Positions 1-57,257 of a stretch of DNA of 57,257 nt are shown here, in pieces. Each line of letters opens with the position of its first letter. Within the stretch, counting starts at the first letter, position 1. The translations under genes were made by a program, and so were the position numbers. Source of the DNA: a virus (lineage: Duplodnaviria > Caudoviricetes); IMG/VR virus record IMGVR_UViG_3300028806_000013, positions 1 to 57,257 of that record. One strand, 5' to 3'. The notes beneath the pieces were generated by a model. It was not told the DNA's origin. It saw nothing but the letters and a program-made list of their open reading frames with translations, and did no database searches.

Positions 1-104
1 ACAAGTGTTGATATAATCCTCACCCGCTAAAAACTTAACTAACTGCGTATTATCACTCTGACATTTTGTGCATTTTAGTTTCTTTTCCTGTTCTTTCTCG
101 TTAC

Positions 105-488
105 TCATGCTGCTTCCTCCTCTATTTTCATTTGAACATCCATTTGACAGAACTCTTGAAAGCTTCCTTCAAATAAGATGTCTAGCTTATCGTCACCATT
201 CTCAACCTTTACCCATAAGCCACCATTCTTATAAGTAACACTATAAGTAAAGTTCCTGAAGTTATTACCATGAGAGAGCCTAATATGCCCTCCCTTCTTC
301 GGCTTATTGGCTGCTATAAAGGCTGAGGCGAAATCATCGGCCTCAAACCTGGGCAATGGCCACGCATAAGGCAAAGCATCTGCCAAGGCATGCGCTACGC
401 CACTTGGGTTGCCATCCCAGTGCTGATAGACATAAAAGCTTTCATCGTTATTTACTTCATAAAACTCTATTAGTGCATTTGTACTCAT
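105..488 (-). CDS. hypothetical phage early protein
   Basis: 127-aa ORF in a leftward operon with the next gene; YxHWDGxP motif typical of small phage proteins. Confidence 0.7.
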   Translation of the reverse strand: MSTNALIEFYEVNNDESFYVYQHWDGNPSGVAHALADALPYAWPLPRFEADDFASAFIAANKPKKGGHIRLSHGNNFRNFTYSVTYKNGGLWVKVENGDDKLDILFEGSFQEFCQMDVQMKIEEEAA

Positions 489-534
489 CTTTTCATCCTC
501 CTAAGTTAAAATTTAAACTGGACACTTTTCATTT

Positions 535-966
535 CTATGCTACCTCTGGCAAGCCATTAGTAAGATTCATCTTTGCCAAGAATTCCCTAACGAATCGTCT
601 TGGGGTTCCTGTTCCTAGCTCTGGCACAAACTGGTCTATGCTCGTTGTATCCATGAGAGCTGTCCACTTCATGCGCATTTGTTCGTAAAGTGATTGCTGA
701 ATCTCTTCCGGTATATTCCTTTGTACAAACACATATTTAGTCTGTTCGATGTCGTCTCTATGATTATCATATTTATAACAATCATCCATACCATCAAAGT
801 GACCATACTCATATTTGTTGACGATATTTTTTACGTCTTCCTCAGTTGGGCCATTTGTATACTCAATCCGTACTACATTATAGTTTTGAGTTCTTACACT
901 AAAAGTTACGCCTGGGAACTCTTTTTTTAGTTCCTGTCTAATTTGTTGCGCTGCTTGTTTTGTCAT
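535..966 (-). CDS. LPD29 (large polyvalent protein-associated domain 29) protein
   Basis: AQQIRQELKKEFPGVTFSVR...YTNGPT...FDGMDDCY pattern; start moved to ATG 966, which has an AGGAG RBS. Confidence 0.75.
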   Translation of the reverse strand: MTKQAAQQIRQELKKEFPGVTFSVRTQNYNVVRIEYTNGPTEEDVKNIVNKYEYGHFDGMDDCYKYDNHRDDIEQTKYVFVQRNIPEEIQQSLYEQMRMKWTALMDTTSIDQFVPELGTGTPRRFVREFLAKMNLTNGLPEVA

Positions 967-1005
967 TTCATCTGCTCCTATATAAGTTACGTTTCCATAT
1001 TGGTG

Positions 1006-1034
1006 ATAATACACACAATAAAATATCTTGTCAA
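1006..1034 (-). promoter_or_regulatory. sigma70-type promoter for the leftward early operon
   Basis: TTGACA-N17-TATTAT on the minus strand. Confidence 0.7.
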
Positions 1035-1239
1035 CACTTTTTAAAAATATATTTTTAATGTAGAATGATTAAATAATACTCTATTGCCCCTCTTACCTAC
1101 ATTGGAGGGGATAACCTTATTCCTTAAATGTGAAACCTCCGGCCTGGTAACACAGGCCAATAACTGCTAAGGTTCATATTCCAAATGTGTATAGAAACGC
1201 CCTGTCTTTTCATTGGGATGGGGCATCAGCTAATAACTA

Positions 1240-1268
1240 TTGACAGGACTAAAAGTATTTGATAATTT
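1240..1268 (+). promoter_or_regulatory. sigma70-like promoter inside the hairpin array
   Basis: TTGACA-N17-TAATTT with extended -10 TGn. Confidence 0.55.
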
Positions 1269-1321
1269 AATTGAACTTAATATTTTCCTAATCACCCCCT
1301 ATTTTAGGATAGGGGATAAGC

Positions 1322-1350
1322 TTGATAGAGCGGATGGAATTGGGTATATT
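1322..1350 (+). promoter_or_regulatory. sigma70-like promoter inside the hairpin array
   Basis: TTGATA-N17-TATATT. Confidence 0.5.
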
Positions 1351-1554
1351 AGAATTGTTTAAAGTATTTTACATCCTATAACCCCCGCGAGGGGGTTGAA
1401 CTAAAGTCTTCATAACTAAAAACTCCCGCCTCAGTAATGGGGCAATAGCTTTTAATTAATCATTGTAGTAATCTATAGCTGTATTATCTTACATCATCGA
1501 CCTATACGCTTTGATTCTCATATTTCAAAGAGGTGCGAATAAGCTAAAATATAT

Positions 1555-1582
1555 TTGCATTAATATTTATTTATGATAAAGT
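1555..1582 (+). promoter_or_regulatory. sigma70-like promoter inside the hairpin array
   Basis: TTGCAT-N16-TAAAGT with extended -10 TGn. Confidence 0.45.
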
Positions 1583-1782
1583 GAGTGTGTTCTTATAAAT
1601 TGGACATACGCCTCTTAGAGATGGGAGGCGAAAATCTGATAAATAGAACGTAGTATCCTAATATTTGTTACTGATACAGCCTCGAGTAGAGGCATTAACT
1701 TGTAAGTTGGATAGATAATAATATAGAATGATAACTGGATATAATAGCGGGAAAGGCAGAACGAAACCTACAGGCCGCGGAC

Positions 1783-2232
1783 ATGGCAGAGAAGATAGAA
1801 GTTTTTAGAGCAACAAATGGAACTTTTGCATCTGGGCAATCTGGATTCGAAGGACAAACTAAACGAATTGATAGTTATTTAAGACATATTTTCAAAGATA
1901 ATTTACCTGGTTTATGTAATAAGCTAATGGAAATGATATTCGATGAAAGCGACCGCGTCAGATGTTCTACTAAAGCAACCCTAATTAAAATGGCATTTGA
2001 ATATGCTGAAGGTAAACCGATACAGGTAGTTAATGTTAGCTCATCATCTGATTCTACTCCTGTAGAAGATTTAAATCGTAATGAAATGCGCTTAAGAGCT
2101 GAATCATTAGACCCTGCTATCTTAGAATTACAAGAAGAGATGAAACAGGCGGAGGAATATCAAGCTTATATAGAAGCTAAGAAGCAAGAGAAAGAGAAGC
2201 CAAAGAAGAAGGAGAAAGTGATTAATGGATAA
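1783..2232 (+). CDS. putative terminase small subunit (DUF5681-like N-terminus)
   Basis: N-terminal GTFASGQSG resembles the G-x-F-x-x-G-x-SG motif of small terminases; later EYAEGKPIQ motif; 149 aa. Confidence 0.5.
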   Translation: MAEKIEVFRATNGTFASGQSGFEGQTKRIDSYLRHIFKDNLPGLCNKLMEMIFDESDRVRCSTKATLIKMAFEYAEGKPIQVVNVSSSSDSTPVEDLNRNEMRLRAESLDPAILELQEEMKQAEEYQAYIEAKKQEKEKPKKKEKVING

Positions 2233-2494
2233 ACGCCAACAACGCATAGTTAGTACTTTAGAATCAGTATTGAAAGATGCTAAGAATGGATTAATTTTTA
2301 ATATGGTTATGATTTCTAACTCCAAGGAAAATGATGAACTCTATACGGATGTATCGTCCGAGGAAACTGTAAAAATGATAGGAAACTTAACCATGATTGC
2401 TAATGATTTAAGTAGACTTAAAATGGAGGAATCCCGCATGATGCAAGGAGAGCATGGGATAGCAGGACAAGACGAGGCTAAGGATAATGGCTAA
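2225..2494 (+). CDS. hypothetical protein
   Basis: ORF overlapping its neighbours in a dense rightward operon. Confidence 0.65.
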   Translation: MDKRQQRIVSTLESVLKDAKNGLIFNMVMISNSKENDELYTDVSSEETVKMIGNLTMIANDLSRLKMEESRMMQGEHGIAGQDEAKDNG

Positions 2495-2732
2495 ATGGCG
2501 TATTACAGAAAGAGGTAATGGACGTTTCTTTATAGAAGAGCTATATATTAGTCAATATCGTCTCTCCTCACCTTTACCATGTGATTGGTATTTAAGATGC
2601 TCTACCTCTTCGTTAGATGATGCAAAAGAATATCTTGATAATATGATAGAAAAGATTAGAAATAAAAAAGAAGATGAATTAAAACGCGAGTCTATAGTTA
2701 AAGTCCATGTAGAGCTAGATGACGAAGCATAA
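2487..2732 (+). CDS. hypothetical protein
   Basis: coupled ORF with AAGGA RBS. Confidence 0.65.
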   Translation: MAKWRITERGNGRFFIEELYISQYRLSSPLPCDWYLRCSTSSLDDAKEYLDNMIEKIRNKKEDELKRESIVKVHVELDDEA

Positions 2733-2916
2733 AGATAAATCACAATTCGCACCCTTCTCCCATAACGCTAAATACAATCGTCCTGATAATCTCATCCCCG
2801 TTAATCCCGCATTAGCTAAAGCATTAAAACAAGTTGACAAGCAAATAGATTTGATGTATAACCTACATAAAGACGTGGACTACAACTTAAGGAGCATAGA
2901 AGAATGGCTAGTTTAG
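2719..2916 (+). CDS. hypothetical protein
   Basis: coupled ORF filling the operon. Confidence 0.55.
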   Translation: MTKHKDKSQFAPFSHNAKYNRPDNLIPVNPALAKALKQVDKQIDLMYNLHKDVDYNLRSIEEWLV

Positions 2917-3239
2917 AAGTTTTATTTGATATAGAAGAATTATCAGCGCATACAGGTTATACGCAAGCTTGTATTAATGGATGGGTAAGAGATAAGAAGT
3001 TTCCTCAACCTATTAAAGCTGCTCGTGGTAAATCTGGGAGATTTAGAAGCTATTGGAAGAAATCTGATATAGATAGATATATGGAGATAATCAGGAAGAG
3101 AGAGGAAGCTGCTATGAGACAATCAGAGCTTATTAATGAGAAGATGTTAAGAGAATTGGAAGATTTACAGGCAGAGACTGATAAGCTAGAGCAAGAAGTT
3201 AATTCGCCTAAGCTTAAAGCGGTTAAGAAACGGGAGTAA
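2904..3239 (+). CDS. AlpA/excisionase-family HTH DNA-binding protein
   Basis: IEELSAHTGYTQACINGWVRDKKFPQPIK...RSYWKKSDI AlpA-like pattern; AAGGAG RBS. Confidence 0.75.
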   Translation: MASLEVLFDIEELSAHTGYTQACINGWVRDKKFPQPIKAARGKSGRFRSYWKKSDIDRYMEIIRKREEAAMRQSELINEKMLRELEDLQAETDKLEQEVNSPKLKAVKKRE

Positions 3240-3242
3240 CAG

Positions 3243-4814
3243 ATGCAATACAAGATTGATACAAAGGCTTTTCATGAAGCTTTTAAAGAGCCTAGAGATA
3301 TATTCTTTAAGACTTGGGTATGTCCTATCCATGGGGCTAGAGATTACTGTAGTCACTATACAGAGGCGTTTGCGGAGTTTAAGTCTAAGTTTATGAAGAA
3401 GTTTATAGAGCCTTATACGCCTCAGCCATTGAAGCCTATTGGCATCCATATTGCTAAGAAGCTAGTAGCACCTGTTGGGTACGAGTATGGATGGAAAACT
3501 GTTTATAGAATAGTAGAGAAGTTCAGAACAGGAACACCAGATTGTGACGTGAACGCTGTTCGTAGAAGGATTGTTGATTTCGAATTCGATAAAGACGCTT
3601 TATTAGGCTTATGCGCTGATGGTTGGATGGCTTTAGGCTATATAGATGAGAGCTATCATATTCCTCGTAACTCTGATGGCTTCTATGCTGATGGAGATGC
3701 TGTTCTCTGTATGCGTATTAAGCATGCGGGTAAGCCTTGGGATAGTGTTAGTGGAACGATAGCTGATAGAGCTGCTAATAATGGTGTAGAAGGGAATCAT
3801 AAGACAGCTGATATAGGAGAAATATATCCATTGGCGCAAGTTGTGCCTGAAGGTTGTCCTACACCTGATGGAACCGCCGATATAGAAAGAGATATTGCTA
3901 ATAACTTTGAAACATTAATAGATGATACGCATTATTCCATGGGGAATAGACATTATAAGATGCCAGCAGAACAGAATGATTTAGGACATTCTCCAGAATT
4001 AGAGAAAGCTGTTGTAGAGGATGCTAAAAAGCATATCGTACCAGGCTGGGAAGATAACGAAGCTAATCGTATCGCTAGAAAGGCTGTAGATAATATGAAT
4101 AGATTAGAGAAGTTGGGATTATCTAAACAAGGCGAGACTGTAGACCCTCGTAATGTAATGCTGACTGAGGATTCTATAGAGCAACTTATAGCTAGCCTTA
4201 GAGAGCCTAGAAAGAGTGCTGGAGAAATAATGGCTGGTCAGATAGCTGATGAGATGTCTAGACAGCTATCCAATCGTAAAACTACAGAAGACGCAGCCGA
4301 TGAGCTATCCCTAATATTCGAAACTGTGACAGCAGACCCTGTTCCTGTCGCGATAGCCACCGAGTTTAAGGGATTCGATTTTGAAAAAATTAATAAGGAT
4401 GAAGATAAAAAATTAAATCATTTAAGATATATAGCATATTTAAAGTCTATCAATAGTAAACAGCGTGAAGGTTTTAGTTTTGATGAAGCTTATGACATGG
4501 CAGGTAAAGATTACCCAGAGTTTCATAGTGAAGACCCTGTTCCTGTAGAAGCTACGACCCCCGAGCCTAAAGCCTATACCTATTCTGGCTGTGATGCCGA
4601 AGTATGGGCACCTATCATGGAGAATATGGAATCTAATATCGCTAAAGCTAATGCGTTAGAGAAAGTAAAAGAAAGCTTTCCTCTCGATGCACTTACACTT
4701 ATAATGGGATATCATTTTGGTAAACATACGGCTGACGAGATGAATGATAAGCGATTAGAGTTTATTGAAAAGTATCGTAGTCTTATAACTGATATGGGAT
4801 ATAGTAGATTTTGA
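3243..4814 (+). CDS. large hypothetical protein
   Basis: 523-aa ORF with GGGAG RBS and an internal DPVPV repeat; no family recognised. Confidence 0.75.
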   Translation: MQYKIDTKAFHEAFKEPRDIFFKTWVCPIHGARDYCSHYTEAFAEFKSKFMKKFIEPYTPQPLKPIGIHIAKKLVAPVGYEYGWKTVYRIVEKFRTGTPDCDVNAVRRRIVDFEFDKDALLGLCADGWMALGYIDESYHIPRNSDGFYADGDAVLCMRIKHAGKPWDSVSGTIADRAANNGVEGNHKTADIGEIYPLAQVVPEGCPTPDGTADIERDIANNFETLIDDTHYSMGNRHYKMPAEQNDLGHSPELEKAVVEDAKKHIVPGWEDNEANRIARKAVDNMNRLEKLGLSKQGETVDPRNVMLTEDSIEQLIASLREPRKSAGEIMAGQIADEMSRQLSNRKTTEDAADELSLIFETVTADPVPVAIATEFKGFDFEKINKDEDKKLNHLRYIAYLKSINSKQREGFSFDEAYDMAGKDYPEFHSEDPVPVEATTPEPKAYTYSGCDAEVWAPIMENMESNIAKANALEKVKESFPLDALTLIMGYHFGKHTADEMNDKRLEFIEKYRSLITDMGYSRF

Positions 4815-4815
4815 T

Positions 4816-5010
4816 ATGACAATAGAATCTATGGAAGAAACTTATATCAGATTATTAGAGCGTATTGGATTATTAGAATCTGCTTTACGAGATGCTATCA
4901 AGATGTTCTCCGGCCTAGATGATTATCCTGGTTTATTAGATGCATGGGATGATTATCAAGCACAATATGAAGAACTGATAGAAGAGCTTAAGATAGAGGA
5001 TGATGACTAA
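4816..5010 (+). CDS. hypothetical protein
   Basis: coupled small ORF. Confidence 0.6.
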   Translation: MTIESMEETYIRLLERIGLLESALRDAIKMFSGLDDYPGLLDAWDDYQAQYEELIEELKIEDDD

Positions 5011-5212
5011 AGTAATTTTCAATAATATATTCTATTCTCCAGGTGCTCATCTATCACGCATAGATAAGTTACATCAGCAGTGGAGAGCTGATAGCGGTAT
5101 TCATGATGTACCAGTTATATTCAAAGAAGGGCCTGTTGTTAAAGAAGTAGATTGGTTTGAGGAAGGATTAAAGGCTATGCAGAAGTTTGGATATAGAGAT
5201 ATACCGAGGTGA
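5000..5212 (+). CDS. hypothetical protein
   Basis: coupled small ORF. Confidence 0.55.
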   Translation: MMTKVIFNNIFYSPGAHLSRIDKLHQQWRADSGIHDVPVIFKEGPVVKEVDWFEEGLKAMQKFGYRDIPR

Positions 5213-5420
5213 TTATATGGATTTATTACAAGATACATTCTTTGATGCTATTAAGATATTAAAAAGATTAGATGATAACGCAGCGTATGGCGCATTGCGA
5301 TTATTGGAAGTAATGTCAGATGAATTTCAAGAGCTAAAATCAAAGTACGAAGACCTAATATCTGATGGTAAATATATAAGAGTTATGTCTAATCCTGGCT
5401 GGGAAGTCATGACAGAATGA
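5187..5420 (+). CDS. hypothetical protein (true start probably ATG 5217)
   Basis: GAGGTG RBS precedes the internal ATG. Confidence 0.6.
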   Translation: MDIEIYRGDYMDLLQDTFFDAIKILKRLDDNAAYGALRLLEVMSDEFQELKSKYEDLISDGKYIRVMSNPGWEVMTE

Positions 5421-5647
5421 AAAACATAGGATATGACCCAAGCTTAACCAAAGATGAGTTAAATTCTGAAACTGTATTTTCATTGATGCTGGTCAAAGAA
5501 GAAGCTTTAGCATTACAATATCTATTAAATAGTTCAATGAATGAAATAAAAGAAGATGCATCTATAGTCTTAACTGCTTCTCGTTCATTGTGTAGTGATA
5601 ATAAGTCTATTAAATTAATGTGGGATATAGGAGCTATTAGTTCATGA
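5417..5647 (+). CDS. hypothetical protein
   Basis: ATGA-coupled ORF. Confidence 0.6.
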   Translation: MKNIGYDPSLTKDELNSETVFSLMLVKEEALALQYLLNSSMNEIKEDASIVLTASRSLCSDNKSIKLMWDIGAISS

Positions 5648-6051
5648 GAGATATTAAGTTTAGAGTCTGGGAAGTAAGCGAAAAGGAAATGGAGTATTGG
5701 ACGTTTAAAGACCTATGTAGTTCTATGTCTCAATCTATGGGTGAGAGTGCTGATGGCAGTGATGAATCATTCTATGAAGAATTTAAGGTGATGCAATATA
5801 CGGGTTTAAAAGATAAAAACAATAAAGAGATTTACGAAGGCGATATTGTTGAAGTAAGATATTTTATTGGCGGACACGCAACTGAAACATTTATTGAAGC
5901 TATAAAATGGACTGAACAAGGATGGGATTTTGACCCACATTTAAATGGATGGCCATTTCAATGTGCAAAAGACAGTAAAGATGGTGATATGAAAATCATT
6001 GGAAATATCTACCAGAATCCAGAGCTTATGGAAAAATATCATGTCAAATGA
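5644..6051 (+). CDS. YopX-family phage protein
   Basis: MRDIKFRVW...MQYTGLKDKNNKEIYEGDIV...IIGNIYQNPEL signature. Confidence 0.9.
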   Translation: MRDIKFRVWEVSEKEMEYWTFKDLCSSMSQSMGESADGSDESFYEEFKVMQYTGLKDKNNKEIYEGDIVEVRYFIGGHATETFIEAIKWTEQGWDFDPHLNGWPFQCAKDSKDGDMKIIGNIYQNPELMEKYHVK

Positions 6052-6475
6052 GCTAGATATTCCCCGGGGAATAATTAAGCAAGATTCTATTGTTAAGAAG
6101 CGTAAAGTTTGTACAGAGCCAGCGTTTCATATTCCTGAAGAAGCTAAGACACCAGGTATGGAATATAGATGGGCTGCTGCTTCTATCTTCACTAATGGAG
6201 ATGAAAAGCTTACAGAGAATCTAGAGAATGCAGCTAAAGATGGATGGTTACCATTATCAAGAGCTGCTAATCCTCAGTTAATGAACGAGAGAAGAAATCA
6301 TTATTCATTCGGTGATTATATTATGGAAGGGAGTAGTATCTTATTAGGAAGACTTGTTAATAAGAAGCAGATAGAATTTGATAACTGTATCATTCCATCA
6401 CTGACTGAAGAGAGCAATTCATTAATAAATACTTTAAAAGAAATAGAGATGAGAAAGAACAGGATAAATTGTTAA
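6041..6475 (+). CDS. hypothetical protein, paralog of head-module gene 23011-23511
   Basis: shares the GMEYRW...W...P.L...G..L..R pattern with the 23011 ORF. Confidence 0.65.
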   Translation: MSNELDIPRGIIKQDSIVKKRKVCTEPAFHIPEEAKTPGMEYRWAAASIFTNGDEKLTENLENAAKDGWLPLSRAANPQLMNERRNHYSFGDYIMEGSSILLGRLVNKKQIEFDNCIIPSLTEESNSLINTLKEIEMRKNRINC

Positions 6476-6500
6476 AGGCGATAGGGAGTTTTACGGAAAG

Positions 6501-6758
6501 ATGAAATGCCCATTCTGTCAGAAGATAGGAATAGATAGACAGCTATCAGGTATCAGAGGAAAGCTTAACTTAGATGAAAATAAAGACCCGACTACGCACG
6601 TGATAGTATTCGGTTGTTATGGTGTAGATGAGAACGGTAAAGAGATAAAGTATTGGAATGATAAAGCTACACGACATCTATTTGAAGCGACTCTTAAAGC
6701 GGGAGATTGGTCTAAGAGTGAAGAATTTCCAGAGAATGCAGAAATAAGGATGATGTGA
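6501..6758 (+). CDS. hypothetical CxxC protein
   Basis: GGGAG RBS; starts MKCPFC. Confidence 0.6.
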   Translation: MKCPFCQKIGIDRQLSGIRGKLNLDENKDPTTHVIVFGCYGVDENGKEIKYWNDKATRHLFEATLKAGDWSKSEEFPENAEIRMM

Positions 6759-7252
6759 TGACAGAGATAGTCAAGACTTGTAAAGTTCATGGTGAACTTG
6801 ATATAAGTCAGGTTTACAAGTCCGGTAAATATTTTAGATGTAGAACATGTGAAAGAATTAGAGGGGCTACTTATACTCGTTTGAATAAAGATAAAGAGTT
6901 GGCACGATACAAGGCTTATAGGAATTCAGATAGATACCGAAAAAGATTACCTGAAATAGCAGAGAAAGCAAGAAAAGAGTACCACTCAAACAAAAGTGGA
7001 AGAAAAGAAAAAAGACTTGCTTATAACCTGGAATGGAGAGAAAATAATCTTGAACGCGCTAAGAGAAGGGATGCTGTTTATTACAAAAAGATTAGGGAAT
7101 TTCTTTTGTCTCCATATGTTAAGAGATTAATTAAGGGTAGAACTAGTCTTAAGAATTCAGATATTCCAGGCTTGTTAGTAGATTTTAAAAAAGAAGTTAT
7201 AAAGTTACATAGGTTATTAAGAAAAGGAGCATTAGAGCATGAAGAATATTAG
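6755..7252 (+). CDS. basic Zn-finger-like hypothetical protein
   Basis: CKVHG...CRTC motif; K/R-rich. Confidence 0.65.
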   Translation: MMTEIVKTCKVHGELDISQVYKSGKYFRCRTCERIRGATYTRLNKDKELARYKAYRNSDRYRKRLPEIAEKARKEYHSNKSGRKEKRLAYNLEWRENNLERAKRRDAVYYKKIREFLLSPYVKRLIKGRTSLKNSDIPGLLVDFKKEVIKLHRLLRKGALEHEEY

Positions 7253-7505
7253 TGATTTAAGAGAGAGCGCATTAAAAACAATAAAAGATTTACAGAGAGG
7301 GACAATTGACATAGATGAAGCTGGTGTTTCAGCTAAACTTTATGAAACAGTTATTTCATCTTGTAAAGCTGAGATGGAGTACCATAAGTTTCTGAATCAA
7401 ACGGCTAATATCAAATTCCTAGAGGGGGCCGATATTATAAAAAACATAAAAGATATCAATGCTTCCCCTGAAAATAAATTGTTGCCGGATAAAAATAAAA
7501 AATGA
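7239..7505 (+). CDS. hypothetical protein
   Basis: AAGGAG RBS; coupled ORF. Confidence 0.65.
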   Translation: MKNISDLRESALKTIKDLQRGTIDIDEAGVSAKLYETVISSCKAEMEYHKFLNQTANIKFLEGADIIKNIKDINASPENKLLPDKNKK

Positions 7506-7768
7506 TTGAACATAACTGGTTAATGGAAGTCTTTGATACTATCGCCTCTCTATCAGGTAAGTGGGCTAGATGGTTAAATGTTAAAGGAAAGAGAACTTGT
7601 TTTATTGTCTGGTCCATTGTAGTCATATACTGGTGTGCTAGAGATATCTACGTAGGCTTCTATTCCCAGGCATTCTTTTGTACAATATCTTTTGCTATGC
7701 ATATCTACGGTTATTATAATTGGGGGAAGAAAGGAATTGGTAACAGTAACAAAGATAAGGAAGAATAA
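7502..7768 (+). CDS. PnuC-like half-size membrane protein
   Basis: three hydrophobic segments ending IYGYYNW, like short phage PnuC-type proteins. Confidence 0.6.
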   Translation: MIEHNWLMEVFDTIASLSGKWARWLNVKGKRTCFIVWSIVVIYWCARDIYVGFYSQAFFCTISFAMHIYGYYNWGKKGIGNSNKDKEE

Positions 7769-8006
7769 ATATCGTATTCAAGAGATAGCAGCGGTATCTC
7801 TAGCTGCTCATGCCGTATCAGGCACTAACATGACAGTGTTCAGAATTGGTAGATTCCTTACCGAGCATCCATCCTATGAAATTTTTATATTAGCTGGACA
7901 CTACAAGACTTATGATGATGCTCTTAAAGAAGTCGTTAAACTTATTAAAGAAGATGATGAAAGAATAGAGACTGGAATGGTTAAGAATGTATGGGAAGTA
8001 TCATGA
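7692..8006 (+). CDS. hypothetical protein (start uncertain, probably TTG 7737)
   Basis: ORF fills the operon. Confidence 0.5.
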   Translation: MLCISTVIIIGGRKELVTVTKIRKNKYRIQEIAAVSLAAHAVSGTNMTVFRIGRFLTEHPSYEIFILAGHYKTYDDALKEVVKLIKEDDERIETGMVKNVWEVS

Positions 8007-8064
8007 TTAAGCATATTACATCTATCGTATCAATAGGGCTGCTCGCACTCCCTGAAAATAACAT

Positions 8065-8093
8065 TTGATAAATAAAATATATTGATGTATAGT
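8065..8093 (+). promoter_or_regulatory. sigma70-type promoter (AACATTTGAYA family)
   Basis: TTGATA-N17-TATAGT; near copy at 54459-54487. Confidence 0.65.
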
Positions 8094-8121
8094 CATATCT
8101 TTATAAGAGCGGGAGAAAGAC

Positions 8122-8541
8122 ATGTTCCATCAATTTAACGGTATGACAGCTAACAAGATTAATGAAGAAAAGAAACACAAGAAAGATTCTTTGAGGAATA
8201 ATATACTAGAGAAGAATCATAAGGCAGCCTCTCTTAGAGAGCTTAGAAAGATGTTTGAAGGAATGGGTATTAATGAGCAGGATAAAAAACAAGATTATAG
8301 GAGGCATGATTATATGTTCCATAAATTTAGACCAGAGAAAGATGATATTCAGAAGTTCTTAAGTAATCTTCCGGAACCATCAAGAGAGCCAAAGAAGGAT
8401 TTAAATCCTATTCCTATGGGCGATGGAACTATGTTTACTCAACATAGAATTGATAAGATAAACGCTTTTAAGATAGAAGCATTAGAGGCTAATATCATTA
8501 AAGGTGGTAAGCCTAGGACGACAGGAAGTCATCGGTATTGA
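8122..8541 (+). CDS. hypothetical protein
   Basis: GGGAG RBS downstream of the promoter. Confidence 0.7.
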   Translation: MFHQFNGMTANKINEEKKHKKDSLRNNILEKNHKAASLRELRKMFEGMGINEQDKKQDYRRHDYMFHKFRPEKDDIQKFLSNLPEPSREPKKDLNPIPMGDGTMFTQHRIDKINAFKIEALEANIIKGGKPRTTGSHRY

Positions 8542-8752
8542 TGAATCGTGGATGATAATAGATGAACCTTACATTTGTGAAAAGTGTAAGGGCGTCTTTA
8601 TGAAAACTAGGCCAGATGCTGTCGCTATTAAAGAAGCTAAAGATATATTTCCAGACCTAGAAAACCATCCAATTTCAATTATCTGTGAAGATTGTCATAT
8701 TGAGTTTATGAAATGGTATAATGAGAACTTCAAGAATAGGATACTTAATTAG
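8504..8752 (+). CDS. Zn-ribbon hypothetical protein
   Basis: CEKC...CEDC. Confidence 0.6.
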   Translation: MVSLGRQEVIGIDESWMIIDEPYICEKCKGVFMKTRPDAVAIKEAKDIFPDLENHPISIICEDCHIEFMKWYNENFKNRILN

Positions 8753-9049
8753 ATGATTGAAATGGAAGGCGACATAATTGTAAAGTGCTCCACTACTGGA
8801 TGTGATGGCTACACTACTTCTTCTGTTGAAATGTTTCCTTATTTTAAACGAGTTAATTGGAAGTGTGGAGAATGTTTAGACGAAGCTATCATGAAAGCTG
8901 AAAGGAAAATAGCTAGAGACGAATTTATTTCTCGTTTTAAAGATTCTGCTAGAAAAGCAAAATCAACTGCTTCTGATGAAGAATTGGAATTAATAGCTAA
9001 TTCTTTATTGGATGAAGTAGATGCTGTATTGTCCGAGGAGGATACTTAA
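8753..9049 (+). CDS. Cys-containing hypothetical protein
   Basis: CSTTGC...CGEC; coupled ORF. Confidence 0.6.
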   Translation: MIEMEGDIIVKCSTTGCDGYTTSSVEMFPYFKRVNWKCGECLDEAIMKAERKIARDEFISRFKDSARKAKSTASDEELELIANSLLDEVDAVLSEEDT

Positions 9050-9583
9050 TTGAAATACCGAATAGCTCAGCTCAGAAAGACCTGTGATAAATTTCCCTCT
9101 CAATGGGAAGGTCATGATATGTTAGGTAAGTTCGTTTATATCCGCTATAGAGCTGGTATTCTCTCTATTGGAATTGATATCAATGAAGAGAAAGCTATCT
9201 CTAAGAAATTAGATAAAGAGTTTGCTTTAATGATCGATATATCTAAGACGCATGGTTCACATGATGGTTTTATGCACACAATAGAGATGAAGTTATTCTT
9301 AAAGGATACGGTAGACTTTAGTAGCTGCGCATTCTTGCCTGATAACTTTGAGAAAACTTATATCGGCGAAGGTTTTTGTAGAAGAGAAGAAACACTATTA
9401 CAGCTAGAAAGCTTCAGTCCTATAACAGTGAAAGAGAAGATGCCAGAAGGAAGTAAACCAAACTTAGAAGTGTCATCAGATAGGCAAAGAATCATAGATG
9501 ATTGGACGAGTTATAGTACTTATGATTCTTTAGAGGATGCTTTGAGGGGGTTAGATACGCGCTCATTAAGCTCCTCTAGCTGA
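9050..9583 (+). CDS. hypothetical phage protein
   Basis: TCDKFPSQWEG...YIRYRAGILS motif; GAGGAGG RBS. Confidence 0.7.
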   Translation: MKYRIAQLRKTCDKFPSQWEGHDMLGKFVYIRYRAGILSIGIDINEEKAISKKLDKEFALMIDISKTHGSHDGFMHTIEMKLFLKDTVDFSSCAFLPDNFEKTYIGEGFCRREETLLQLESFSPITVKEKMPEGSKPNLEVSSDRQRIIDDWTSYSTYDSLEDALRGLDTRSLSSSS

Positions 9584-9777
9584 TAAACAAAACAATTCCT
9601 TCTATCTAATGCGAAATCAAGATTATCTAGATATTCTTCATGCGCTTCAGCCATCTTATCTAATCGCTTCTCAATCTCTGGTAGAAGACTTATTGGAACA
9701 CGTATAGCTTTAGTAGGCTCTCCATATCGATTCGTTCCTATCGGCCTTCCTGCGCCTTTACGAGAACCACCGCTCAT
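9520..9777 (-). CDS. small DNA-binding protein with GGxRxGAGR motif and ribbon-helix-like segment
   Basis: MSGGSRKGAGRPIGTNRYGEPTKAIRVPISL. Confidence 0.7.
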   Translation of the reverse strand: MSGGSRKGAGRPIGTNRYGEPTKAIRVPISLLPEIEKRLDKMAEAHEEYLDNLDFALDRRNCFVYQLEELNERVSNPLKASSKES

Positions 9778-10037
9778 TCGCTTACCTTCTTTATTCCTAT
9801 CTTCCCGTATGCTTTCTCTACATCTTCAACAGTACGCGCTGCTTCAATCTTGTTATAAGTCATATCATCTATCATTTGTCTGAGCCTGTTGTTCTCGTCC
9901 TCTATTCTTATGTACTCTTTATTAAATTCTAAAATGATTTTATCACATGTTTTGTAAGCCTTAGTCGTTAAGTAATAAGCCATAAGCGTAAAGGATGTCG
10001 CCATTAAGAGACTAAATACTGAAAAGAAATCCATCAT
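9774..10037 (-). CDS. membrane-anchored coiled-coil protein
   Basis: N-terminal TM segment; paralog of 10034-10360. Confidence 0.65.
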   Translation of the reverse strand: MMDFFSVFSLLMATSFTLMAYYLTTKAYKTCDKIILEFNKEYIRIEDENNRLRQMIDDMTYNKIEAARTVEDVEKAYGKIGIKKVSE

Positions 10038-10371
10038 GCCTTATTCCTCTTGTTTATAGAATTTTGCATTATAATATTCTGGGTATCCAATATCATTTCT
10101 CTTAGCTTCTTATTTTCATTCTTCAATTCTTCGATGATTAAGCCATCTGGAGGATTAGTTAATATGATTTCGTCATATGGTCCTATCATAATAAACTCAC
10201 CTGGTTCAAACTTCATATCTCTCGTTATTCGTTTAAGAATATGAGCATGCTCTGATAGTTTTGATTTTAAATCATCTGTTTGTGATTTAAGAAAATAATA
10301 ATAGATTAAAGCAGACACTAAAGAGAAGGTCATACCAAATGCACCCAAGAAATCAATCATGCCTTATTCCT
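10024..10371. repeat. 25-bp direct repeat (10024-10048 and 10347-10371)
   Basis: AAGAAATC(C/A)ATCATGCCTTATTCCT, one mismatch. Confidence 0.9.
10034..10360 (-). CDS. membrane-anchored coiled-coil protein
   Basis: N-terminal TM segment; shares ENxxLRxMI with the 9774 ORF. Confidence 0.65.
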   Translation of the reverse strand: MIDFLGAFGMTFSLVSALIYYYFLKSQTDDLKSKLSEHAHILKRITRDMKFEPGEFIMIGPYDEIILTNPPDGLIIEELKNENKKLREMILDTQNIIMQNSINKRNKA

Positions 10372-11205
10372 AAAGTTATTATTGTTACTACCATTGTTAT
10401 TGTTCAAATCAACCCCCCTATCAAGTCCATATCTTTCCAGAGTCGATAATGTTTCAGCTAATAGTTTCTGCATCTTCTCAGCCATAAAGATAGGCTTGCT
10501 CATTAGATTAATCTCAGTCTCTTTACGCTGTAGCTTCATATAATCATTATTGGTTTTAGAATTATTATATTGCTCTCTCGCTAATATATAATCTGCATGA
10601 GCTTCTCTATAAAGCGAATTAAAAGAAATTAATATTTCTGCATTATACAACATCTCTTTCTTTAAATCTTCTTGAAGACTGGGTCCTTTATGAGAAAAAG
10701 TTTCCCTATTAGAAATTTCTTCGTCTTCTAATTCATCACTTTCCCAAGGGGTAACGGGGGAAAATTTTAGCTCTTCTTCGGAAGCTGATATAGGAATAGC
10801 TTTTCCTCCATATACTTCTGTGATAGCTGCCAATCTGTCTACCAGAGAACTTTGGGATGAAGGCGTTAAATCATCTATCTCTTTTTGGCTAGGTCTAAAC
10901 ACGGGCGCTTCTGGTTGATAATATTCGGTTTCTATATCAACCCTAACTAAGGTCGCATACTGTGGTTGAGGTGCTAATCTTGTGAATTGATGAAGGAATG
11001 TTGGATTATGCCCAACAATATTTGGGTTATCTCTAGTCATTAATGGCTCTCTCTGGTTATCTGGATTACCTAGGAATGATAACTCTAGTACTTCTCGTTC
11101 AGCGTCCTTACTATTTTCGTCTGTAAACACGATAACCTCCTTTACTCCTAAAGAGAGGAGCGCTCCCAAGGCTTGGTTATTCAAGCTGATATCATAGAAT
11201 AACAC
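10357..11205 (-). CDS. hypothetical acidic protein with Asn-rich C-terminus
   Basis: 282-aa ORF with GTG start. Confidence 0.7.
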   Translation of the reverse strand: MLFYDISLNNQALGALLSLGVKEVIVFTDENSKDAEREVLELSFLGNPDNQREPLMTRDNPNIVGHNPTFLHQFTRLAPQPQYATLVRVDIETEYYQPEAPVFRPSQKEIDDLTPSSQSSLVDRLAAITEVYGGKAIPISASEEELKFSPVTPWESDELEDEEISNRETFSHKGPSLQEDLKKEMLYNAEILISFNSLYREAHADYILAREQYNNSKTNNDYMKLQRKETEINLMSKPIFMAEKMQKLLAETLSTLERYGLDRGVDLNNNNGSNNNNFRNKA

Positions 11206-11235
11206 TTGCCCCTATAAATATCAGCCTAAGAGCGC

Positions 11236-11348
11236 TCCTCTAAGACAATAGACAAGAATGATAAGACGTAGCCGGATTTGAACCAGCGCCCTCTTACGAA
11301 GGTATTAACCAAAATGTAATCCTATCTGCATTCTATTGCCTTAGAGGA
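11236..11348 (-). ncRNA. Y RNA (YrlA)-like tRNA-mimic RNA
   Basis: 17-bp terminal stem TCCTCTAAGGCAATAGA/TCTATTGTCTTAGAGGA; inner GATAGGA/TCTTATC stem; T-arm GCTGG-TTCAAAT-CCGGC; no acceptor stem or CCA. Confidence 0.6.
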
Positions 11349-11350
11349 AT

Positions 11351-11500
11351 TCTCTAAAGACAGAGATAAACAAAATTGATAAGATAGCGCCCCCAACGGG
11401 CTACGGGGCATCGTATAGCCCCCACATAGAATAAAACTACTGTAATCTTACAGCGGAGTTCTTAGTATCAGTATCAGGCGCTCTTTCTCCTGTATAGATT
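11351..11500 (-). ncRNA. second Yrl-like RNA unit (boundaries approximate)
   Basis: GCTGTAAGATTACA...TCTTATCAATTTTGT mirrors GCAGATAGGATTACA...TCTTATCATTCTTGT of unit 1; internal GGGCTA stems. Confidence 0.45.
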
Positions 11501-11512
11501 TCAAATAGCTCT

Positions 11513-11755
11513 TTATTCATATAAGATTCCTATTATATCAAAAACTTTTTCTCTAATCTTATCTAGCAATATTTGTTCTGCATCGGTTAAGTCTAAATGC
11601 TTATCATACCTTCTTAAATAGCTTCCTATCTCTTCCAGTTTATAATAATTATCATAAGCTTGAATAACAGGCAATATTCGTTCTTTATGGAGAGTTTCCT
11701 CTTCAGAGCCAGATATTTCAAACGTTACTTTGTCAAACATGGAAACACCTATCAA
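11513..11755 (-). CDS. hypothetical protein
   Basis: ORF in the leftward operon. Confidence 0.6.
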   Translation of the reverse strand: MIGVSMFDKVTFEISGSEEETLHKERILPVIQAYDNYYKLEEIGSYLRRYDKHLDLTDAEQILLDKIREKVFDIIGILYE

Positions 11756-11860
11756 TCATCTTAGAACACCAGGTTAATGAAAATGCCAGGAAATGACCTA
11801 ATCCATAAAGAACACCTATCATTAATAGATAGCCTAGTGGAGAATTAAATGACTGAAAGC

Positions 11861-12451
11861 TCATGATGCTATTTTATCGCCATCTGCTGTTTCAGTCATA
11901 ATATCCTCTGCGCTGGGTGTCGCCCTCTTCAATTCAGCATCTACTTCTTCAGGAGTCATTCCTAGGAACTCAGCAGCTTTCTCTTTCTGAGACTTCATCG
12001 TATCTTCTGCTGTTGTTTCATCTTCAATAGGAGCTGGATTAATAGTATTCATTCCTTGTTCCTCATGGATTGTGTTATAAAGTTTTCTCATCTCGTCAGC
12101 TATTCCACAAAATTCATGAAAATATATAGTATTGCCCGTATCGGCAGCAACCTTTTTAAAGAGTGCGTTACACATAAAACGATTATTATGAGAGGACATC
12201 GCCTCTCTAATGGATTCTGCTGAATTGACCATGACATCAGTAAAGAAATCAACTATCGGCATTCTGTTAGCCGCTTTAACGAGCAATGAATATTTCTGTG
12301 CCAAAGCTTTAAAATCATCTAGAAAGAATTTAGCGGTCTCTAAATCTTCAGGAGTAAAATCTTTTCTAATTTGTTTAATATCAGAAGCAGAAACGGTAAC
12401 CGCTTCTCCTAGTTTCTCTAACATCTCTTTCAACATGTGACCCAAACTCAT
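11861..12451 (-). CDS. hypothetical protein
   Basis: 196 aa, ATGA-coupled to the SPFH gene. Confidence 0.7.
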   Translation of the reverse strand: MSLGHMLKEMLEKLGEAVTVSASDIKQIRKDFTPEDLETAKFFLDDFKALAQKYSLLVKAANRMPIVDFFTDVMVNSAESIREAMSSHNNRFMCNALFKKVAADTGNTIYFHEFCGIADEMRKLYNTIHEEQGMNTINPAPIEDETTAEDTMKSQKEKAAEFLGMTPEEVDAELKRATPSAEDIMTETADGDKIAS

Positions 12452-13419
12452 TTCTTCGCCTCCTCATCAAATGGTAATTGAAACATAACGCCATTAGAAC
12501 CACCAGCAAACTTTGGCATTTGACCATCCCATTTGTTAACTGATTCCCACTTAATTAATTCATTGCTTAAAGATTTCGTTAAAAGCGCATTTGCCTCTGC
12601 TTTCGCTTTAGCTTCTATTAAAAGACTATCGCCATTACCCTTAGCTGTTAATACCTTAGCATTAGCTTCACCTTGTGCTTTAGCGACCTCTTTCTTGGCT
12701 TGGGCTTCTGTTTCTCTTAATTCATTCTCTCGCTGTTGTGCCTTCTGAGTAGCTTCAATCTTACGATTCAATGCTTCCATGACAATAGCAGGAACTTTAA
12801 ACTGACCCATAATAAATATACTATTTATCTTAAATCCAAGTGGGCTCAAATCATCTTTTACATGGTCTAGGACTAATTTAAAGAATTCCTCTTTCTTCTC
12901 ACCATAGAGTTCTTCAATCTTCATTCTAGAGGATACTCTGTTAATAGCGTCTCTAATATTATTTCTAATAAAGACATCGGTTATTTCTTCAATCCCTCGT
13001 CTATATTTCTGAAACAAGACAGGTATCTTATCAGCATCTAGCTCATAGGATATACCAATATCCGCATGAACCGATAAACCTTCAGAGGTTTGAAAGTTGA
13101 ATCCAGAATCACCTTCCCATACATGATTTTGTTGGAAAGTAGGGAAATGATAAACAGATTGCCACGGCATTAATAGATGCATCCCCACCGGCAACGCTTT
13201 CTCTTCAACGCCTGAGTGCATTCCCATCATGTCTACGACTACGCCAACTTCCCCTGGATAGATTTGAGTAATGCAAGTACTGAAGAATATAATTGCTGAA
13301 AATGCCCACGCACCCGCAGCCGCATGCGTGACAATAGGATTATTTATTTTAAAGTGACTATACGCATACCAAGCAGCGATAGGCATTGCAGTAATAAAAA
13401 GTGCAATCATGAGATACAT
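12448..13419 (-). CDS. SPFH/Band 7/prohibitin-family membrane protein
   Basis: N-terminal TMs, PGEVGVVV, FQTSEGLSVHADIGISY, Ala/Glu-rich coiled coil, KWDGQMP tail. Confidence 0.9.
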   Translation of the reverse strand: MYLMIALFITAMPIAAWYAYSHFKINNPIVTHAAAGAWAFSAIIFFSTCITQIYPGEVGVVVDMMGMHSGVEEKALPVGMHLLMPWQSVYHFPTFQQNHVWEGDSGFNFQTSEGLSVHADIGISYELDADKIPVLFQKYRRGIEEITDVFIRNNIRDAINRVSSRMKIEELYGEKKEEFFKLVLDHVKDDLSPLGFKINSIFIMGQFKVPAIVMEALNRKIEATQKAQQRENELRETEAQAKKEVAKAQGEANAKVLTAKGNGDSLLIEAKAKAEANALLTKSLSNELIKWESVNKWDGQMPKFAGGSNGVMFQLPFDEEAKK

Positions 13420-13637
13420 TATTTTAATTCCTCATAATTACTATGTTCATCAAAGTAATCACATAATTCACTGAGTGACTTTCCATCCTCTATAAGTTTT
13501 TGTAATTGCTCTACCATCCAGCTTGTATTTCGTTCATTTTTTACGCCGCCTAGCACGCTAACATTATCTCCATGACATATAGCAATTTCTGTATATTCTA
13601 AATGTGGAAGATAGACCTCTGAAATACTCAAGTACAT
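13419..13637 (-). CDS. hypothetical protein
   Basis: coupled ORF. Confidence 0.6.
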   Translation of the reverse strand: MYLSISEVYLPHLEYTEIAICHGDNVSVLGGVKNERNTSWMVEQLQKLIEDGKSLSELCDYFDEHSNYEELK

Positions 13638-13984
13638 TATTGATTATCCTTATGTTTAGATTGCTCTATTAATATTAATCGCTCTAAATCTTCAATCTCA
13701 TAGATTTTAAGAACATTTTTAGCCGCTTCTCTTTGCTTTAGTAAGACATCCCGAGAAATAGCATCTCTAGAAGCTTCTACAAAATTTCTCCCATAAGAGT
13801 TAACTTCTTCTTTATGGACTATATTTCCGAATACTTTTAATACTTTTTGAACCTTATAAGGGTATTGATAATCATGAGTCTCAACAACTCTATGTGTAGA
13901 AGAGATGTTTCTTCTAACAAAGTGCCACCAGAAGATAAATCCACCAACGACAACAGCGCCAAACATTAAATCAATGAGCCACAT
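13637..13984 (-). CDS. hypothetical membrane-anchored protein
   Basis: N-terminal hydrophobic helix; coupled ORF. Confidence 0.65.
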   Translation of the reverse strand: MWLIDLMFGAVVVGGFIFWWHFVRRNISSTHRVVETHDYQYPYKVQKVLKVFGNIVHKEEVNSYGRNFVEASRDAISRDVLLKQREAAKNVLKIYEIEDLERLILIEQSKHKDNQ

Positions 13985-14244
13985 TATACAGACTCCCCTA
14001 CAAAATCTATTCCTGTCTCTTCAGCCAAATAATCCATCCTTAATTCCCTTAGCTCTTTCACAACCCCTTTAAGATTACCGATAATCTCAATATCAAATCC
14101 TAAATCCTTTAAAAGAGGCAATTCATGTGAATTTAAATGGTCTCGTTTACAAATCTTTAACAATGCTCTAGAAGCATCGCACATAGGCATATAAACAACC
14201 GGTGTCATATTCCCACCTTGCCCACTTAAAATCAATTTATTCAT
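13984..14244 (-). CDS. hypothetical protein
   Basis: coupled ORF. Confidence 0.65.
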   Translation of the reverse strand: MNKLILSGQGGNMTPVVYMPMCDASRALLKICKRDHLNSHELPLLKDLGFDIEIIGNLKGVVKELRELRMDYLAEETGIDFVGESV

Positions 14245-14536
14245 TTTTCTTCTTCTTGATTGACACTTTATACTTAGCCCATGCGACCGGGTTCAATTGG
14301 CTTGCTTTCACTTTACCTTCAGTTATCTTTTCTATTTCTAAGGACAGACGTAAAGAAACAGCATACCTATTATGCAATGATTGACTTAGATTTCCTTGAT
14401 TGCACTTCAATAATCGAGACAAGCCCGCAGGATTTAAATTTAATAGTTTAAGTACCTTGACTAAATGTTTATTAGAATATTTACTATTCTTTTGTGCAAA
14501 TGATTCTTTTACGTAACCCATTAAAAATTTCTCCAA
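14237..14536 (-). CDS. Cro/CI-like HTH regulator
   Basis: AGLSRLLKCNQGNLSQ...LEIEKITEGKVKASQLNP Cro-like pattern; first gene after a leftward promoter. Confidence 0.75.
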   Translation of the reverse strand: MEKFLMGYVKESFAQKNSKYSNKHLVKVLKLLNLNPAGLSRLLKCNQGNLSQSLHNRYAVSLRLSLEIEKITEGKVKASQLNPVAWAKYKVSIKKKKNE

Positions 14537-14552
14537 TATTTAATTTAAATAT

Positions 14553-14580
14553 AGTATACTCAAAAAGAAATAAGTGTCAA
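14553..14580 (-). promoter_or_regulatory. sigma70-type promoter (AAACATTTGACA family)
   Basis: TTGACA-N16-TATACT. Confidence 0.55.
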
Positions 14581-14602
14581 ATGTTTTTTTGGAGAATATT
14601 TT

Positions 14603-14782
14603 ATGGATGAAAAGAAATTTGATGAACCTGTTATGCCCCCTTCTTATGCGCCAACTGAGGAACAATTACGAGCGTATATTGAACATATCAGAATTGCATA
14701 CAATCTAGAAGAAAAGAAACCCAAGTCTATTTTAGATAAATTAAGGAGCCTCTATGCCAATTGTTTCAAAAAAGAAGATTGA
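14603..14782 (+). CDS. small hypothetical protein (59 aa, below the track cutoff)
   Basis: GGAG RBS; MDEKKFDEPVMPP... Confidence 0.45.
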   Translation: MDEKKFDEPVMPPSYAPTEEQLRAYIEHIRIAYNLEEKKPKSILDKLRSLYANCFKKED

Positions 14783-15158
14783 AGAACCTAAGTTATCAGA
14801 CAGAGATTTAAGAAAGATAGAGCTTGAAAAGAAGCGTAAAGAAGTGGCGTTAAAGAAGTTAGACAATCTTTCTAAGAAGACCATGAAATATTTATCTGGT
14901 CATGTGGATAAATATATTGTTTATGAGAAGCACGTCGACCACTTTGTGATGTTCAAGAAGATGACACTTACCATTAAGCGAGTTAACACAAATAGTACTT
15001 TTCAGCCTAGGGAATCTCATGATGAAGAAACATTTTATCATGTCTTTGTATTGAAGTTTATGAAAGAGGCTAAGGTTAAACCTTTACTAACACATGTTCC
15101 TTTTTTCATTGTAAGGGAGGAAGGTGAGATAGCTTATACGTTAGAGAAGATTCAATGA
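14754..15158 (+). CDS. hypothetical basic protein
   Basis: AAGGAG RBS. Confidence 0.7.
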   Translation: MPIVSKKKIEEPKLSDRDLRKIELEKKRKEVALKKLDNLSKKTMKYLSGHVDKYIVYEKHVDHFVMFKKMTLTIKRVNTNSTFQPRESHDEETFYHVFVLKFMKEAKVKPLLTHVPFFIVREEGEIAYTLEKIQ

Positions 15159-15463
15159 ACGCCAGTTGGAAGAAATTATCTCCTAATTGTGAAATTCTAG
15201 AGCGTGAAGATGGGAAGGGATTTTATATTGTTTATAATTATTATCCCGCCACTGATACTTCTGAGACTACTATTATTAGAAAAGCTGATTTTAACAGTCG
15301 TCAACAGCATTATATCTTAAAGGGAGACCATAGAGAGCCGTTACAGGAATTATTTAAAGGGGGATATAAGAAGTGTATTGAGTATTATTATTCATTCCCT
15401 GCCAGAGATCCTCTACGGGAAGGCCATAAGAAGCTTTATCAAGAATATAGAGTTTCTGACTAA
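15155..15463 (+). CDS. hypothetical protein
   Basis: coupled ORF converging on the terminase gene. Confidence 0.65.
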   Translation: MNASWKKLSPNCEILEREDGKGFYIVYNYYPATDTSETTIIRKADFNSRQQHYILKGDHREPLQELFKGGYKKCIEYYYSFPARDPLREGHKKLYQEYRVSD

Positions 15464-17082
15464 TTTTCTCCCCATTTCGGTAAATCTTTAGGTCTCATGC
15501 TCGTATCCATCATCGTTTCATCGTCAGGATGCGTTAACCAGCCATTTTGTGATAAATACAATAATAACTGCGCCATCGTATCCACAACGTCTCTAGAGTC
15601 GCCATTCGGGAATATTCCACATAAATCTAAAGTGATATTAGCGAAGTTTCTTAAAGTCGTATAATTGGGGGGCTTAGCGGGGAACCAGATCCTACCGCCA
15701 GAGATATAATGGGTAACAAGTCTGACCCGTTGCATCTTATCGCCAAACTTAGTGGGGTCGAACCCCATGGCATTGATACCGGCTCGTCTCAAGTTCTGTC
15801 TGAGGGAGATACCGGATACTTTAGATTCTACTAATACTAAGTCAGGGATATGTTTTCCGTCTGGCTTTATGATGGATGTTCCCGTGTCGCGATAGTCCTT
15901 GTAGAACCTAATGGCCATATCGTGTAAATCTGGATATTCAACCCTCCCCCGCCACATATTGAGCAAAATGATATTAGGCTGATTATTGCCTTCATAGAAA
16001 AGCCCCCATGTCGTACAAGCTGAATAATCGCTGGTACGCTTATCTTCTAAAGCCGTATCCCAAGATTGGATGACCTGGATAATTTGAGGGGGAACGGTTT
16101 TCTTCCACCATTTGAACCATGCTTTTTTGAGGATACCTCCTTCTTCAGGTGCGGGTCGCTGTTGCAATTGTCCCGCAATGGCATACTCATCATGGAGTTG
16201 TTTTTTAAGTTTAGAGACCACAGCAGCGGTTTTAAATTCTGGCCAGAGAAGTTCGCCATCTTCTTTTCGGGGGTCTTGCCAGGCTCTCCCGACTCTGCAA
16301 GACGGTAGATTAATCGTCCTAGTTCTCCTAGCAGATTCGAATTCCATAGGTAAGATTAATTTCACCCAATCGCTAGAATCTTCCCCTTGAAGTATTAAGC
16401 CAGATACATCTAGCTCATCAATTCTTTGTTGGATGTTGACCATAGCCCCACGGGTATCGTCTCTCATCCGGGTTGGCCAGACTTGTCGCCAGAATCGTAA
16501 GGTCTTCTCTTTGATAGCATCTGATTGACTATCTTTAACGTTATTGATGTCATCCGTTATAAGAATATCACCGCCCTCTCCGGTTGCGGTTCCTTCCACG
16601 CTAGTAGAAATACGGTATCCGCGCTTATCGTTCTCATATCTTTCCTCTAATGTTTTAGTTAGCGTAAAGAGGTGCCCCCAACGTTGTTGGAACCAGGGTG
16701 ATTGAATGACCCTTCTAGCTTTAAGTGCATCTCTGGTAGAAAGAGAGGCCGCATAGGAAGCGCAGATGAATCGAATCTCAGGTTTGGCTATCCAAGTCCA
16801 GACAGGCCAGAGAACGCTGACTAGAGTGCTCTTGCAACAGCCAGGGGGAATGTTTATTAGCAGATATCGGATATCACCATAGGTAACCGCCTCTAGATGC
16901 TCGCAGATAGCGCCTATATGCCATCCGTCTATGAATGGGCGCTTACCTTCTACTTGTTTCCAGGCTTGTTTCACAAATTCATGGAGGGATAGCTCTGCTC
17001 GGAGGCGACTCCGTTCTTCAATTAAGATGTCGAGACGTTCCTGCTTACGAGCGAGGAGTTCTTCAATTCTCTGTGGTTGCAT
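15460..17082 (-). CDS. terL: terminase large subunit
   Basis: LLINIPPGCCKST Walker A, ILITDD Walker B, QLQQRP, QSWDTA and D..DT nuclease motifs. Confidence 0.95.
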   Translation of the reverse strand: MQPQRIEELLARKQERLDILIEERSRLRAELSLHEFVKQAWKQVEGKRPFIDGWHIGAICEHLEAVTYGDIRYLLINIPPGCCKSTLVSVLWPVWTWIAKPEIRFICASYAASLSTRDALKARRVIQSPWFQQRWGHLFTLTKTLEERYENDKRGYRISTSVEGTATGEGGDILITDDINNVKDSQSDAIKEKTLRFWRQVWPTRMRDDTRGAMVNIQQRIDELDVSGLILQGEDSSDWVKLILPMEFESARRTRTINLPSCRVGRAWQDPRKEDGELLWPEFKTAAVVSKLKKQLHDEYAIAGQLQQRPAPEEGGILKKAWFKWWKKTVPPQIIQVIQSWDTALEDKRTSDYSACTTWGLFYEGNNQPNIILLNMWRGRVEYPDLHDMAIRFYKDYRDTGTSIIKPDGKHIPDLVLVESKVSGISLRQNLRRAGINAMGFDPTKFGDKMQRVRLVTHYISGGRIWFPAKPPNYTTLRNFANITLDLCGIFPNGDSRDVVDTMAQLLLYLSQNGWLTHPDDETMMDTSMRPKDLPKWGEN

Positions 17083-17332
17083 TCTTATGTTTGTAGTGCT
17101 TCTCTATCCATGCCAAAACATCCATTTTCCGATAAAGACATTTTCGAGGGCCCGATAAATAGGGAATGGAATTCTTCTTTGCCCATGCATTTCTTTCTAG
17201 CCAGCTTACTTTATATTCTAAAACAGCGGCAATCGCTTTACGGTCAAAAAGCGCTTCTGGGGGTGCATTCCAGAATTCTTTCTTCATTTCGTTACTTATT
17301 TGAAAATTTTTATTCATGATTTGAGCACTCAT
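17063..17332 (-). CDS. excisionase-like HTH protein
   Basis: FDRKAIAAVLEYKVSWLER...IPYL...CLYRKMDVLAWIE. Confidence 0.65.
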   Translation of the reverse strand: MSAQIMNKNFQISNEMKKEFWNAPPEALFDRKAIAAVLEYKVSWLERNAWAKKNSIPYLSGPRKCLYRKMDVLAWIEKHYKHKNATTEN

Positions 17333-17476
17333 TTGTTAATCCTTCCAAGCTAATCAAATCTATTCAAAACTAGACGGTACTTATTCCAAAATACTAGGAA
17401 AATCATACACTTATTGTATATTTTTTGTATAGTTTTTATAGTAGTTATGTTTGAATAATTTGACGTAAGGGATATT

Positions 17477-19894
17477 GTGTCAACACCATTTCCGTTCAGT
17501 CCAGACCAAGGTAATCAAGCTGGGTTTCCAGACATGTCTCAAGGTGACCCTTCAATTCTGAAAATGCAGGGAGAGCAACCTTACTTTCAAGATGAAGAGC
17601 CAGAGCAAGCACCGATGGATGTTTTACCGGAGGGTGCTTTCTACGCCAATCTTGCTGAAGACATGGAACAGGATGAGTTAGAAAAGTTATCCACAGAAAT
17701 ACTGGAAGGGATTCAGGACGATAGGATTTCTCGTCAAGACTGGGAAAATACCAACAACACCGTTCTCAAACAAATTGGATTCAATGTCACAGAACCTAAG
17801 AACTCTGGTTTTGTAAACCTCTGTATGGCTTATGATTCGACGCTAGCGACTGCTTTAGTTCGATTCTTCTCTGTGGCTAGGGCTGAGTTATTTCCTTCTA
17901 AGGGGCCTGTAGAGACAGAAATTGAGGGTTCCAAGAACGAGCAGACAGAAGACCAGGCTCGGCGCATCAAGAGCTTCATGAATTATTACTTAAAATATAT
18001 TGATAAGCCCTATTACCGAGATTCAGAACGCCTCATTCTTTATACAGCTCTTTTTGGATGCGGATTCAGAAAGGTTTACCAAGACCCCATTCTAAAGCGC
18101 CCAATAGCCCGTTTTGTTAAGCCTCAAGATTTCATTGTTGATAATAATACCGTGAGCCTCCTAGATTCCCCTAGAATGACCCAAATCTTACATTTGAGTA
18201 AGAAGGAAATCATCTTAAGGCAATTATCGGGTGATTTCTTAGATGTAAAGTTGCCTAAGATTAATGATGACAATGCGGAAGAAGGGGAAGATTCACCCAC
18301 TTTGAAGACCGTTAAACGGCAAGAGGGCATTCAGACCGATACGGCTGATAACAAATCGCTCTTCGATTTTTATGAATGTCATATTGATTTAGATTTAGAC
18401 GGAGATACACTCGCATTCCCAGAAGATAATACCGAAGATGATGGGGATGAAGAAGACAAGAAGAATTCGATTCCTAGACCTTATATTGTCACTGTTTGCG
18501 CCACTACCAAGAAGGTGATGTCTATTCGCCGAAACTGGCGTGAAGGTGATGAGATGTACGAAAAAATCAAGTATTTCGTTCATTATTATTACCTACCTGG
18601 TTTTGGTATTTATGGACTTGGCCTATCTCATCTGATTGGTTCTAACGCTATCACTTTAAATTCTCTTCTTAGACAGCTTATCAATGCGGGTATCTTCAAG
18701 AACTATCCAGCCGGTCTTAAAGTCAAAGGGATGCGAATTGAGGATAATGACAAGGCATTACAACCGGGTGAATTTAGGGATGTTGAGACGGGTGGATTGC
18801 CGGTTAACCAAGCCTTTATGCCGATGCCTTATGATGAGCCTTCTCAAGTGCTTAATATGCTCCGTGAGAAGCTTGTAGAGCAAACCCAATCTTTAGCATC
18901 CACTACTGAGATACAGCTCTCAGAGCTCAATCAGAACGCGCCTGTTGGGACGACTTTAGCAGCCCTAGAGTCTAATGGCATTGTGCAGTCCACTATTTTA
19001 AGGTCATTCCACAGTTGTTTATCTGAAGAATTCCAGATGTTATATGACTGTTTTTCAGAATACTTTACCGATGAACCTTACCCATTTGCGACTGGCGGTG
19101 CTGAAAATGTGATTATGAAAGCTGATTTCCATCCGGGAATATCAGTAAGACCGGTTTCAGACCCATCCGTTATGACCAATATGCAGCGCGTGATGCGGGC
19201 TGAATATATCAAAGGATTAGTCGCTGAAGCCCCCGATTTGTTTAACAAGAGGGCTATCTATAGGCGCGTGTTAGAAACTTTAAATATCAGTGACATTGAT
19301 GATTTATTTGTGCCTGAAGAGCAACCAACGCCCCCATTAGACCCTGTCACTGAAAACATGCATTTAATTCAAGGTCAGCCAGTGGCTGCGGCTATCTGGC
19401 AAGACCATAAAGCCCATATTGAAGTGCATACCTCCTTACCTCAGCAGACCCCTCAATCTCAAGCGCATTGTCAGGAGCATTTAGCGATGCAGTATTTGAT
19501 TGAGATGCAGATGGCGATGGGTATGGAAATGCCGGATGAACAAGCGCTTCAAGACCATGATGTTCAGAATCAAATTGCGTTGAGAGCCGCTGAAGTTGCT
19601 AAGCAGCAGAAAGCTGAGATGAGTCAACATGAAGCCGCTAATGCGCCTCCTGATGCAAATACCGTGATGATGATGGATATTGAGCAGCGTCGAGAGTCCG
19701 ACCAAACCCGAAAAGAGATAGCTGAGTTGAAAGCCGAAACAGATGCTTATAAAGAACAGATGAGATTAGAGCTTGCTAAGCTGAAATTAGAAATAGAACA
19801 ACAGATGGCCCAAGAGAAAAATGAAGTTGATTTAGCGATAGCTGAGATGAAACAACCCCATGAGGAAATGCAGCATGAAATCAGACAAGATTAA
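17477..19894 (+). CDS. portal protein (podovirus type)
   Basis: 805 aa, first gene of the head module; FRKVYQD, FVHYYYLPGFGIYGLG, APVGTTLA motifs; C-terminal coiled coil. Confidence 0.9.
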   Translation: MSTPFPFSPDQGNQAGFPDMSQGDPSILKMQGEQPYFQDEEPEQAPMDVLPEGAFYANLAEDMEQDELEKLSTEILEGIQDDRISRQDWENTNNTVLKQIGFNVTEPKNSGFVNLCMAYDSTLATALVRFFSVARAELFPSKGPVETEIEGSKNEQTEDQARRIKSFMNYYLKYIDKPYYRDSERLILYTALFGCGFRKVYQDPILKRPIARFVKPQDFIVDNNTVSLLDSPRMTQILHLSKKEIILRQLSGDFLDVKLPKINDDNAEEGEDSPTLKTVKRQEGIQTDTADNKSLFDFYECHIDLDLDGDTLAFPEDNTEDDGDEEDKKNSIPRPYIVTVCATTKKVMSIRRNWREGDEMYEKIKYFVHYYYLPGFGIYGLGLSHLIGSNAITLNSLLRQLINAGIFKNYPAGLKVKGMRIEDNDKALQPGEFRDVETGGLPVNQAFMPMPYDEPSQVLNMLREKLVEQTQSLASTTEIQLSELNQNAPVGTTLAALESNGIVQSTILRSFHSCLSEEFQMLYDCFSEYFTDEPYPFATGGAENVIMKADFHPGISVRPVSDPSVMTNMQRVMRAEYIKGLVAEAPDLFNKRAIYRRVLETLNISDIDDLFVPEEQPTPPLDPVTENMHLIQGQPVAAAIWQDHKAHIEVHTSLPQQTPQSQAHCQEHLAMQYLIEMQMAMGMEMPDEQALQDHDVQNQIALRAAEVAKQQKAEMSQHEAANAPPDANTVMMMDIEQRRESDQTRKEIAELKAETDAYKEQMRLELAKLKLEIEQQMAQEKNEVDLAIAEMKQPHEEMQHEIRQD

Positions 19895-20666
19895 ATGTAC
19901 GGCTGGTTATCAAGGCAAAAAAGATTCTATGAGAAATCGTTCTCAGGGAATAATTAAGAAAGCGATGGGTGGAGTGATGCCAGGGCCTATAGTGCCGCCA
20001 CAGATGCCCCAGCCTGATATCAGCTTACAGTTATCCCGAGGGGCATATAATCCCAATGCTGAGGCTAATATTGGTGGGTATCAATTAGATACGGCTTTAT
20101 CTAATAAGAAGACGCGCACTTATCATAATCCTGAAACAAAACAGACTTATATTTCGCATAAAGGAACAGATCCTAAAGATAGAAATGATTTGAAGAATGA
20201 TTTTCTAATCACCACTGGACTATTGAATAGAAATACTTCAAAACGAGTTAGGAATGCTGAAAATATAGCCAGGAGTGCGCAAGAAAAATACGGCAATAAT
20301 ATTACTAACGTCGGTCATTCTCTAGGCGGTACGATGGCTGAACAGACAGGTCGGCGATTAAGGCCAGAAAATAGCGCAGTCGTTGGTTACAATCCCGGAA
20401 TGTCCCCTTTAAATGTGGGGAAAGGATTATTTCAAAAAGCTTCTGCCTATTTAAATCCTAATTCAAATAAGACTCAAAAACTTCAGAATGTGACTCGTCA
20501 TACAACAGGCGTTGCCCCCATTTCTATGGGCGGTTTATTTCACGCTGGTAATACCGTCGTTCATAAACCAACCTCTTTTAATCCACATGGATTGAGCAAC
20601 TTTAAAAAAGGTGGCGTAGCCAAGTTGAAACAACCCAAAAAGGAAACTCGAAATGAATGCAGATGA
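19875..20666 (+). CDS. lipase class 3-like alpha/beta hydrolase in the head module
   Basis: GHSLGG nucleophile elbow, ISHKGTD, YNPG and C-terminal His (PHGLSNF). Confidence 0.75.
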   Translation: MKSDKIKCTAGYQGKKDSMRNRSQGIIKKAMGGVMPGPIVPPQMPQPDISLQLSRGAYNPNAEANIGGYQLDTALSNKKTRTYHNPETKQTYISHKGTDPKDRNDLKNDFLITTGLLNRNTSKRVRNAENIARSAQEKYGNNITNVGHSLGGTMAEQTGRRLRPENSAVVGYNPGMSPLNVGKGLFQKASAYLNPNSNKTQKLQNVTRHTTGVAPISMGGLFHAGNTVVHKPTSFNPHGLSNFKKGGVAKLKQPKKETRNECR

Positions 20667-21261
20667 AATGCCAATCAAATATGAAGCTGGATATCCCGGT
20701 AAAGACTTAATGAGAAGTCGTGCTAAAAACATTATGGATGAAGAAATGAAGCTATCAGGTGTTAGAAAAGCTGCCCCTTCTAGTTTCTCCTCTCCTGAAA
20801 AGACCAAGATGCGTTACTACAAGAAAGGGGGTGCAGTGAAATTCGCTACTGGTGGTGCTTTGCCAGCTCCTAAAAGTCCATTCGAAAGCGCTTCCAAAGC
20901 AATGGGCGAAGTTCCGATGAAAAAAGGTGGCGGCGTTAGATTCGCAGATAAATTTGGTGACCCGGAAACGATGAAAAAAGGTGGAAAAGTTAAAATGGCA
21001 ATGGGTGGTATGCCAGGAATGATGGCCGCACGCGGAATGCATGGGATGATGAAACGTCCAATGGAAATGGCACGGCCTGCTCAACAAACACCGATGAATA
21101 CTGAACAGCAAGCGCCCATGAAGAAAGGCGGAAAGGTTAAAAAGGAATGCGGTGGTGGTGCTATGAAGATGGCCATGGGCGGTTCTGGAAAGATTCGTCA
21201 TAAAGAAATGACAGCTGCTGGAAAACCCATTAATAAGAAAGGTAGTGTCAGAATGAAATGA
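20653..21261 (+). CDS. basic low-complexity protein with repeated MKKGG/MAMGG motifs (putative virion core)
   Basis: at least seven [FMY]xxGG motifs; head-module position. Confidence 0.7.
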   Translation: MNADEMPIKYEAGYPGKDLMRSRAKNIMDEEMKLSGVRKAAPSSFSSPEKTKMRYYKKGGAVKFATGGALPAPKSPFESASKAMGEVPMKKGGGVRFADKFGDPETMKKGGKVKMAMGGMPGMMAARGMHGMMKRPMEMARPAQQTPMNTEQQAPMKKGGKVKKECGGGAMKMAMGGSGKIRHKEMTAAGKPINKKGSVRMK

Positions 21262-21497
21262 TAATTAAATTTTGCGAGACATTCCTTCTAGAAATCAGAC
21301 AAGAAAAGAACGCACTTGAAAATAGGCTCTGTAAAGGGCCTATTTCTGGATGGGATGATGTCAAAGATTTAAGAGGTGAAATCAGAGGACTTGAAAAGTG
21401 TGAACAAAAGGCCATAGAGCTTTATAAAAGAATGTTTAACAGTAAAAGATTAGCGGCAGTTGCCGAAAGGAGCGAAGATGAGCGAAATAGTATCTAG
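21258..21497 (+). CDS. hypothetical head-module protein
   Basis: coupled ORF; GEIRGL motif before the GroES-like gene. Confidence 0.7.
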   Translation: MIIKFCETFLLEIRQEKNALENRLCKGPISGWDDVKDLRGEIRGLEKCEQKAIELYKRMFNSKRLAAVAERSEDERNSI

Positions 21498-21999
21498 CAT
21501 GACGAGTTACATTAAAGATGATGAAATTGAAAGTTCAAAAGAAGCCGTCTTTAAAATATTAGAAGATGAATATTGGAATAAGAAATATATTGATACAGAC
21601 GGTCGGGAAGTAACCGTTACAAGTCATCAAAAAGCAGAAAAGTTCGAATTACCCCCTTGTTCTGGTTACAACATGATTATCAAAATGTGTGACCGATATG
21701 AAGAGAAAATAGTTATCAAAGATAAAGATGGTAAGGACGTTAATCTTATTATTCCAGCAAGTGTTAGTGCGAATGATAAATACACCACTACTGTTGGCTG
21801 GGTAATTGCTCAAGGCCCTGAATGCTATCGAGATAAAGAACGATTTCCGAGTGGCGCACGTTGTCGAGTAGGAGATTTTATTTTATTTCCTCGATATGCT
21901 GGTGGAGCGGTTATGAATTACTTAGGGATTAATGTCAAAATTATAGAAGATGTGCATTGTATGAGCCCACTAAAAGACCCTTCTTATATTATTCAATAG
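21478..21999 (+). CDS. GroES/Cpn10-like co-chaperonin
   Basis: LIIP...VGWVIAQGPECY...CRVGDFILFPRYAG. Confidence 0.85.
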   Translation: MSEIVSSMTSYIKDDEIESSKEAVFKILEDEYWNKKYIDTDGREVTVTSHQKAEKFELPPCSGYNMIIKMCDRYEEKIVIKDKDGKDVNLIIPASVSANDKYTTTVGWVIAQGPECYRDKERFPSGARCRVGDFILFPRYAGGAVMNYLGINVKIIEDVHCMSPLKDPSYIIQ

Positions 22000-22009
22000 G
22001 AGCTATAAA

Positions 22010-23008
22010 ATGGAAGAAAATGAAAATCAATTTCCAGATGAACCGGAAGCAGTAGAGGATTCTACGTCCCAAGACGAATCTGAGCCAGACCAGGAGCCAG
22101 AAGGCGAGGAAAGCGAGCAGGAAAGCCCGCAACCAGCCCCCAAACGGCCTAAAATCTCTGCACAGACGCGCATTAATCAAATTACGCGTGAAAAGTTCCA
22201 AGCATTAGAGATTGCTGAAAGAATGCGGCAAGAAAATGAGCAGCTTCAGCAAGAAATGATTCGTTTACATACTAAAACTGAGGCTTCTACCAAAGCGGCA
22301 TTGGCTCAGTATACGAGCGCAACAGAACTTCGTCTGCAACAGGCTAAACAAGCCTTTAAACAGGCCTATGAATCGGGTGATATTGATGCTCAAACAGATG
22401 CGCAAGCTAAAATAGCTGAAGTTAGCTCTGAAATGCAGCAAGTGAAGGCTTGGGAAGCAGAAGATAATTGGAATAAAAAACAACAAGCCGAGATTCAGCA
22501 ACAACAACACTATCAGCAACCAACTGTTCAGCAACAAATGCAGCAACAGCAATATCAGCAACCCTATGAGCAGGCACCTGTTGTAACTCCTGAATCTCAG
22601 ATGTGGTTAGATAGTAATCCTTGGTTGGATGAGAATAATCCAGACCATAACCCTGAATTAGCTGAACGAGTTATGACCTATTCAGACCAATTAGATAATT
22701 ATCTTTATCAGAATGGTCAAGCGAATAAGATTGGACGCGCTGAATATTTTCAAGCAATTAACGCCCATGTTCGGGAAATAACAGGAACACCACAAAGGAG
22801 AGCATTACCGATGAAAGCGAGCAGAACACCCGTGGGTGGTGTCCGTAGTAATAGCGGATATATGAATAATCAAAGGCAGCCTAAAGAACTTCCAGCAGAA
22901 CATCAGGAAATGATGAAGCATTGGAAGGTTAATCCGGAAGAGGCTAAAGCATATCGTAAAGAATATCACGACGACATTACTAATGGTCGTGCATCCTGGG
23001 GGAGATAA
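22010..23008 (+). CDS. putative capsid scaffolding protein
   Basis: acidic N-terminus, long coiled coil (RINQIT, AYESGD, WLDSNPW); upstream of the capsid genes. Confidence 0.7.
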   Translation: MEENENQFPDEPEAVEDSTSQDESEPDQEPEGEESEQESPQPAPKRPKISAQTRINQITREKFQALEIAERMRQENEQLQQEMIRLHTKTEASTKAALAQYTSATELRLQQAKQAFKQAYESGDIDAQTDAQAKIAEVSSEMQQVKAWEAEDNWNKKQQAEIQQQQHYQQPTVQQQMQQQQYQQPYEQAPVVTPESQMWLDSNPWLDENNPDHNPELAERVMTYSDQLDNYLYQNGQANKIGRAEYFQAINAHVREITGTPQRRALPMKASRTPVGGVRSNSGYMNNQRQPKELPAEHQEMMKHWKVNPEEAKAYRKEYHDDITNGRASWGR

Positions 23009-23010
23009 TC

Positions 23011-23511
23011 ATGTCAAAGACAATACGCGAACCAAGACAAACACGAGCTGAAGAACATAGTATGTCAGAACGTTATGCTCAATATGAAAAAGCATTGGAT
23101 AGAGTCGAATTCAAACACGACCTCTGGGTAGATGAATCGCTTATCCCAGACGGAATGGAATATCGTTGGCTTCGAACCGCGACTCATGGTGTTCCTGATG
23201 ACGGGAATGTAGCTAAGGGCGAAGGCGCTTGTTGGACAGCGGTTCCAGCCGGTCGTCATCCAGAGCTAGCTTCTAATGACCATATTGGCAAACACGATTC
23301 TCGTTATGGATATTACTTTAGAGCAGGACTTGTTCTTTATGAGCGTCCTAAGTATTTAGGTGTCAAGGAAATGGAGAAATTGAATAAGCATAACTATAAT
23401 GTTGTGACTTCAATCCCAGCCGCTGATAACTATTTGGGAGATAAAGGAATTCCAGGTCATTTTATGCACAACGATACAATGACTTCTAAAGGAATCGCGT
23501 TTGGTGAATAG
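23011..23511 (+). CDS. conserved head-module protein
   Basis: PDGMEYRWLR motif; lies between scaffold and capsid genes. Confidence 0.75.
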   Translation: MSKTIREPRQTRAEEHSMSERYAQYEKALDRVEFKHDLWVDESLIPDGMEYRWLRTATHGVPDDGNVAKGEGACWTAVPAGRHPELASNDHIGKHDSRYGYYFRAGLVLYERPKYLGVKEMEKLNKHNYNVVTSIPAADNYLGDKGIPGHFMHNDTMTSKGIAFGE

Positions 23512-23695
23512 TGTCGAAGCTATTCAAACAATAAGTGTATTGTATGCTTGAAGCGAAATTATTATCCTGATAATCATTGGGAAACCAAATCGCTTCGAGC
23601 GTGCAAAATAAGCGGGACCGTAGCTTTCAATTCGGTACGGCATATGCCTCGTAATTATTTACGGAAATATAAACATATTTGCGGAGACAATTATT

Positions 23696-24316
23696 ATGTC
23701 ATATGGTACCGACGCCCCGTTTGGCCTCCAACCCCGTGTTTCTTTAACCGGTGGTACGTGGAATTGCCAACAAAACGTTTATCAAATTCCTTCTGGTTAC
23801 GCACAAAACATTTTCACTGGTGACCCCGTATTCTTAGGTGCTGATGGATATATCCATGTTTCACCTGATGCGAATGCTAGTGCATTGTATTTAGGTGTAT
23901 TCTTTGGGTGTGAATTCAGTATCGCTGTTCCTAATGCAGCTGGAAACTTTGTTTTCTCTCCTTTCTGGCCAGCGAATCAAGCCACTTTAAATGCGGCTGT
24001 TGTAAATTGCTTTGTGGTTGATGACCCCACTGTTGAATACAGTATTCAATGTGGACACGCCGGTAACACAACTACCTTTACCCAAGCTAATGTTGGTAAG
24101 AACTATGCCATCACTATCGGAACAGGTAGCACATTAACCGGTCAATCTGGTGCGTTCTTAGATTTAACTTCAACCAGCAATACAGCGGCTTTCAAAGTAA
24201 TTCGTTTAGAGCCATCCATTAACCCATTACAAGTACAGGGTAACCCTTATGTGAACGTTGTCGGCGTGTTTAACGCAGATACCTATAAGAGCCTCGGTAC
24301 CGTTAACCCAACATAA
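23696..24316 (+). CDS. putative capsid decoration/minor capsid protein
   Basis: APFGLQP, IFTGDPV, GVFFGCEF, VVDDP motifs; directly upstream of the MCP. Confidence 0.75.
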   Translation: MSYGTDAPFGLQPRVSLTGGTWNCQQNVYQIPSGYAQNIFTGDPVFLGADGYIHVSPDANASALYLGVFFGCEFSIAVPNAAGNFVFSPFWPANQATLNAAVVNCFVVDDPTVEYSIQCGHAGNTTTFTQANVGKNYAITIGTGSTLTGQSGAFLDLTSTSNTAAFKVIRLEPSINPLQVQGNPYVNVVGVFNADTYKSLGTVNPT

Positions 24317-24327
24317 GGAGATAAACA

Positions 24328-25239
24328 ATGGCAATTAACACTACGGCAATCGCCAATCTCTTGCGACCGGGCTTAAAGGCCGTTTACGGAGATTACCCAA
24401 GTTATCCTAGTCAGTGGTCGGAAATCTTTACGACTCATGATTCTGATAAGGCTGTTGAAATTGAAGTGGAAATGAAGTTCTTAGGGTTGGCTCAAATCCG
24501 ACCAGAAGGCGCACAAACTGCGACCGATACTATGGGTCAACGGATTGTCACGAGCTATGTGCATAAATACCTAGCTCTTCAGTTTCACATAACTAGACAG
24601 GCGATAAAAGATAATCTTTATAAGACACGTTTCCCATTGATGTCCAGAAGTTTGAAGAAATCTATGCTTCAAACGAAGGAAATCTTAGGCGCTTCGGTTC
24701 TAAATAATGGATTTAACAACGCTTATCCAATTGGCGATGGCAAGTCTTTATTTAACTTGAATCATCCTATTGATGGTGGTGTGTTCGCGAATGGTTTCTC
24801 GACAATTGTTGACTTAAATGAAGCAGCGATTGAAGCGGCTATTCCGATTATCCAACAATTCAGAGACCAAGCAGGTCTAATTTGCATGACACAACCTAAG
24901 AAATTGATTGTGCCACCGCAATTGCAGTTCACTGCTGACCGCTTGTTAGGAAGCTCGTTCAGAACTGGAACTCCAAATAATGACATCAGTGCAATGTACA
25001 ACATGTCATCTATTCCTGAAGGTTTCAGAACTAATCAGTTCTTAACGAATCCTAATGCTTGGTTCATCTTAACTGATGCACCTGATGCGTTTAAACATTA
25101 TGTCCGTGAACCTATCGAAGTGGATGTCTATACAGATTTTTCTACTGATAATTTAATGGCAAAAGCAGTCGAACGTTATTCCTTCGGGGTCAGTAATGCC
25201 CGCGGTGGATTTGGCGGTGGTGTAGCTGCTGGTACTTAA
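24328..25239 (+). CDS. major capsid protein (Mu gpT-like family)
   Basis: 303 aa, strong AAGGAG RBS; GDGKSLF..NHP, PKKLIVPPQL, AWFILTD, ERYSFG motifs. Confidence 0.9.
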   Translation: MAINTTAIANLLRPGLKAVYGDYPSYPSQWSEIFTTHDSDKAVEIEVEMKFLGLAQIRPEGAQTATDTMGQRIVTSYVHKYLALQFHITRQAIKDNLYKTRFPLMSRSLKKSMLQTKEILGASVLNNGFNNAYPIGDGKSLFNLNHPIDGGVFANGFSTIVDLNEAAIEAAIPIIQQFRDQAGLICMTQPKKLIVPPQLQFTADRLLGSSFRTGTPNNDISAMYNMSSIPEGFRTNQFLTNPNAWFILTDAPDAFKHYVREPIEVDVYTDFSTDNLMAKAVERYSFGVSNARGGFGGGVAAGT

Positions 25240-25250
25240 TGGCAAAAATA

Positions 25251-25277
25251 CAGCCGGTTACATTTTGTAACCGGCTG
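25251..25277 (+). terminator. hairpin after the major capsid gene (terminator or attenuator)
   Basis: perfect 12-bp inverted repeat CAGCCGGTTACA/TGTAACCGGCTG; weak U tract. Confidence 0.6.
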
Positions 25278-25310
25278 ATTGTTGGAATATCATGAAAGGA
25301 AGGCTTTTTT

Positions 25311-27419
25311 ATGGCACTTAATCAAACTTCGACTCCATTCTTGCCTACCTCTTTGTTGGTAGCAGATTTAACAAAATTCACTGGAATTACGGGCGCACAA
25401 GCTACTAGTCCTGATTCTGTTCCTACATTAACTATCAATCAGACCACACAATTACCTGTTTCTGCTGCATTAGAAGTTCAATCAACCACTGGATTATTGT
25501 TGGTACCACGATTGACTGATGCGCAATATGCAGCATTGATTACCCCTGTTGTGCCACGTCCTCAAGTCGGCGCTGTTCCAGACCCAGGTAACGTAATTAA
25601 TGGGATGATTTATTACAATAGTGATGATGAAAATTTCGTATTCTATCAAAATGGTGCTGCTGTTATTTTGCCAAGTGGTGGTGGTACTGGAAATGTGACG
25701 GGCGTTAATAGCGTTATTAATGGCACCTTAGCCTATTATAACGGTACTGATGGATTATTAATTGATCAGACCAGTATGGGTAATTTAGGTGGATTCAATG
25801 TTTTAGCAAATGAATTAGTCATTTGTGGTACCACTGGAACTGCCAATCAAGTAGCGACTTATGTTGGAACTGCTCAAAGCGGTGGTGGTGGTGCGATTAT
25901 TCAAGCAGCGACTGTTACTATGTCTGCTGGTGGAATCGCGAATGTCACAACCATTCAAAATGCATTAGGCACTCTTTCTCTACCCAGCTATACATTTACT
26001 GCACATACCAATACGGGTATTTTTTCAGCTGCTGGGGCATCTGTTGATGTTGCGGTTGGTGGAGCTGCGGGACTCAAAGTTTTATCGACTGCGGTTCAGT
26101 TTCCTGATGGAACGGCTGCATTACCCGCTATTACTTTCTTAAGTGAAACTGATACTGGTATGTATCGAATTGGCGCTAATACAGTTGGTTTTGGTGCGAA
26201 TGGTGGGACTAACTTCTCGGTTGCAGGAACGATTGCGACATCTGCGACTTATTTGACTGCCGCTGGTGCTGCTGCAACGACAACTGCAACTCCTTCGATT
26301 GCCACTTTGACTGCGACTTCTACAGATACCAACGCTTCTATTAGCCTAGTTCCTAGAGGGATTGGTCAAGTATTGAATGTGAATGGTGCTGTTGCAACAC
26401 CTGCTTATAGCTTTGCTGCGGATACTAATACTGGTATTTACCGAGTTGGTGCTGAGCAGTTAGGTTTTGCTGCTAATGGCGTTCTTAATTTCCAAGTTAA
26501 TGCTGCGTCCGTCAATGTTCCTGTTGGAGCAGTTGGAACGCCAGGAATCGGGTTTTTAACTGATACTGATACGGGTTTATGGCATGCAGCCGCTAATACC
26601 ATTGGATTTGCGGCGGCTGGTGGAAATCAGTTCTCGGTCACTGGGGCTGGTGTAACCAACAATTGGTTGCAAGTAACCGGTGTCGCTACTGGTTCTTCAC
26701 CTTCTATCACTGCATTAGGCACTGCTGATGCAGATGTTTCTATTACTTGTGTGACTAAAGGAGCGGGTGCTCTTGCTGTTAAAAGCTCAGATATCACTCT
26801 TCCAGGAAAATTATCACTGCTTGAAGGGTCAACGAATGGCGTATTGAGCGCCAGCATTGCAGCGCCAGCCAACGTGACTGCATCTTATGTTTTAACGTTG
26901 CCAGCGACTGCTGTTGGTTCCGCAAATGGACAAGCTTTAACGATTGTTTCTGGCGGTGGTACAGCCGCGTTGACATTAGGATTTGCGAATACCAGCGGGA
27001 TTCAGTCCTTATCTGGAACCATCAGTACTGCTAATTTTTTAACAACCAACACTGCTGCGGTTAACATTGTTCCTGCGCCAGCTTCTGGATTTATGGCGGT
27101 TGTTCAAAGGATTATTTTGAATTACGACTTTAATACAGCTGCTTTTGCAGGTGGCGGAAATGTTGTTCTTCAATATGGTGCTGGTGCTTATAACGCTACT
27201 AATGTGTGCAGCAGCCCTCATATTGTGGCCGCTGTTTTTCAAGCGACTAATAACACTGTTTCTACTGCTGCTGGTCTATATGGTGCTTCGGTAGCATTAA
27301 ATTCTACTGTTACAAATGGAGTTGGGGTTTATTTGAGTAATGATACTGCCAACTTTACGGCGGGTGGAACCAGTACCGTTAATTATGTAGTCGAATACAC
27401 CATAGTGCCGGTAGTTTAA
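25311..27419 (+). CDS. putative fibre/spike structural protein
   Basis: G/T/A-rich with four P.(Y/I).F..DT.TG(I/M/L) repeats. Confidence 0.75.
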   Translation: MALNQTSTPFLPTSLLVADLTKFTGITGAQATSPDSVPTLTINQTTQLPVSAALEVQSTTGLLLVPRLTDAQYAALITPVVPRPQVGAVPDPGNVINGMIYYNSDDENFVFYQNGAAVILPSGGGTGNVTGVNSVINGTLAYYNGTDGLLIDQTSMGNLGGFNVLANELVICGTTGTANQVATYVGTAQSGGGGAIIQAATVTMSAGGIANVTTIQNALGTLSLPSYTFTAHTNTGIFSAAGASVDVAVGGAAGLKVLSTAVQFPDGTAALPAITFLSETDTGMYRIGANTVGFGANGGTNFSVAGTIATSATYLTAAGAAATTTATPSIATLTATSTDTNASISLVPRGIGQVLNVNGAVATPAYSFAADTNTGIYRVGAEQLGFAANGVLNFQVNAASVNVPVGAVGTPGIGFLTDTDTGLWHAAANTIGFAAAGGNQFSVTGAGVTNNWLQVTGVATGSSPSITALGTADADVSITCVTKGAGALAVKSSDITLPGKLSLLEGSTNGVLSASIAAPANVTASYVLTLPATAVGSANGQALTIVSGGGTAALTLGFANTSGIQSLSGTISTANFLTTNTAAVNIVPAPASGFMAVVQRIILNYDFNTAAFAGGGNVVLQYGAGAYNATNVCSSPHIVAAVFQATNNTVSTAAGLYGASVALNSTVTNGVGVYLSNDTANFTAGGTSTVNYVVEYTIVPVV

Positions 27420-27445
27420 GGTTTTTTTAAATAGGAGCGAGAAAA

Positions 27446-27706
27446 ATGAGTGAAGTAGTTAAGAGTATCGAAGATAGCATTGCTAAAACCACTGCTGACT
27501 TGCAACAACATACGTCAAAATTGAGTCAAATTGAGAAGGCTAGAAAGCAATTGAAATCTGAGCATGAAATGACTCAAGCAGCTATTAATGTTCACAATGG
27601 TGCATTACAAGCATTTAATATCGCATTGGCTGCGGCTAAGGCAGTTCCTGCTGTTGTTGAGCCTGTTATTTCTGCGGTTACTTCTGCTAAAGAGGGAGCT
27701 AAATAG
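27446..27706 (+). CDS. small coiled-coil protein
   Basis: AGGAG RBS; heptad pattern. Confidence 0.7.
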   Translation: MSEVVKSIEDSIAKTTADLQQHTSKLSQIEKARKQLKSEHEMTQAAINVHNGALQAFNIALAAAKAVPAVVEPVISAVTSAKEGAK

Positions 27707-27708
27707 CA

Positions 27709-28833
27709 ATGGCAGTTGCGCAGCGTAACATTAATTGGCCGGCACAGCAGGTTGTAGCAAATGCGGTTACTTTAACAACTTCCTCATTTGGGGAAGATGA
27801 CGAGGCAGTTGTTTCGACAACTGCTTCTGCTTCTGCTGGAAATATACTAATTAATGGTACGCTGTCTAATACGCCAACAGTTCCAACTGCTGCCAATTTG
27901 GGTGATAAAACCGTCCTTGCTAGTAATGTGAGTGTTCTATCAACTGATAATATTTCAGGCGCTACTTTTACAATTAGTGGATTTTATTTAGGGTTGCCTC
28001 AGACTGATTTTGTGACTGGTGTTAATAACAATACGGTTTATACCAATTTGTTGTTTACAACTGTGACTAATGTTTCGGTTGATATGACGGTTACCAATTT
28101 TAGTCTTGGTAAGGGCGGTCCCAGTAATTCCAATCAGACGGCAAGCCTTGTTATTGATGGCACTTATTCAAATTATCTAACCCAATTAGGTCCTTATGTA
28201 GCGACTTTCAAGGATATGATTAGAACGGTTAGTTTTTCTTCTAATGATGACTTAACTTCATCTGGGATTACTTTGACCATTATTGGTACTTATTTAGGGA
28301 ATGTTGTCCAAGACCAAACTATTACTTCAGGAAATTTACCTAATAATAGTATGGTTCAGACGACTCAAATTTTTGATTCTGTAACGCAAGTTATCGTGTC
28401 TGGAGGAACCCCTACTAATTTTAGTATTGGTTTAGGTTTTTATGGGATGCTGCAATTCGTTAATTATGATTTTAAAGAGTCAATTTCAGCGTTAGCCGTT
28501 CAAGTTATTGTTGGTGGCACCATTAATTACAGCTTTGGTGGAACATTGCAAAATGTTTCAAATTTAGCGGTTGCGAATCCGGCAGCTTATTTTGGTGTTA
28601 GTCCACCCGTTAATCCACCAGCAACCCTACCAACACCTAATCAATTATACCTATTTGATGCAACAGCTTCTTCTAGTATGACTAATCTAGCTGTCGATAG
28701 TATGGCATCTGTGACGACATTACCGCTTAGATATTACACAATTTTAATTGCGAATCAGAGCGGCGGTGAAGACCCAAATACCATTGATGAATCAGGTTCT
28801 TTACAAGTTTACTTCATACAAGGAGGAATCTAA
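27709..28833 (+). CDS. putative virion structural protein
   Basis: beta-rich with an internal duplicated segment; ends IQGG. Confidence 0.7.
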   Translation: MAVAQRNINWPAQQVVANAVTLTTSSFGEDDEAVVSTTASASAGNILINGTLSNTPTVPTAANLGDKTVLASNVSVLSTDNISGATFTISGFYLGLPQTDFVTGVNNNTVYTNLLFTTVTNVSVDMTVTNFSLGKGGPSNSNQTASLVIDGTYSNYLTQLGPYVATFKDMIRTVSFSSNDDLTSSGITLTIIGTYLGNVVQDQTITSGNLPNNSMVQTTQIFDSVTQVIVSGGTPTNFSIGLGFYGMLQFVNYDFKESISALAVQVIVGGTINYSFGGTLQNVSNLAVANPAAYFGVSPPVNPPATLPTPNQLYLFDATASSSMTNLAVDSMASVTTLPLRYYTILIANQSGGEDPNTIDESGSLQVYFIQGGI

Positions 28834-29045
28834 TGGGTCGCGCTAAAAAGATGGCTGAAGGTGGAAAGTGGATTCAGAATATGAAAATGAAAAAAGGGGC
28901 GCTTCATAAAGAAATGGGGGTTGCTACTGATAAAAAAATACCTGCTAAGGCGCTAGAAAAAGCAACTCATTCTAAGAATCCTTTACTGCGTAAGCGTGCG
29001 AATTTAGCGAAAACCTTAAAAGGTTTATCGAAGAACCATGGCTAA
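28833..29045 (+). CDS. small basic protein
   Basis: KWIQ...KKGALH...KKIPAK...KRANLAKTL; contains MAEGG. Confidence 0.75.
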   Translation: MGRAKKMAEGGKWIQNMKMKKGALHKEMGVATDKKIPAKALEKATHSKNPLLRKRANLAKTLKGLSKNHG

Positions 29046-29054
29046 GGAGCGTAG

Positions 29055-30116
29055 ATGGCCACGTCAGGAACTTATAACTTTCTCTCTCCTAAGAGTGTCG
29101 AACTCATAACCGACGCTTACGAGCGTGTTATGACTATTCCAGACCCCATGCCAGCTCAATTAATTCAAACTGCTCAACGTTCGATTAATTTAATGTTTTC
29201 CTCTTGGTATAACCGAGGTTGGAATCTTTGGACAACTCAAAGACGTGTTTTAGGCATATATGCAGGTCAAAACACTTATACGTTACCCATTCAAGTGCAA
29301 GATTTATTGTGGGCTGAATTACGCACTTCTAATCGTTTATTGGGCGGAATTGCTATTTCTAGTGCTGGCAATGCGCAGAATGCCTTTGATAACAATCCTG
29401 CTACTTTTTGTGATGCAGGAACCAATGGATTTATTGGCTATAACTGGCAAGGTGCCCAGTATGCGATTCAGATGGTAGGTATTCAATCTCAAACGACTGC
29501 TAATTACACGTTAAATTTCCAATATTCCTTTAATGGAACGGCGTGGACAACGGTTTATTCTGTTCCTACACAATCTTATCAAGCCGGTATTTTGAATTGG
29601 TTTGTGATTACTTCTCCAACTTTAGGCACCTATTTTCGGGTAATAGAGACCAATGGCGCTGATTTAAATTTACAAGAGTTATACTTCAATAATGCGCTTT
29701 ATGATACCCGTATCACACCCTTAAGTGCCGTTGAATACGATAATCAGCCTAATAAGAATTCCATGGGTCGTCCTACCTCTTATTACTTTAATAGATTAAC
29801 CACACCCACTTTAACCTTATGGTTAACACCTAGTCCGCAATATAACGCCGTTTTATATACGACTAAGGATGCGATTCAAGATATTGGACAACTTCAGAAT
29901 AACGCTGAAATTCCAGCACGTTTCTTAGAACCTGCGGTTGCGGGATTGGCACATCGTTTAGCGGTGAAATTGAGATTTAAATACAACATACCATCTGATG
30001 TGATTGCAACTTTAAAAGCGTATGCAGATGAAGAATTTGATAGAGCCGCTAAGACAGATACGGAGAATGTTCCAACCAGAATCTATCCAGACATGGTAGG
30101 GGGATGGTTTAGATGA
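29055..30116 (+). CDS. putative head-tail adaptor with inserted beta-sandwich domain
   Basis: MATSGTYNF, WYNRGWNLWT, PNKNSMGRP, IPARF..AGLA motifs; central AFDNNPATF segment. Confidence 0.65.
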   Translation: MATSGTYNFLSPKSVELITDAYERVMTIPDPMPAQLIQTAQRSINLMFSSWYNRGWNLWTTQRRVLGIYAGQNTYTLPIQVQDLLWAELRTSNRLLGGIAISSAGNAQNAFDNNPATFCDAGTNGFIGYNWQGAQYAIQMVGIQSQTTANYTLNFQYSFNGTAWTTVYSVPTQSYQAGILNWFVITSPTLGTYFRVIETNGADLNLQELYFNNALYDTRITPLSAVEYDNQPNKNSMGRPTSYYFNRLTTPTLTLWLTPSPQYNAVLYTTKDAIQDIGQLQNNAEIPARFLEPAVAGLAHRLAVKLRFKYNIPSDVIATLKAYADEEFDRAAKTDTENVPTRIYPDMVGGWFR

Positions 30117-30529
30117 GTTATAGACCGAAGGGTAAACATGTCCAGATTGATTCCAAAGACCCTGAATCGTTAGGTCGATGCGATTACACGGGTTCTATCT
30201 TTAATCGAAGTGATTTGGTTAAGCAAATGGAATGGCGCGGGAATGCCCTTGTTTGGACAGGATTTTATGTAGGCCGTCCTTTTGCCGATGTGCCTAATGA
30301 GCAATTACGCCCACCGATGTTGCCTCCGGACCCTGTTCCTATTATTAATCCGCGTCCTAAACAGCCAACGATTGTGACATGGGCGATTGGTAATAGTGTG
30401 CCTTGGAGTGAAATAGATGTATTCAGCTGGGCAAGTTGGGAAGGTGTTTCAGACGGGGTTATTTGTTTGCCCGAACCACAGCGATATGACGCATTAACAA
30501 AAGCATTTTTTGGAGTGGGTAACTCATGA
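30113..30529 (+). CDS. hypothetical virion-module protein
   Basis: CDYTG...DPVPIINPRP. Confidence 0.7.
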   Translation: MSYRPKGKHVQIDSKDPESLGRCDYTGSIFNRSDLVKQMEWRGNALVWTGFYVGRPFADVPNEQLRPPMLPPDPVPIINPRPKQPTIVTWAIGNSVPWSEIDVFSWASWEGVSDGVICLPEPQRYDALTKAFFGVGNS

Positions 30530-30933
30530 CGCAATTAACAAATTTTCCCCCATCAGGTACTTATGGTGACATCTTAACGACAACACCACCGCCCCCTAAT
30601 TCTCCAGGGTCTGGATTAAACATTGTTCCAGGGCAAGTGCAAGATGGATTTGGCAATGCATCGCCAATGACAATTGGATTGAATTCTGTGGGATTTACGC
30701 GTTCTGGAACGCAGTTTTTCTTACTCGATGGCGTACCGCTTCTAGCGGCGGCTGTTGATATTAACAATGTTTGCCAGGCTAATCCTATTTTTACCGGCAC
30801 TGCTGCCGTGATGCTTCCCAGCGGAACAACAAGCCAAAGGCCAGTTGGGACGCCTGGAATGATTCGATATAACACCACAACCAATGCGGTAGAGGCGTTT
30901 CAAGGCGCTATTCCAGCGTGGGTTTCACTTTAA
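30526..30933 (+). CDS. putative tail-associated protein
   Basis: LPSGTTSQRP...GMIRYNTT fibre-type motif. Confidence 0.7.
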   Translation: MTQLTNFPPSGTYGDILTTTPPPPNSPGSGLNIVPGQVQDGFGNASPMTIGLNSVGFTRSGTQFFLLDGVPLLAAAVDINNVCQANPIFTGTAAVMLPSGTTSQRPVGTPGMIRYNTTTNAVEAFQGAIPAWVSL

Positions 30934-30946
30934 ATGAGGACATATA

Positions 30947-32887
30947 ATGAGTTCACCTAATAGCGACGGAAATTTTGGTGGTTTAACGACTCCTATTCTA
31001 ATTGCAGATAATGTTCAAATAGTCGGTGGTAAATCATCCAGTCCAGATGGATTAGGACAATTAACCAGAATAGGTGGTTCTCCTGCTGCTATTGCATTAG
31101 AAATTCAATCGATAACGGGTGGTCTTATTGTTCCACGAATGACGGCTGCGCAACAAACCCTTCAGAATGGTTTTTGGTTGGATGGCACTGTTGTTTATAT
31201 TACGGACGGTGTAGGTGCAGGATTTCAATTTAGAGAATTAGGTTCTTGGATTGATATTCCGGCAGGAGGTATTGGAAATGTGACCTTTAGTGGAACGCCG
31301 CCAGTGGGTCAATTTAACATTCCATTTTTCACGGATACGACTGGTTTAAATATTGGGGATAGTGGTGTCAATATTTCTAAAGTTCCCGCAACTGTTGGGA
31401 TAAATTCTTCTTTAGTCACTGTGAATGAATTAACCTCATTACAAATTATTGAATTTACTAGTTTAGCCCCTTCTCCTACTTTTGGATTAGGAGATTGTGC
31501 AATTGGTATTAGCGATTGGTCTACGGGTATTAGAGTTGCAACGGTATTTAAAACAGATAATACGCATGGTTGTATTACGATTTCGACTGCTTTACCCCCT
31601 ACCACGCCAAATACATCAACTGCGTTTGAAATTCAAGCAACAGACCAAGCATTCTTAAATGCCAGAATGAGTACGACTCAGAAGAATGCTTTAACAGCTG
31701 TTAATGGGATGCAGGTATATGATTCCACGTTAGCGGAAATGAGTTTTTATCAAGCTGGCGCTTGGACTTCTTATTTGACAGCGTCAGGCCCTAGCGTCCT
31801 GAACATTAGGATTGCGCCATCTGCTCCTGCAACGACTAATTTATTATTAACGGATTACATATTGCAATTACCCACTTTTTCGGCTGGTGTGTCGTATGGA
31901 TATCTGGTGGTATTACCGACTTTAACAAGTGCAACGGCGGGTCAGTCCTGGGTTATTAAGGATGCGACGGGGAGTGCTGGCACAGGAACAGAGGCGATTG
32001 CTATTACTAATTATGGAACAGACCTAATTGATGGGATAGTCACTTATACCCTCACTGAGCCTTATAGTTCAGTCACTCTTTACAGTGATGGCAGTAATTA
32101 TTATACCTCTGCGATTAGCACTGGAAACTCTGGCTTATCTTCTCCATTCGTTTCGGTTGCTGCTGATTATGCAGCAGGGGCAGCAGATGGAGTTATTAAT
32201 GTCAGCAACACTTCTGTCGCACGAACCATTACATTGCCTGCGCCGCTTGTTAGAGCAAGAGGACAAATGTTTACCGTCAAAGATGCGTCTGGAGCTGCTG
32301 CAACTAACCATATTACCGTTGAAGCTGCCTCTGGATTAATTGATGGGGCGTCAACAGCCGTTATTAATACCAATTATGGTTCATTAACTTTTACATCAGA
32401 TGGCACTAACTATTATACCACTGGAGAAGCAGGTGTTTCTGGCGGAGGCGGTGGCGTTACAAGTGTTACTGGAACAACCAATAGAATCACTTCGACAGGA
32501 GGAACAACGCCTGCCATTGATATCAGCGCATCGTATGTGGGCCAAACCAGCATTACCACGTTAGGTACTTTGACTTCATTAACGGTTGGAGGTGCTCAAT
32601 TCCTTCATAGAAATGCAATTAATTTCGCTGCTTCTCCTTATACGATGCAGACTACAGATTATTTAATAGCGGTTGATTCTTCTGGTGGCGCTGTCAGTGT
32701 TCTATTAGGAACGCCTGTCAATGGTAGATATATCGTTATTAAGGATGAAACCGGAAATGCCGCAGCCAATAACATTACTATTAGTGGAGCTGGTGTTTTA
32801 ATAGATGGATTATCAACGGCGGTTATAAATACCAATTACGCATCTTTAACATTGTACAGCGATGGAACAAATTACTTTATTATTTAA
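30947..32887 (+). CDS. putative tail fibre with three repeated beta domains
   Basis: three KDxxGxA...IDG...YxSxTxxSDGxNY repeats. Confidence 0.75.
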   Translation: MSSPNSDGNFGGLTTPILIADNVQIVGGKSSSPDGLGQLTRIGGSPAAIALEIQSITGGLIVPRMTAAQQTLQNGFWLDGTVVYITDGVGAGFQFRELGSWIDIPAGGIGNVTFSGTPPVGQFNIPFFTDTTGLNIGDSGVNISKVPATVGINSSLVTVNELTSLQIIEFTSLAPSPTFGLGDCAIGISDWSTGIRVATVFKTDNTHGCITISTALPPTTPNTSTAFEIQATDQAFLNARMSTTQKNALTAVNGMQVYDSTLAEMSFYQAGAWTSYLTASGPSVLNIRIAPSAPATTNLLLTDYILQLPTFSAGVSYGYLVVLPTLTSATAGQSWVIKDATGSAGTGTEAIAITNYGTDLIDGIVTYTLTEPYSSVTLYSDGSNYYTSAISTGNSGLSSPFVSVAADYAAGAADGVINVSNTSVARTITLPAPLVRARGQMFTVKDASGAAATNHITVEAASGLIDGASTAVINTNYGSLTFTSDGTNYYTTGEAGVSGGGGGVTSVTGTTNRITSTGGTTPAIDISASYVGQTSITTLGTLTSLTVGGAQFLHRNAINFAASPYTMQTTDYLIAVDSSGGAVSVLLGTPVNGRYIVIKDETGNAAANNITISGAGVLIDGLSTAVINTNYASLTLYSDGTNYFII

Positions 32888-32898
32888 GGGGAATTAAT

Positions 32899-33237
32899 GT
32901 GGCATATACAGGAATAGGCGTGCCTTTAACGGTTCCGGGTACTCATATTCATGCGCCGAATAATTATACAGTTTTATTAACGGATAATATTGTTGCGCTG
33001 ATTACGGTAACTAATTGGATTATTACATTACCAGATAGTGTTAGTGGTCCATTACCAGGAGTTGCGCAAGTTTTTGTGATTAAAGATTATAACGGAACTT
33101 GTTCTCCAACGAATAATATAGCCATTAGCACATTAAATGGCGCAACTATTGACGGGCAAACGACTTATACGATGGAAACAGCGTGGAGTTCAGTTTCTTT
33201 ATTTTTTGATGGCACTAATTATTTTATTTTCTTCTAA
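32899..33237 (+). CDS. single-repeat fibre-like protein
   Basis: stand-alone copy of the IKD...IDG...DGTNY domain. Confidence 0.7.
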   Translation: MAYTGIGVPLTVPGTHIHAPNNYTVLLTDNIVALITVTNWIITLPDSVSGPLPGVAQVFVIKDYNGTCSPTNNIAISTLNGATIDGQTTYTMETAWSSVSLFFDGTNYFIFF

Positions 33238-33247
33238 GGATAAATAA

Positions 33248-33601
33248 ATGTCTTATTTACCATTTTCAGGAATTTTTCCGATTAATTATCAAATCATTAA
33301 TCCTGGGACTCCTTATGTTGCGGTAGACACTGATTACATTATTGCAGCGGGAAATTCTGGTACACCGCTTGGCACAGCAGTTGTTCAATTACCCGATGCG
33401 CCTGTCGATGGGCGTGTTTATATCATCTTTGATTATCAGGGAAATATTAGTAATCGTGATGCCATCACGATTACGACAGTCAGTGGTGGAACACTATTTG
33501 GAGATATAAATGCTGGCGCGTTGTCTTTTAATATCGTGAATCCTTTTGGTGGTGTAATGATTATTGGGTCTGCAAATCAGGGCTGTTATTACGTTTTATA
33601 G
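33248..33601 (+). CDS. single-repeat fibre-like protein
   Basis: diverged copy (TDYII...LP...GRVYIIFD). Confidence 0.7.
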   Translation: MSYLPFSGIFPINYQIINPGTPYVAVDTDYIIAAGNSGTPLGTAVVQLPDAPVDGRVYIIFDYQGNISNRDAITITTVSGGTLFGDINAGALSFNIVNPFGGVMIIGSANQGCYYVL

Positions 33602-33610
33602 GAGTTAAAC

Positions 33611-34051
33611 ATGCAAATTTTAAACTCAATGGCTAACAACGGACTCGTCGTCCTACAAACACCGAATCCAGGAATAACAGGTGTTTTTAGTGCATCTTCT
33701 GGTTTGGACGGAACAAGCACGAGCAGCACTGCTGTTATTGGATATATCCAGACTGGTGGTGTTAGTTTTATTCCTTTATTTGCGTTTGCAAAATTGTCGT
33801 GGAATGGAGGCACAGTCACGGTGGGGCCAACCATTGAAATTGGATTCGCTGTAACCCCCAATGAGATTGTAGCTGGCACAGTGCTTAATCATACATCGAA
33901 CGGCGGTGTTACACCATTAGTATTAGCTACTCCAATCCCCTCCTTTCCTGTTGGATCGCCCAGCTTCTTTACAACAAGTGTTTCGGTTGCGAGAACAGGA
34001 ACCTCAACACAGGTATTTGTTGAAGTCTATCTAATAGGGATTTACGCTTAA
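33611..34051 (+). CDS. hypothetical virion protein
   Basis: AGGAG RBS; beta-rich. Confidence 0.65.
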   Translation: MQILNSMANNGLVVLQTPNPGITGVFSASSGLDGTSTSSTAVIGYIQTGGVSFIPLFAFAKLSWNGGTVTVGPTIEIGFAVTPNEIVAGTVLNHTSNGGVTPLVLATPIPSFPVGSPSFFTTSVSVARTGTSTQVFVEVYLIGIYA

Positions 34052-34690
34052 ATGACAATGACCTATAACTCGTTAGTAGCTGAAGTTCAAGCGTATTTAG
34101 AGCGTACGGATGTGTCTACGCTCAATAATATTCCTAATTTCATTTCTAATGCAGAATATAGAATTTCAGAAAATCTCGATAATCATCTAGGTTTAGTGCA
34201 ATACGTCACCGATGTTTTCTTAGTTCCTAATGGCATGATTATTGCTAAACCTGCTCGCTGGAAACGCACCCTTTCTTGGCGTTACGGCTCAGGCGCAGGC
34301 TTTAATACCAGCAATCAGCTCTATTTGCGTGACTATGATTTTTGTAATCTTTACGCGCCCGATAGAACTGTTTTAGCACCCCCTGAATATTATGCAGATT
34401 ATGGTTATTACAATTGGTTAGTATCCCCAACACCAGACCAAGCGTATCCCTATGAGATTGCTTACATAGAATTAGTTTCACCTCTTAGTGTTGCGAATCA
34501 AACTAATTGGTTGACTAATTATGCTCCAACTGCGTTGCTTTATGGAACGCTCCTAGAGTCAACGCCCTATCTCAAAGATGATGAGCGCATACCGACTTGG
34601 AAGCAGTATTACGATGAAGCGATTTCCCGAATGAAAGCTCAAGATACGGGTCGCTATACCGACAGAGCGAGCAATAGGGAGTCTGACTAA
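34052..34690 (+). CDS. putative head-tail adaptor / tail tubular A-like protein
   Basis: MTYNSL...IPNFISNAE...PTPDQAY...TNWL...LLYGTL motifs. Confidence 0.75.
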   Translation: MTMTYNSLVAEVQAYLERTDVSTLNNIPNFISNAEYRISENLDNHLGLVQYVTDVFLVPNGMIIAKPARWKRTLSWRYGSGAGFNTSNQLYLRDYDFCNLYAPDRTVLAPPEYYADYGYYNWLVSPTPDQAYPYEIAYIELVSPLSVANQTNWLTNYAPTALLYGTLLESTPYLKDDERIPTWKQYYDEAISRMKAQDTGRYTDRASNRESD

Positions 34691-36261
34691 TGCCAACCCC
34701 TAATCCGCTCTATGTTGAAAAGATGTCTCCATTCATGTCTCGTCCTGGCGTACAGAAGGATGGCACCCTATTGGCTAGCAGATTCTGGACAGATAGCCAG
34801 CATTGCAGATTTCAACGAGGTCTCCCCAGAAAGATGGGGGGCTATAAAGAATTGGCTACCAATATTACGAATGTTCCACGTGGCACAATATTAGTGCCTA
34901 ATTCCCCTTATTTTAATGTGTATGTGGCACAGAATAATTCCACTTATCCATTCAGTTTGGAATATTTGACGATTGACCAAGATGGAACGGTCATTACTTC
35001 TTTGGGAACGATTGATAGAACGCCTTTAACCTTAGCGGTTAATGTGAACAATGACTGGCAATTTGACAGCATGTTTTCAACGACTGATGACGGTTCTATT
35101 CTAATTGCCTTTGCAGCCCCTAATTTAGATGCCATTGATAGTACGGTAGAGCGCGATGTGTTCTATGGAGATTCATTAGCGACAACCCGTCTTATTTCCA
35201 CTGGTCACGCAGTTTCTGGTGGCATTGTAGTCCTACATCCTTATCTCTTTCTATTTGGGAATGCCGGGCATGTGCAATGGAGCGCACCTAATGACCCTCT
35301 GACGATTCAAGGGGACGCGCGAGTCAGTGCTGAGAAGGTCGTGGCTGGAATTGCGGTCAGAGGTGGTAATTCTTCTCCTGCCGGTTTGTTCTGGACATTG
35401 AATAATCTCATTCGATGCACCTTTACTGGACCACCTAATGATTTCACCTTTGATACGATTTCGGATGAGACCTCTATTCTTTCTTCGAGTTCTGTCATCG
35501 AATATGACGGTCTCTATTTCTGGGTCGCTATCGATAGATTCTGCGTTTATAACGGAACTGTTAAAGAAGTGCCTAACGATATGGTGCTTAATTGGTTTTT
35601 TGATAATTTGAATTTTACTTGGCGGCAGAAGGTATGGGCGACTAAGGTGCCTCGTTTCGGGGAAATTTGGTGGTTCTTTCCGTTTGGGGACAGTATTGAA
35701 TGCAATGCAGCGGTGGTTTACAACGTGCGAGAAAACACGTGGTATCCCACGATGCTGGACCGTTCTTGTGGCATTTACAATCAGGTTTATCAATATCCTT
35801 TATGGCTAGGGGATACGATTAACAAAGCGGGTGGTTATAGCGTTTGGGAGCATGAAGTTGGTTACGACGAAGTGTTCATTGATAACTCTACTTCTCCCAT
35901 TGATTCTTATATTCAAACGAGTGTGGTTGCTCTTCCGGCTTATGGTCCTACTGGCGAGTTCTCAGGGATGGATAGATGGTCTGAATATTATCGTTATGAG
36001 CCTGATTTGATTCAGCGAGGGGATATGACGCTGACTGTTATGGGTCGTCAATATGCCAATAGTCCTCTAACGGTGGGTGGAACTTACCCTATGTTGGCCA
36101 ATAATTCCGCGGTAATTCCCCCTATTTTAGCCACTACCAAGATAGATATTCGAGAACAGTATCGTCAGATGTTGATTAAGTTTGAGAGCAATGTGGTGGG
36201 TGGGTATTACGAATTTGGATTGAATTTAAATGTCTTCAGAGTGGGGGATGCGCGTCAATGA
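34690..36261 (+). CDS. putative tail nozzle / tail tubular B-like protein
   Basis: 523 aa, beta-propeller-like; EIWWFFP, VYNVRENTW. Confidence 0.75.
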   Translation: MPTPNPLYVEKMSPFMSRPGVQKDGTLLASRFWTDSQHCRFQRGLPRKMGGYKELATNITNVPRGTILVPNSPYFNVYVAQNNSTYPFSLEYLTIDQDGTVITSLGTIDRTPLTLAVNVNNDWQFDSMFSTTDDGSILIAFAAPNLDAIDSTVERDVFYGDSLATTRLISTGHAVSGGIVVLHPYLFLFGNAGHVQWSAPNDPLTIQGDARVSAEKVVAGIAVRGGNSSPAGLFWTLNNLIRCTFTGPPNDFTFDTISDETSILSSSSVIEYDGLYFWVAIDRFCVYNGTVKEVPNDMVLNWFFDNLNFTWRQKVWATKVPRFGEIWWFFPFGDSIECNAAVVYNVRENTWYPTMLDRSCGIYNQVYQYPLWLGDTINKAGGYSVWEHEVGYDEVFIDNSTSPIDSYIQTSVVALPAYGPTGEFSGMDRWSEYYRYEPDLIQRGDMTLTVMGRQYANSPLTVGGTYPMLANNSAVIPPILATTKIDIREQYRQMLIKFESNVVGGYYEFGLNLNVFRVGDARQ

Positions 36262-36485
36262 TTATTCCTACTTTTATTAGTTTGACGGATTGGTCGGCAT
36301 CACTCGTCATTGATTTTCCTCTCGATAACATACCGATTTTGTATTCGGAAGAAGATTGGATTTCGTGGGGGGATTTATTGGTTCAGGAGAATAGTTTTGA
36401 GGAAGCAGATGCACCGGGAACCGCTTTATTTACAGAGTGGAATTCTTGGGCAGATGCAGTTTTTTTTGCAATGTCAAACAATTGA
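36258..36485 (+). CDS. small Trp-rich hypothetical protein
   Basis: coupled ORF. Confidence 0.7.
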   Translation: MIIPTFISLTDWSASLVIDFPLDNIPILYSEEDWISWGDLLVQENSFEEADAPGTALFTEWNSWADAVFFAMSNN

Positions 36486-36497
36486 AGGAGTCACGAT

Positions 36498-37370
36498 ATG
36501 AGTTTTATGAGAGGGTTGAAGCGATTTGGGAAAGGGGTAGCCAACATGGGTATGGACGTGGCGGGTCAATTAGCACCGATGGCTGGTCAAGCCCTTGGAA
36601 CGGCTTATGGTGGTCCAATGGGGGGTGCCATGGGTGGGGCATTAGGTCAAAGTATGGGGGCCGGCATGGGTCAACACAAGTTTGGGGGTTTTGGTAAAAA
36701 TAAGGGTGTTCAACAAAATCCTAATCAATTTGGCGATGTGCCAATGGGCCAAATGGGTAATGCCATGGGTCAACAGTTCGGGGGGCAGATTGGCTCTAGT
36801 ATGTCCCCTGCTTTTCAGCCATTTGCACAAGAGATGGGCAATCAAGCGGGTAAATATATGCAAGGTAAGATGAATCAGCATATGCCTCAATCTATGCAGA
36901 ATACCACTTACGGCAACTTGGGTCAGTCCATGGCGAACCAAGGGATGCAACAGATGCAAAAACGCTATGGTCAACAACCACAGCAACCACAAGGTCCTCA
37001 ATTTGGACCTCAGCCTCAGCAACAGCATGAGCAAAATATGGAACATTTCCAAGAAATGCCATTTGCGGGTGAGTATGCGATGGGCGGACATGTGGATGGA
37101 TACCATGATGGCGGCTCTTTACATCACGCGATGAATGCTATGGCGCATGGTGGTTCTATGATGAGTCATATGGCGCATGGTGGCATGGTAGGGGGTTATC
37201 ATGGTGGCGGTTACATGCCGCATCATCCTACCCATATGCATGGCGGATATCCTTATGCTGAAGGTGGTGCAGTTGGACTTCGTGAATTGGCAGACATGAT
37301 TCAGCAAGCAACTGCTCAACAAGGTGGTGGAATGGGTGGTCAAGGCGGTCAAGAAACTCCTAGTTATTAA
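36498..37370 (+). CDS. G/M/Q-rich putative internal virion protein
   Basis: glycine zipper and several [YM]xxGG motifs. Confidence 0.65.
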   Translation: MSFMRGLKRFGKGVANMGMDVAGQLAPMAGQALGTAYGGPMGGAMGGALGQSMGAGMGQHKFGGFGKNKGVQQNPNQFGDVPMGQMGNAMGQQFGGQIGSSMSPAFQPFAQEMGNQAGKYMQGKMNQHMPQSMQNTTYGNLGQSMANQGMQQMQKRYGQQPQQPQGPQFGPQPQQQHEQNMEHFQEMPFAGEYAMGGHVDGYHDGGSLHHAMNAMAHGGSMMSHMAHGGMVGGYHGGGYMPHHPTHMHGGYPYAEGGAVGLRELADMIQQATAQQGGGMGGQGGQETPSY

Positions 37371-37379
37371 GGATTAGAC

Positions 37380-38642
37380 ATGGCAAAAGACATGCAATTT
37401 AGAAGGCAAATGGGGTTGCGTCAGATGGCGCAACAATTAAAGCACCATGGGACGGGTGGGGATGATGTGTTGGCGCATATTAATCCCCATGAAGCGCAGT
37501 ATCTACAGCACCATGAAGGCATGAGCATCAATCCGCATACGGGACTACCTGAGTTTGGATTTTTCAGGAAAGCTGGGAAATTTTTAGGTAAGGTTGGTAA
37601 GAGGGCTCTCCCTCTTGCAGGCGGATTCTTGGGCAATATGATTGCACCTGGACTTGGTGGGGCGATGGTAGGGGGTGGTATCGGAGGCGCTTTAAGTAGT
37701 AAGAAACATCCATTCCAACATGCTTTAGGAGGCGCATTAGCCGCTGGTGCTGGTAGCTTGGCCTTTGGAGGCGGAGAATTGCCAGACTTTCTGAAGTCAG
37801 CGCTCCCTGGTGCCGGAACGACAGCTGCTGCTACTAAGCATTTAGGCAATATTGGAGATTTTGGAAAAAAGAACATTGTAGAAAAAGTGGCTGAAGAAGG
37901 TTGGGGTGATAAATTAATGAATTTCATTACCAAAGACCCCGTTCAGACAGGGCTTTTGGCGACGACTGCAATTGGTGCTTTAATGTCCCGCCCTAAGTAT
38001 GAAAAAGGTGACTTCGGTCATAAATCAGGCTCATTGAATGATGTCATTGCGACCAATCGTGCTTTAAGAGCTGAGCATGAAGCGCCCGCGCGTCATCCTA
38101 AAGCGATGAATCGAACTCCCATTAAATATAGTCCGGAACAATGGTTCGCAAGCTCTGGTCAATTGCCATTCTTTGAAGAAGCCAATCCAGAAACTCAATA
38201 TTACGCACATGGCGGTCATGTTCAGCATCATGATTATTCTCATGGTGGTTATGTCGATGGAGATGATGGTGGTCAATCAGACCGAGTGCCGATTGAGATG
38301 AAGCCAGGGTCATATGTGATGGATGGCACAACGGATTCATTACTAGGGGATGGGAATCCTAGAAAAGGAGCTCAAGATTTATTGAATTGGCAAGATAGGG
38401 CGCTCTCTAGCGGTACTGTTAATCTCAATGATTATGGTGATAGTCATCGAGTAAAAGCGATGGTTTCTCCGACTGAGACGGTTCTGAAAGAAGAATTCGT
38501 GACGCATCTGGGTAAAGGGGATAACTCCAAGGGTGCTAAATTATTGGATGATTTTAGAAAGCGTGTCAGAAAGCAAAAAGGATTAAAGACCTTTTTACCA
38601 CCTAAATCTAAACCCATTCCTTATTATTTGAAGGGGAAATAG
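37380..38642 (+). CDS. putative internal virion (ejection) protein
   Basis: GDDVLAHINPHEA...SINPHTGLPEF motif, glycine zipper, GxxDGDDGGQSD. Confidence 0.75.
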   Translation: MAKDMQFRRQMGLRQMAQQLKHHGTGGDDVLAHINPHEAQYLQHHEGMSINPHTGLPEFGFFRKAGKFLGKVGKRALPLAGGFLGNMIAPGLGGAMVGGGIGGALSSKKHPFQHALGGALAAGAGSLAFGGGELPDFLKSALPGAGTTAAATKHLGNIGDFGKKNIVEKVAEEGWGDKLMNFITKDPVQTGLLATTAIGALMSRPKYEKGDFGHKSGSLNDVIATNRALRAEHEAPARHPKAMNRTPIKYSPEQWFASSGQLPFFEEANPETQYYAHGGHVQHHDYSHGGYVDGDDGGQSDRVPIEMKPGSYVMDGTTDSLLGDGNPRKGAQDLLNWQDRALSSGTVNLNDYGDSHRVKAMVSPTETVLKEEFVTHLGKGDNSKGAKLLDDFRKRVRKQKGLKTFLPPKSKPIPYYLKGK

Positions 38643-38643
38643 T

Positions 38644-39084
38644 ATGGGATTATTACGTTCAATCTCAAAATTATTTGGTCATCATAGGGGGAGTTCGCGT
38701 CCTAGTATTCCAGAAGGATATGAGATGTTCCATCCGGGGCCGCTGGCAATTGGTACAAGGGGATTTCGGCCAAGACAAATTCAGCCACAGGTGTCCGCTG
38801 AAGAAACGGTTCCTCCTGTCAATAATTTTCAGGCGACTGCGCAACCAGAGCAACCAGTCGCTCCATTCAATTCGGGATTAAGAGAAATTCAAGGTATGAT
38901 GGTAGGTCCAAACCTATCCGAACAATATAATGCTTCTGCCGGTAATTTGAATTCTCAACGATATGAAACGCCAGTACAGATGTTATTAGAAGGTGGTCAG
39001 CGTTCTGAAAGTAATAATCGTATTCAAAGAAGGAGTGTCACGATACAACCATATGATTATTTTAATCAAAGCGGTTATCAATAA
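38644..39084 (+). CDS. hypothetical protein
   Basis: ORF in the ejection-protein block. Confidence 0.6.
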   Translation: MGLLRSISKLFGHHRGSSRPSIPEGYEMFHPGPLAIGTRGFRPRQIQPQVSAEETVPPVNNFQATAQPEQPVAPFNSGLREIQGMMVGPNLSEQYNASAGNLNSQRYETPVQMLLEGGQRSESNNRIQRRSVTIQPYDYFNQSGYQ

Positions 39085-39095
39085 GGGGAAATAGT

Positions 39096-39938
39096 ATGGA
39101 ACATTATTCGAAAGCACAATTTGAATCGATGCCACCTTGGTTGCAGCATTTGCATCAAACGCAAGGTGAAAGAACGCAATCCATTGCTGGTGAAACGTTC
39201 AAACATTACCCAGGTCATCGATTAGCTGAAATTCCGGCTGATATTAGACATGCTCATGCGCTTGGAAGAGAACAATCTGGAAGATATCGCTCTCACTTAG
39301 AGCGCGCCAAACAAATAGGTGAATCAGCCCAGGGTACTTTCCCACAACATGCAGCTGAATATATGAACCCTTATCAACAGCAAGTTGTTTCTCGCTTAGC
39401 TGAGGAAGGTAACCGTAATTTCAGAGAGCAGATATTACCATCTTTGGAAGCGCAATTTGTACGTGCCGGTCAGCATGGTTCTTCTAAGCATAGGCAACAT
39501 GCTGCTAGATTAGCGCGCGAATCTCAGAACGAGATTTTAGGAAGACAAGGACAAGCCTTAGCGGCTGGGTATCAGCAATCCGGACAGCTCTTTAATGCGG
39601 ATATGGCCAGACGATTAGAATCAGCTCGTGAAGCGGCTAATTTAGGAACTTCGACTCAAGCAGGGTTAGCGGGTGAGCTAGCGATTCTAGGTGAGCAAGG
39701 TCGTTATCAACAGCAACAAGAGCAAGCTTTGAAGGACTTGAAGTTTCAGGATTACTTACGTGAAATCAATTTCCCGAAGGAACAAGCAGCTTTTGCGAGC
39801 GCTATGTATCACGGCATTCCTGCCACCACTAATACGACTTCTTACGGCGCAACACCTGCGGGACCGCAGACTAACATTGCGGGTAATTTAGCGCAGATGG
39901 CGGCTGTATTGGGTTCTGCTTATAACAGGAATAAATAA
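39096..39938 (+). CDS. putative DNA pilot/ejection protein
   Basis: YMNPYQQQV, GQHGSS; Q/A-rich helical. Confidence 0.7.
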   Translation: MEHYSKAQFESMPPWLQHLHQTQGERTQSIAGETFKHYPGHRLAEIPADIRHAHALGREQSGRYRSHLERAKQIGESAQGTFPQHAAEYMNPYQQQVVSRLAEEGNRNFREQILPSLEAQFVRAGQHGSSKHRQHAARLARESQNEILGRQGQALAAGYQQSGQLFNADMARRLESAREAANLGTSTQAGLAGELAILGEQGRYQQQQEQALKDLKFQDYLREINFPKEQAAFASAMYHGIPATTNTTSYGATPAGPQTNIAGNLAQMAAVLGSAYNRNK

Positions 39939-40930
39939 TGAAAAAGACACGTAGCGCTGAAGAAGAGGCTCGTATTTTTGAGCAGACGAAAAAACGTCTG
40001 GAGGAAGAAGCTCGTCAAGAAAATATTAGAGCAGAGCGCGCGCAACAGTACGAAAGGGAAGGAAGAGATAGCCGTGCGCTACTAGACCGGCAATTTATGG
40101 CAGCGATGATGGGAGCGATGCCTGCGCTTCCACCCGTTTCTGTGGCGGCATCTTCTGCTAGTTTACCGTCTGCTTCTAGTTCATCATCTTCATCGAGCGC
40201 ATCTAATAGCGCGCCCCCTAAGAAATATATAGACGCAGCCGAGAAAGAAGCAATTGGCCGTCAGTTTACGGCTGGAAGACCTAAAGAAGCGTGGGTTGCT
40301 GATTATGCCGCTCAGCTTGCTAAAGAGGCTGGATGGCGAGCTAATGATGCGTGGTTAGCAGGCCATGATGTGCCGTCTGCTTCTTCATCGAGTGTTCCTC
40401 ATACACTTCCTAGCGCAGAAGAAAGGGCGCGAGCACAAATACCGAGCCATTATACAGGTAACAGTATTGTTGATTTTATAAATCAACAAAGGATGATGCA
40501 CGACACGATGCGCGCTCATAATCCGGCTGGTTGGGTTCCATTTGATGTTAAACCGCCTAATCCTGCTGCCTCAGCTTCACCAGCAGCACCAACGCCAGAA
40601 CCGATTGTTCCTGCTTATCATGGTCATAGACATCGACCGCAGCCACACGCTCAACCGGCACCACAAGCGCCAGCAGCGCCGCTTATTAATCCGGCATTGT
40701 CTCGGTCTTTAACGATTCAAATGCCCTCTGAGCAGTCATTCGGGGGAAACGGAATATTACAGATGTTATTAGGAAACGCAGGAGGCGCTGGCGGCTTTAG
40801 TGGTGGAGATTGGGGGATTGCCCAACAAGTTCCTGTTAAGCCCCGTATGAGCATTTCTGACAAGATTTTAAGGCACTTTGCAGAGAGTATGTATCACCCT
40901 GAAAAATATCCAGAAGAAGGAGAAGCATAA
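39938..40930 (+). CDS. low-complexity Ser/Ala/Pro-rich protein
   Basis: 330-aa coupled ORF. Confidence 0.65.
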   Translation: MKKTRSAEEEARIFEQTKKRLEEEARQENIRAERAQQYEREGRDSRALLDRQFMAAMMGAMPALPPVSVAASSASLPSASSSSSSSSASNSAPPKKYIDAAEKEAIGRQFTAGRPKEAWVADYAAQLAKEAGWRANDAWLAGHDVPSASSSSVPHTLPSAEERARAQIPSHYTGNSIVDFINQQRMMHDTMRAHNPAGWVPFDVKPPNPAASASPAAPTPEPIVPAYHGHRHRPQPHAQPAPQAPAAPLINPALSRSLTIQMPSEQSFGGNGILQMLLGNAGGAGGFSGGDWGIAQQVPVKPRMSISDKILRHFAESMYHPEKYPEEGEA

Positions 40931-42087
40931 TGAACCCACGAATGATGGATTTTTGGTTAGCGCAGTTGCAGAATCCTGCTAAGCAAACGATGAATGTTCA
41001 GCAACCAATGATGCAGCCTCATATGCCACATGAGCAGCAACAGCCAGAAATGACTAGTCCGCTAGAGAGAGGGGCTAGACAGGGAATGGAAGCGGCGCGT
41101 CAATCTATGGAATTGAGCGGTCAACAGCAGCATCGAGCGTTTGGACGTGGATTGATGGAATTCGCAGGTAACTTTAATCGACCAGCACATGGGCCAGGAA
41201 TTGAAGGTGCTTTAGGCGCTATTAATCAAGCATTAGTGCCAGGTGTTAGAGCATATGCGGATGCGCAGGATAGGGAGCGAGAATTTAATGCGGCTCTTTT
41301 AAAGAGAGAAGATGACTTGGCGAAAGAGCGTGCTCATGAAGCGAGAGCCGAACAAGAGCGTCGTGATTTGCAGGCTTACAGAATGGAGCACTTAAACGTT
41401 GAGCGATTAAAAGCCAATAGAGAAGGACGTTTGACGAAAGAGGAAAGACTTCAGCAGAAGATTGAAGAAAGGATGAAAACACTTCCCGAAGGAGCGGTTC
41501 CATTAGAATCTTTTCCCGCTGGTGCTCAACGAGACATTATGAAAGATATGGCTGGTTATGTTAGTAAAGGTCAAAAAGCCAAAGAAAGAATGAGAATACG
41601 CGGTAGAATGAAAAAAATATCAGATGAATATCCTGATTTAGCCAATGATTTTACCAGAATTATTGGTGAAAATTTGGACAAAGGAAGTATCGCAGGAATT
41701 TTTGGTGGGATGTTTGCAGACCAAAAAAAATTATCAGCACTTCAGAAAATGGGCAAAGAACAACAAGAATTAAACCGCCATATCATTGAAGGTCAATCGG
41801 CTAAATTGGCCAGCAACATGTATAAAGAAATGGTTTCTAAAACCACTCCTGGAACTAAACAAACTAAAGAGGTTGTTGATTATTTGATTGATGCTGGGAA
41901 TAAAGAAGATAAGCCTTATTATGATTATGGACAAAAAGCAAAAGATGCATTCAATAGAAGATATGCTCTAGCCCCTTTCATAGAGGAAGATATCGAACCT
42001 GAAGCAGAAAAATCAACTGCTAATACTGCTGTTGATAATGAAAAACAAGCCATTATTGAAGAACTCCGAAATAGAGGAGAACTATAA
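40930..42087 (+). CDS. putative ejection protein
   Basis: helical; position in the ejection block. Confidence 0.65.
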   Translation: MNPRMMDFWLAQLQNPAKQTMNVQQPMMQPHMPHEQQQPEMTSPLERGARQGMEAARQSMELSGQQQHRAFGRGLMEFAGNFNRPAHGPGIEGALGAINQALVPGVRAYADAQDREREFNAALLKREDDLAKERAHEARAEQERRDLQAYRMEHLNVERLKANREGRLTKEERLQQKIEERMKTLPEGAVPLESFPAGAQRDIMKDMAGYVSKGQKAKERMRIRGRMKKISDEYPDLANDFTRIIGENLDKGSIAGIFGGMFADQKKLSALQKMGKEQQELNRHIIEGQSAKLASNMYKEMVSKTTPGTKQTKEVVDYLIDAGNKEDKPYYDYGQKAKDAFNRRYALAPFIEEDIEPEAEKSTANTAVDNEKQAIIEELRNRGEL

Positions 42088-44780
42088 TGTCAATCTACGC
42101 AAATGAAAGCACCGAAGCATTAAAGAGGCGATTAGCGGAATTAGATTCTGGTTATGCGAATCAAAGTACCGAGGCTTTAAAACAGAGATTAGCGGAATTA
42201 TCGCCTCAGCAGCCATCTTTTTTAGAAGCCTACGCTAAAACAAATCAAGAATTAAATAAGAAAATGGCTAGAGGCGTTCTTGGATTACCTGATTTAATTA
42301 CGGGAGGAGGCGCATCTAAATTAGTTAAAAACTTAGGTATCAATCTAGAGCCTGAACATGAGGCTCCCGCAGAAGATGCATTAGGTAGATTTGCACAAGC
42401 GGCCGAACGCGTTGCTGGCTCTGGTGCTGAATTTACAGGCGCAACAGTAGGTGGAGGAATTATAGGTAAAGGGATAGGCGCTGCTTTACCACAGATTGCT
42501 AAATATCTCCCTCAGGCCGCTAAGTCTATTCCTTACGTCTCCAAGCCTGCTGCCAAAGTCGCTGGATGGACTCCTGGTATTTTAGGTAATCCTCGTACTG
42601 CCAAAGAGGCGGTTGGCATGACCGCTCTAGGGGGCGCGTTAGGTGCTGGGAGTGGCGTATTACAAGAAAGTGGGATACCGCAACTTCCGGCTGACATTAT
42701 CGCTTCCTTGGCACCTGCTGGCGTAGGAGCTGCCAAATTTGGTGCTCGCAAATGGAAGAATATGCCTGATTATTATGAAAAGATGGGTCAGGCGAAGCTA
42801 AGAGATATTGTAGGTGAAGAAAATATCCCTCAGTTCTTAGAATCGATTGAAAACTATAAACCGCCAGTAGAAGGTTATCTGCCAACCACGGCTGAAGTGA
42901 CTGAAAGTATTCCATTAGCGCAATTAGAGCGCGCCAAGTTAGGGTCTGTTCCTGCACTAACGGAACGAAAAGCAGCGGGTCATGAAACGCTACATAAGAC
43001 ATTAAAAAATATAGCTCCTTATGAAGAAGGTATGCCCGCTGTTAGAGAGCATCTTCATGAATTAGGGGAGGGGATGAAAGAGTCCAGAGGGCGCCTCTCT
43101 CAATATCATAACGAAAGAGCTACAAAAGCATTCGAGAATGTCGGAACGCCTATGGAGCCAGAAACTGCTGGAACCGCTGTTGGCGAGAGATTATCGCATA
43201 ATGTAGAGCAGAGAAAGGCTTTGCAGCATGAAAAGAGTCGCCCGCACTATGAAGCTATTGAGAACTCTAAAGAAGGATTTAAACCGTCCTCAACGTACGA
43301 GATGATTGATTCAAAGCTAGAAAAAGCAAAAGGCGCTACTAGGAAAGCATTGTTGCGCGTTAAAGAACATCTGGTCAGCAATAAAACTAAAGATAAAGTG
43401 TACCTAAAGGAACTAGACAGCTTTAATAATTTTAAAGCTGCTCATCCAAAAGTTAATATCTCAGATGCGCAAATGAAAGAGCATTTTCCAAAAGTTCATA
43501 AACTTGGAACAGATGTTAATCCAACCCCTTCTGAAATAGATTCTGTCCTAACAGAGATAGGGGATGAGATTAGTGCTGCAAAAAGAAAAGGTCGACAAGG
43601 GCGAGCACGCCAACTTCAAGAGGTAAAAGTAAATCTATTAAATGAAGTTTCAGACCAATTCCCTGATGTAAAACAGGCTCGCGCCATGTGGTCCAAGCAT
43701 GCAGAAGGTATTGAAGATGTGACAAAACATACCACATTAAAGCATGGCGTTGAAAAGGATATTTATAATAAGGAATTCAAGACACTTCGGTCAGAAGTAC
43801 CCCATAAGATTATAGATGATGCGCTAAAAACACCTGAACATGCGCGAGAATATGTAAGAGAAATAAAAGGTAGTCCAAATGCTCGAAAGGCCACAGAAGG
43901 ATATATCTCTCACCAAGTAACGAGTTATGTAACGGATGCTTCTGGAAAGGTTATACCCAATAAAATAGACGCTTGGAAGAAGGCTAACCCTCAATATGAA
44001 ACATTATACCCTGGCCTTAAAGCAAGATTAGATAATCTTCAAAACGCTCAAGTCATGGCTAATGAGACCGCTAAGCGCAGTGAAAAGGCTGTGGCTGATT
44101 ATTACAATAATACTGCCAAGACAGTTTTAGGGCATGCGCCTGAAAAGGTCTTTGCGAGCACATTAGCTACCAAGAATCCGCCTGAGCGTTTCAGAGAGCT
44201 AAAAGGATTGGTCAGAAATAATGAAGCTGCTGATAAAGGGCTTCAACGTGGTGGTGTGGATTATATTATTAAAAAGGTATCTACCTCCGCAGTTGACTCT
44301 AATAATCTAGATAAAATCTCTTATGCCGAGATGAGAGACTTATTGAATTCTCATCGGAAATCATTTGAAGAAGTCTTTTCGCCCCAACAGATGGAAACAA
44401 TAGAAAATATTGCTAATACATTTCGCAGAAGACAGAAAGTGGGTACCCGAGAAGCGGTTGGTTCGGATACCACCGCTAACCTAACTGTTCTAGGGGCTTC
44501 CAAGGATGCGAGTGAAGAACAGATTAAGCACATGATTGGCAAAAGCTCACTAACAGGACGATTAGCGCATCAAGCCTATAATTTCTTCAAGAATTTGAAG
44601 AATGCCGGGACAGATAGGGTTATTAATAAAGCCATTGTTGAGCCTGAATATGCCAAGTTGTTAATTATGAAGCCTTTTGGCAGCAAAGAATCGACAAAAA
44701 ACTTTATGGAAGCTATGAATAAATCTTATTTAGCGACACCTATTATCACGAGAGAACACATGCGGGAGAAAGAAATATGA
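42087..44780 (+). CDS. large internal virion / DNA injection protein
   Basis: 897 aa; glycine-zipper hydrophobic segments; N-terminal YANxSTEALKxRLAEL duplication. Confidence 0.7.
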   Translation: MSIYANESTEALKRRLAELDSGYANQSTEALKQRLAELSPQQPSFLEAYAKTNQELNKKMARGVLGLPDLITGGGASKLVKNLGINLEPEHEAPAEDALGRFAQAAERVAGSGAEFTGATVGGGIIGKGIGAALPQIAKYLPQAAKSIPYVSKPAAKVAGWTPGILGNPRTAKEAVGMTALGGALGAGSGVLQESGIPQLPADIIASLAPAGVGAAKFGARKWKNMPDYYEKMGQAKLRDIVGEENIPQFLESIENYKPPVEGYLPTTAEVTESIPLAQLERAKLGSVPALTERKAAGHETLHKTLKNIAPYEEGMPAVREHLHELGEGMKESRGRLSQYHNERATKAFENVGTPMEPETAGTAVGERLSHNVEQRKALQHEKSRPHYEAIENSKEGFKPSSTYEMIDSKLEKAKGATRKALLRVKEHLVSNKTKDKVYLKELDSFNNFKAAHPKVNISDAQMKEHFPKVHKLGTDVNPTPSEIDSVLTEIGDEISAAKRKGRQGRARQLQEVKVNLLNEVSDQFPDVKQARAMWSKHAEGIEDVTKHTTLKHGVEKDIYNKEFKTLRSEVPHKIIDDALKTPEHAREYVREIKGSPNARKATEGYISHQVTSYVTDASGKVIPNKIDAWKKANPQYETLYPGLKARLDNLQNAQVMANETAKRSEKAVADYYNNTAKTVLGHAPEKVFASTLATKNPPERFRELKGLVRNNEAADKGLQRGGVDYIIKKVSTSAVDSNNLDKISYAEMRDLLNSHRKSFEEVFSPQQMETIENIANTFRRRQKVGTREAVGSDTTANLTVLGASKDASEEQIKHMIGKSSLTGRLAHQAYNFFKNLKNAGTDRVINKAIVEPEYAKLLIMKPFGSKESTKNFMEAMNKSYLATPIITREHMREKEI

Positions 44781-46606
44781 GTTTTATTAATATATCTGGC
44801 GGAAGCTTTGTCTCACCCTCTTTTCCAGCGTTACTGCTTTATAATCTAACAGCAGGTCAACAGATATTCTTAAGCTGGCCATCCCAGTTCTCTGACATTC
44901 AAAATCAAGTCGCGGGGACGATGCAAATAACAGCCGCTGATGCTTTCGGTTCTCTTGTCTTACCAGCTGTTAATGTGGGTGGGTTTGCGACTATCACCCC
45001 CGGTACTTCCACGTATGTCATTAATGTAGGGACGCAGCCTGTCACTATTTATTTACAAGATGCGACAACTGCACTTGTGATTGTTCAGCCTGGGCAATCT
45101 TATTTCTTAGTTCTCTATAACAACAGTACCGCCAATGGCTCCTGGACGGTCATAGCAAGCCCAGGAACACCTACAGTGACCTCAGTTGGGATTGTCACTG
45201 GAAATGCGAATACAGCCGCTAATTTAACGATTGGCAATAGTCCTATCACTTCTGCTGGTGACATCATACTTACGTATGCTGGTGACTTAGCAGCGCTCAT
45301 TAACTTTGGCTCTGATGTTGGGATTGCAGTTAGAACAGGAATAGATAGCTGGGCATTGAGAGATATCAAGGGAACGGCTAATCAGATAGATGTTTCTCCT
45401 GAAGATGGTGTCACGGGGGACTTTGTTGTTTCTCTTCTAGATGCTGTGGTGATTGATGTTTCTTTAGTCGCTGGGAATATCGGCATTGGAGTCGTAGATG
45501 CTAATACTATCAGTTCTCAGAATGCCAATGGGAATATCAATTTAACGCCAAATGGTAATGGGAATGTCACGGTTAATCTTTCTCCTACGGGGCAGATGAT
45601 TGTAGATAGCAATCTGGTATTGGCATTGAGTACGACCCCGGCCGCTAGCCAGCTTGTTTTTAATTCTATTACAGGAACGAACTATACTTCTTTTCAATCG
45701 AGCGCTCAGACATCCGGTAGTTATATCTATTCATTGCCTAGCACAACGCCTACGGTCGGACAGGTCATGGCGGTTCAAACTATTGGTGGTTCAAGTCCAT
45801 TCGCGGGTCATTTAGAGTGGGCGAGTGTGACTACTGTTATTGGATCAACTACTCTTAACGCTGTTGCTGTGTATGCCAATACCACGGGTAGCTTAAAGAA
45901 TTCTCTGATTGTTATTGATAACCCATCTTTGACGACTAATTTTATCCATGGGGTTGGTTCGATGCAGGTCGGGAATATTCAGCTAGGGGTTGCTGATACA
46001 AACACTATCTCTACTGCAACGGGTAATCTTTACTTAAATTCAGCGGCTGCCTTTCATGTTATTGCTTTAGATGATTTTGATTTGACTTGGAATATTGGTC
46101 GCAGTAGTCGGGTTAGTTTCTTAAACAGTGCTGGAACTGCGTATCTATCTCTGGAATCGCCCGCTGCTGTTATTGCAACAGTCAACTATCAAATACCGCC
46201 TGTGGACGGAGACGCCAATTCCATTATGGTAACGAATGGGGCTTCACAATGGAGTTTCAGTTCATTAACGGCAGATGTATCCCAGCGCGCGACTGTAGAT
46301 GGAGTTTCTAAAGCTTGGTGTACCTTTAATGGTTCGACCGCAGGAACAAATGCGCCCACCAGTAATTTTAATGTCGCTACTGTTACTAGAACGGCTGCTG
46401 GAACGTATACATTAAGCTTTGCTAAGCAATTATCCGCAGCGACATATGGGGTCTTTGTTACGACAAACGGAGTCAATGGTGTTGAGCCGTTCTCATGTCG
46501 ATATGGTGTTAAGACCACAACTACTTTGACGTTCTATACATTTGACCCGGTGGCTAATGCATTAGCGGATGCAACGGATGTATCGGTGATGTGCATTATT
46601 CAGTAG
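44777..46606 (+). CDS. putative tail fibre/spike
   Basis: beta-rich; C-terminal KAWCTFNG...FNV..VTRTAAGTY domain. Confidence 0.75.
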   Translation: MSFINISGGSFVSPSFPALLLYNLTAGQQIFLSWPSQFSDIQNQVAGTMQITAADAFGSLVLPAVNVGGFATITPGTSTYVINVGTQPVTIYLQDATTALVIVQPGQSYFLVLYNNSTANGSWTVIASPGTPTVTSVGIVTGNANTAANLTIGNSPITSAGDIILTYAGDLAALINFGSDVGIAVRTGIDSWALRDIKGTANQIDVSPEDGVTGDFVVSLLDAVVIDVSLVAGNIGIGVVDANTISSQNANGNINLTPNGNGNVTVNLSPTGQMIVDSNLVLALSTTPAASQLVFNSITGTNYTSFQSSAQTSGSYIYSLPSTTPTVGQVMAVQTIGGSSPFAGHLEWASVTTVIGSTTLNAVAVYANTTGSLKNSLIVIDNPSLTTNFIHGVGSMQVGNIQLGVADTNTISTATGNLYLNSAAAFHVIALDDFDLTWNIGRSSRVSFLNSAGTAYLSLESPAAVIATVNYQIPPVDGDANSIMVTNGASQWSFSSLTADVSQRATVDGVSKAWCTFNGSTAGTNAPTSNFNVATVTRTAAGTYTLSFAKQLSAATYGVFVTTNGVNGVEPFSCRYGVKTTTTLTFYTFDPVANALADATDVSVMCIIQ

Positions 46607-46623
46607 ACATTTAAAATATATTT

Positions 46624-46815
46624 ATGTATTATGGCCCGATGGATATTCAACTACCGATTGGCGACAAAGTATATATTTTAAGATATGGCGATTATATTGC
46701 TATTCCTGAAGGTAAGTTTGTGGAAGTGATAGATGAGGCGCGTCAGGTTATCTTCGAATGGAGAACGACTCCATTAGCTACTCTTTCTTATATATTTGAT
46801 TCAAATAATCAATAA
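46624..46815 (+). CDS. hypothetical protein
   Basis: 63-aa ORF ending the structural operon. Confidence 0.4.
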   Translation: MYYGPMDIQLPIGDKVYILRYGDYIAIPEGKFVEVIDEARQVIFEWRTTPLATLSYIFDSNNQ

Positions 46816-47014
46816 CCTTCTGACATCCTGCTATCATGCAACAATAGAGTGGTAATGAGACCAAAGCGCCTATTGCACAAGCAAATAACATGCCAACAGG
46901 ATGCTCTACAATCATTTTAACGGGTAAATCTGTCGCACACTTATAGACTAGAAATACAAAAGCAGCACTGTAAACAATGAACAATTTCCAGCCTATATGT
47001 GAGAATAAATCCAT
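46778..47014 (-). CDS. small membrane protein
   Basis: two hydrophobic helices; coupled ORF. Confidence 0.6.
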   Translation of the reverse strand: MDLFSHIGWKLFIVYSAAFVFLVYKCATDLPVKMIVEHPVGMLFACAIGALVSLPLYCCMIAGCQKVIDYLNQIYKKE

Positions 47015-47247
47015 TAATCTTCTTCTTCGTCTGCCATTATAGAATCTCTTATTTCAGCAAGAAATTTTTTAGAAATTTTATACCTTTGTCCAGGCATTGG
47101 AAATTGAGCTCTAATTTCAAGAATTAATAACCACATAAGTGATGCCATTCTTACATTATCATCAAAATTATCTAGACAATTTTGAATCTCACTAATGCAC
47201 TTGCGACTGTTGCTTTCTACCTTATTAATCTCTTCTTCCATTTTCAT
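47014..47247 (-). CDS. hypothetical protein
   Basis: AAGGA RBS. Confidence 0.65.
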   Translation of the reverse strand: MKMEEEINKVESNSRKCISEIQNCLDNFDDNVRMASLMWLLILEIRAQFPMPGQRYKISKKFLAEIRDSIMADEEED

Positions 47248-47256
47248 AACTATTCC

Positions 47257-47706
47257 TTAAAATGGTAATTCATCCGAATCATCTTCTTTAGCAGCTACTT
47301 TCGTTGCTGGCACTTCATTAGCATTAGGGTCTATAAAATCACCCATCTTAGAGCTAACAAATGTTTTCTCAGGTGTTTCGTAGAAGCTGTCTACCAATAT
47401 TCCTCTGCCATTTAGCCCCACTAAATCTTCTATATCAAAACCTTCTGGACGATTCCATTCAGGCTTTTTAACAGCTTTCAAAAGCTTATGCATCTTCCAA
47501 GCCATATTCTTGGTATGTGGGAAATAATCTGTAACGATTCCTTCATCGCCATTCTTATCTCTCACTTGAAATTTAATGGTTGTTTGAGGATTTCTATTCT
47601 TAGAATAGCCCTCAATCGCTTCTTTAACTTTAAAGAAACATTCTCCTTCAGCGCCATGGAAATTACCACTAGATGAACCATCATCGTAATTACTATACTT
47701 TGCCAC
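47257..47706 (-). CDS. ssDNA-binding protein (DUF669-like)
   Basis: acidic DDSDELPF C-terminus; follows the recombinase. Confidence 0.75.
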   Translation of the reverse strand: MAKYSNYDDGSSSGNFHGAEGECFFKVKEAIEGYSKNRNPQTTIKFQVRDKNGDEGIVTDYFPHTKNMAWKMHKLLKAVKKPEWNRPEGFDIEDLVGLNGRGILVDSFYETPEKTFVSSKMGDFIDPNANEVPATKVAAKEDDSDELPF

Positions 47707-48478
47707 TTTCTTTCTCCTTTAGCTTGGTTTCAATTCGTTCAATTAATTGCAATGCGATTTCATCGGTGCAATCATGTTTTGCATAATACTGCATAAATTT
47801 AGCGCCATCTTCTTCTGGGATATTCCATAATAAACTTACGAGCTTATTATGTGCTTCTGACGTTTTTGTCTCTACCGCTTTAATCTCACCTGTTTCTTTA
47901 TCAACCTGTTCCACCACCTCTGCATCAATATAATCTTCTTTTCCTTCCATTTCTTCATAGGCTGGTTGAGAACCTGTCATTTCAGGCCAAACCATGCGTA
48001 ATAGCTGAGATTCAGTGGTTTTTGCTATCATGCCATAGGGGTCTTGTGCCCATCTATCATTAGGCATCAAACTTCCGGCACCTTTCTTTGAATAACAGCC
48101 AAGCCATCTAGTTTCATGTGAAAATTCTCTTATCTGACTACCAACAAGTTTGCTGACAGTCATTTGACAATATTCTGGATATTCTGTTTCACCTATCATT
48201 TTAGAAGGCCCATAAATAGGAATGCTTTTACCGACATAAGTGCCACTTCTACTGGCTTGAATTCTGAATAATGTAATGCTTGGCATAATGCTATAAGTTG
48301 AACCAGACTTCCCTTTAAATTCTACAATATGATAAATCTTCAGATGCGGGTCAATCTGCCACATGTTGGCATAATTAACAACCGCTTCTACAAATTGTTT
48401 AGGAATATTCCTATAGATATCAATTAATAATTCCGGGGTGACTTCATACTTTTTGATTTCGTTGCTCATCTTTTCCAT
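47693..48478 (-). CDS. bet: Bet/RecT-family single-strand annealing recombinase
   Basis: IDPHLKIYHIV, RIQASRSG.YVG, WAQDPYGMIAKTTESQLLR. Confidence 0.85.
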   Translation of the reverse strand: MEKMSNEIKKYEVTPELLIDIYRNIPKQFVEAVVNYANMWQIDPHLKIYHIVEFKGKSGSTYSIMPSITLFRIQASRSGTYVGKSIPIYGPSKMIGETEYPEYCQMTVSKLVGSQIREFSHETRWLGCYSKKGAGSLMPNDRWAQDPYGMIAKTTESQLLRMVWPEMTGSQPAYEEMEGKEDYIDAEVVEQVDKETGEIKAVETKTSEAHNKLVSLLWNIPEEDGAKFMQYYAKHDCTDEIALQLIERIETKLKEKESGKV

Positions 48479-48725
48479 CCTCTAGCTCACATTGTTGTTG
48501 TTCATGTTCTAATTGTTGCCATTCATGATTATCTTCTCTTTTATTCCATACTTCAATAGCTAGCTCAGGTTCAATTACTGTTTTCATATTAGCTGGGCAG
48601 TTAGTGCATCTTATTTTATTCAGACATTTTCTACCTTCACCTTCTTTGGTTGTTTTAAAAAAAGCTACATGTCCGCAGAATGGACATTTCTTAAGTTTAT
48701 TACTTATATCTCGATTATCATTCAT
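48444..48725 (-). CDS. Lar-family restriction alleviation protein
   Basis: LKKCPFCG...IRCTNC...AIEVWNKR. Confidence 0.8.
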   Translation of the reverse strand: MNDNRDISNKLKKCPFCGHVAFFKTTKEGEGRKCLNKIRCTNCPANMKTVIEPELAIEVWNKREDNHEWQQLEHEQQQCELEDGKDEQRNQKV

Positions 48726-48754
48726 CCTCTATTCCTTAATGTGCATTGATTTAA

Positions 48755-49321
48755 TTGGTTAAAAATAATATAATTTACTTTTACCCCACCTGTCAAATGT
48801 TTTTTTCAAGGACACCTATGAAGGACAAGGTTCATTACGAGTTTAGTTGTAATCAGAACTATATCTTAATTAAAAGTTATTTTACATTAGTGTTAGCTGA
48901 TAAATCGATAAAGATTATTGAAAGAGACCCTCTCATGATTATTTCTGCTGACGAGAAGGCGATTGAATTTCCATTATTAATTATGTCCCGTGAATTCCAA
49001 GACTTCAAATATAGACGTGGAATTTGTCATGAATGGACAGATGTCATTAAAAAAGTATTTAGTGAGCATCTAACTTACAGTGCGTTTCGCGGGACAGAGC
49101 CTTTGTTAATGGTTCCGAGTCAGATAAATGGTAAGAAGAATAAAGTTATAAAGGCATCTAAGGAGTCTTTGGAGGTACCGGTTAGTTTATTGGCGAAGTG
49201 GTTAGACGGCGGGATATTGGTGATAGCGCCTGGGATATGGGTTAAGATGATTGCGAATAATAAGAAGATGGTGATTGCCATGATAAAGGAGAAGGTTGAG
49301 GGGATTAGTATTGGGTCGTAA
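48755..49321 (+). CDS. hypothetical protein (start probably ATG 48818)
   Basis: long ORF; AAGGA before the internal ATG. Confidence 0.6.
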   Translation: MVKNNIIYFYPTCQMFFSRTPMKDKVHYEFSCNQNYILIKSYFTLVLADKSIKIIERDPLMIISADEKAIEFPLLIMSREFQDFKYRRGICHEWTDVIKKVFSEHLTYSAFRGTEPLLMVPSQINGKKNKVIKASKESLEVPVSLLAKWLDGGILVIAPGIWVKMIANNKKMVIAMIKEKVEGISIGS

Positions 49322-49915
49322 CGATTGGGGGCGAGGATGAAACGCCCCCTACCATTATCTTGGACTACAATTTAAATTAGCATTCAACAAAACTGAAGTC
49401 AAGGGAGGACTGGGTATGTGGGTGATGGTAATTTTAAGTTTATGGGTTGTGACGCATTTTTTATTTGGTGAGGTAGGAATGTTTTAGTCGACCTGATATC
49501 ATCAAGATTCTTTTTAAATTTGTGGACTACACCGCAATGAAATACTTTTTCTTTGGAATTATCTCCATAATTCTGGCTTATGCTATTAGTCAGGTTCAAC
49601 TCAATTTCTATTTTTACTTAAACACGCCCCAATTTCAGATAGAGCCATTTTATCCTGAAGGGACGCATATAGAGGTGGATGAGGAAGAGATTTGAGCTTG
49701 TCGGAAATCCCGACGAACTGCTAAATAAAAGCTATTCAACTATTAGATTATCGCTCTTGTAGGGGGTAGGTCTTGGTGCTATTCTGGTTTAATTCGTTTA
49801 GGCCATCTGCGCGAACAAGGTCAACCTCCTTCGCGCATGCAGCGACTTGCTATCCCTGCATAATGGCACAAACAAATAAAATTTTCAACCATTATTTTTT
49901 TGTGGGGGGCACCTT

Positions 49916-50530
49916 GTGACGTGCGAGATAGATAAAATTGGGATTACCGATGGAATATATCTTCTTTCTGCCATTAGATCATCGTCAAATGAAATTTTAG
50001 AATCTGCGCTTGGCAGCCCTGAGTCAGAAAGAAAAGAAAATTACTATTTGTTACAGAATCATATTAAGAAGTTGATTTCAACGAGTGATGGTAATGAAAT
50101 TATAGGGATAATGGAGGATTTGGCACTTTCTGAGTGTGAAGAATTTCTTTTATTTACCTGCAATTCTTATAAATTTGATTATAAAATAACAGCTCACATA
50201 AAGGATGAGCTCAGAAAACTTATCCCCAAGTTTTCACTCTCTAGGATATTTTCATTCATTTGGGCTGCCGTCAAAAACGCTATCTTATTTTCCTCTCTGA
50301 AAGAATGTAAAAATCAACAACATGCGATGAATACCATTATTTTAAATGTTGTTAAATATTCTCAAAACAAATCTTTCACCAAGGAATTTGAAAGACCAAC
50401 TAAGCTTCCACGAAGCTCTCTTAGCATTGTTATTTATGAAGAAATATTAGGGATTGGTGATTTTGGTTTCTTAAATAACATTTTTAGTATTCCGCTTTCA
50501 TTTTTTGATGAGTTAGGTAGATATGAGTAA
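49916..50530 (+). CDS. hypothetical protein
   Basis: 204-aa ORF coupled to the HTH gene. Confidence 0.65.
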   Translation: MTCEIDKIGITDGIYLLSAIRSSSNEILESALGSPESERKENYYLLQNHIKKLISTSDGNEIIGIMEDLALSECEEFLLFTCNSYKFDYKITAHIKDELRKLIPKFSLSRIFSFIWAAVKNAILFSSLKECKNQQHAMNTIILNVVKYSQNKSFTKEFERPTKLPRSSLSIVIYEEILGIGDFGFLNNIFSIPLSFFDELGRYE

Positions 50531-50951
50531 GAAAATGGACAAATATAGGAAGAAGCGCGGAGCTAGTGGCTTTATAAAAATTCCTCACTTTGTTTGCAAC
50601 AGTGAGGAATTTTGTAATCTTTCTGTATTTGCTCTTAAACTTCTTATCGATTTAATGTCTCAGTACAACGGGTTTAACAACGGTTCTCTTACTATTTGCT
50701 GGCAAGTTATGACAAAGAGGGGATGGAAATCCAAAGATACGCTTTACAAAGCTAAGGATGAATTGTTGCTAGGTAGATGGATTGCGATAACAAGAGTAGG
50801 GAATCGAAAGAAGACGTCCCTTTATGCTTTGACGACTTACTCCGTCAACGAGGATTTAAAAAAGGTTTATGACTTTGGAGTTTCGTCTACCGATGCACCC
50901 GCTCATAGTTGGCACAATGGCCTACGTGGTGGCTCGGCAAACTTTGAGTAG
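50523..50951 (+). CDS. winged-HTH protein, candidate replication initiator
   Basis: FIKIPH..NSEEF..LS..ALKLLIDL..QYNGFNNGSL...SKDTLYKAKDELL...SLYALT. Confidence 0.6.
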   Translation: MSKKMDKYRKKRGASGFIKIPHFVCNSEEFCNLSVFALKLLIDLMSQYNGFNNGSLTICWQVMTKRGWKSKDTLYKAKDELLLGRWIAITRVGNRKKTSLYALTTYSVNEDLKKVYDFGVSSTDAPAHSWHNGLRGGSANFE

Positions 50952-50969
50952 ATACTGGTATATATATAC

Positions 50970-51093
50970 GGTACGCCAGGCGGGGCAAATAAATGACGAA
51001 AAGTGGCTATTTGGCCCGCCAGGCGGGCCAAATAAAAACCATTTAGCCCGCCTGGCGGGCTAAATAATATGGATTTAGCCCGCCAGGCGTACC
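50970..51093. repeat. four phased CGCCWGGCG palindromes (candidate origin iterons)
   Basis: cores start at 50974, 51017, 51049 and 51081; the two inner copies extend to 25-27-bp palindromes; the outer copies are inverted repeats of each other. Confidence 0.85.
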
Positions 51094-51524
51094 AATGAAT
51101 TTTCAAATTTATATTCCCAGTCTTTTTTATACAGTGGTTTTAGAGGATAAAACGGTAGAACAGATAACTAATTTGTCATCGAGCGGACAGGCTTAGAATC
51201 CATCCAATTCTGGACAGGGGGCGTTTATTGATTTCAAACCGATAAATTGTACTGGCAGGATTTAAAATGGCTAGAATCGAATTATACGAGGTTTTAGAGA
51301 TATCCCCATTTGTCAAAATCTTAAGGGGGAAAACTCATGCCATACTGTTCATAAAACTAGCAGTATTATTGCTATCAAATCGAATCAATAATGCTTCTGT
51401 TATTTTATCCAGCATGGCATCACTTTCTCCCATTCAGATTTTTCATCACCCAGAAAATGATTATTTTTATAAAAAACCCTATAAAAATAGACCAATCTTT
51501 TTTTAAAACTAGGTAAAATGAACC

Positions 51525-51791
51525 ATGACCAAAAAATCATCCCAAGAACAATTAGCCGACTGGATAGCCTCTATGGAGCATCGCCCCGTCTCCAAGACTG
51601 TCCTGGAAAGAAAGCTGAAAGAGAGTAATCTAACAGAATCAGAGGTACTCAAAGGAATGGACGAGACAGAGAAAAAAGATTTACTCAGTGACCAAATATT
51701 ATTTGACAAATGGATTGAGTGCATTTACAATCATAGACAGAAATCAGCCATGGAGAAATTCCTAAATGCCCGACTCGATTCCGATGGATGA
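51525..51791 (+). CDS. hypothetical protein
   Basis: 88-aa ORF. Confidence 0.55.
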   Translation: MTKKSSQEQLADWIASMEHRPVSKTVLERKLKESNLTESEVLKGMDETEKKDLLSDQILFDKWIECIYNHRQKSAMEKFLNARLDSDG

Positions 51792-51930
51792 ATTATGTTT
51801 ATGGGTAGTAGGTGGTATTATATTAGCGTTTGCATTAGCGTCATTGCTGGATAAATTAAAGGGGTTATGAGTTTGCTGCTTCCTTTCCTAACGTTTCATC
51901 GAGGAAGCAGCGATTCACCAAGGATGTGTT

Positions 51931-52353
51931 ATGACTGAATCCCATATACAGAAATCATTTGTCACGGAGCTTAGTCTGTATCCGGCAGTTCGTCAATATT
52001 TGTTCGCCATTCCTAATGGAGGAAGTCGACATAAGTTAGAAGCAATCAGTCTAAAAGCTCAAGGTGTTACCCCTGGAATACCCGATTTATTCCTCTCTAT
52101 TCCGACCAAGAAGCATCATGGTCTGTACCTAGAATGCAAATCAGATAAGGGTAAGTTAACCGAGCATCAGACTAAGAAGATATTTATATTTAAAGAAATC
52201 GGTTATGAATGTATTTTATTTAGGACATCGAAAGAAGGAATAGAAGTGGTAAAGGAATATTTAGGCTTAACCAACTTAAGGAATTTTAAAGACGATACAG
52301 AGTTAGAGCTTGTTAAAGATGGTATTGAATACGCGCTTGGGAGAGCATCGTGA
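51931..52353 (+). CDS. VRR-NUC domain nuclease
   Basis: ESHIQ, FAIPNGG, GVTPGIPDL, LYLECK, GKLTEHQ. Confidence 0.9.
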   Translation: MTESHIQKSFVTELSLYPAVRQYLFAIPNGGSRHKLEAISLKAQGVTPGIPDLFLSIPTKKHHGLYLECKSDKGKLTEHQTKKIFIFKEIGYECILFRTSKEGIEVVKEYLGLTNLRNFKDDTELELVKDGIEYALGRAS

Positions 52354-52435
52354 CACATATACACATCTTTCTTTGTTGTGGTGTCATTGAAGTAATTATT
52401 CTGATTGCCTATCTCAGAGGATGGAGGTTAGTTAA

Positions 52436-52990
52436 GTGATATCGAATACACAATTCCGTCAATGTATTATTCAGCCAGTCTTGAGTGACTTGTCTGCCTA
52501 TGGGATTGGGGCTGCTAGGAATGCTGAAGAGATATTAGTGGCTACGATGGCGCATGAAACGCTTGGTTGTAAGTATATTATCCAACAAGGAAATTCTGGC
52601 ATATTTTGGAAAGGAGGATTAGGGCCATTTCAAATGGAAGCAGCCACGCATGACAATGTAGTGTCTCGATATTTTCCAGAAGATAACGTTGATGGGAAAG
52701 TAGGGAATACCCCTATTGTTAAAGGACATTTGCCAATTAAAAAAAGTAAAGTGACATCGATTTTTAATTTCAATAATTATCCAGAAGGCATTGAAATGGT
52801 GTATAATTTTCGTTATGCAACTCTAATGGCTCGTCTTAATTACTGGTTAAAACCAGGCTCACTCCCTCAGTATGATGATATAAATGGTATTTGGTCTTAC
52901 TACAAATCGTTTTGGAATACAGAGAAGGGTAGTGCAACAAAGGATGATTTCTTGAAAAATTATTACGAGTTCATAGGGAAGCGCTCTTAA
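52436..52990 (+). CDS. putative endolysin (lysozyme-like fold)
   Basis: ATMAHET, GPFQMEAATH, YATLMARL.Y, YYKSFWNTEKG motifs of phage transglycosylase-like lysins. Confidence 0.65.
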   Translation: MISNTQFRQCIIQPVLSDLSAYGIGAARNAEEILVATMAHETLGCKYIIQQGNSGIFWKGGLGPFQMEAATHDNVVSRYFPEDNVDGKVGNTPIVKGHLPIKKSKVTSIFNFNNYPEGIEMVYNFRYATLMARLNYWLKPGSLPQYDDINGIWSYYKSFWNTEKGSATKDDFLKNYYEFIGKRS

Positions 52991-53235
52991 TGGTAATCGA
53001 GGGAAATCAAATGAAATTAAATGAACTTCTAGTCATGGCTAAAAATATATTCTTATTTATCTGTTTTGTTATTCTTATGCTATCTATGTTTCATATTATT
53101 GATTACACAAGCCCATTTGCAAAGATGGCTGAAGAAATGGTTGAAAAACAAACTGGCGTTGAAATTATTTTTCCACAAGAACAGTTAGTGAGAGACGCTC
53201 TTAAACAAAAAGAGCTGAAGGATTGTTTAAAATAA
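52990..53235 (+). CDS. small membrane protein (possible holin or spanin)
   Basis: single TM segment directly after the lysin. Confidence 0.5.
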   Translation: MVIEGNQMKLNELLVMAKNIFLFICFVILMLSMFHIIDYTSPFAKMAEEMVEKQTGVEIIFPQEQLVRDALKQKELKDCLK

Positions 53236-53247
53236 GGAGCATTTGAA

Positions 53248-53472
53248 ATGAGATATAAGGTATGGGAAGGTGAAGATTTTGAAGTGATGACTTTAAGATT
53301 AATTGAGGACGATGGAAGCGTTGATTTATGTAGAGTCGACCAATTCGGTACTTCTCTAGAGATATTATTAAGCATTGTTAATAGAGAAATAGTTGTCTAT
53401 AAAGATGAAGAAAATGATTGTGGCTCTCTTAGAGTGAATGCTGATGGTTATCCGGTGGTTTGTCGCTCATGA
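53248..53472 (+). CDS. hypothetical protein
   Basis: AAGGAG RBS. Confidence 0.65.
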   Translation: MRYKVWEGEDFEVMTLRLIEDDGSVDLCRVDQFGTSLEILLSIVNREIVVYKDEENDCGSLRVNADGYPVVCRS

Positions 53473-53837
53473 CCGATAACGTAATCTCATTCCCTAAGCA
53501 GAAGTCCTGGGAGGAAAAGTATTTAGATGAACGTCATGATTTCTTAACGCAACATCTTAAGAATATTACCAAAGGGTTACATGTTTGTGAGATATGTAAA
53601 AATCATAATTGGAATGTACATTCTAAAGACTTTCCAACTATTCTAGCAGGTAGTGTATTAGGACAGATTAGTTTTGCCCAGCGATATCTTCTGATTAGCT
53701 GTAGCTTTTGTTGTAACGTAAAACATATATTTGTCAATGAAGAGTTTTCAAATAGATTATTAAAATTTGATATAGATTTTAGAGAGAAGAATATTCACCC
53801 TTCTCAAAGGAGCAGTAACGATGACATACCAGGATAA
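53460..53837 (+). CDS. Zn-ribbon hypothetical protein
   Basis: CEIC...CSFC. Confidence 0.6.
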   Translation: MSLMTDNVISFPKQKSWEEKYLDERHDFLTQHLKNITKGLHVCEICKNHNWNVHSKDFPTILAGSVLGQISFAQRYLLISCSFCCNVKHIFVNEEFSNRLLKFDIDFREKNIHPSQRSSNDDIPG

Positions 53838-54246
53838 TATTATCTTCCAATTAGATTTATTACATAGAAAGCTGATGTTAAAGGCTAATGCTATTATTAG
53901 AGAAGAAGTAGGACTTAAGTCCGGCAGCTTCTTTATGCTAGCACATCTCTGTAATACGCCATTAGATAATCATACGATGATAGGCGCTGAGCTTTTCTAT
54001 GAGCGTTCAACTATCAGCAGAGCCATGCAGGTTATGAGCGAGAAGAAATACGTAGAGATGGTTAAGACGAATGACCAAAGATGTAATGTTTATCAGGTAA
54101 CAGGGCTAGGAAGACAATTGGTACAGAAGTATATGCCAAAGATAAAGAAACTCAGCGAACAGCTACTAACACCTGATGGAAATCGAGATGCAACTCTCTT
54201 GCATGCCTATGTGGCTATCAAGGACTACAATGAACGACCAATTTGA
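53821..54246 (+). CDS. MarR-family winged-HTH regulator
   Basis: ERSTISRAMQVMSEKKYV...DQR...VTGLGRQL. Confidence 0.85.
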   Translation: MTYQDNIIFQLDLLHRKLMLKANAIIREEVGLKSGSFFMLAHLCNTPLDNHTMIGAELFYERSTISRAMQVMSEKKYVEMVKTNDQRCNVYQVTGLGRQLVQKYMPKIKKLSEQLLTPDGNRDATLLHAYVAIKDYNERPI

Positions 54247-54451
54247 GGAAGTCCTAAGATTATTCCTCAGGAATATATTATTGATTGAAAGTATAGCTTC
54301 TATCATAATAGCTATCATCTGTTTGAATCATCACATTATGGATTGCCCTAATCTGGATGAATGGTCATGGTATCGGGTAGGGTCATATCTTTTATTGATG
54401 TATTCCTATAGTGCATTCTGTAAATGGCGAAAAAGAAAAAAATATTATTAA
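54176..54451 (+). CDS. small membrane protein (start probably ATG 54230)
   Basis: two hydrophobic segments; AAGGA RBS. Confidence 0.5.
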   Translation: MEIEMQLSCMPMWLSRTTMNDQFEEVLRLFLRNILLIESIASIIIAIICLNHHIMDCPNLDEWSWYRVGSYLLLMYSYSAFCKWRKRKKYY

Positions 54452-54458
54452 AAAACAT

Positions 54459-54487
54459 TTGACAAGATGAAATATTAGATGTATAGT
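54459..54487 (+). promoter_or_regulatory. sigma70-type promoter driving the operon containing the ProQ/FinO gene
   Basis: TTGACA-N17-TATAGT. Confidence 0.7.
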
Positions 54488-54515
54488 CACAGTATGTACT
54501 GTAGGAGTATTTAGG

Positions 54516-54875
54516 ATGAAGAAGAAATTAGGAAGTCAAATGACCGCGTCGCCAATGCGAGATAGGATAAAACAACTTTATCCAAGGGTAGACGTAGAGT
54601 TGATATTTCATGTTTATAGAAAGAATGATTGCTGTATTTCTGTGAGATGGAATGAATTGGATAGAAAGGCTATATTAAATGAGCTTATTAATGCGATTAA
54701 TAGAATGCCTAATGGGGGTTATTGTATTGATTATGAAGAATTTGTTCATTATATAGAAGAGAGTGACCCACATAGAAAACCTAAAGATATGGTTTTGATT
54801 CTTAGACCATTAACAGATGCAGAAATGGGATTAGCAGCATGGGAATTATCAGGAGTTAAAGATGGAAATAGTTAA
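54516..54875 (+). CDS. hypothetical protein
   Basis: AGGAG RBS after the promoter. Confidence 0.65.
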   Translation: MKKKLGSQMTASPMRDRIKQLYPRVDVELIFHVYRKNDCCISVRWNELDRKAILNELINAINRMPNGGYCIDYEEFVHYIEESDPHRKPKDMVLILRPLTDAEMGLAAWELSGVKDGNS

Positions 54876-55134
54876 ACGAGAAGATAGAGAGAAGATACTG
54901 GTTACGAAAGAATTGTGTCATTCTTTAACTGTTTTTAAAGTGACCGAAGAAGAATCAGTTGTAATAAGCAGAACGGATGATGCGCGAGTAGTTCTATTGT
55001 CTATTCAAGACGCTGAAGAGGGTGAAATGAATATTGCTTTAACGTCAGAAGAATTAAGAGCTATCGCTAATCATATGTTTAAATTAGCGTTTGAGATAGA
55101 AGGACTTGATTTAGAAGCGGTAAACGCATTTTAA
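54862..55134 (+). CDS. hypothetical protein
   Basis: AGGAG RBS; coupled ORF. Confidence 0.65.
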   Translation: MEIVKREDREKILVTKELCHSLTVFKVTEEESVVISRTDDARVVLLSIQDAEEGEMNIALTSEELRAIANHMFKLAFEIEGLDLEAVNAF

Positions 55135-55401
55135 AAGGAGGTTAACATGTTTAGAGGGATTTTAGAGCATAATCGAAATGTGACAAATGAGTTATTGTTT
55201 TCGATAGAGCGATATATCGACCAGAACAAAGAGATGATTCGGGATATCAATAGGACGTTAAAGTTCTTAGAGAAGCCAATTTATAAAGAGGAGCGGAAGC
55301 GATGACTTATATCTTGGGAATTTTTTTAATAATGGCTCTAGTTTTGTTGACGGGATTTTGTATTATTGGCGCTGCGGATTCTAAGAATGGGGTGAAATGA
55401 A

Positions 55402-55767
55402 ATGAGTATTGAAAACACGATTGGATTACAGGTTTATATAATTGATTTAATGTCGAATGTAAATGGCTTACTAGCGCTTGTTTGTGTAGTTCTTTTTATC
55501 CCTACTATTTTTTTATTTATAACCATCTTGAAAGGAGAAGATAATTTTACATGTAGTGATAACCAAATAGGTAGGTCACTGCTTAGAAAATGCGCTTATG
55601 CTTTTGTCTTTTGTCTTATAGTCGGTATTTTTATCCCTTCCAAATCAACGATGTATTTCATGATGGCTGATGGGATTATTAAAGAAGTGAGAGAGCGAAA
55701 GATACCAGAGAAGGCGTTACAAGTTTTAGATGAGAAGTTAAACGAATATTTAAGGAGCAAGGAATGA
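55402..55767 (+). CDS. hypothetical membrane protein
   Basis: two TM segments; FIPSKSTMY motif. Confidence 0.7.
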   Translation: MSIENTIGLQVYIIDLMSNVNGLLALVCVVLFIPTIFLFITILKGEDNFTCSDNQIGRSLLRKCAYAFVFCLIVGIFIPSKSTMYFMMADGIIKEVRERKIPEKALQVLDEKLNEYLRSKE

Positions 55768-56342
55768 TTAAGAAAGTACACACGACCCTACTAATGACCA
55801 CTAACCATTTTGAAAGTGGTCTTATTTATTTAGAGGGCTTAAGAAAGAAATATCCACTATGTTTCTTTACTCCAGGCTATGAGAAGCCATTGAAGAAGGA
55901 TATCTTCCAAGAGCTATTAGCATTATCTAAGTTAGCTGATGAAGAATTATCTATTAGCTTGATACGGTCAGCACTTAGAATCTATACGAGTTCATTATCT
56001 TATAGAGCTGGTATGATTAAAGAGTATTCTCATCGAATCGGATTAGATGGGGAGATTGTATGCCCCGTAACTGCCGAAGAGAGAACGCATGCCAAGTATC
56101 GACCGCTAGAGCTACATTGGAAGTTAAGCGACTCTGATAAGCCTCTGGTGTCCGAATTGAAGGCTAGAGATAAGGAATATAGGCAGAAGAAGTACTTAGC
56201 ATGGAAGAAGAAGTTAGCGGGGGGGTGTGAGGTGAAGTACAGAGAAATGTCTGTTCCTGTTAAATTGGTGAAACGAGTCGAGTTAATGATTCAAAGATTT
56301 GAAGAATCCGGCACGATCCCGAATCCTTGGAACATCGTGTAA
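55764..56342 (+). CDS. ProQ/FinO-domain RNA chaperone
   Basis: KYPLCF...KPLKKDIFQEL...IRSALRIYTSSLSY...RIGLDGE...VTAEE matches the ProQ/FinO pattern (FPxCF, PLKIGIFQDL, RSALRLYTSS, RxDLDG). Confidence 0.85.
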   Translation: MIKKVHTTLLMTTNHFESGLIYLEGLRKKYPLCFFTPGYEKPLKKDIFQELLALSKLADEELSISLIRSALRIYTSSLSYRAGMIKEYSHRIGLDGEIVCPVTAEERTHAKYRPLELHWKLSDSDKPLVSELKARDKEYRQKKYLAWKKKLAGGCEVKYREMSVPVKLVKRVELMIQRFEESGTIPNPWNIV

Positions 56343-56423
56343 CAGGGGGAAATAAGGGGAAAGTGTTTTTTTTAATCTTAAAAATTAAAAAACTTCATAT
56401 AAATCAAAAGCCGGGAAACGGGG

Positions 56424-56452
56424 GGGAGCCCCGCATAAGAAACGGGGCTCCC
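56424..56452 (+). other. GC-rich hairpin downstream of the ProQ/FinO gene
   Basis: GGGAGCCCCG/CGGGGCTCCC 10-bp stem with 9-nt loop. Confidence 0.7.
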
Positions 56453-56476
56453 GGATTATTATTAATTTAAAAAAAT

Positions 56477-56617
56477 ATGGAATGCATAATCTCAAAACAA
56501 CTGAGTACCACAAACCCTCAAAGGGCTGGTGGAATTGCAAGAGCAGAGAAACTATCACCTTTCAAAAGAAGGCAAATAGCTAAGAAAGCGGCAAATGCGC
56601 GATGGGGTAATGAATGA
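56477..56617 (+). CDS. 46-aa basic protein with GGxARAxKLS...IAKKAAxARW motif
   Basis: manual translation MECIISKQLSTTNPQRAGGIARAEKLSPFKRRQIAKKAANARWGNE; ATGA-coupled to the next gene. Confidence 0.7.
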   Translation: MECIISKQLSTTNPQRAGGIARAEKLSPFKRRQIAKKAANARWGNE

Positions 56618-56841
56618 ATAAAGTCCTATGTGACCAATGTGAGAATGATTTAAGTACGACTGGCAATTCGGTAGATTGGTCTCTTACTTTAAGAAATAGA
56701 CAGATACCAACGTGGGATGCTTTTAAAAAAGGTGGTGCTGTCACAGATATGATGATATCTCCTGAGCTTAAGAAGGATTTAAACTTTTGTGGGTTAGCGT
56801 GCTTAAATAAGTGGATGAATAGGGATAAAACACAATCTTGA
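56614..56841 (+). CDS. Cys-containing hypothetical protein
   Basis: CDQC...FCGLACL. Confidence 0.65.
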   Translation: MNKVLCDQCENDLSTTGNSVDWSLTLRNRQIPTWDAFKKGGAVTDMMISPELKKDLNFCGLACLNKWMNRDKTQS

Positions 56842-56898
56842 TAATTCCTGTATACTATAAGCTCAGTTCTTCATACTGAAAATCCTTATAGTCCGGAA

Positions 56899-56931
56899 CC
56901 CCCTTGTTTTCGTTTACAAGGGGGATTAACT
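56899..56931 (+). ncRNA. outlying tenth hairpin + tail unit
   Basis: CCCCCTTGT/ACAAGGGGG stem followed by ATTAACT, identical to the tail of array unit 9. Confidence 0.5.
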
Positions 56932-57011
56932 TTGATATGCTTCATGATGAAACAAGTCATGAACGCAGCTACTCTGATACTTTTATCAGAATCCAACATC
57001 CTTGCTGGGTA

Positions 57012-57125
57012 CTAGCTGCGTACGAACTTCCCATAAGACCAAATCACCCAAATGATAACTGGCAGACTCCAAAGAAGTGCAACTAATCCATTCTTTATTT
57101 CTGCTATGACTTTAGCTTTGTTCAT
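57012..57125 (-). CDS. 37-aa hydrophobic protein
   Basis: GAGGAGG RBS; MNKAKVIAEIKNGLVALLWSLPVIIWVIWS... Confidence 0.45.
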   Translation of the reverse strand: MNKAKVIAEIKNGLVALLWSLPVIIWVIWSYGKFVRS

Positions 57126-57257
57126 GCTTGTTCCTCCTCTATTTCTTCTACATCCATTACCTGGCTCGATATTCCGGCGACCATATACTCGTCAAAACCA
57201 TTTTCCTCGTACAATTCGCTTCTATTTTGCCGATAAGCTTTCTCTTTTGCTTCATCT

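Follow-up and report, generated by a model that had tools for sequence, protein, structure and literature searches.

Introduction

T4-type phages carry composite cassettes, termed PeSLs (promoter-early stem-loops), in which a stem-loop with G-T pairs and runs of G or C is combined with a sigma70 promoter (PMC2839356, PMC4122927). One such stem-loop is reported to terminate transcription as well as rrnB T1. Hairpins with a short single-stranded flank occur in other phage settings as well. The solitary repeat units of phages (Racrs) are often located just downstream of a promoter (PMC10651486), and at the G4-type origin G4ori primer synthesis begins at the T of a CTG that lies 3' of the stem-loops (PMC6783573).

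Here we describe a non-coding region of an uncultured soil phage in which short GC-rich hairpins of differing sequence follow one another on one strand, nearly all with a similar seven-base tail on their 3' side. Among the concepts described so far, the PeSL appears to be the closest to this array, by analogy of parts and arrangement; the points on which the two agree and differ are set out below, together with other systems in which a hairpin and a short flank are read as a unit.

The phage genome and the gap

The window analysed is the whole of IMG/VR record IMGVR_UViG_3300028806_000013, which is 57,257 bp long, is classed as linear and is rated 100% complete by CheckV. It belongs to a tailed phage for which TerL, portal and baseplate genes were recognised, along with a RecT-like annealing protein, a weakly matched DnaD-like loader, and resolvase-like, Lar-like and repressor-like proteins; the majority of the remaining ORFs are without a family. 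When 58 non-structural ORFs were compared with PHROGs, 20 with Pfam and 10 with PADLOC, none of them was identified as an RNA polymerase, a reverse transcriptase, a Cas6-like nuclease, a recombinase or a primase. The GC fraction is 0.40 over the whole record and ~0.36 in the region of the array.

Words of this phage were found in 20 listed runs, all of them DNA and all labelled peat metagenome, with no RNA run among those listed. Logan contigs from four of the runs, compared with positions 700-2200, agree with the record at every letter they cover; since the four runs hold no other letters, they provide no natural variants for a covariation test. A genome scan also returned four partial TerL matches in Planctomycete MAGs. 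These MAGs have a GC content of 61-63% compared with 40% for the phage and are therefore not credible hosts, and a tRNA-like word of the phage, located at 11.27 kb, is absent from them.

The array lies in a gap (1015-1782) that separates two diverging blocks of genes. To its left is a leftward gene encoding an LPD29-domain protein, with an ATG at 966 and AGGAG at 979-975, and to its right the first rightward gene begins with an ATG at 1783. A strong promoter-like site on the - strand (TTGACA-17-TATTAT, 1006-1034, score 13.2) is predicted to serve the LPD29 gene. The initial annotation had described the gap as ORF-free, and this was borne out under translation table 11, under table 4 and with TAG read as Q; under every code tried, the spaces between the units hold no ORF of at least 40 aa other than a single 40-aa frame.

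The hairpin array

We scanned both the gap and the rest of the record for hairpins with a stem of at least 5 pairs (G-T allowed), at least 4 G-C pairs and a loop of 3-12 nt. This strict scan identified eight distinct GC-rich hairpins on the + strand in 1070-1710 (641 bp), designated H1-H6, H8 and H9. In 1000 dinucleotide shuffles of the region the count was 0.59 +/- 0.71, with a maximum of 4, and none reached 8. The hairpin array is real, statistically solid and strand-specific. Nine units had originally been claimed; eight of them stand, and the fold of the seventh is doubtful.

H1 (1087-1110, to 1117 with its tail) pairs CCCCTCT with GGAGGGG and is followed by ATAACCT; its folding energy is -12.2 kcal/mol (z -2.46) on the + strand and -9.9 on the - strand. 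H2 (1141-1158, tail to 1165) pairs GGCCTG with CAGGCC around the loop GTAACA and carries the tail AATAACT (-12.8 kcal/mol, z -3.91), and H3 (1199-1224, tail to 1231) has 10 pairs, four of them G-U, and the tail ATCAGCT (-15.2 kcal/mol, compared with -9.3 on the - strand). H4, found by the strict scan at 1296-1315 (tail to 1322), is formed by CCCCTATT and GATAGGGG and is followed by ATAAGCT. In H5 (CCCCC-GCGA-GGGGG; -13.8 kcal/mol, z -2.77), the maximal stem covers 1379-1398 and the G/C core 1382-1395, and the tail TTGAACT, taken to begin directly after the G run, extends to 1402.

H6 (1428-1443, tail to 1450), with the arrangement GCCTCA-GTAA-TGGGGC, was detected by the strict scan and by a terminator scan, and its tail AATAGCT runs into TTTT. 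Unit 7 (~1505-1535, tail at 1538-1544), which includes AATAAGCT, has a weak A/U-rich stem on the + strand whose energy of -5.5 kcal/mol (z -0.54) was matched by 58 of 200 shuffles. The last two units are H8 (1609-1630, tail to 1637), with nine pairs, a GAGA loop and the tail AAAATCT (-13.9 kcal/mol, z -5.01), and H9 (1679-1693, tail to 1700), which reads GCCTC-GAGTA-GAGGC followed by ATTAACT (-9.3 kcal/mol, z -4.34). Leaving unit 7 aside, the hairpins of the array range from -9.3 to -15.2 kcal/mol and from z -1.9 to -5.0. The stems occupy 15-27 nt and contain 5-10 pairs, and the distance from one stem end to the next is irregular (45-97 nt).

A tenth unit, H10, which the initial annotation did not list, lies near the other end of the record at 56899-56931 on the + strand. 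Also identified by the strict scan, it consists of a hairpin of CCCCCTTGT and ACAAGGGGG (-17.0 kcal/mol, z -3.34) and a tail, ATTAACT, identical to that of H9. It is located 57 nt past the stop of the last rightward gene (+ strand, 56614-56841). On its other side is a 37-codon gene on the - strand (57125-57012), with H10 lying 87 nt beyond the stop. Two operons converge at this point, where a terminator is expected; the nine units of the array, by comparison, lie upstream of an operon. A hairpin of the intrinsic-terminator type, with at least 4 G-C pairs and energies from -9.3 to -17.0 kcal/mol, is formed by nine of the ten units, unit 7 being the one that lacks it. Direct repeats flank H2, H8 and H10 (p 0.007-0.05 relative to shuffles).

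The tail

The consensus on the 3' side of the hairpins is A-W-W-A-N-C-T, and the seven-base tails read as they had been listed in the initial annotation. Over all ten units, A is present at +1 in nine and at +4 in all ten, and C at +6 and T at +7 are each found in nine. The frequency of CT in the region is 0.066, so that its occurrence at one fixed offset in seven of eight units has p ~4e-8, or ~8e-6 once corrected for the 192 possible choices of dinucleotide and offset. The tails had been proposed to place CT at a constant distance from the stem. This holds for most units; the exceptions are unit 7, which is one base out of register, and H5, in which CT has the +6/+7 position only with a stem counted no further than the G run, as the maximal stem takes up two bases of the tail.

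A covariance model with shuffled controls had been suggested as a check. Because MAFFT cannot align stems that differ in both length and sequence, we used a looser descriptor of hairpin plus tail in its place, and this gave seven matches in the array compared with 0.067 in shuffled controls (maximum 2). The further claim that the units are without U tracts applies to all but H6, which has UUUU at +7 to +10 and is the sole unit of the array called by the terminator scan; after nine of the ten hairpins, a U-rich tract directly on the 3' side is absent.

Strand bias and single-stranded forms

Several features distinguish the two strands. The + strand fold is more stable than the - strand fold in nine of ten units, H4 being the sole exception; the stems contain 10 G-U pairs; and three of the four tetraloops are of the GNRA type, with GCGA, GTAA and GAGA verified in H5, H6 and H8, respectively. 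The G-U pairs and the loops had been taken to indicate selection at the level of RNA. Together with the strand bias and the polarity of the stem arms, what they fit is RNA or single-stranded + DNA, not a duplex site.

Hairpins in DNA also tolerate G-T pairs and GNRA-type loops. If the signals were read in this form, the hairpins, kept free of SSB, might place a primase at the adjacent C-T, by analogy with G4-type signals, and the gap would be an origin or a zone of lagging-strand starts next to an AT-only palindrome (1041-1058). The C-T fixed 6-7 nt 3' of each stem and the minimum of cumulative GC skew within the first 2 kb of the record point in this direction. However, primase triplets are fixed, whereas the base after CT here is T in six units, G in two and A in two, and the stems of known ssi signals are far longer than those of the array. 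The GC skew in this region follows the direction of the genes, words resembling DnaA boxes show no clustering in the gap, the ORFs scanned include no recognised primase gene, and a better candidate for an origin is located at 51008-51089, just after the gene for the DnaD-like loader. The array and the G4-type signals themselves compare as follows: both have hairpins with a C-T-containing start triplet on the 3' side and on one DNA strand, but G4ori has three long stem-loops and a single CTG, while the phage has ten short stems that each have their own C-T (at +6/+7 in nine of ten) and a variable third base, which is G in two of ten (PMC6783573). On balance we consider a role in priming improbable.

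Sequence diversity and the search for relatives

The stems had been called sequence-diverse, and for the most part they are. Searches with single units (nhmmer) detected no significant similarity between units, and in leave-one-out profiles none of the ten left-out units reached E < 0.1, the best being U10 at E 0.12. With a loose aligner, U3 and U10 are reciprocal best windows among ~3,800, by a narrow margin (38 versus 34-35) on which we do not claim common descent. What qualifies the description is a common polarity: in nine of ten stems the 5' arm is pyrimidine-rich and the 3' arm purine-rich, with the loose consensus SSCCY (5' arm)...RGGSS (3' arm). As had been anticipated, repeat finders are blind to the array, TRF returning 0 rows at score 30 and a second repeat finder no near-identical direct-repeat family over the hairpins.

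This diversity bears on three readings in which the units would be copies of a known kind of element. Mimicry of CRISPR repeats, whether by RNA anti-CRISPRs in the form of solitary repeat units or by a degenerate mini-array, had been considered since H1 and H4 both read CCCC...GGGGATAA, like the end of type I-E repeats. The best Rfam CRISPR-DR matches reach 18 and 17.5 bits (E 2.3 and 4.3), where the gathering score is 50, and concern H5 only. Mimics copy one host repeat, whereas the stems here differ from one another; their spacing of 45-97 nt is irregular; and no cas genes were recognised. Class 1 CRISPR repeats and Racrs (PMC10651486) share with the array a hairpin joined to a short conserved single-stranded handle, carriage by phages and a position near promoters, and the last of these was counted in favor of mimicry. 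Even so, the array does not consist of copies of one repeat, and we judge this reading very unlikely.

Known antitoxin RNAs of type III toxin-antitoxin systems are tandem, near-identical sequence repeats. The suggestion that the array encodes a decoy or antitoxin-like RNA directed at a type III RNase draws on the general notion of a phage-borne, repeated, small structured RNA and on that only, and it is not supported: TRF found no such repeats at score 30, and the 10 flanking ORFs gave 0 PADLOC matches, with no ToxN/AbiQ-like gene among them. We regard it as extremely unlikely.

Finally, the units could be sites for an enzyme that reads hairpins in DNA, such as attC-like sites, REP/RAYT elements, IS200-type ends, or a relaxase-type nick ~7-8 nt 3' of the hairpin. 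The attC sites of integrons are imperfect hairpins of 57-141 bp with RYYYAAC/GTTRRRY cores, acted on by an integron integrase, and attC arrays and the sites of HUH enzymes follow the same logic of a hairpin with a short 3' flank. The array does show this pattern, in that its hairpins keep a structure while their sequence varies, all have the same orientation and are followed by a short conserved flank on the 3' side. Against this, the stems, at 15-27 nt, are far below attC size and are without flanking R'/R'' core words, the copies are not sequence repeats, and no tyrosine recombinase, HUH or Y1 transposase or relaxase was recognised among the ORFs scanned. The probability of such a function seems to us very small. 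A lambda-type nut site, in turn, combines a boxA word with a boxB hairpin that has a 5-pair stem and a GNRNA loop; among the units, a 5-pair stem is present in H9 alone, around a GAGTA loop, and no common boxA-like word was seen.

The array belongs to no curated family: nothing significant was detected by Rfam over 900-1900 at E values up to 10, and the whole window gave 0 matches at gathering scores. No match to 1000-1800 was found by blastn in 50,697 phage records. When viral contigs were queried with the LPD29 protein, with ORF149 and with a 523-aa protein, each yielded 0 relatives, and the TerL search returned 14 loci with 31-51% identity, from which five whole records were examined. In the low-GC relatives among these (G001, G002 and G005) the large gaps hold no hairpin cluster, and matches to the hairpin-plus-tail descriptor do not exceed 3 per 700 bp on any strand of the five records or on the other strand of the phage. 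ORF149 has two homologues (63 and 61% identity; ENA and Logan), one of them located on a Logan contig of 57.7 kb, and the sole return of a metagenome scan with the ORF149 alignment was a 1207-bp contig that carries ORF149 at 100% identity. The array is thus known from one genome only.

Promoter-like sites

The three longest spacers had each been proposed to contain a sigma70-like promoter. Promoter-like sites are indeed predicted on the + strand at 1240-1268 (TTGACA-17-TAATTT, score 10.4), 1322-1350 (TTGATA-17-TATATT, score 10.4) and 1554-1582 (TTTGCA-17-TAAAGT, score 7.9, with a TG one base upstream of the -10 element), and the promoter scans add a weak + strand prediction at 1396 and a predicted TTGTAA-18-TAGAAT (1700-1729, + strand) ahead of the ATG at 1783. 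The enrichment of such sites is only weak relative to shuffles: one scan counted 6 compared with 4.7 +/- 2.1, and a second counted 5 compared with 2.2 +/- 1.5, a value equalled or exceeded in 18 of 300 shuffles. At a high threshold, the count is 2 compared with 0.26, with 8 of 300 shuffles as high. At the threshold used, the matches in the gap number five on the + strand and 0 on the - strand; they follow units 3, 4, 5, 7 and 9, and their count is not clearly above that of shuffles.

The site at 1240 resembles others in this phage. Upstream of it is AATAACTATTGACA, similar to the consensus of the phage's strong promoters, and it has AATAAC-N2-TTGACA in common with the strongest promoter-like sites, represented by AAAAAACATTTGACA at 54459, 14580(-) and 48796(-). 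Some of the sites are also in close register with the tails, a point absent from the initial annotation. Positions 6-7 of the tails of units 4, 8 and 9 form the start of the -35-like hexamers TTGATA, CTGATA and TTGTAA, such that the final T of the H4 tail is the first base of TTGATA (1322-1327) and that of the H9 tail the first base of TTGTAA (1700-1705); the CTGATA-17-TAATAT on the 3' side of H8 scores below the promoter threshold used. After unit 3, TTGACA begins at a distance of 16 nt, and after unit 7, TTGCAT at 18 nt. Units 1, 2 and 6 are not followed by a good promoter, and none precedes units 1-3, where the best candidate is TTGTCA-16-TATTTT (score 7.5). The abutment of CT and -35-like hexamers at units 4, 8 and 9, together with the position of H10, leads us to lean toward a function in the punctuation of transcription.

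The same sites can be read differently, as the promoters of a cassette of trans-acting small RNAs or decoys, the main proposal of the initial annotation being a small-RNA cassette. Each RNA would have a variable 5' part of ~20 nt and a common 3' module, hairpin-AWWANCU, that one protein binds or cuts; a processing nuclease, a chaperone or a host defence sensor are examples of what such a reader might be. From the sites at 1240, 1322 and 1554, transcription is predicted to begin ~20-24 nt before H4, H5 and H8, RNA signals are present on the + strand, and nine copies would suit dosage or titration better than insulation. The position-specific tail goes beyond what a weak RNA-DNA hybrid needs, which hints at recognition by a protein, and its occurrence behind unrelated stems suggests a single reader of structure plus sequence. 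However, no nuclease, Cas6-like, Hfq-like or toxin match was obtained (58 ORFs against PHROGs, 20 against Pfam and 10 against PADLOC), no stretch elsewhere in the phage is significantly complementary to the spacers (best E 0.14), units 2, 6 and 9 are too short to have their own promoter, and promoters are not significantly enriched. We consider this reading possible but lean against it.

A more specific form of it, which we rate as rather unlikely, is a CRISPR-independent 'hairpin-and-handle' locus, in which small RNAs with different bodies would present a common GC hairpin and AWWANCU to a single protein that reads both the shape and the seven bases. Such a module would be used either to process or load guide-like RNAs or, early in infection, to flood or blind a host RNA-binding factor of defence or decay, and in H10 an mRNA would have this module as its 3' end.

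Discussion

The reading that we tentatively favor, short of holding it probable, is that the array may be a chain of U-poor hairpins at which transcription leakily terminates or pauses, alternating with sigma70-like promoters, which would yield short RNAs ending in hairpins; the T4-type terminator/promoter cassettes are its analogue. The gap between the LPD29 operon and the operon beginning at 1783 would then be a zone of transcription punctuation that acts on the + strand transcripts of the host polymerase. In each unit, a hairpin of the intrinsic-terminator type, with a G/C base and often a GNRA loop, would be followed by A-W-W-A-N-C-U in place of the U tract. A closing hairpin acts on the elongation complex at a distance of 7-9 nt (PMC8060035). 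The conserved C-U, 6-7 nt behind the stem, would be at the edge of this distance, and the five A/U-rich bases before it would give a weak RNA-DNA hybrid; it is from this distance and this hybrid that we read the units as signals at which rightward transcription may pause or, leakily, stop.

With sigma70-like promoters after units 3, 4, 7 and 9, and perhaps 8, the region would form a chain of attenuator/promoter cassettes. Such a chain may block read-through on the + strand, as H10 may do at the convergence of its operons, restart transcription for the operon at 1783, and release short hairpin-ended RNAs of roughly 45-170 nt. The hairpins, their tails, the strand bias, the positions and the tenth copy are observed, whereas transcription of the array region, activity of the promoters and a stop or pause of the polymerase at the C-U are what we infer. 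The clustering of hairpins above chance, the signs on the + strand, the position of H10, the -35 hexamers that abut the tails, the likeness of the 1240 site to the strongest promoter-like sites, the restriction of promoter-like matches to the + strand and the precedent of the PeSLs are what we count in favor of punctuation. On the other side are the missing U tracts, the weak enrichment of promoter-like sites and the units that have no good promoter next to them. In addition, hairpins at other operon ends of this phage have T-richer tails, which suggests that the host polymerase probably uses ordinary terminators, and nine units without an intervening gene seem to exceed any apparent need for insulation. 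Because punctuation does not fully account for a tail of fixed form or for nine copies without a gene, we retain the small-RNA or decoy reading and, at lower probability, that of single-stranded DNA priming.

As a putative punctuation zone, the array resembles intrinsic terminators and hairpin-dependent pause sites in its GC-rich stems with a G/C base, its GNRA loops and the conserved point 6-7 nt further on, and H10 has the position at a convergent operon end that a terminator would have. It departs from them in its tail, which is A-rich and then C-U without a U tract, and in the location of nine units upstream of an operon and not after one.

In the sections of the two reports available (PMC2839356, PMC4122927), PeSLs are stem-loops with G/C runs and G-T pairs, set in AT-rich surroundings next to a sigma70-like promoter and present in many copies of one orientation in the early region, all of which has a parallel in the array, where the promoters are predicted ones; their proposed role, to halt transcription from upstream and start it anew, is also the one that punctuation would assign to the units described here. 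However, PeSLs as described there have ORFs beside them, with a Shine-Dalgarno sequence and a start codon as their last elements, whereas the array has nine units without an intervening gene. PeSL copies are similar enough to recombine, in contrast to units that leave-one-out profiles do not recover; PeSL stems run from polyG to polyC and those of the array from C to G; and a fixed 7-nt tail is not part of the PeSL descriptions in these sections. The array phage, moreover, is not T4-like.

If the units are stop or pause signals without a U tract, they would constitute a natural and compact set of ten variants with which to test what, beyond the U tract, halts a bacterial polymerase. Should the punctuation reading be true, a soil phage that is uncultured and unrelated to the T4-type phages would possess a counterpart of their terminator/promoter cassettes, and if the array instead encodes small RNAs with a handle read by a protein, it would represent a phage RNA locus of a new kind. 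In both cases, arrays defined by structure plus a tail, and invisible to repeat finders, exist in the non-coding DNA of phages.

Sequences flanking and bounding the hairpin array

Three of the GC-rich + strand hairpins that share the A-W-W-A-N-C-T tail are flanked by imperfect direct repeats of 12-18 nt (p 0.007-0.05 against shuffles). These lie at 1591-1608 and 1635-1652 around H8 (1609-1637), at 1118-1131 and 1177-1188 around H2 (1141-1165), and at 56870-56882 and 56940-56952 around the tenth unit, H10 (56899-56931), which occupies a convergent operon junction. Unit duplication may have left these repeats behind, or they may instead reflect a common leader word, CTTCAT..TGAAA.

To the left of the array lies a perfect 18-bp palindrome composed only of A and T (TTAAAAATATATTTTTAA, 1041-1058), located on the array side just past the -35 element of the leftward promoter-like site at 1034-1006, and it could serve as an operator or unwinding element. 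On the other side, the first rightward gene, ORF149 (1783-2232), has two homologues (P0002 and P0003) with overall identities of 63 and 61%; both are near-identical to it across the last ~60 residues and diverged across the first 90, a mosaic pattern. For ORF149 the protein atlas gives a high-scoring pointer to DUF5681, based on features only, which we treat as a lead rather than a test.

Record ends and TerL matches in Planctomycete genomes

A leftward gene that starts at 108 continues past the left end of the window (1-108), and a - strand open frame comes in across the right end, with its stop at 57122 (57122-57256). The record therefore seems to be cut within a gene, and so to be circular or circularly permuted, with no true ends at the window termini.

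When the phage terminase product, TerL, was used as query, four Planctomycete MAGs (GC 61-63%) contained matches of 43-55% identity that did not extend beyond the N-terminal half to three-fifths of the protein (residues 6-324 at most). Prophage remnants or GTA-like genes are possible identities for these loci, which are unrelated to the host of this phage.

Promoter-like sites, candidate origin and putative switch

The strongest promoter-like sites in the window (54445-54487 and 8051-8093 on the + strand, 14594-14553 and 48810-48767 on the - strand) have a common extended consensus, AAAAAACATTTGACA-N16-17-TATAnT, which suggests a set of early promoters carrying an A-tract UP element.

Directly 3' of a weak DnaD-like loader gene (50523-50951) are near-identical nested GC palindromes (51008-51089), arranged as TATTTGGCCCGC-cag-GCGGGCCAAATA plus two ATTTAGCCCGCC-type copies, which we consider a candidate replication origin.

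Within the ORF-free gap at 11206-11512, the - strand stretch 11262-11300 resembles a tRNA 3' half, with a T-arm (GCTGG-TTCAAAT-CCGGC) followed by seven acceptor-like bases, and could be an attachment-site remnant. ARAGORN called no tRNA anywhere in the window, and no integrase was recognised in the adjoining 282-aa ORF.

The region 14237-14660 looks like a genetic switch: a strong leftward promoter-like site (14580-14553) precedes a repressor-like gene (phrog_35, E 7e-06), and small rightward ORFs lie opposite this gene. Together with the Lar-like (48444-48725) and RecT-like (47693-48478) genes, the repressor-like gene suggests a temperate or lambdoid-style layout.

Follow-up and report, generated by a model that had tools for sequence, protein, structure and literature searches.

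The ProQ/FinO-domain protein and its operon

The DNA analyzed here is a 57,257-nt stretch of the genome of an uncultured Caudoviricetes phage from peat, referred to below as the window. Near its right-hand end lies a plus-strand gene (proQ, positions 55764–56342) for a 192-aa protein, which was assigned to the ProQ/FinO family by its Pfam match, fold and pocket residues. Residues 23–112 (nt 55830–56099) match the ProQ/FINO profile PF04352 with 63.4 bits (cut-off 27, E = 2.3e-17), and a genome-wide profile search scored the same protein at 64.2 bits for this family. In a phmmer comparison with the chains of solved structures, the protein matched ProQ (5nb9, E = 2e-9), the Legionella ProQ homolog (6s10) and RocC (7rgs, 7rgt and 7rgu). 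An AlphaFold2 model based on 38 sequences reached a pLDDT of 88.2 (an earlier model based on six sequences was poor, with a pLDDT of 62.7). Its best Foldseek matches were the RocC structures 7rgt and 7rgu (E = 1e-5, TM by target 0.69–0.80, rmsd 2.6 over ~100 columns), followed by Lpp1663 (6s10), NMB1681 (3mw6), FinO and ProQ-NTD. The original prediction, which was made from the sequence alone, had named a ProQ/FinO domain with a conserved tyrosine and arginine and had proposed a profile search and structure prediction as a check. Both were carried out, and the score above the Pfam cut-off and the retrieval of RocC as the top fold bear it out. By profile and model, the protein is confirmed as a ProQ/FinO-domain protein; it is of the small, single-domain kind and is predicted to bind RNA.

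In the alignment to the ProQ and RocC chains, Y80 and R91 of the phage protein correspond to Tyr87 and Arg97 of RocC, the residues that hold the 3′-terminal phosphate (numbering as in PMC9674577), and both are invariant in all 38 aligned homologs. D46 takes the place of RocC Gly52, a nearly completely conserved turn glycine that shapes the 3′-nucleotide pocket (PMC9674577). The five closest homologs (P0002–P0006) carry D, D, T, S and S at this position. Of the 32 other aligned sequences, 31 keep the glycine, as do the proteins of three related phages (G013, G014 and G015). With Asp instead of the turn glycine, the 3′-nucleotide pocket of the window protein may therefore deviate from the canonical working. 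The motif that had been read as PLKKDI is present as described, but the altered tail specificity that had been derived from it finds no backing in the comparison, since the G013 protein retains the glycine (PLKKGI) and yet occurs with the same TAACTT-type flanks. The gene also contains a G7 run (56219–56225, plus strand), beyond which the shifted frame reads GGVR followed by a stop codon. Homolog P0002 (154 aa, 88% identical) ends with the same residues, so the last 38 residues of the window protein probably represent read-on into a downstream small frame.

The proQ start overlaps the stop of an upstream membrane-protein gene (ATGA), and the operon containing both is headed by a sigma-70-like promoter on the plus strand (TTGACA-17-TATAGT, 54459–54487, 11/12), of which a near-copy is found at 8056–8095 (repeat family D14). 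This rightward operon is closed by two small plus-strand ORFs (56477–56841) of 46 aa (phrog_2384 match) and 75 aa (CxxC...C motifs). It converges with a leftward operon of five small genes on the minus strand, the 3′ part of which (57012–57257) runs over the circular junction into the 5′ part at 1–1014. The latter encodes an LPD29-domain protein (535–1014, with the true start probably at ~966 as read from the sequence), a 127-aa ORF (105–488) and a Zn-ribbon ORF, which spans the junction from its start at ~108. The promoter of the leftward operon is also sigma-70-like (TTGACA-17-TATTAT, 1006–1034, minus strand, 11/12). A search of the window for tRNA and tmRNA genes returned none.

The junction itself is documented by an independent contig (L100), the sole match in a metagenome scan and of the same strain as the window, which continues from window positions 54340–57257 through 129 nt into positions 1–144 at 96.5% identity. 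The ends of the window are thus bridged, and the genome is circular or permuted, as had been guessed; the proQ stop lies ~2.13 kb from the first hairpin of the array described below. A physical genome end within the array was also considered and was dropped: the record ends of one relative (G001) lie inside the virion module, so the end repeats of G001, G003 and G006 look like circular assemblies and not like physical ends.

Two hairpins flank the end of the proQ operon, both in operon-terminator positions. One of them (56424–56452, plus strand) is located inside the operon, 82 nt past the proQ stop, is followed by GGAUUAUUAUUAAUUU and is of the terminator type. It was found exactly where it had been predicted, with a 10-bp stem containing nine GC pairs; its 66-nt context folds with −28 kcal/mol (z = −3.96), and none of 200 shuffles was as good. 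The other (unit U10, 56899–56931, plus strand) is a 9-bp hairpin, CCCCCTTGT/ACAAGGGGG (56899–56924), followed by ATTAACT. This pattern has a single occurrence in the window and was absent from all 100 shuffles. U10 had been described as a tenth array-type unit, and its hairpin and tail are indeed present; its position is, however, that of a bidirectional terminator, between the last stop of the proQ operon (56841) and the final gene of the leftward operon (57125–57012). Its fold z is −2.6 on the plus strand and −3.8 on the minus strand.

The hairpin array in the divergent region

The leftward operon is separated from a rightward operon by a divergent, gene-free region of 768 nt (1015–1782) that is AT-rich (35% GC). 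It contains six perfect GC hairpins, compared with 0.36 on average across 1000 dinucleotide shuffles, none of which reached six, and only 5 of 1130 same-size segments of the genome hold six such hairpins. When G-U pairs were allowed, nine hairpins were found in 1087–1693. The region folds with a z of −5.8 on the plus strand versus −3.6 on the minus strand, and the G-U pairs of U3 and U6 work only on the plus strand. The main array postulated in the original prediction is therefore real: its nine hairpins are non-random relative to shuffled sequence and are located ~2.1 kb from proQ on the circular map.

All nine units are given here for the plus strand. U1 (1087–1116) consists of a hairpin at 1087–1110 with the tail ATAACC, and U2 (1141–1164) of a hairpin at 1141–1158 with AATAAC. 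The U3 hairpin (1199–1224, ten pairs, two of them G-U; whole unit 1199–1238) is followed by ATCAGCTAATAACT and then by TTGACA at 1240, 17 nt and TAATTT. In U4 (1296–1350), the hairpin at 1296–1315 and ATAAGC precede a promoter-like TTGATA-17-TATATT (1322–1350, 10/12). U5 (1379–1401) has a CCCCC gcga GGGGG core and the flank TTGAAC, whereas U6 (1428–1453), with a hairpin at 1428–1443 that includes one G-U pair and is followed by AATAGCTTTT, is the sole array unit flagged by a terminator scan. The composite U9 (1497–1545, hairpin 1497–1538, then AATAAGC) is the weakest unit (z = −1.5). The U7 hairpin (1609–1630, z = −4.8 in context; whole unit 1609–1664) is followed by AAAAT and CTGATA-17-TAATAT (8/12), and the U8 hairpin (1679–1693; whole unit 1679–1729) by ATTAAC and TTGTAA-18-TAGAAT (1700–1729, 9/12). 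Judged by its sequence, this last element is likely the promoter of the rightward operon, which starts at 1783.

The array is bracketed by two copies of a −10-like block, TAATGTAGAATGAT (1056–1069, plus strand) and a second copy at 1719–1732 (13/14), and a 30-nt inverted repeat (1061–1090/1439–1467) encloses U1–U6. The stems and loops of all ten units, U10 included, differ from one another. In four peat DNA runs, the contigs were identical to positions 1–2400, which contain the array, wherever they covered them; none of the 22 sequencing runs that contain the phage sequence is an RNA run. A search of the whole window against Rfam 15 gave no match at the gathering threshold, and relaxed E-values gave chance-level matches only.

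The sequences that follow the hairpins are related but not uniform. Only 5 of the 10 units passed a strict tail test, which required AAC with a T following within a few nucleotides, and the remaining units have the looser tails ATAAGC, AATAGC, AATAAGC, AAAATC and ATCAGCTAATAAC. Although the stems themselves are GC-rich enough, the U-tail rule of the terminator scan held for U6 and U10 only. Known ligands of ProQ and FinO-domain proteins are intrinsic terminators with tails that are mainly U (PMC12001967), and RocC requires a free 3′-OH ~5 nt beyond the stem (PMC9674577). After several array hairpins, a sigma-70-like promoter begins ~6 nt downstream; the conserved tail thus serves in part as the spacer between hairpin and promoter. 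From the sequence, the flank may thus be mere promoter-proximal DNA and need not be the 3′ tail of an RNA.

Related phages and co-occurrence of proQ and the array

The arrangement recurs in a related phage, G013, the capsid and ProQ proteins of which are 67% and 42% identical to those of the window. G013 contains nine hairpins of the form AGCCYC-loop-GRGGCT in hairpin+TAACTT units, seven of which pass the tail test. They are located at 17512–20289 around proQ (18290–18883), within 2 kb of it, and one unit sits in the proQ 5′ leader. Both phages have proQ, a leftward small-gene operon, a divergent hairpin region and a rightward operon in this order. Outside the virion module, a phmmer comparison (E < 0.05) found four shared ORFs, namely the large terminase, SPFH, VRR-NUC and ProQ, and detected no shared DNA-binding protein.

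The more distant proQ homologs of G014 and G015 (33% and 31% identity) are not accompanied by an array, and six near-complete relatives have neither proQ nor array. An array is thus present in two of the four ProQ-bearing genomes and in none of the six ProQ-less ones, a difference that is not significant and comes from genomes that are not independent. Within any 3 kb, tail-test matches peaked at 6 of 10 in the window and at 7 of 13 in G013; for G001 and G003–G006 the peak lay between 1 and 4. G002 (65% GC) also reached six matches in 3 kb, as is consistent with its high background (38 matches in total). In the reverse direction, single G013-type hairpin+TAACTT units were found in 35 other viral records, and proQ was detected in none of them. 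Of these records, 28 are <90% and 7 at least 90% complete, and most represent one lineage with one conserved hairpin, so this comparison bears on single units and not on arrays. The co-occurrence of gene and array, which had been proposed as a check, therefore divides: G013 keeps both, whereas G014 and G015 have proQ without the array. We regard it as no more than suggestive.

Searches for further relatives were negative in several collections. An isolate phage collection contained no relative by DNA or by tblastn with the window protein and homologs P0007 and P0023; no close relative emerged from clade-specific IMG/VR scans or from scans with the neighboring 523-aa and 149-aa proteins; and a genome collection contained no ProQ match. 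The only hits to a capsid query of the latter were two contigs from a single Actinomycetota MAG and are uninformative on the host.

Interpretation and comparison with known systems

We tentatively favor, with slightly less than even confidence, a link between protein and hairpins in which the phage ProQ acts on the GC-hairpin transcripts of its own genome and the array is its cognate ligand set. The FinO/ProQ-domain protein would be expressed from its sigma-70-type operon, in which 56424–56452 and U10 would serve as terminator-type hairpins. The 768-nt control region, where nine GC hairpins alternate with sigma-70-like promoters, would, we infer, be transcribed on the plus strand into short RNAs with putative hairpin 3′ ends or into a many-hairpin leader. 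By analogy with FinO, FopA, RocC and ProQ and their terminator hairpins, the protein would grip the base of a GC hairpin together with the few following nucleotides on the phage's own transcripts, and this binding could protect RNA 3′ ends or aid pairing. The array would supply the cognate ligands, and the 3′ hairpins of the proQ operon may be ligands as well.

A rather unlikely alternative is that protein and array are not specially connected. In that case, the hairpins would be ordinary terminators or insulators between close early promoters, their flank would be the stretch between hairpin and −35 box, the phage ProQ would act elsewhere (on host RNAs or general 3′ ends), and its proximity to the array would reflect a shared early region. 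The operon-end positions of 56424–56452 and U10 are as this explanation expects, and so are the similar-looking likely terminators that the window phage has away from the array, at 25251–25277 (after the capsid gene) and 49327–49349. Promoter-like sites (9/12 or better, starting within 18 nt after a hairpin) follow 3 of 10 hairpins in the window and 3 of 9 in G013, compared with backgrounds of 2.2% and 1.9% of positions, and the three TTGACA promoters found in G013 by the promoter scan (11/12, 10/12 and 10/12) each lie directly after a hairpin. The single units in the 35 records without detected proQ and the array-less proQ genes of G014 and G015 point the same way. However, nine hairpins in 768 gene-free nucleotides far exceed the needs of insulation, G013 retains array and proQ although nearly all of its other non-structural genes differ, and the G013 unit in the proQ 5′ leader would be unexpected if the two had nothing to do with each other.

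At the other extreme, each unit could be an independent trans-acting sRNA, with the chaperone pairing the panel to mRNAs of the host or of rival elements in a multiplexed silencing system. FinO-domain proteins are described as matchmakers in RocC work (PMC9674577) and in a further source (PMC9977716), and the succession of promoter, leader of ~8–40 nt and hairpin can be read in several units of the window and G013. The spacings between U1 and U2, U2 and U3, U5 and U6, and U7 and U8 (47–66 nt) leave no space for one promoter per unit, though, and just 3 to 5 units or so have a plausible promoter. Between the array and the rest of the window genome, no complementary stretch reaches 14 nt (the longest, 12 nt, is at chance level), which leaves the array without a visible target; the best complementary match between the G013 array and its genome is 13 nt, also at chance level, and anti-Shine-Dalgarno seeds are not enriched in the leaders (TCCT occurs 4 times vs 3.1 expected). 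We consider such a panel improbable. Of the chaperone and sRNA-array model in the original prediction, the domain, the fold, the real hairpins and the ~2 kb distance have stood, whereas the mostly non-U tails, the terminator positions and the lack of a target match speak against it; the silencing function is a hypothesis. Slightly less credit still is due to a role of the array as DNA. It might mark a replication origin or a single-strand initiation site, or it might present several binding sites to a phage DNA-binding protein, on cruciform or single-stranded hairpins. GC palindromes in a gene-free, AT-rich divergent region, with an inverted repeat around U1–U6, would suit such a role, but the G-U pairs of U3 and U6 become A-C mismatches in the complementary strand, and this, together with the better plus-strand fold, favors RNA or one DNA strand. 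In addition, the neighborhood yielded no recognizable replication initiator (the 523-aa ORF at 3243–4814 has no family match), and no DNA-binding protein was detected as common to the window and G013. Finally, the hairpins could mimic CRISPR repeats as RNA anti-CRISPR decoys. Their tails presumably resemble the 5′ handles seen in class 1 repeats, and U5 weakly resembles CRISPR-DR52 (18.0 bits) and CRISPR-DR18 (17.5 bits). These scores are far under the gathering score of 50, with E-values of 2–4 over the 901 nt searched, and ten different stems and loops are unlike mimics of one host repeat, which makes this idea very improbable.

The preferred reading, that of a protein acting on its own phage's hairpin RNAs, can be extended to a self-contained module in a lineage of uncultured phages, in which a FinO chaperone with a Gly-to-Asp pocket and a promoter-driven battery of sRNAs, each with a terminal GC hairpin and a short AUUAAC-type, non-U flank, would provide multiplexed regulators or decoys in host takeover. 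This extension is a long shot. If it holds, phages would for the first time be seen to encode a chaperone-plus-sRNA-array system, and a FinO-domain protein would for the first time be found tuned to non-U-rich tails. If the array is the partner in the more general sense, phages bring their own chaperone together with an RNA set, the locus is a natural test of a FinO pocket that reads non-U-rich tails, and the module is compact enough for reconstruction in a laboratory strain. Should the hairpins be no more than terminators and promoters, the locus is one more phage FinO-like gene beside an unusually dense early control region.

FinO-domain proteins constitute the third major class of bacterial RNA chaperones, and to our knowledge every mobile-element member that has been studied (FinO and FopA) works with an RNA of the same element. 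The minimal ProQ proteins NMB1681 of Neisseria and Lpp1663 of Legionella, which are chromosomal global RNA binders, are likewise small, with a FinO domain and short extensions, and their fold matches that of the window protein. The latter differs from them in being phage-borne and, in this lineage, in its apparent 38-residue read-on after the G7 run. In FinO/FinP of F-like plasmids and FopA/Inc of pCol1B9, the element encodes both the FinO-domain protein and the hairpin RNA that it binds and stabilizes (PMC9977716). The window protein has the domain and the Tyr/Arg pocket in common with these systems. Both rely on a single antisense RNA, which overlaps its target and has a U-tailed terminator at its end, whereas the window offers 9–10 hairpins with no antisense geometry and mostly non-U flanks on a phage, and binding is predicted. 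RocC/RocR of Legionella pneumophila provides the best structural match, and its 3′-phosphate residues align with those of the window protein. The partner of RocC is one chromosomal, trans-acting RNA that bears a 5-nt tail with a free 3′-OH (PMC9674577), whereas here an Asp occupies the position of the turn Gly52 and the partner RNAs are candidate hairpins only. Among phages, FinO-like genes have been described for Shewanella phage KASIA (p031) and Salmonella phage pSal-SNUABM-01, where they are rare genes of the early region with an unknown role; in the available part of that source, no partner RNA gene is named for them (PMC8541194), and phage copies of FinO have so far been rare annotations without a known partner. 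Ordinary terminators upstream of a following promoter likewise place a GC hairpin at the end of an operon or before a −35 box. The array differs from them in its nine hairpins within 768 gene-free nucleotides, mostly without a U tract and with the plus strand favored, and in an arrangement that is kept beside proQ in a second phage, G013.

ProQ/FinO domain and pocket of the phage protein

The proQ ORF (55764–56342, + strand, 192 aa) matched Pfam PF04352 (ProQ/FINO) over residues 23–112 with 63.4 bits (cut-off 27), and also matched a PHROG of unknown function. Among solved chains, its sequence matched the N-terminal domain of E. coli ProQ (5nb9, E 2e-9), a Legionella ProQ homolog (6s10), and RocC (7rgs, 7rgt and 7rgu). 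The structure model, built from 38 homologs, was confident (pLDDT 88.2), and its best structural matches were RocC chains (E 1e-5, TM by target 0.69–0.80, rmsd 2.6 Å over ∼100 columns), followed by Lpp1663, NMB1681, FinO, and ProQ-NTD. Both the HMM search and the predicted fold are thus in agreement with the family assignment of the original prediction. An exhaustive profile-free search returned 193 representatives at E ≤1e-3 and only one at E ≤1e-30, so the clade of the phage protein is small and divergent.

Residue equivalences were obtained by reading the RocC sequence alignment against the numbering in PMC9674577 (section 9). Y80 and R91 correspond to Tyr87 and Arg97 of RocC, which hold the phosphate of the 3′-terminal nucleotide, and D46 corresponds to Gly52, which stabilizes a turn packing on the terminal ribose and is termed nearly completely conserved (PMC9674577). 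The conserved Tyr, the Arg of RxxLDG, and the PLKKDI motif had therefore been read correctly from the sequence. Y80 and R91 are invariant in 38/38 aligned homologs. At the Gly52-equivalent position, the phage protein and its five closest homologs (P0001–P0006) have D, D, D, T, S, and S, so Gly is lost in this clade; the 32 other aligned sequences have Gly in 31 cases and Asp in one (P0024). The protein is a ProQ/FinO family member with one atypical pocket residue.

The five close homologs comprise 151–156 aa and end at the position of a G7 run in the window (56219–56225). The shifted frame past this run reads GGVR-stop, and GGVR are the C-terminal residues of P0002 (154 aa, 88% identical), so the phage protein, after a conserved body of 154 aa, continues for its last 38 residues into a small frame that lies downstream; this extension is modelled as a helix of low confidence (residues 166–182). 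The 192-aa form recurs in L100, a metagenome contig of the same strain, and the homology search placed three member sequences on four contigs in its cluster; the extension may thus be genuine and not an artefact of assembly. The run and extension could reflect fusion, slippage, or homopolymer error.

Circular map and hairpins of the proQ operon

The window (57,257 bp, 39.9% GC, from an uncultured phage) was assigned 100% completeness by CheckV and classed as linear; it is a complete or nearly complete phage record. It encodes the large terminase, portal, major capsid protein, and tail proteins, as well as RecT, a Lar-like protein, a VRR-NUC nuclease, an SPFH protein, YopX, and an LPD29-domain protein. 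Neither tRNAs nor Rfam families at gathering score were found in the whole window. Near-identical DNA was found in peat metagenome runs only. Contig L100 (3287 bp, from a separate metagenome assembly) consists of window 54340–57257, an additional 129 nt, and then window 1–144 at 96.5% identity. Because it joins both window ends, the map is circular or permuted, with a total of ∼57.4 kb, which supports the circular permutation on which the proximity of proQ and the array had been conditioned. The record ends arose from a cut at a ribosome-binding-site block that occurs twice (93–127 resembles 57110–57144). L100 at 2919–3287 contains the 129 nt absent from the record, and the other repeat branch is taken at the contig's own end.

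The proQ gene is the sixth of an operon headed by a strong promoter-like site (54459–54487). A 40-nt promoter-bearing element (TTGAYA ... GATGTATAGTCA) occurs twice with 73% identity, at 8056–8095 ahead of ORF 8122–8541 and at 54450–54489 ahead of the proQ operon, which is indicative of a phage promoter class common to both sites. The two predicted hairpins near proQ were both found. One (56424–56452), located 82 nt past the proQ stop, has a 10-bp stem with nine GC pairs, is followed by GGAUUAUUAUUAAUUU and then by two small ORFs, and in context folds with −28 kcal/mol (z −3.96). The other, that of U10 (56899–56931), has a 9-bp stem (56899–56924) followed by ATTAACT, is unique in the window, and was flagged by the terminator scan. 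It separates the proQ operon (last stop, 56841) from a convergent leftward operon (last gene, 57125..57012). From the gene map, both hairpins sit where transcription terminators belong. Elsewhere, four tandem repeats of 32 nt, each of them a GC palindrome (e.g. TATTTGGCCCGC cag GCGGGCCAAATA), occupy 50966–51104 between ORFs 50523–50951 and 51267–51506, where one 17-bp hairpin is also possible; these look like operator or terminator sites of another kind than the array units.

Hairpins and promoter-like sites at 1015–1782

The leftward operon starts at a promoter-like site (1034..1006, 11/12), contains five small genes across the junction, and ends at hairpin 56899. Beyond its promoter, a gene-free region of 768 nt (1015–1782) extends to the first gene of the rightward operon (1783). 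That early operon includes a 523-aa ORF (3243–4814) without a Pfam or PHROG match and without an IMG/VR relative by pattern scan. The gene-free region contains U1 (1087–1110, 3′ flank ATAACC), U2 (1141–1158, AATAAC), U3 (1199–1224, ATCAGCTAATAAC), U4 (1296–1315, ATAAGC), U5 (1379–1398, TTGAAC), U6 (1428–1443, AATAGC), U9 (1497–1538, AATAAGC), U7 (1609–1630, AAAATC), and U8 (1679–1693, ATTAAC). U10 has the flank ATTAAC, and ATTAACTT is common to it and U8 (1679). The predicted count of nine units plus a tenth holds; the tail consensus, however, is loose. ATAACT was observed four times in the region (0.24 expected). Perfect GC-rich stems are formed by six of the nine hairpins against 0.36 expected, a number reached in 0/1000 dinucleotide shuffles, and only 5/1130 genome windows of this size attain six perfect GC hairpins. 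The cluster is not due to chance. The fold is better for + strand RNA (z −5.8) than for − strand RNA (z −3.6), and the G–U pairs of two array stems are valid on + only. U5 with its flanks (1367–1402) gave sub-threshold Rfam matches to CRISPR-DR52 (18.0 bits) and CRISPR-DR18 (17.5 bits; gathering score 50).

Several units have a sigma-70-like −35 box ∼6 nt past the stem. Promoter-like sites follow 1224 (TTGACA-17-TAATTT), 1315 (TTGATA-17-TATATT, 10/12), 1630 (CTGATA-17-TAATAT), and 1693 (TTGTAA-18-TAGAAT, 9/12), the last of which probably drives the rightward operon. Sites of at least 9/12 start within 18 nt of 3/10 window hairpins, compared with 2.2% of all positions. The array can therefore be read as an alternation of hairpins with promoters. 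Between some hairpins, the spacing (47–66 nt) leaves no room for a separate promoter, and the picture would be simplest with ∼4–6 promoters that each precede one to three hairpins. A −10-like block (TAATGTAGAATGAT) is present at both array ends in copies that are 13/14 alike. An inverted repeat of ∼30 nt (1061–1090 with 1439–1467, 79–88% complementary) brackets U1–U6 and can close them into one domain; this pairing is incompatible with that of U1 and U6, because the repeat extends at its inner ends into the 5′ arm of U1 and the 3′ arm of U6.

Relatives and possible roles of the array

The major capsid protein (24328–25239) has 207 confirmed IMG/VR relatives, with 64–75% identity among the 80 loci kept (L002–L081). 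The GC content of their phages ranges from 40% to 65%, and a conserved virion module is joined to unrelated early regions. A ProQ gene was found in 0/12 of the longest capsid-relative records examined, six of them at least 90% complete. The closest, G001, has 25/100 ORFs in common with the window, nearly all virion genes, and no hairpin cluster. A scan of viral records with an 11-sequence ProQ alignment identified three with homologs: G013 (61.7 kb, complete; capsid identity 67%, ProQ identity 42%), G014 (60.5 kb; 39% and 33%), and G015 (29.6 kb; no capsid match, ProQ identity 31%). G013 shares with the window the order proQ, leftward small-gene operon, divergent hairpin region, and rightward operon; apart from virion genes, the ORFs that the two detectably share are limited to the large terminase, SPFH, VRR-NUC, and ProQ. 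Its nine hairpins (AGCCYC-loop-GRGGCT; 17512–17879, 18250–18265, and 20147–20289) flank proQ (18290–18883) on both sides, 7/9 pass the window's tail test (TAACTT-type flanks), and three are each directly 5′ of a TTGACA promoter (11/12, 10/12, and 10/12). In the proQ 5′ leader (18176–18265; L132 1865–1953), AGCCCC ggca GGGGCT + CAACTTT lies downstream of a TTGACA-17-TACACT promoter and ahead of the start codon, raising the possibility of attenuation or self-regulation. The G013 protein retains Gly (PLKKGI) with flanks of the window's type. Replacement of Gly by Asp is therefore not correlated with the tail motif, and the proposal that PLKKDI may indicate altered tail specificity is not backed.

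Arrays were compared with a single regular expression for hairpin and tail, taking the maximum matches in any 3 kb. ProQ-bearing genomes gave 6 (window; 10 in the genome), 7 (G013; 13), 2 (G014; 8), and 0 (G015; 0). ProQ-less relatives gave 1 (G001; 6), 4 (G003; 11), 3 (G004; 13), 4 (G005; 14), 4 (G006; 24), and 6 (G002, 65% GC; 38), the last fitting its high background. Arrays are thus present in 2/4 ProQ-bearing genomes and 0/6 near-complete ProQ-less relatives, a difference that is not significant between genomes that are not independent. Co-occurrence of proQ and the array held in G013, but not in G014 and G015, which have proQ without an array, and is suggestive. Thirty-six viral records, including G013 itself, contain the hairpin-plus-tail pattern of G013; neither proQ nor an array was detected in the other 35 (7/35 at least 90% complete), most of which are members of one lineage that conserves just one hairpin. 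The unit by itself is therefore not linked to ProQ.

As described in PMC9674577 and PMC12001967, FinO domains bind the GC-closed lower part of intrinsic-terminator hairpins and the adjacent single strand, burying the 3′-terminal nucleotide with its free hydroxyl, and RocC and ProQ prefer tails of ∼5 nt. Members encoded by a mobile element act on RNAs from that element (PMC9977716), and the best reading is therefore that the phage protein binds phage hairpin-ended RNAs. The array would be transcribed into such RNAs, and ProQ would bind them, perhaps along with 3′ ends from the proQ operon, and stabilize or pair them. We favor this reading tentatively, since few array flanks are U-rich, the flank also serves as a spacer before the −35 box, the pocket Gly is missing, G014 and G015 carry ProQ without arrays, and a complementarity search for array targets in the window and G013 found none. 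Possible, though less probable, is the absence of any special link, the hairpins being terminators that, with promoters, make up an early control region.

The full multiplexed silencing of the original prediction seems unlikely. A DNA-level role of the array appears slightly less likely still, and mimicry of CRISPR repeats by the hairpins is very improbable. Phage genes of the FinO-like kind have been noted before, as rare and uncharacterised (PMC8541194 and PMC9977716), and our full-text literature search, within the text it covered, returned no phage FinO-domain gene described with a conserved hairpin array beside it. If the link between ProQ and the array is real, it would be a new variant of FinO/FinP-type pairing, in which a chaperone is combined with element-encoded RNA.
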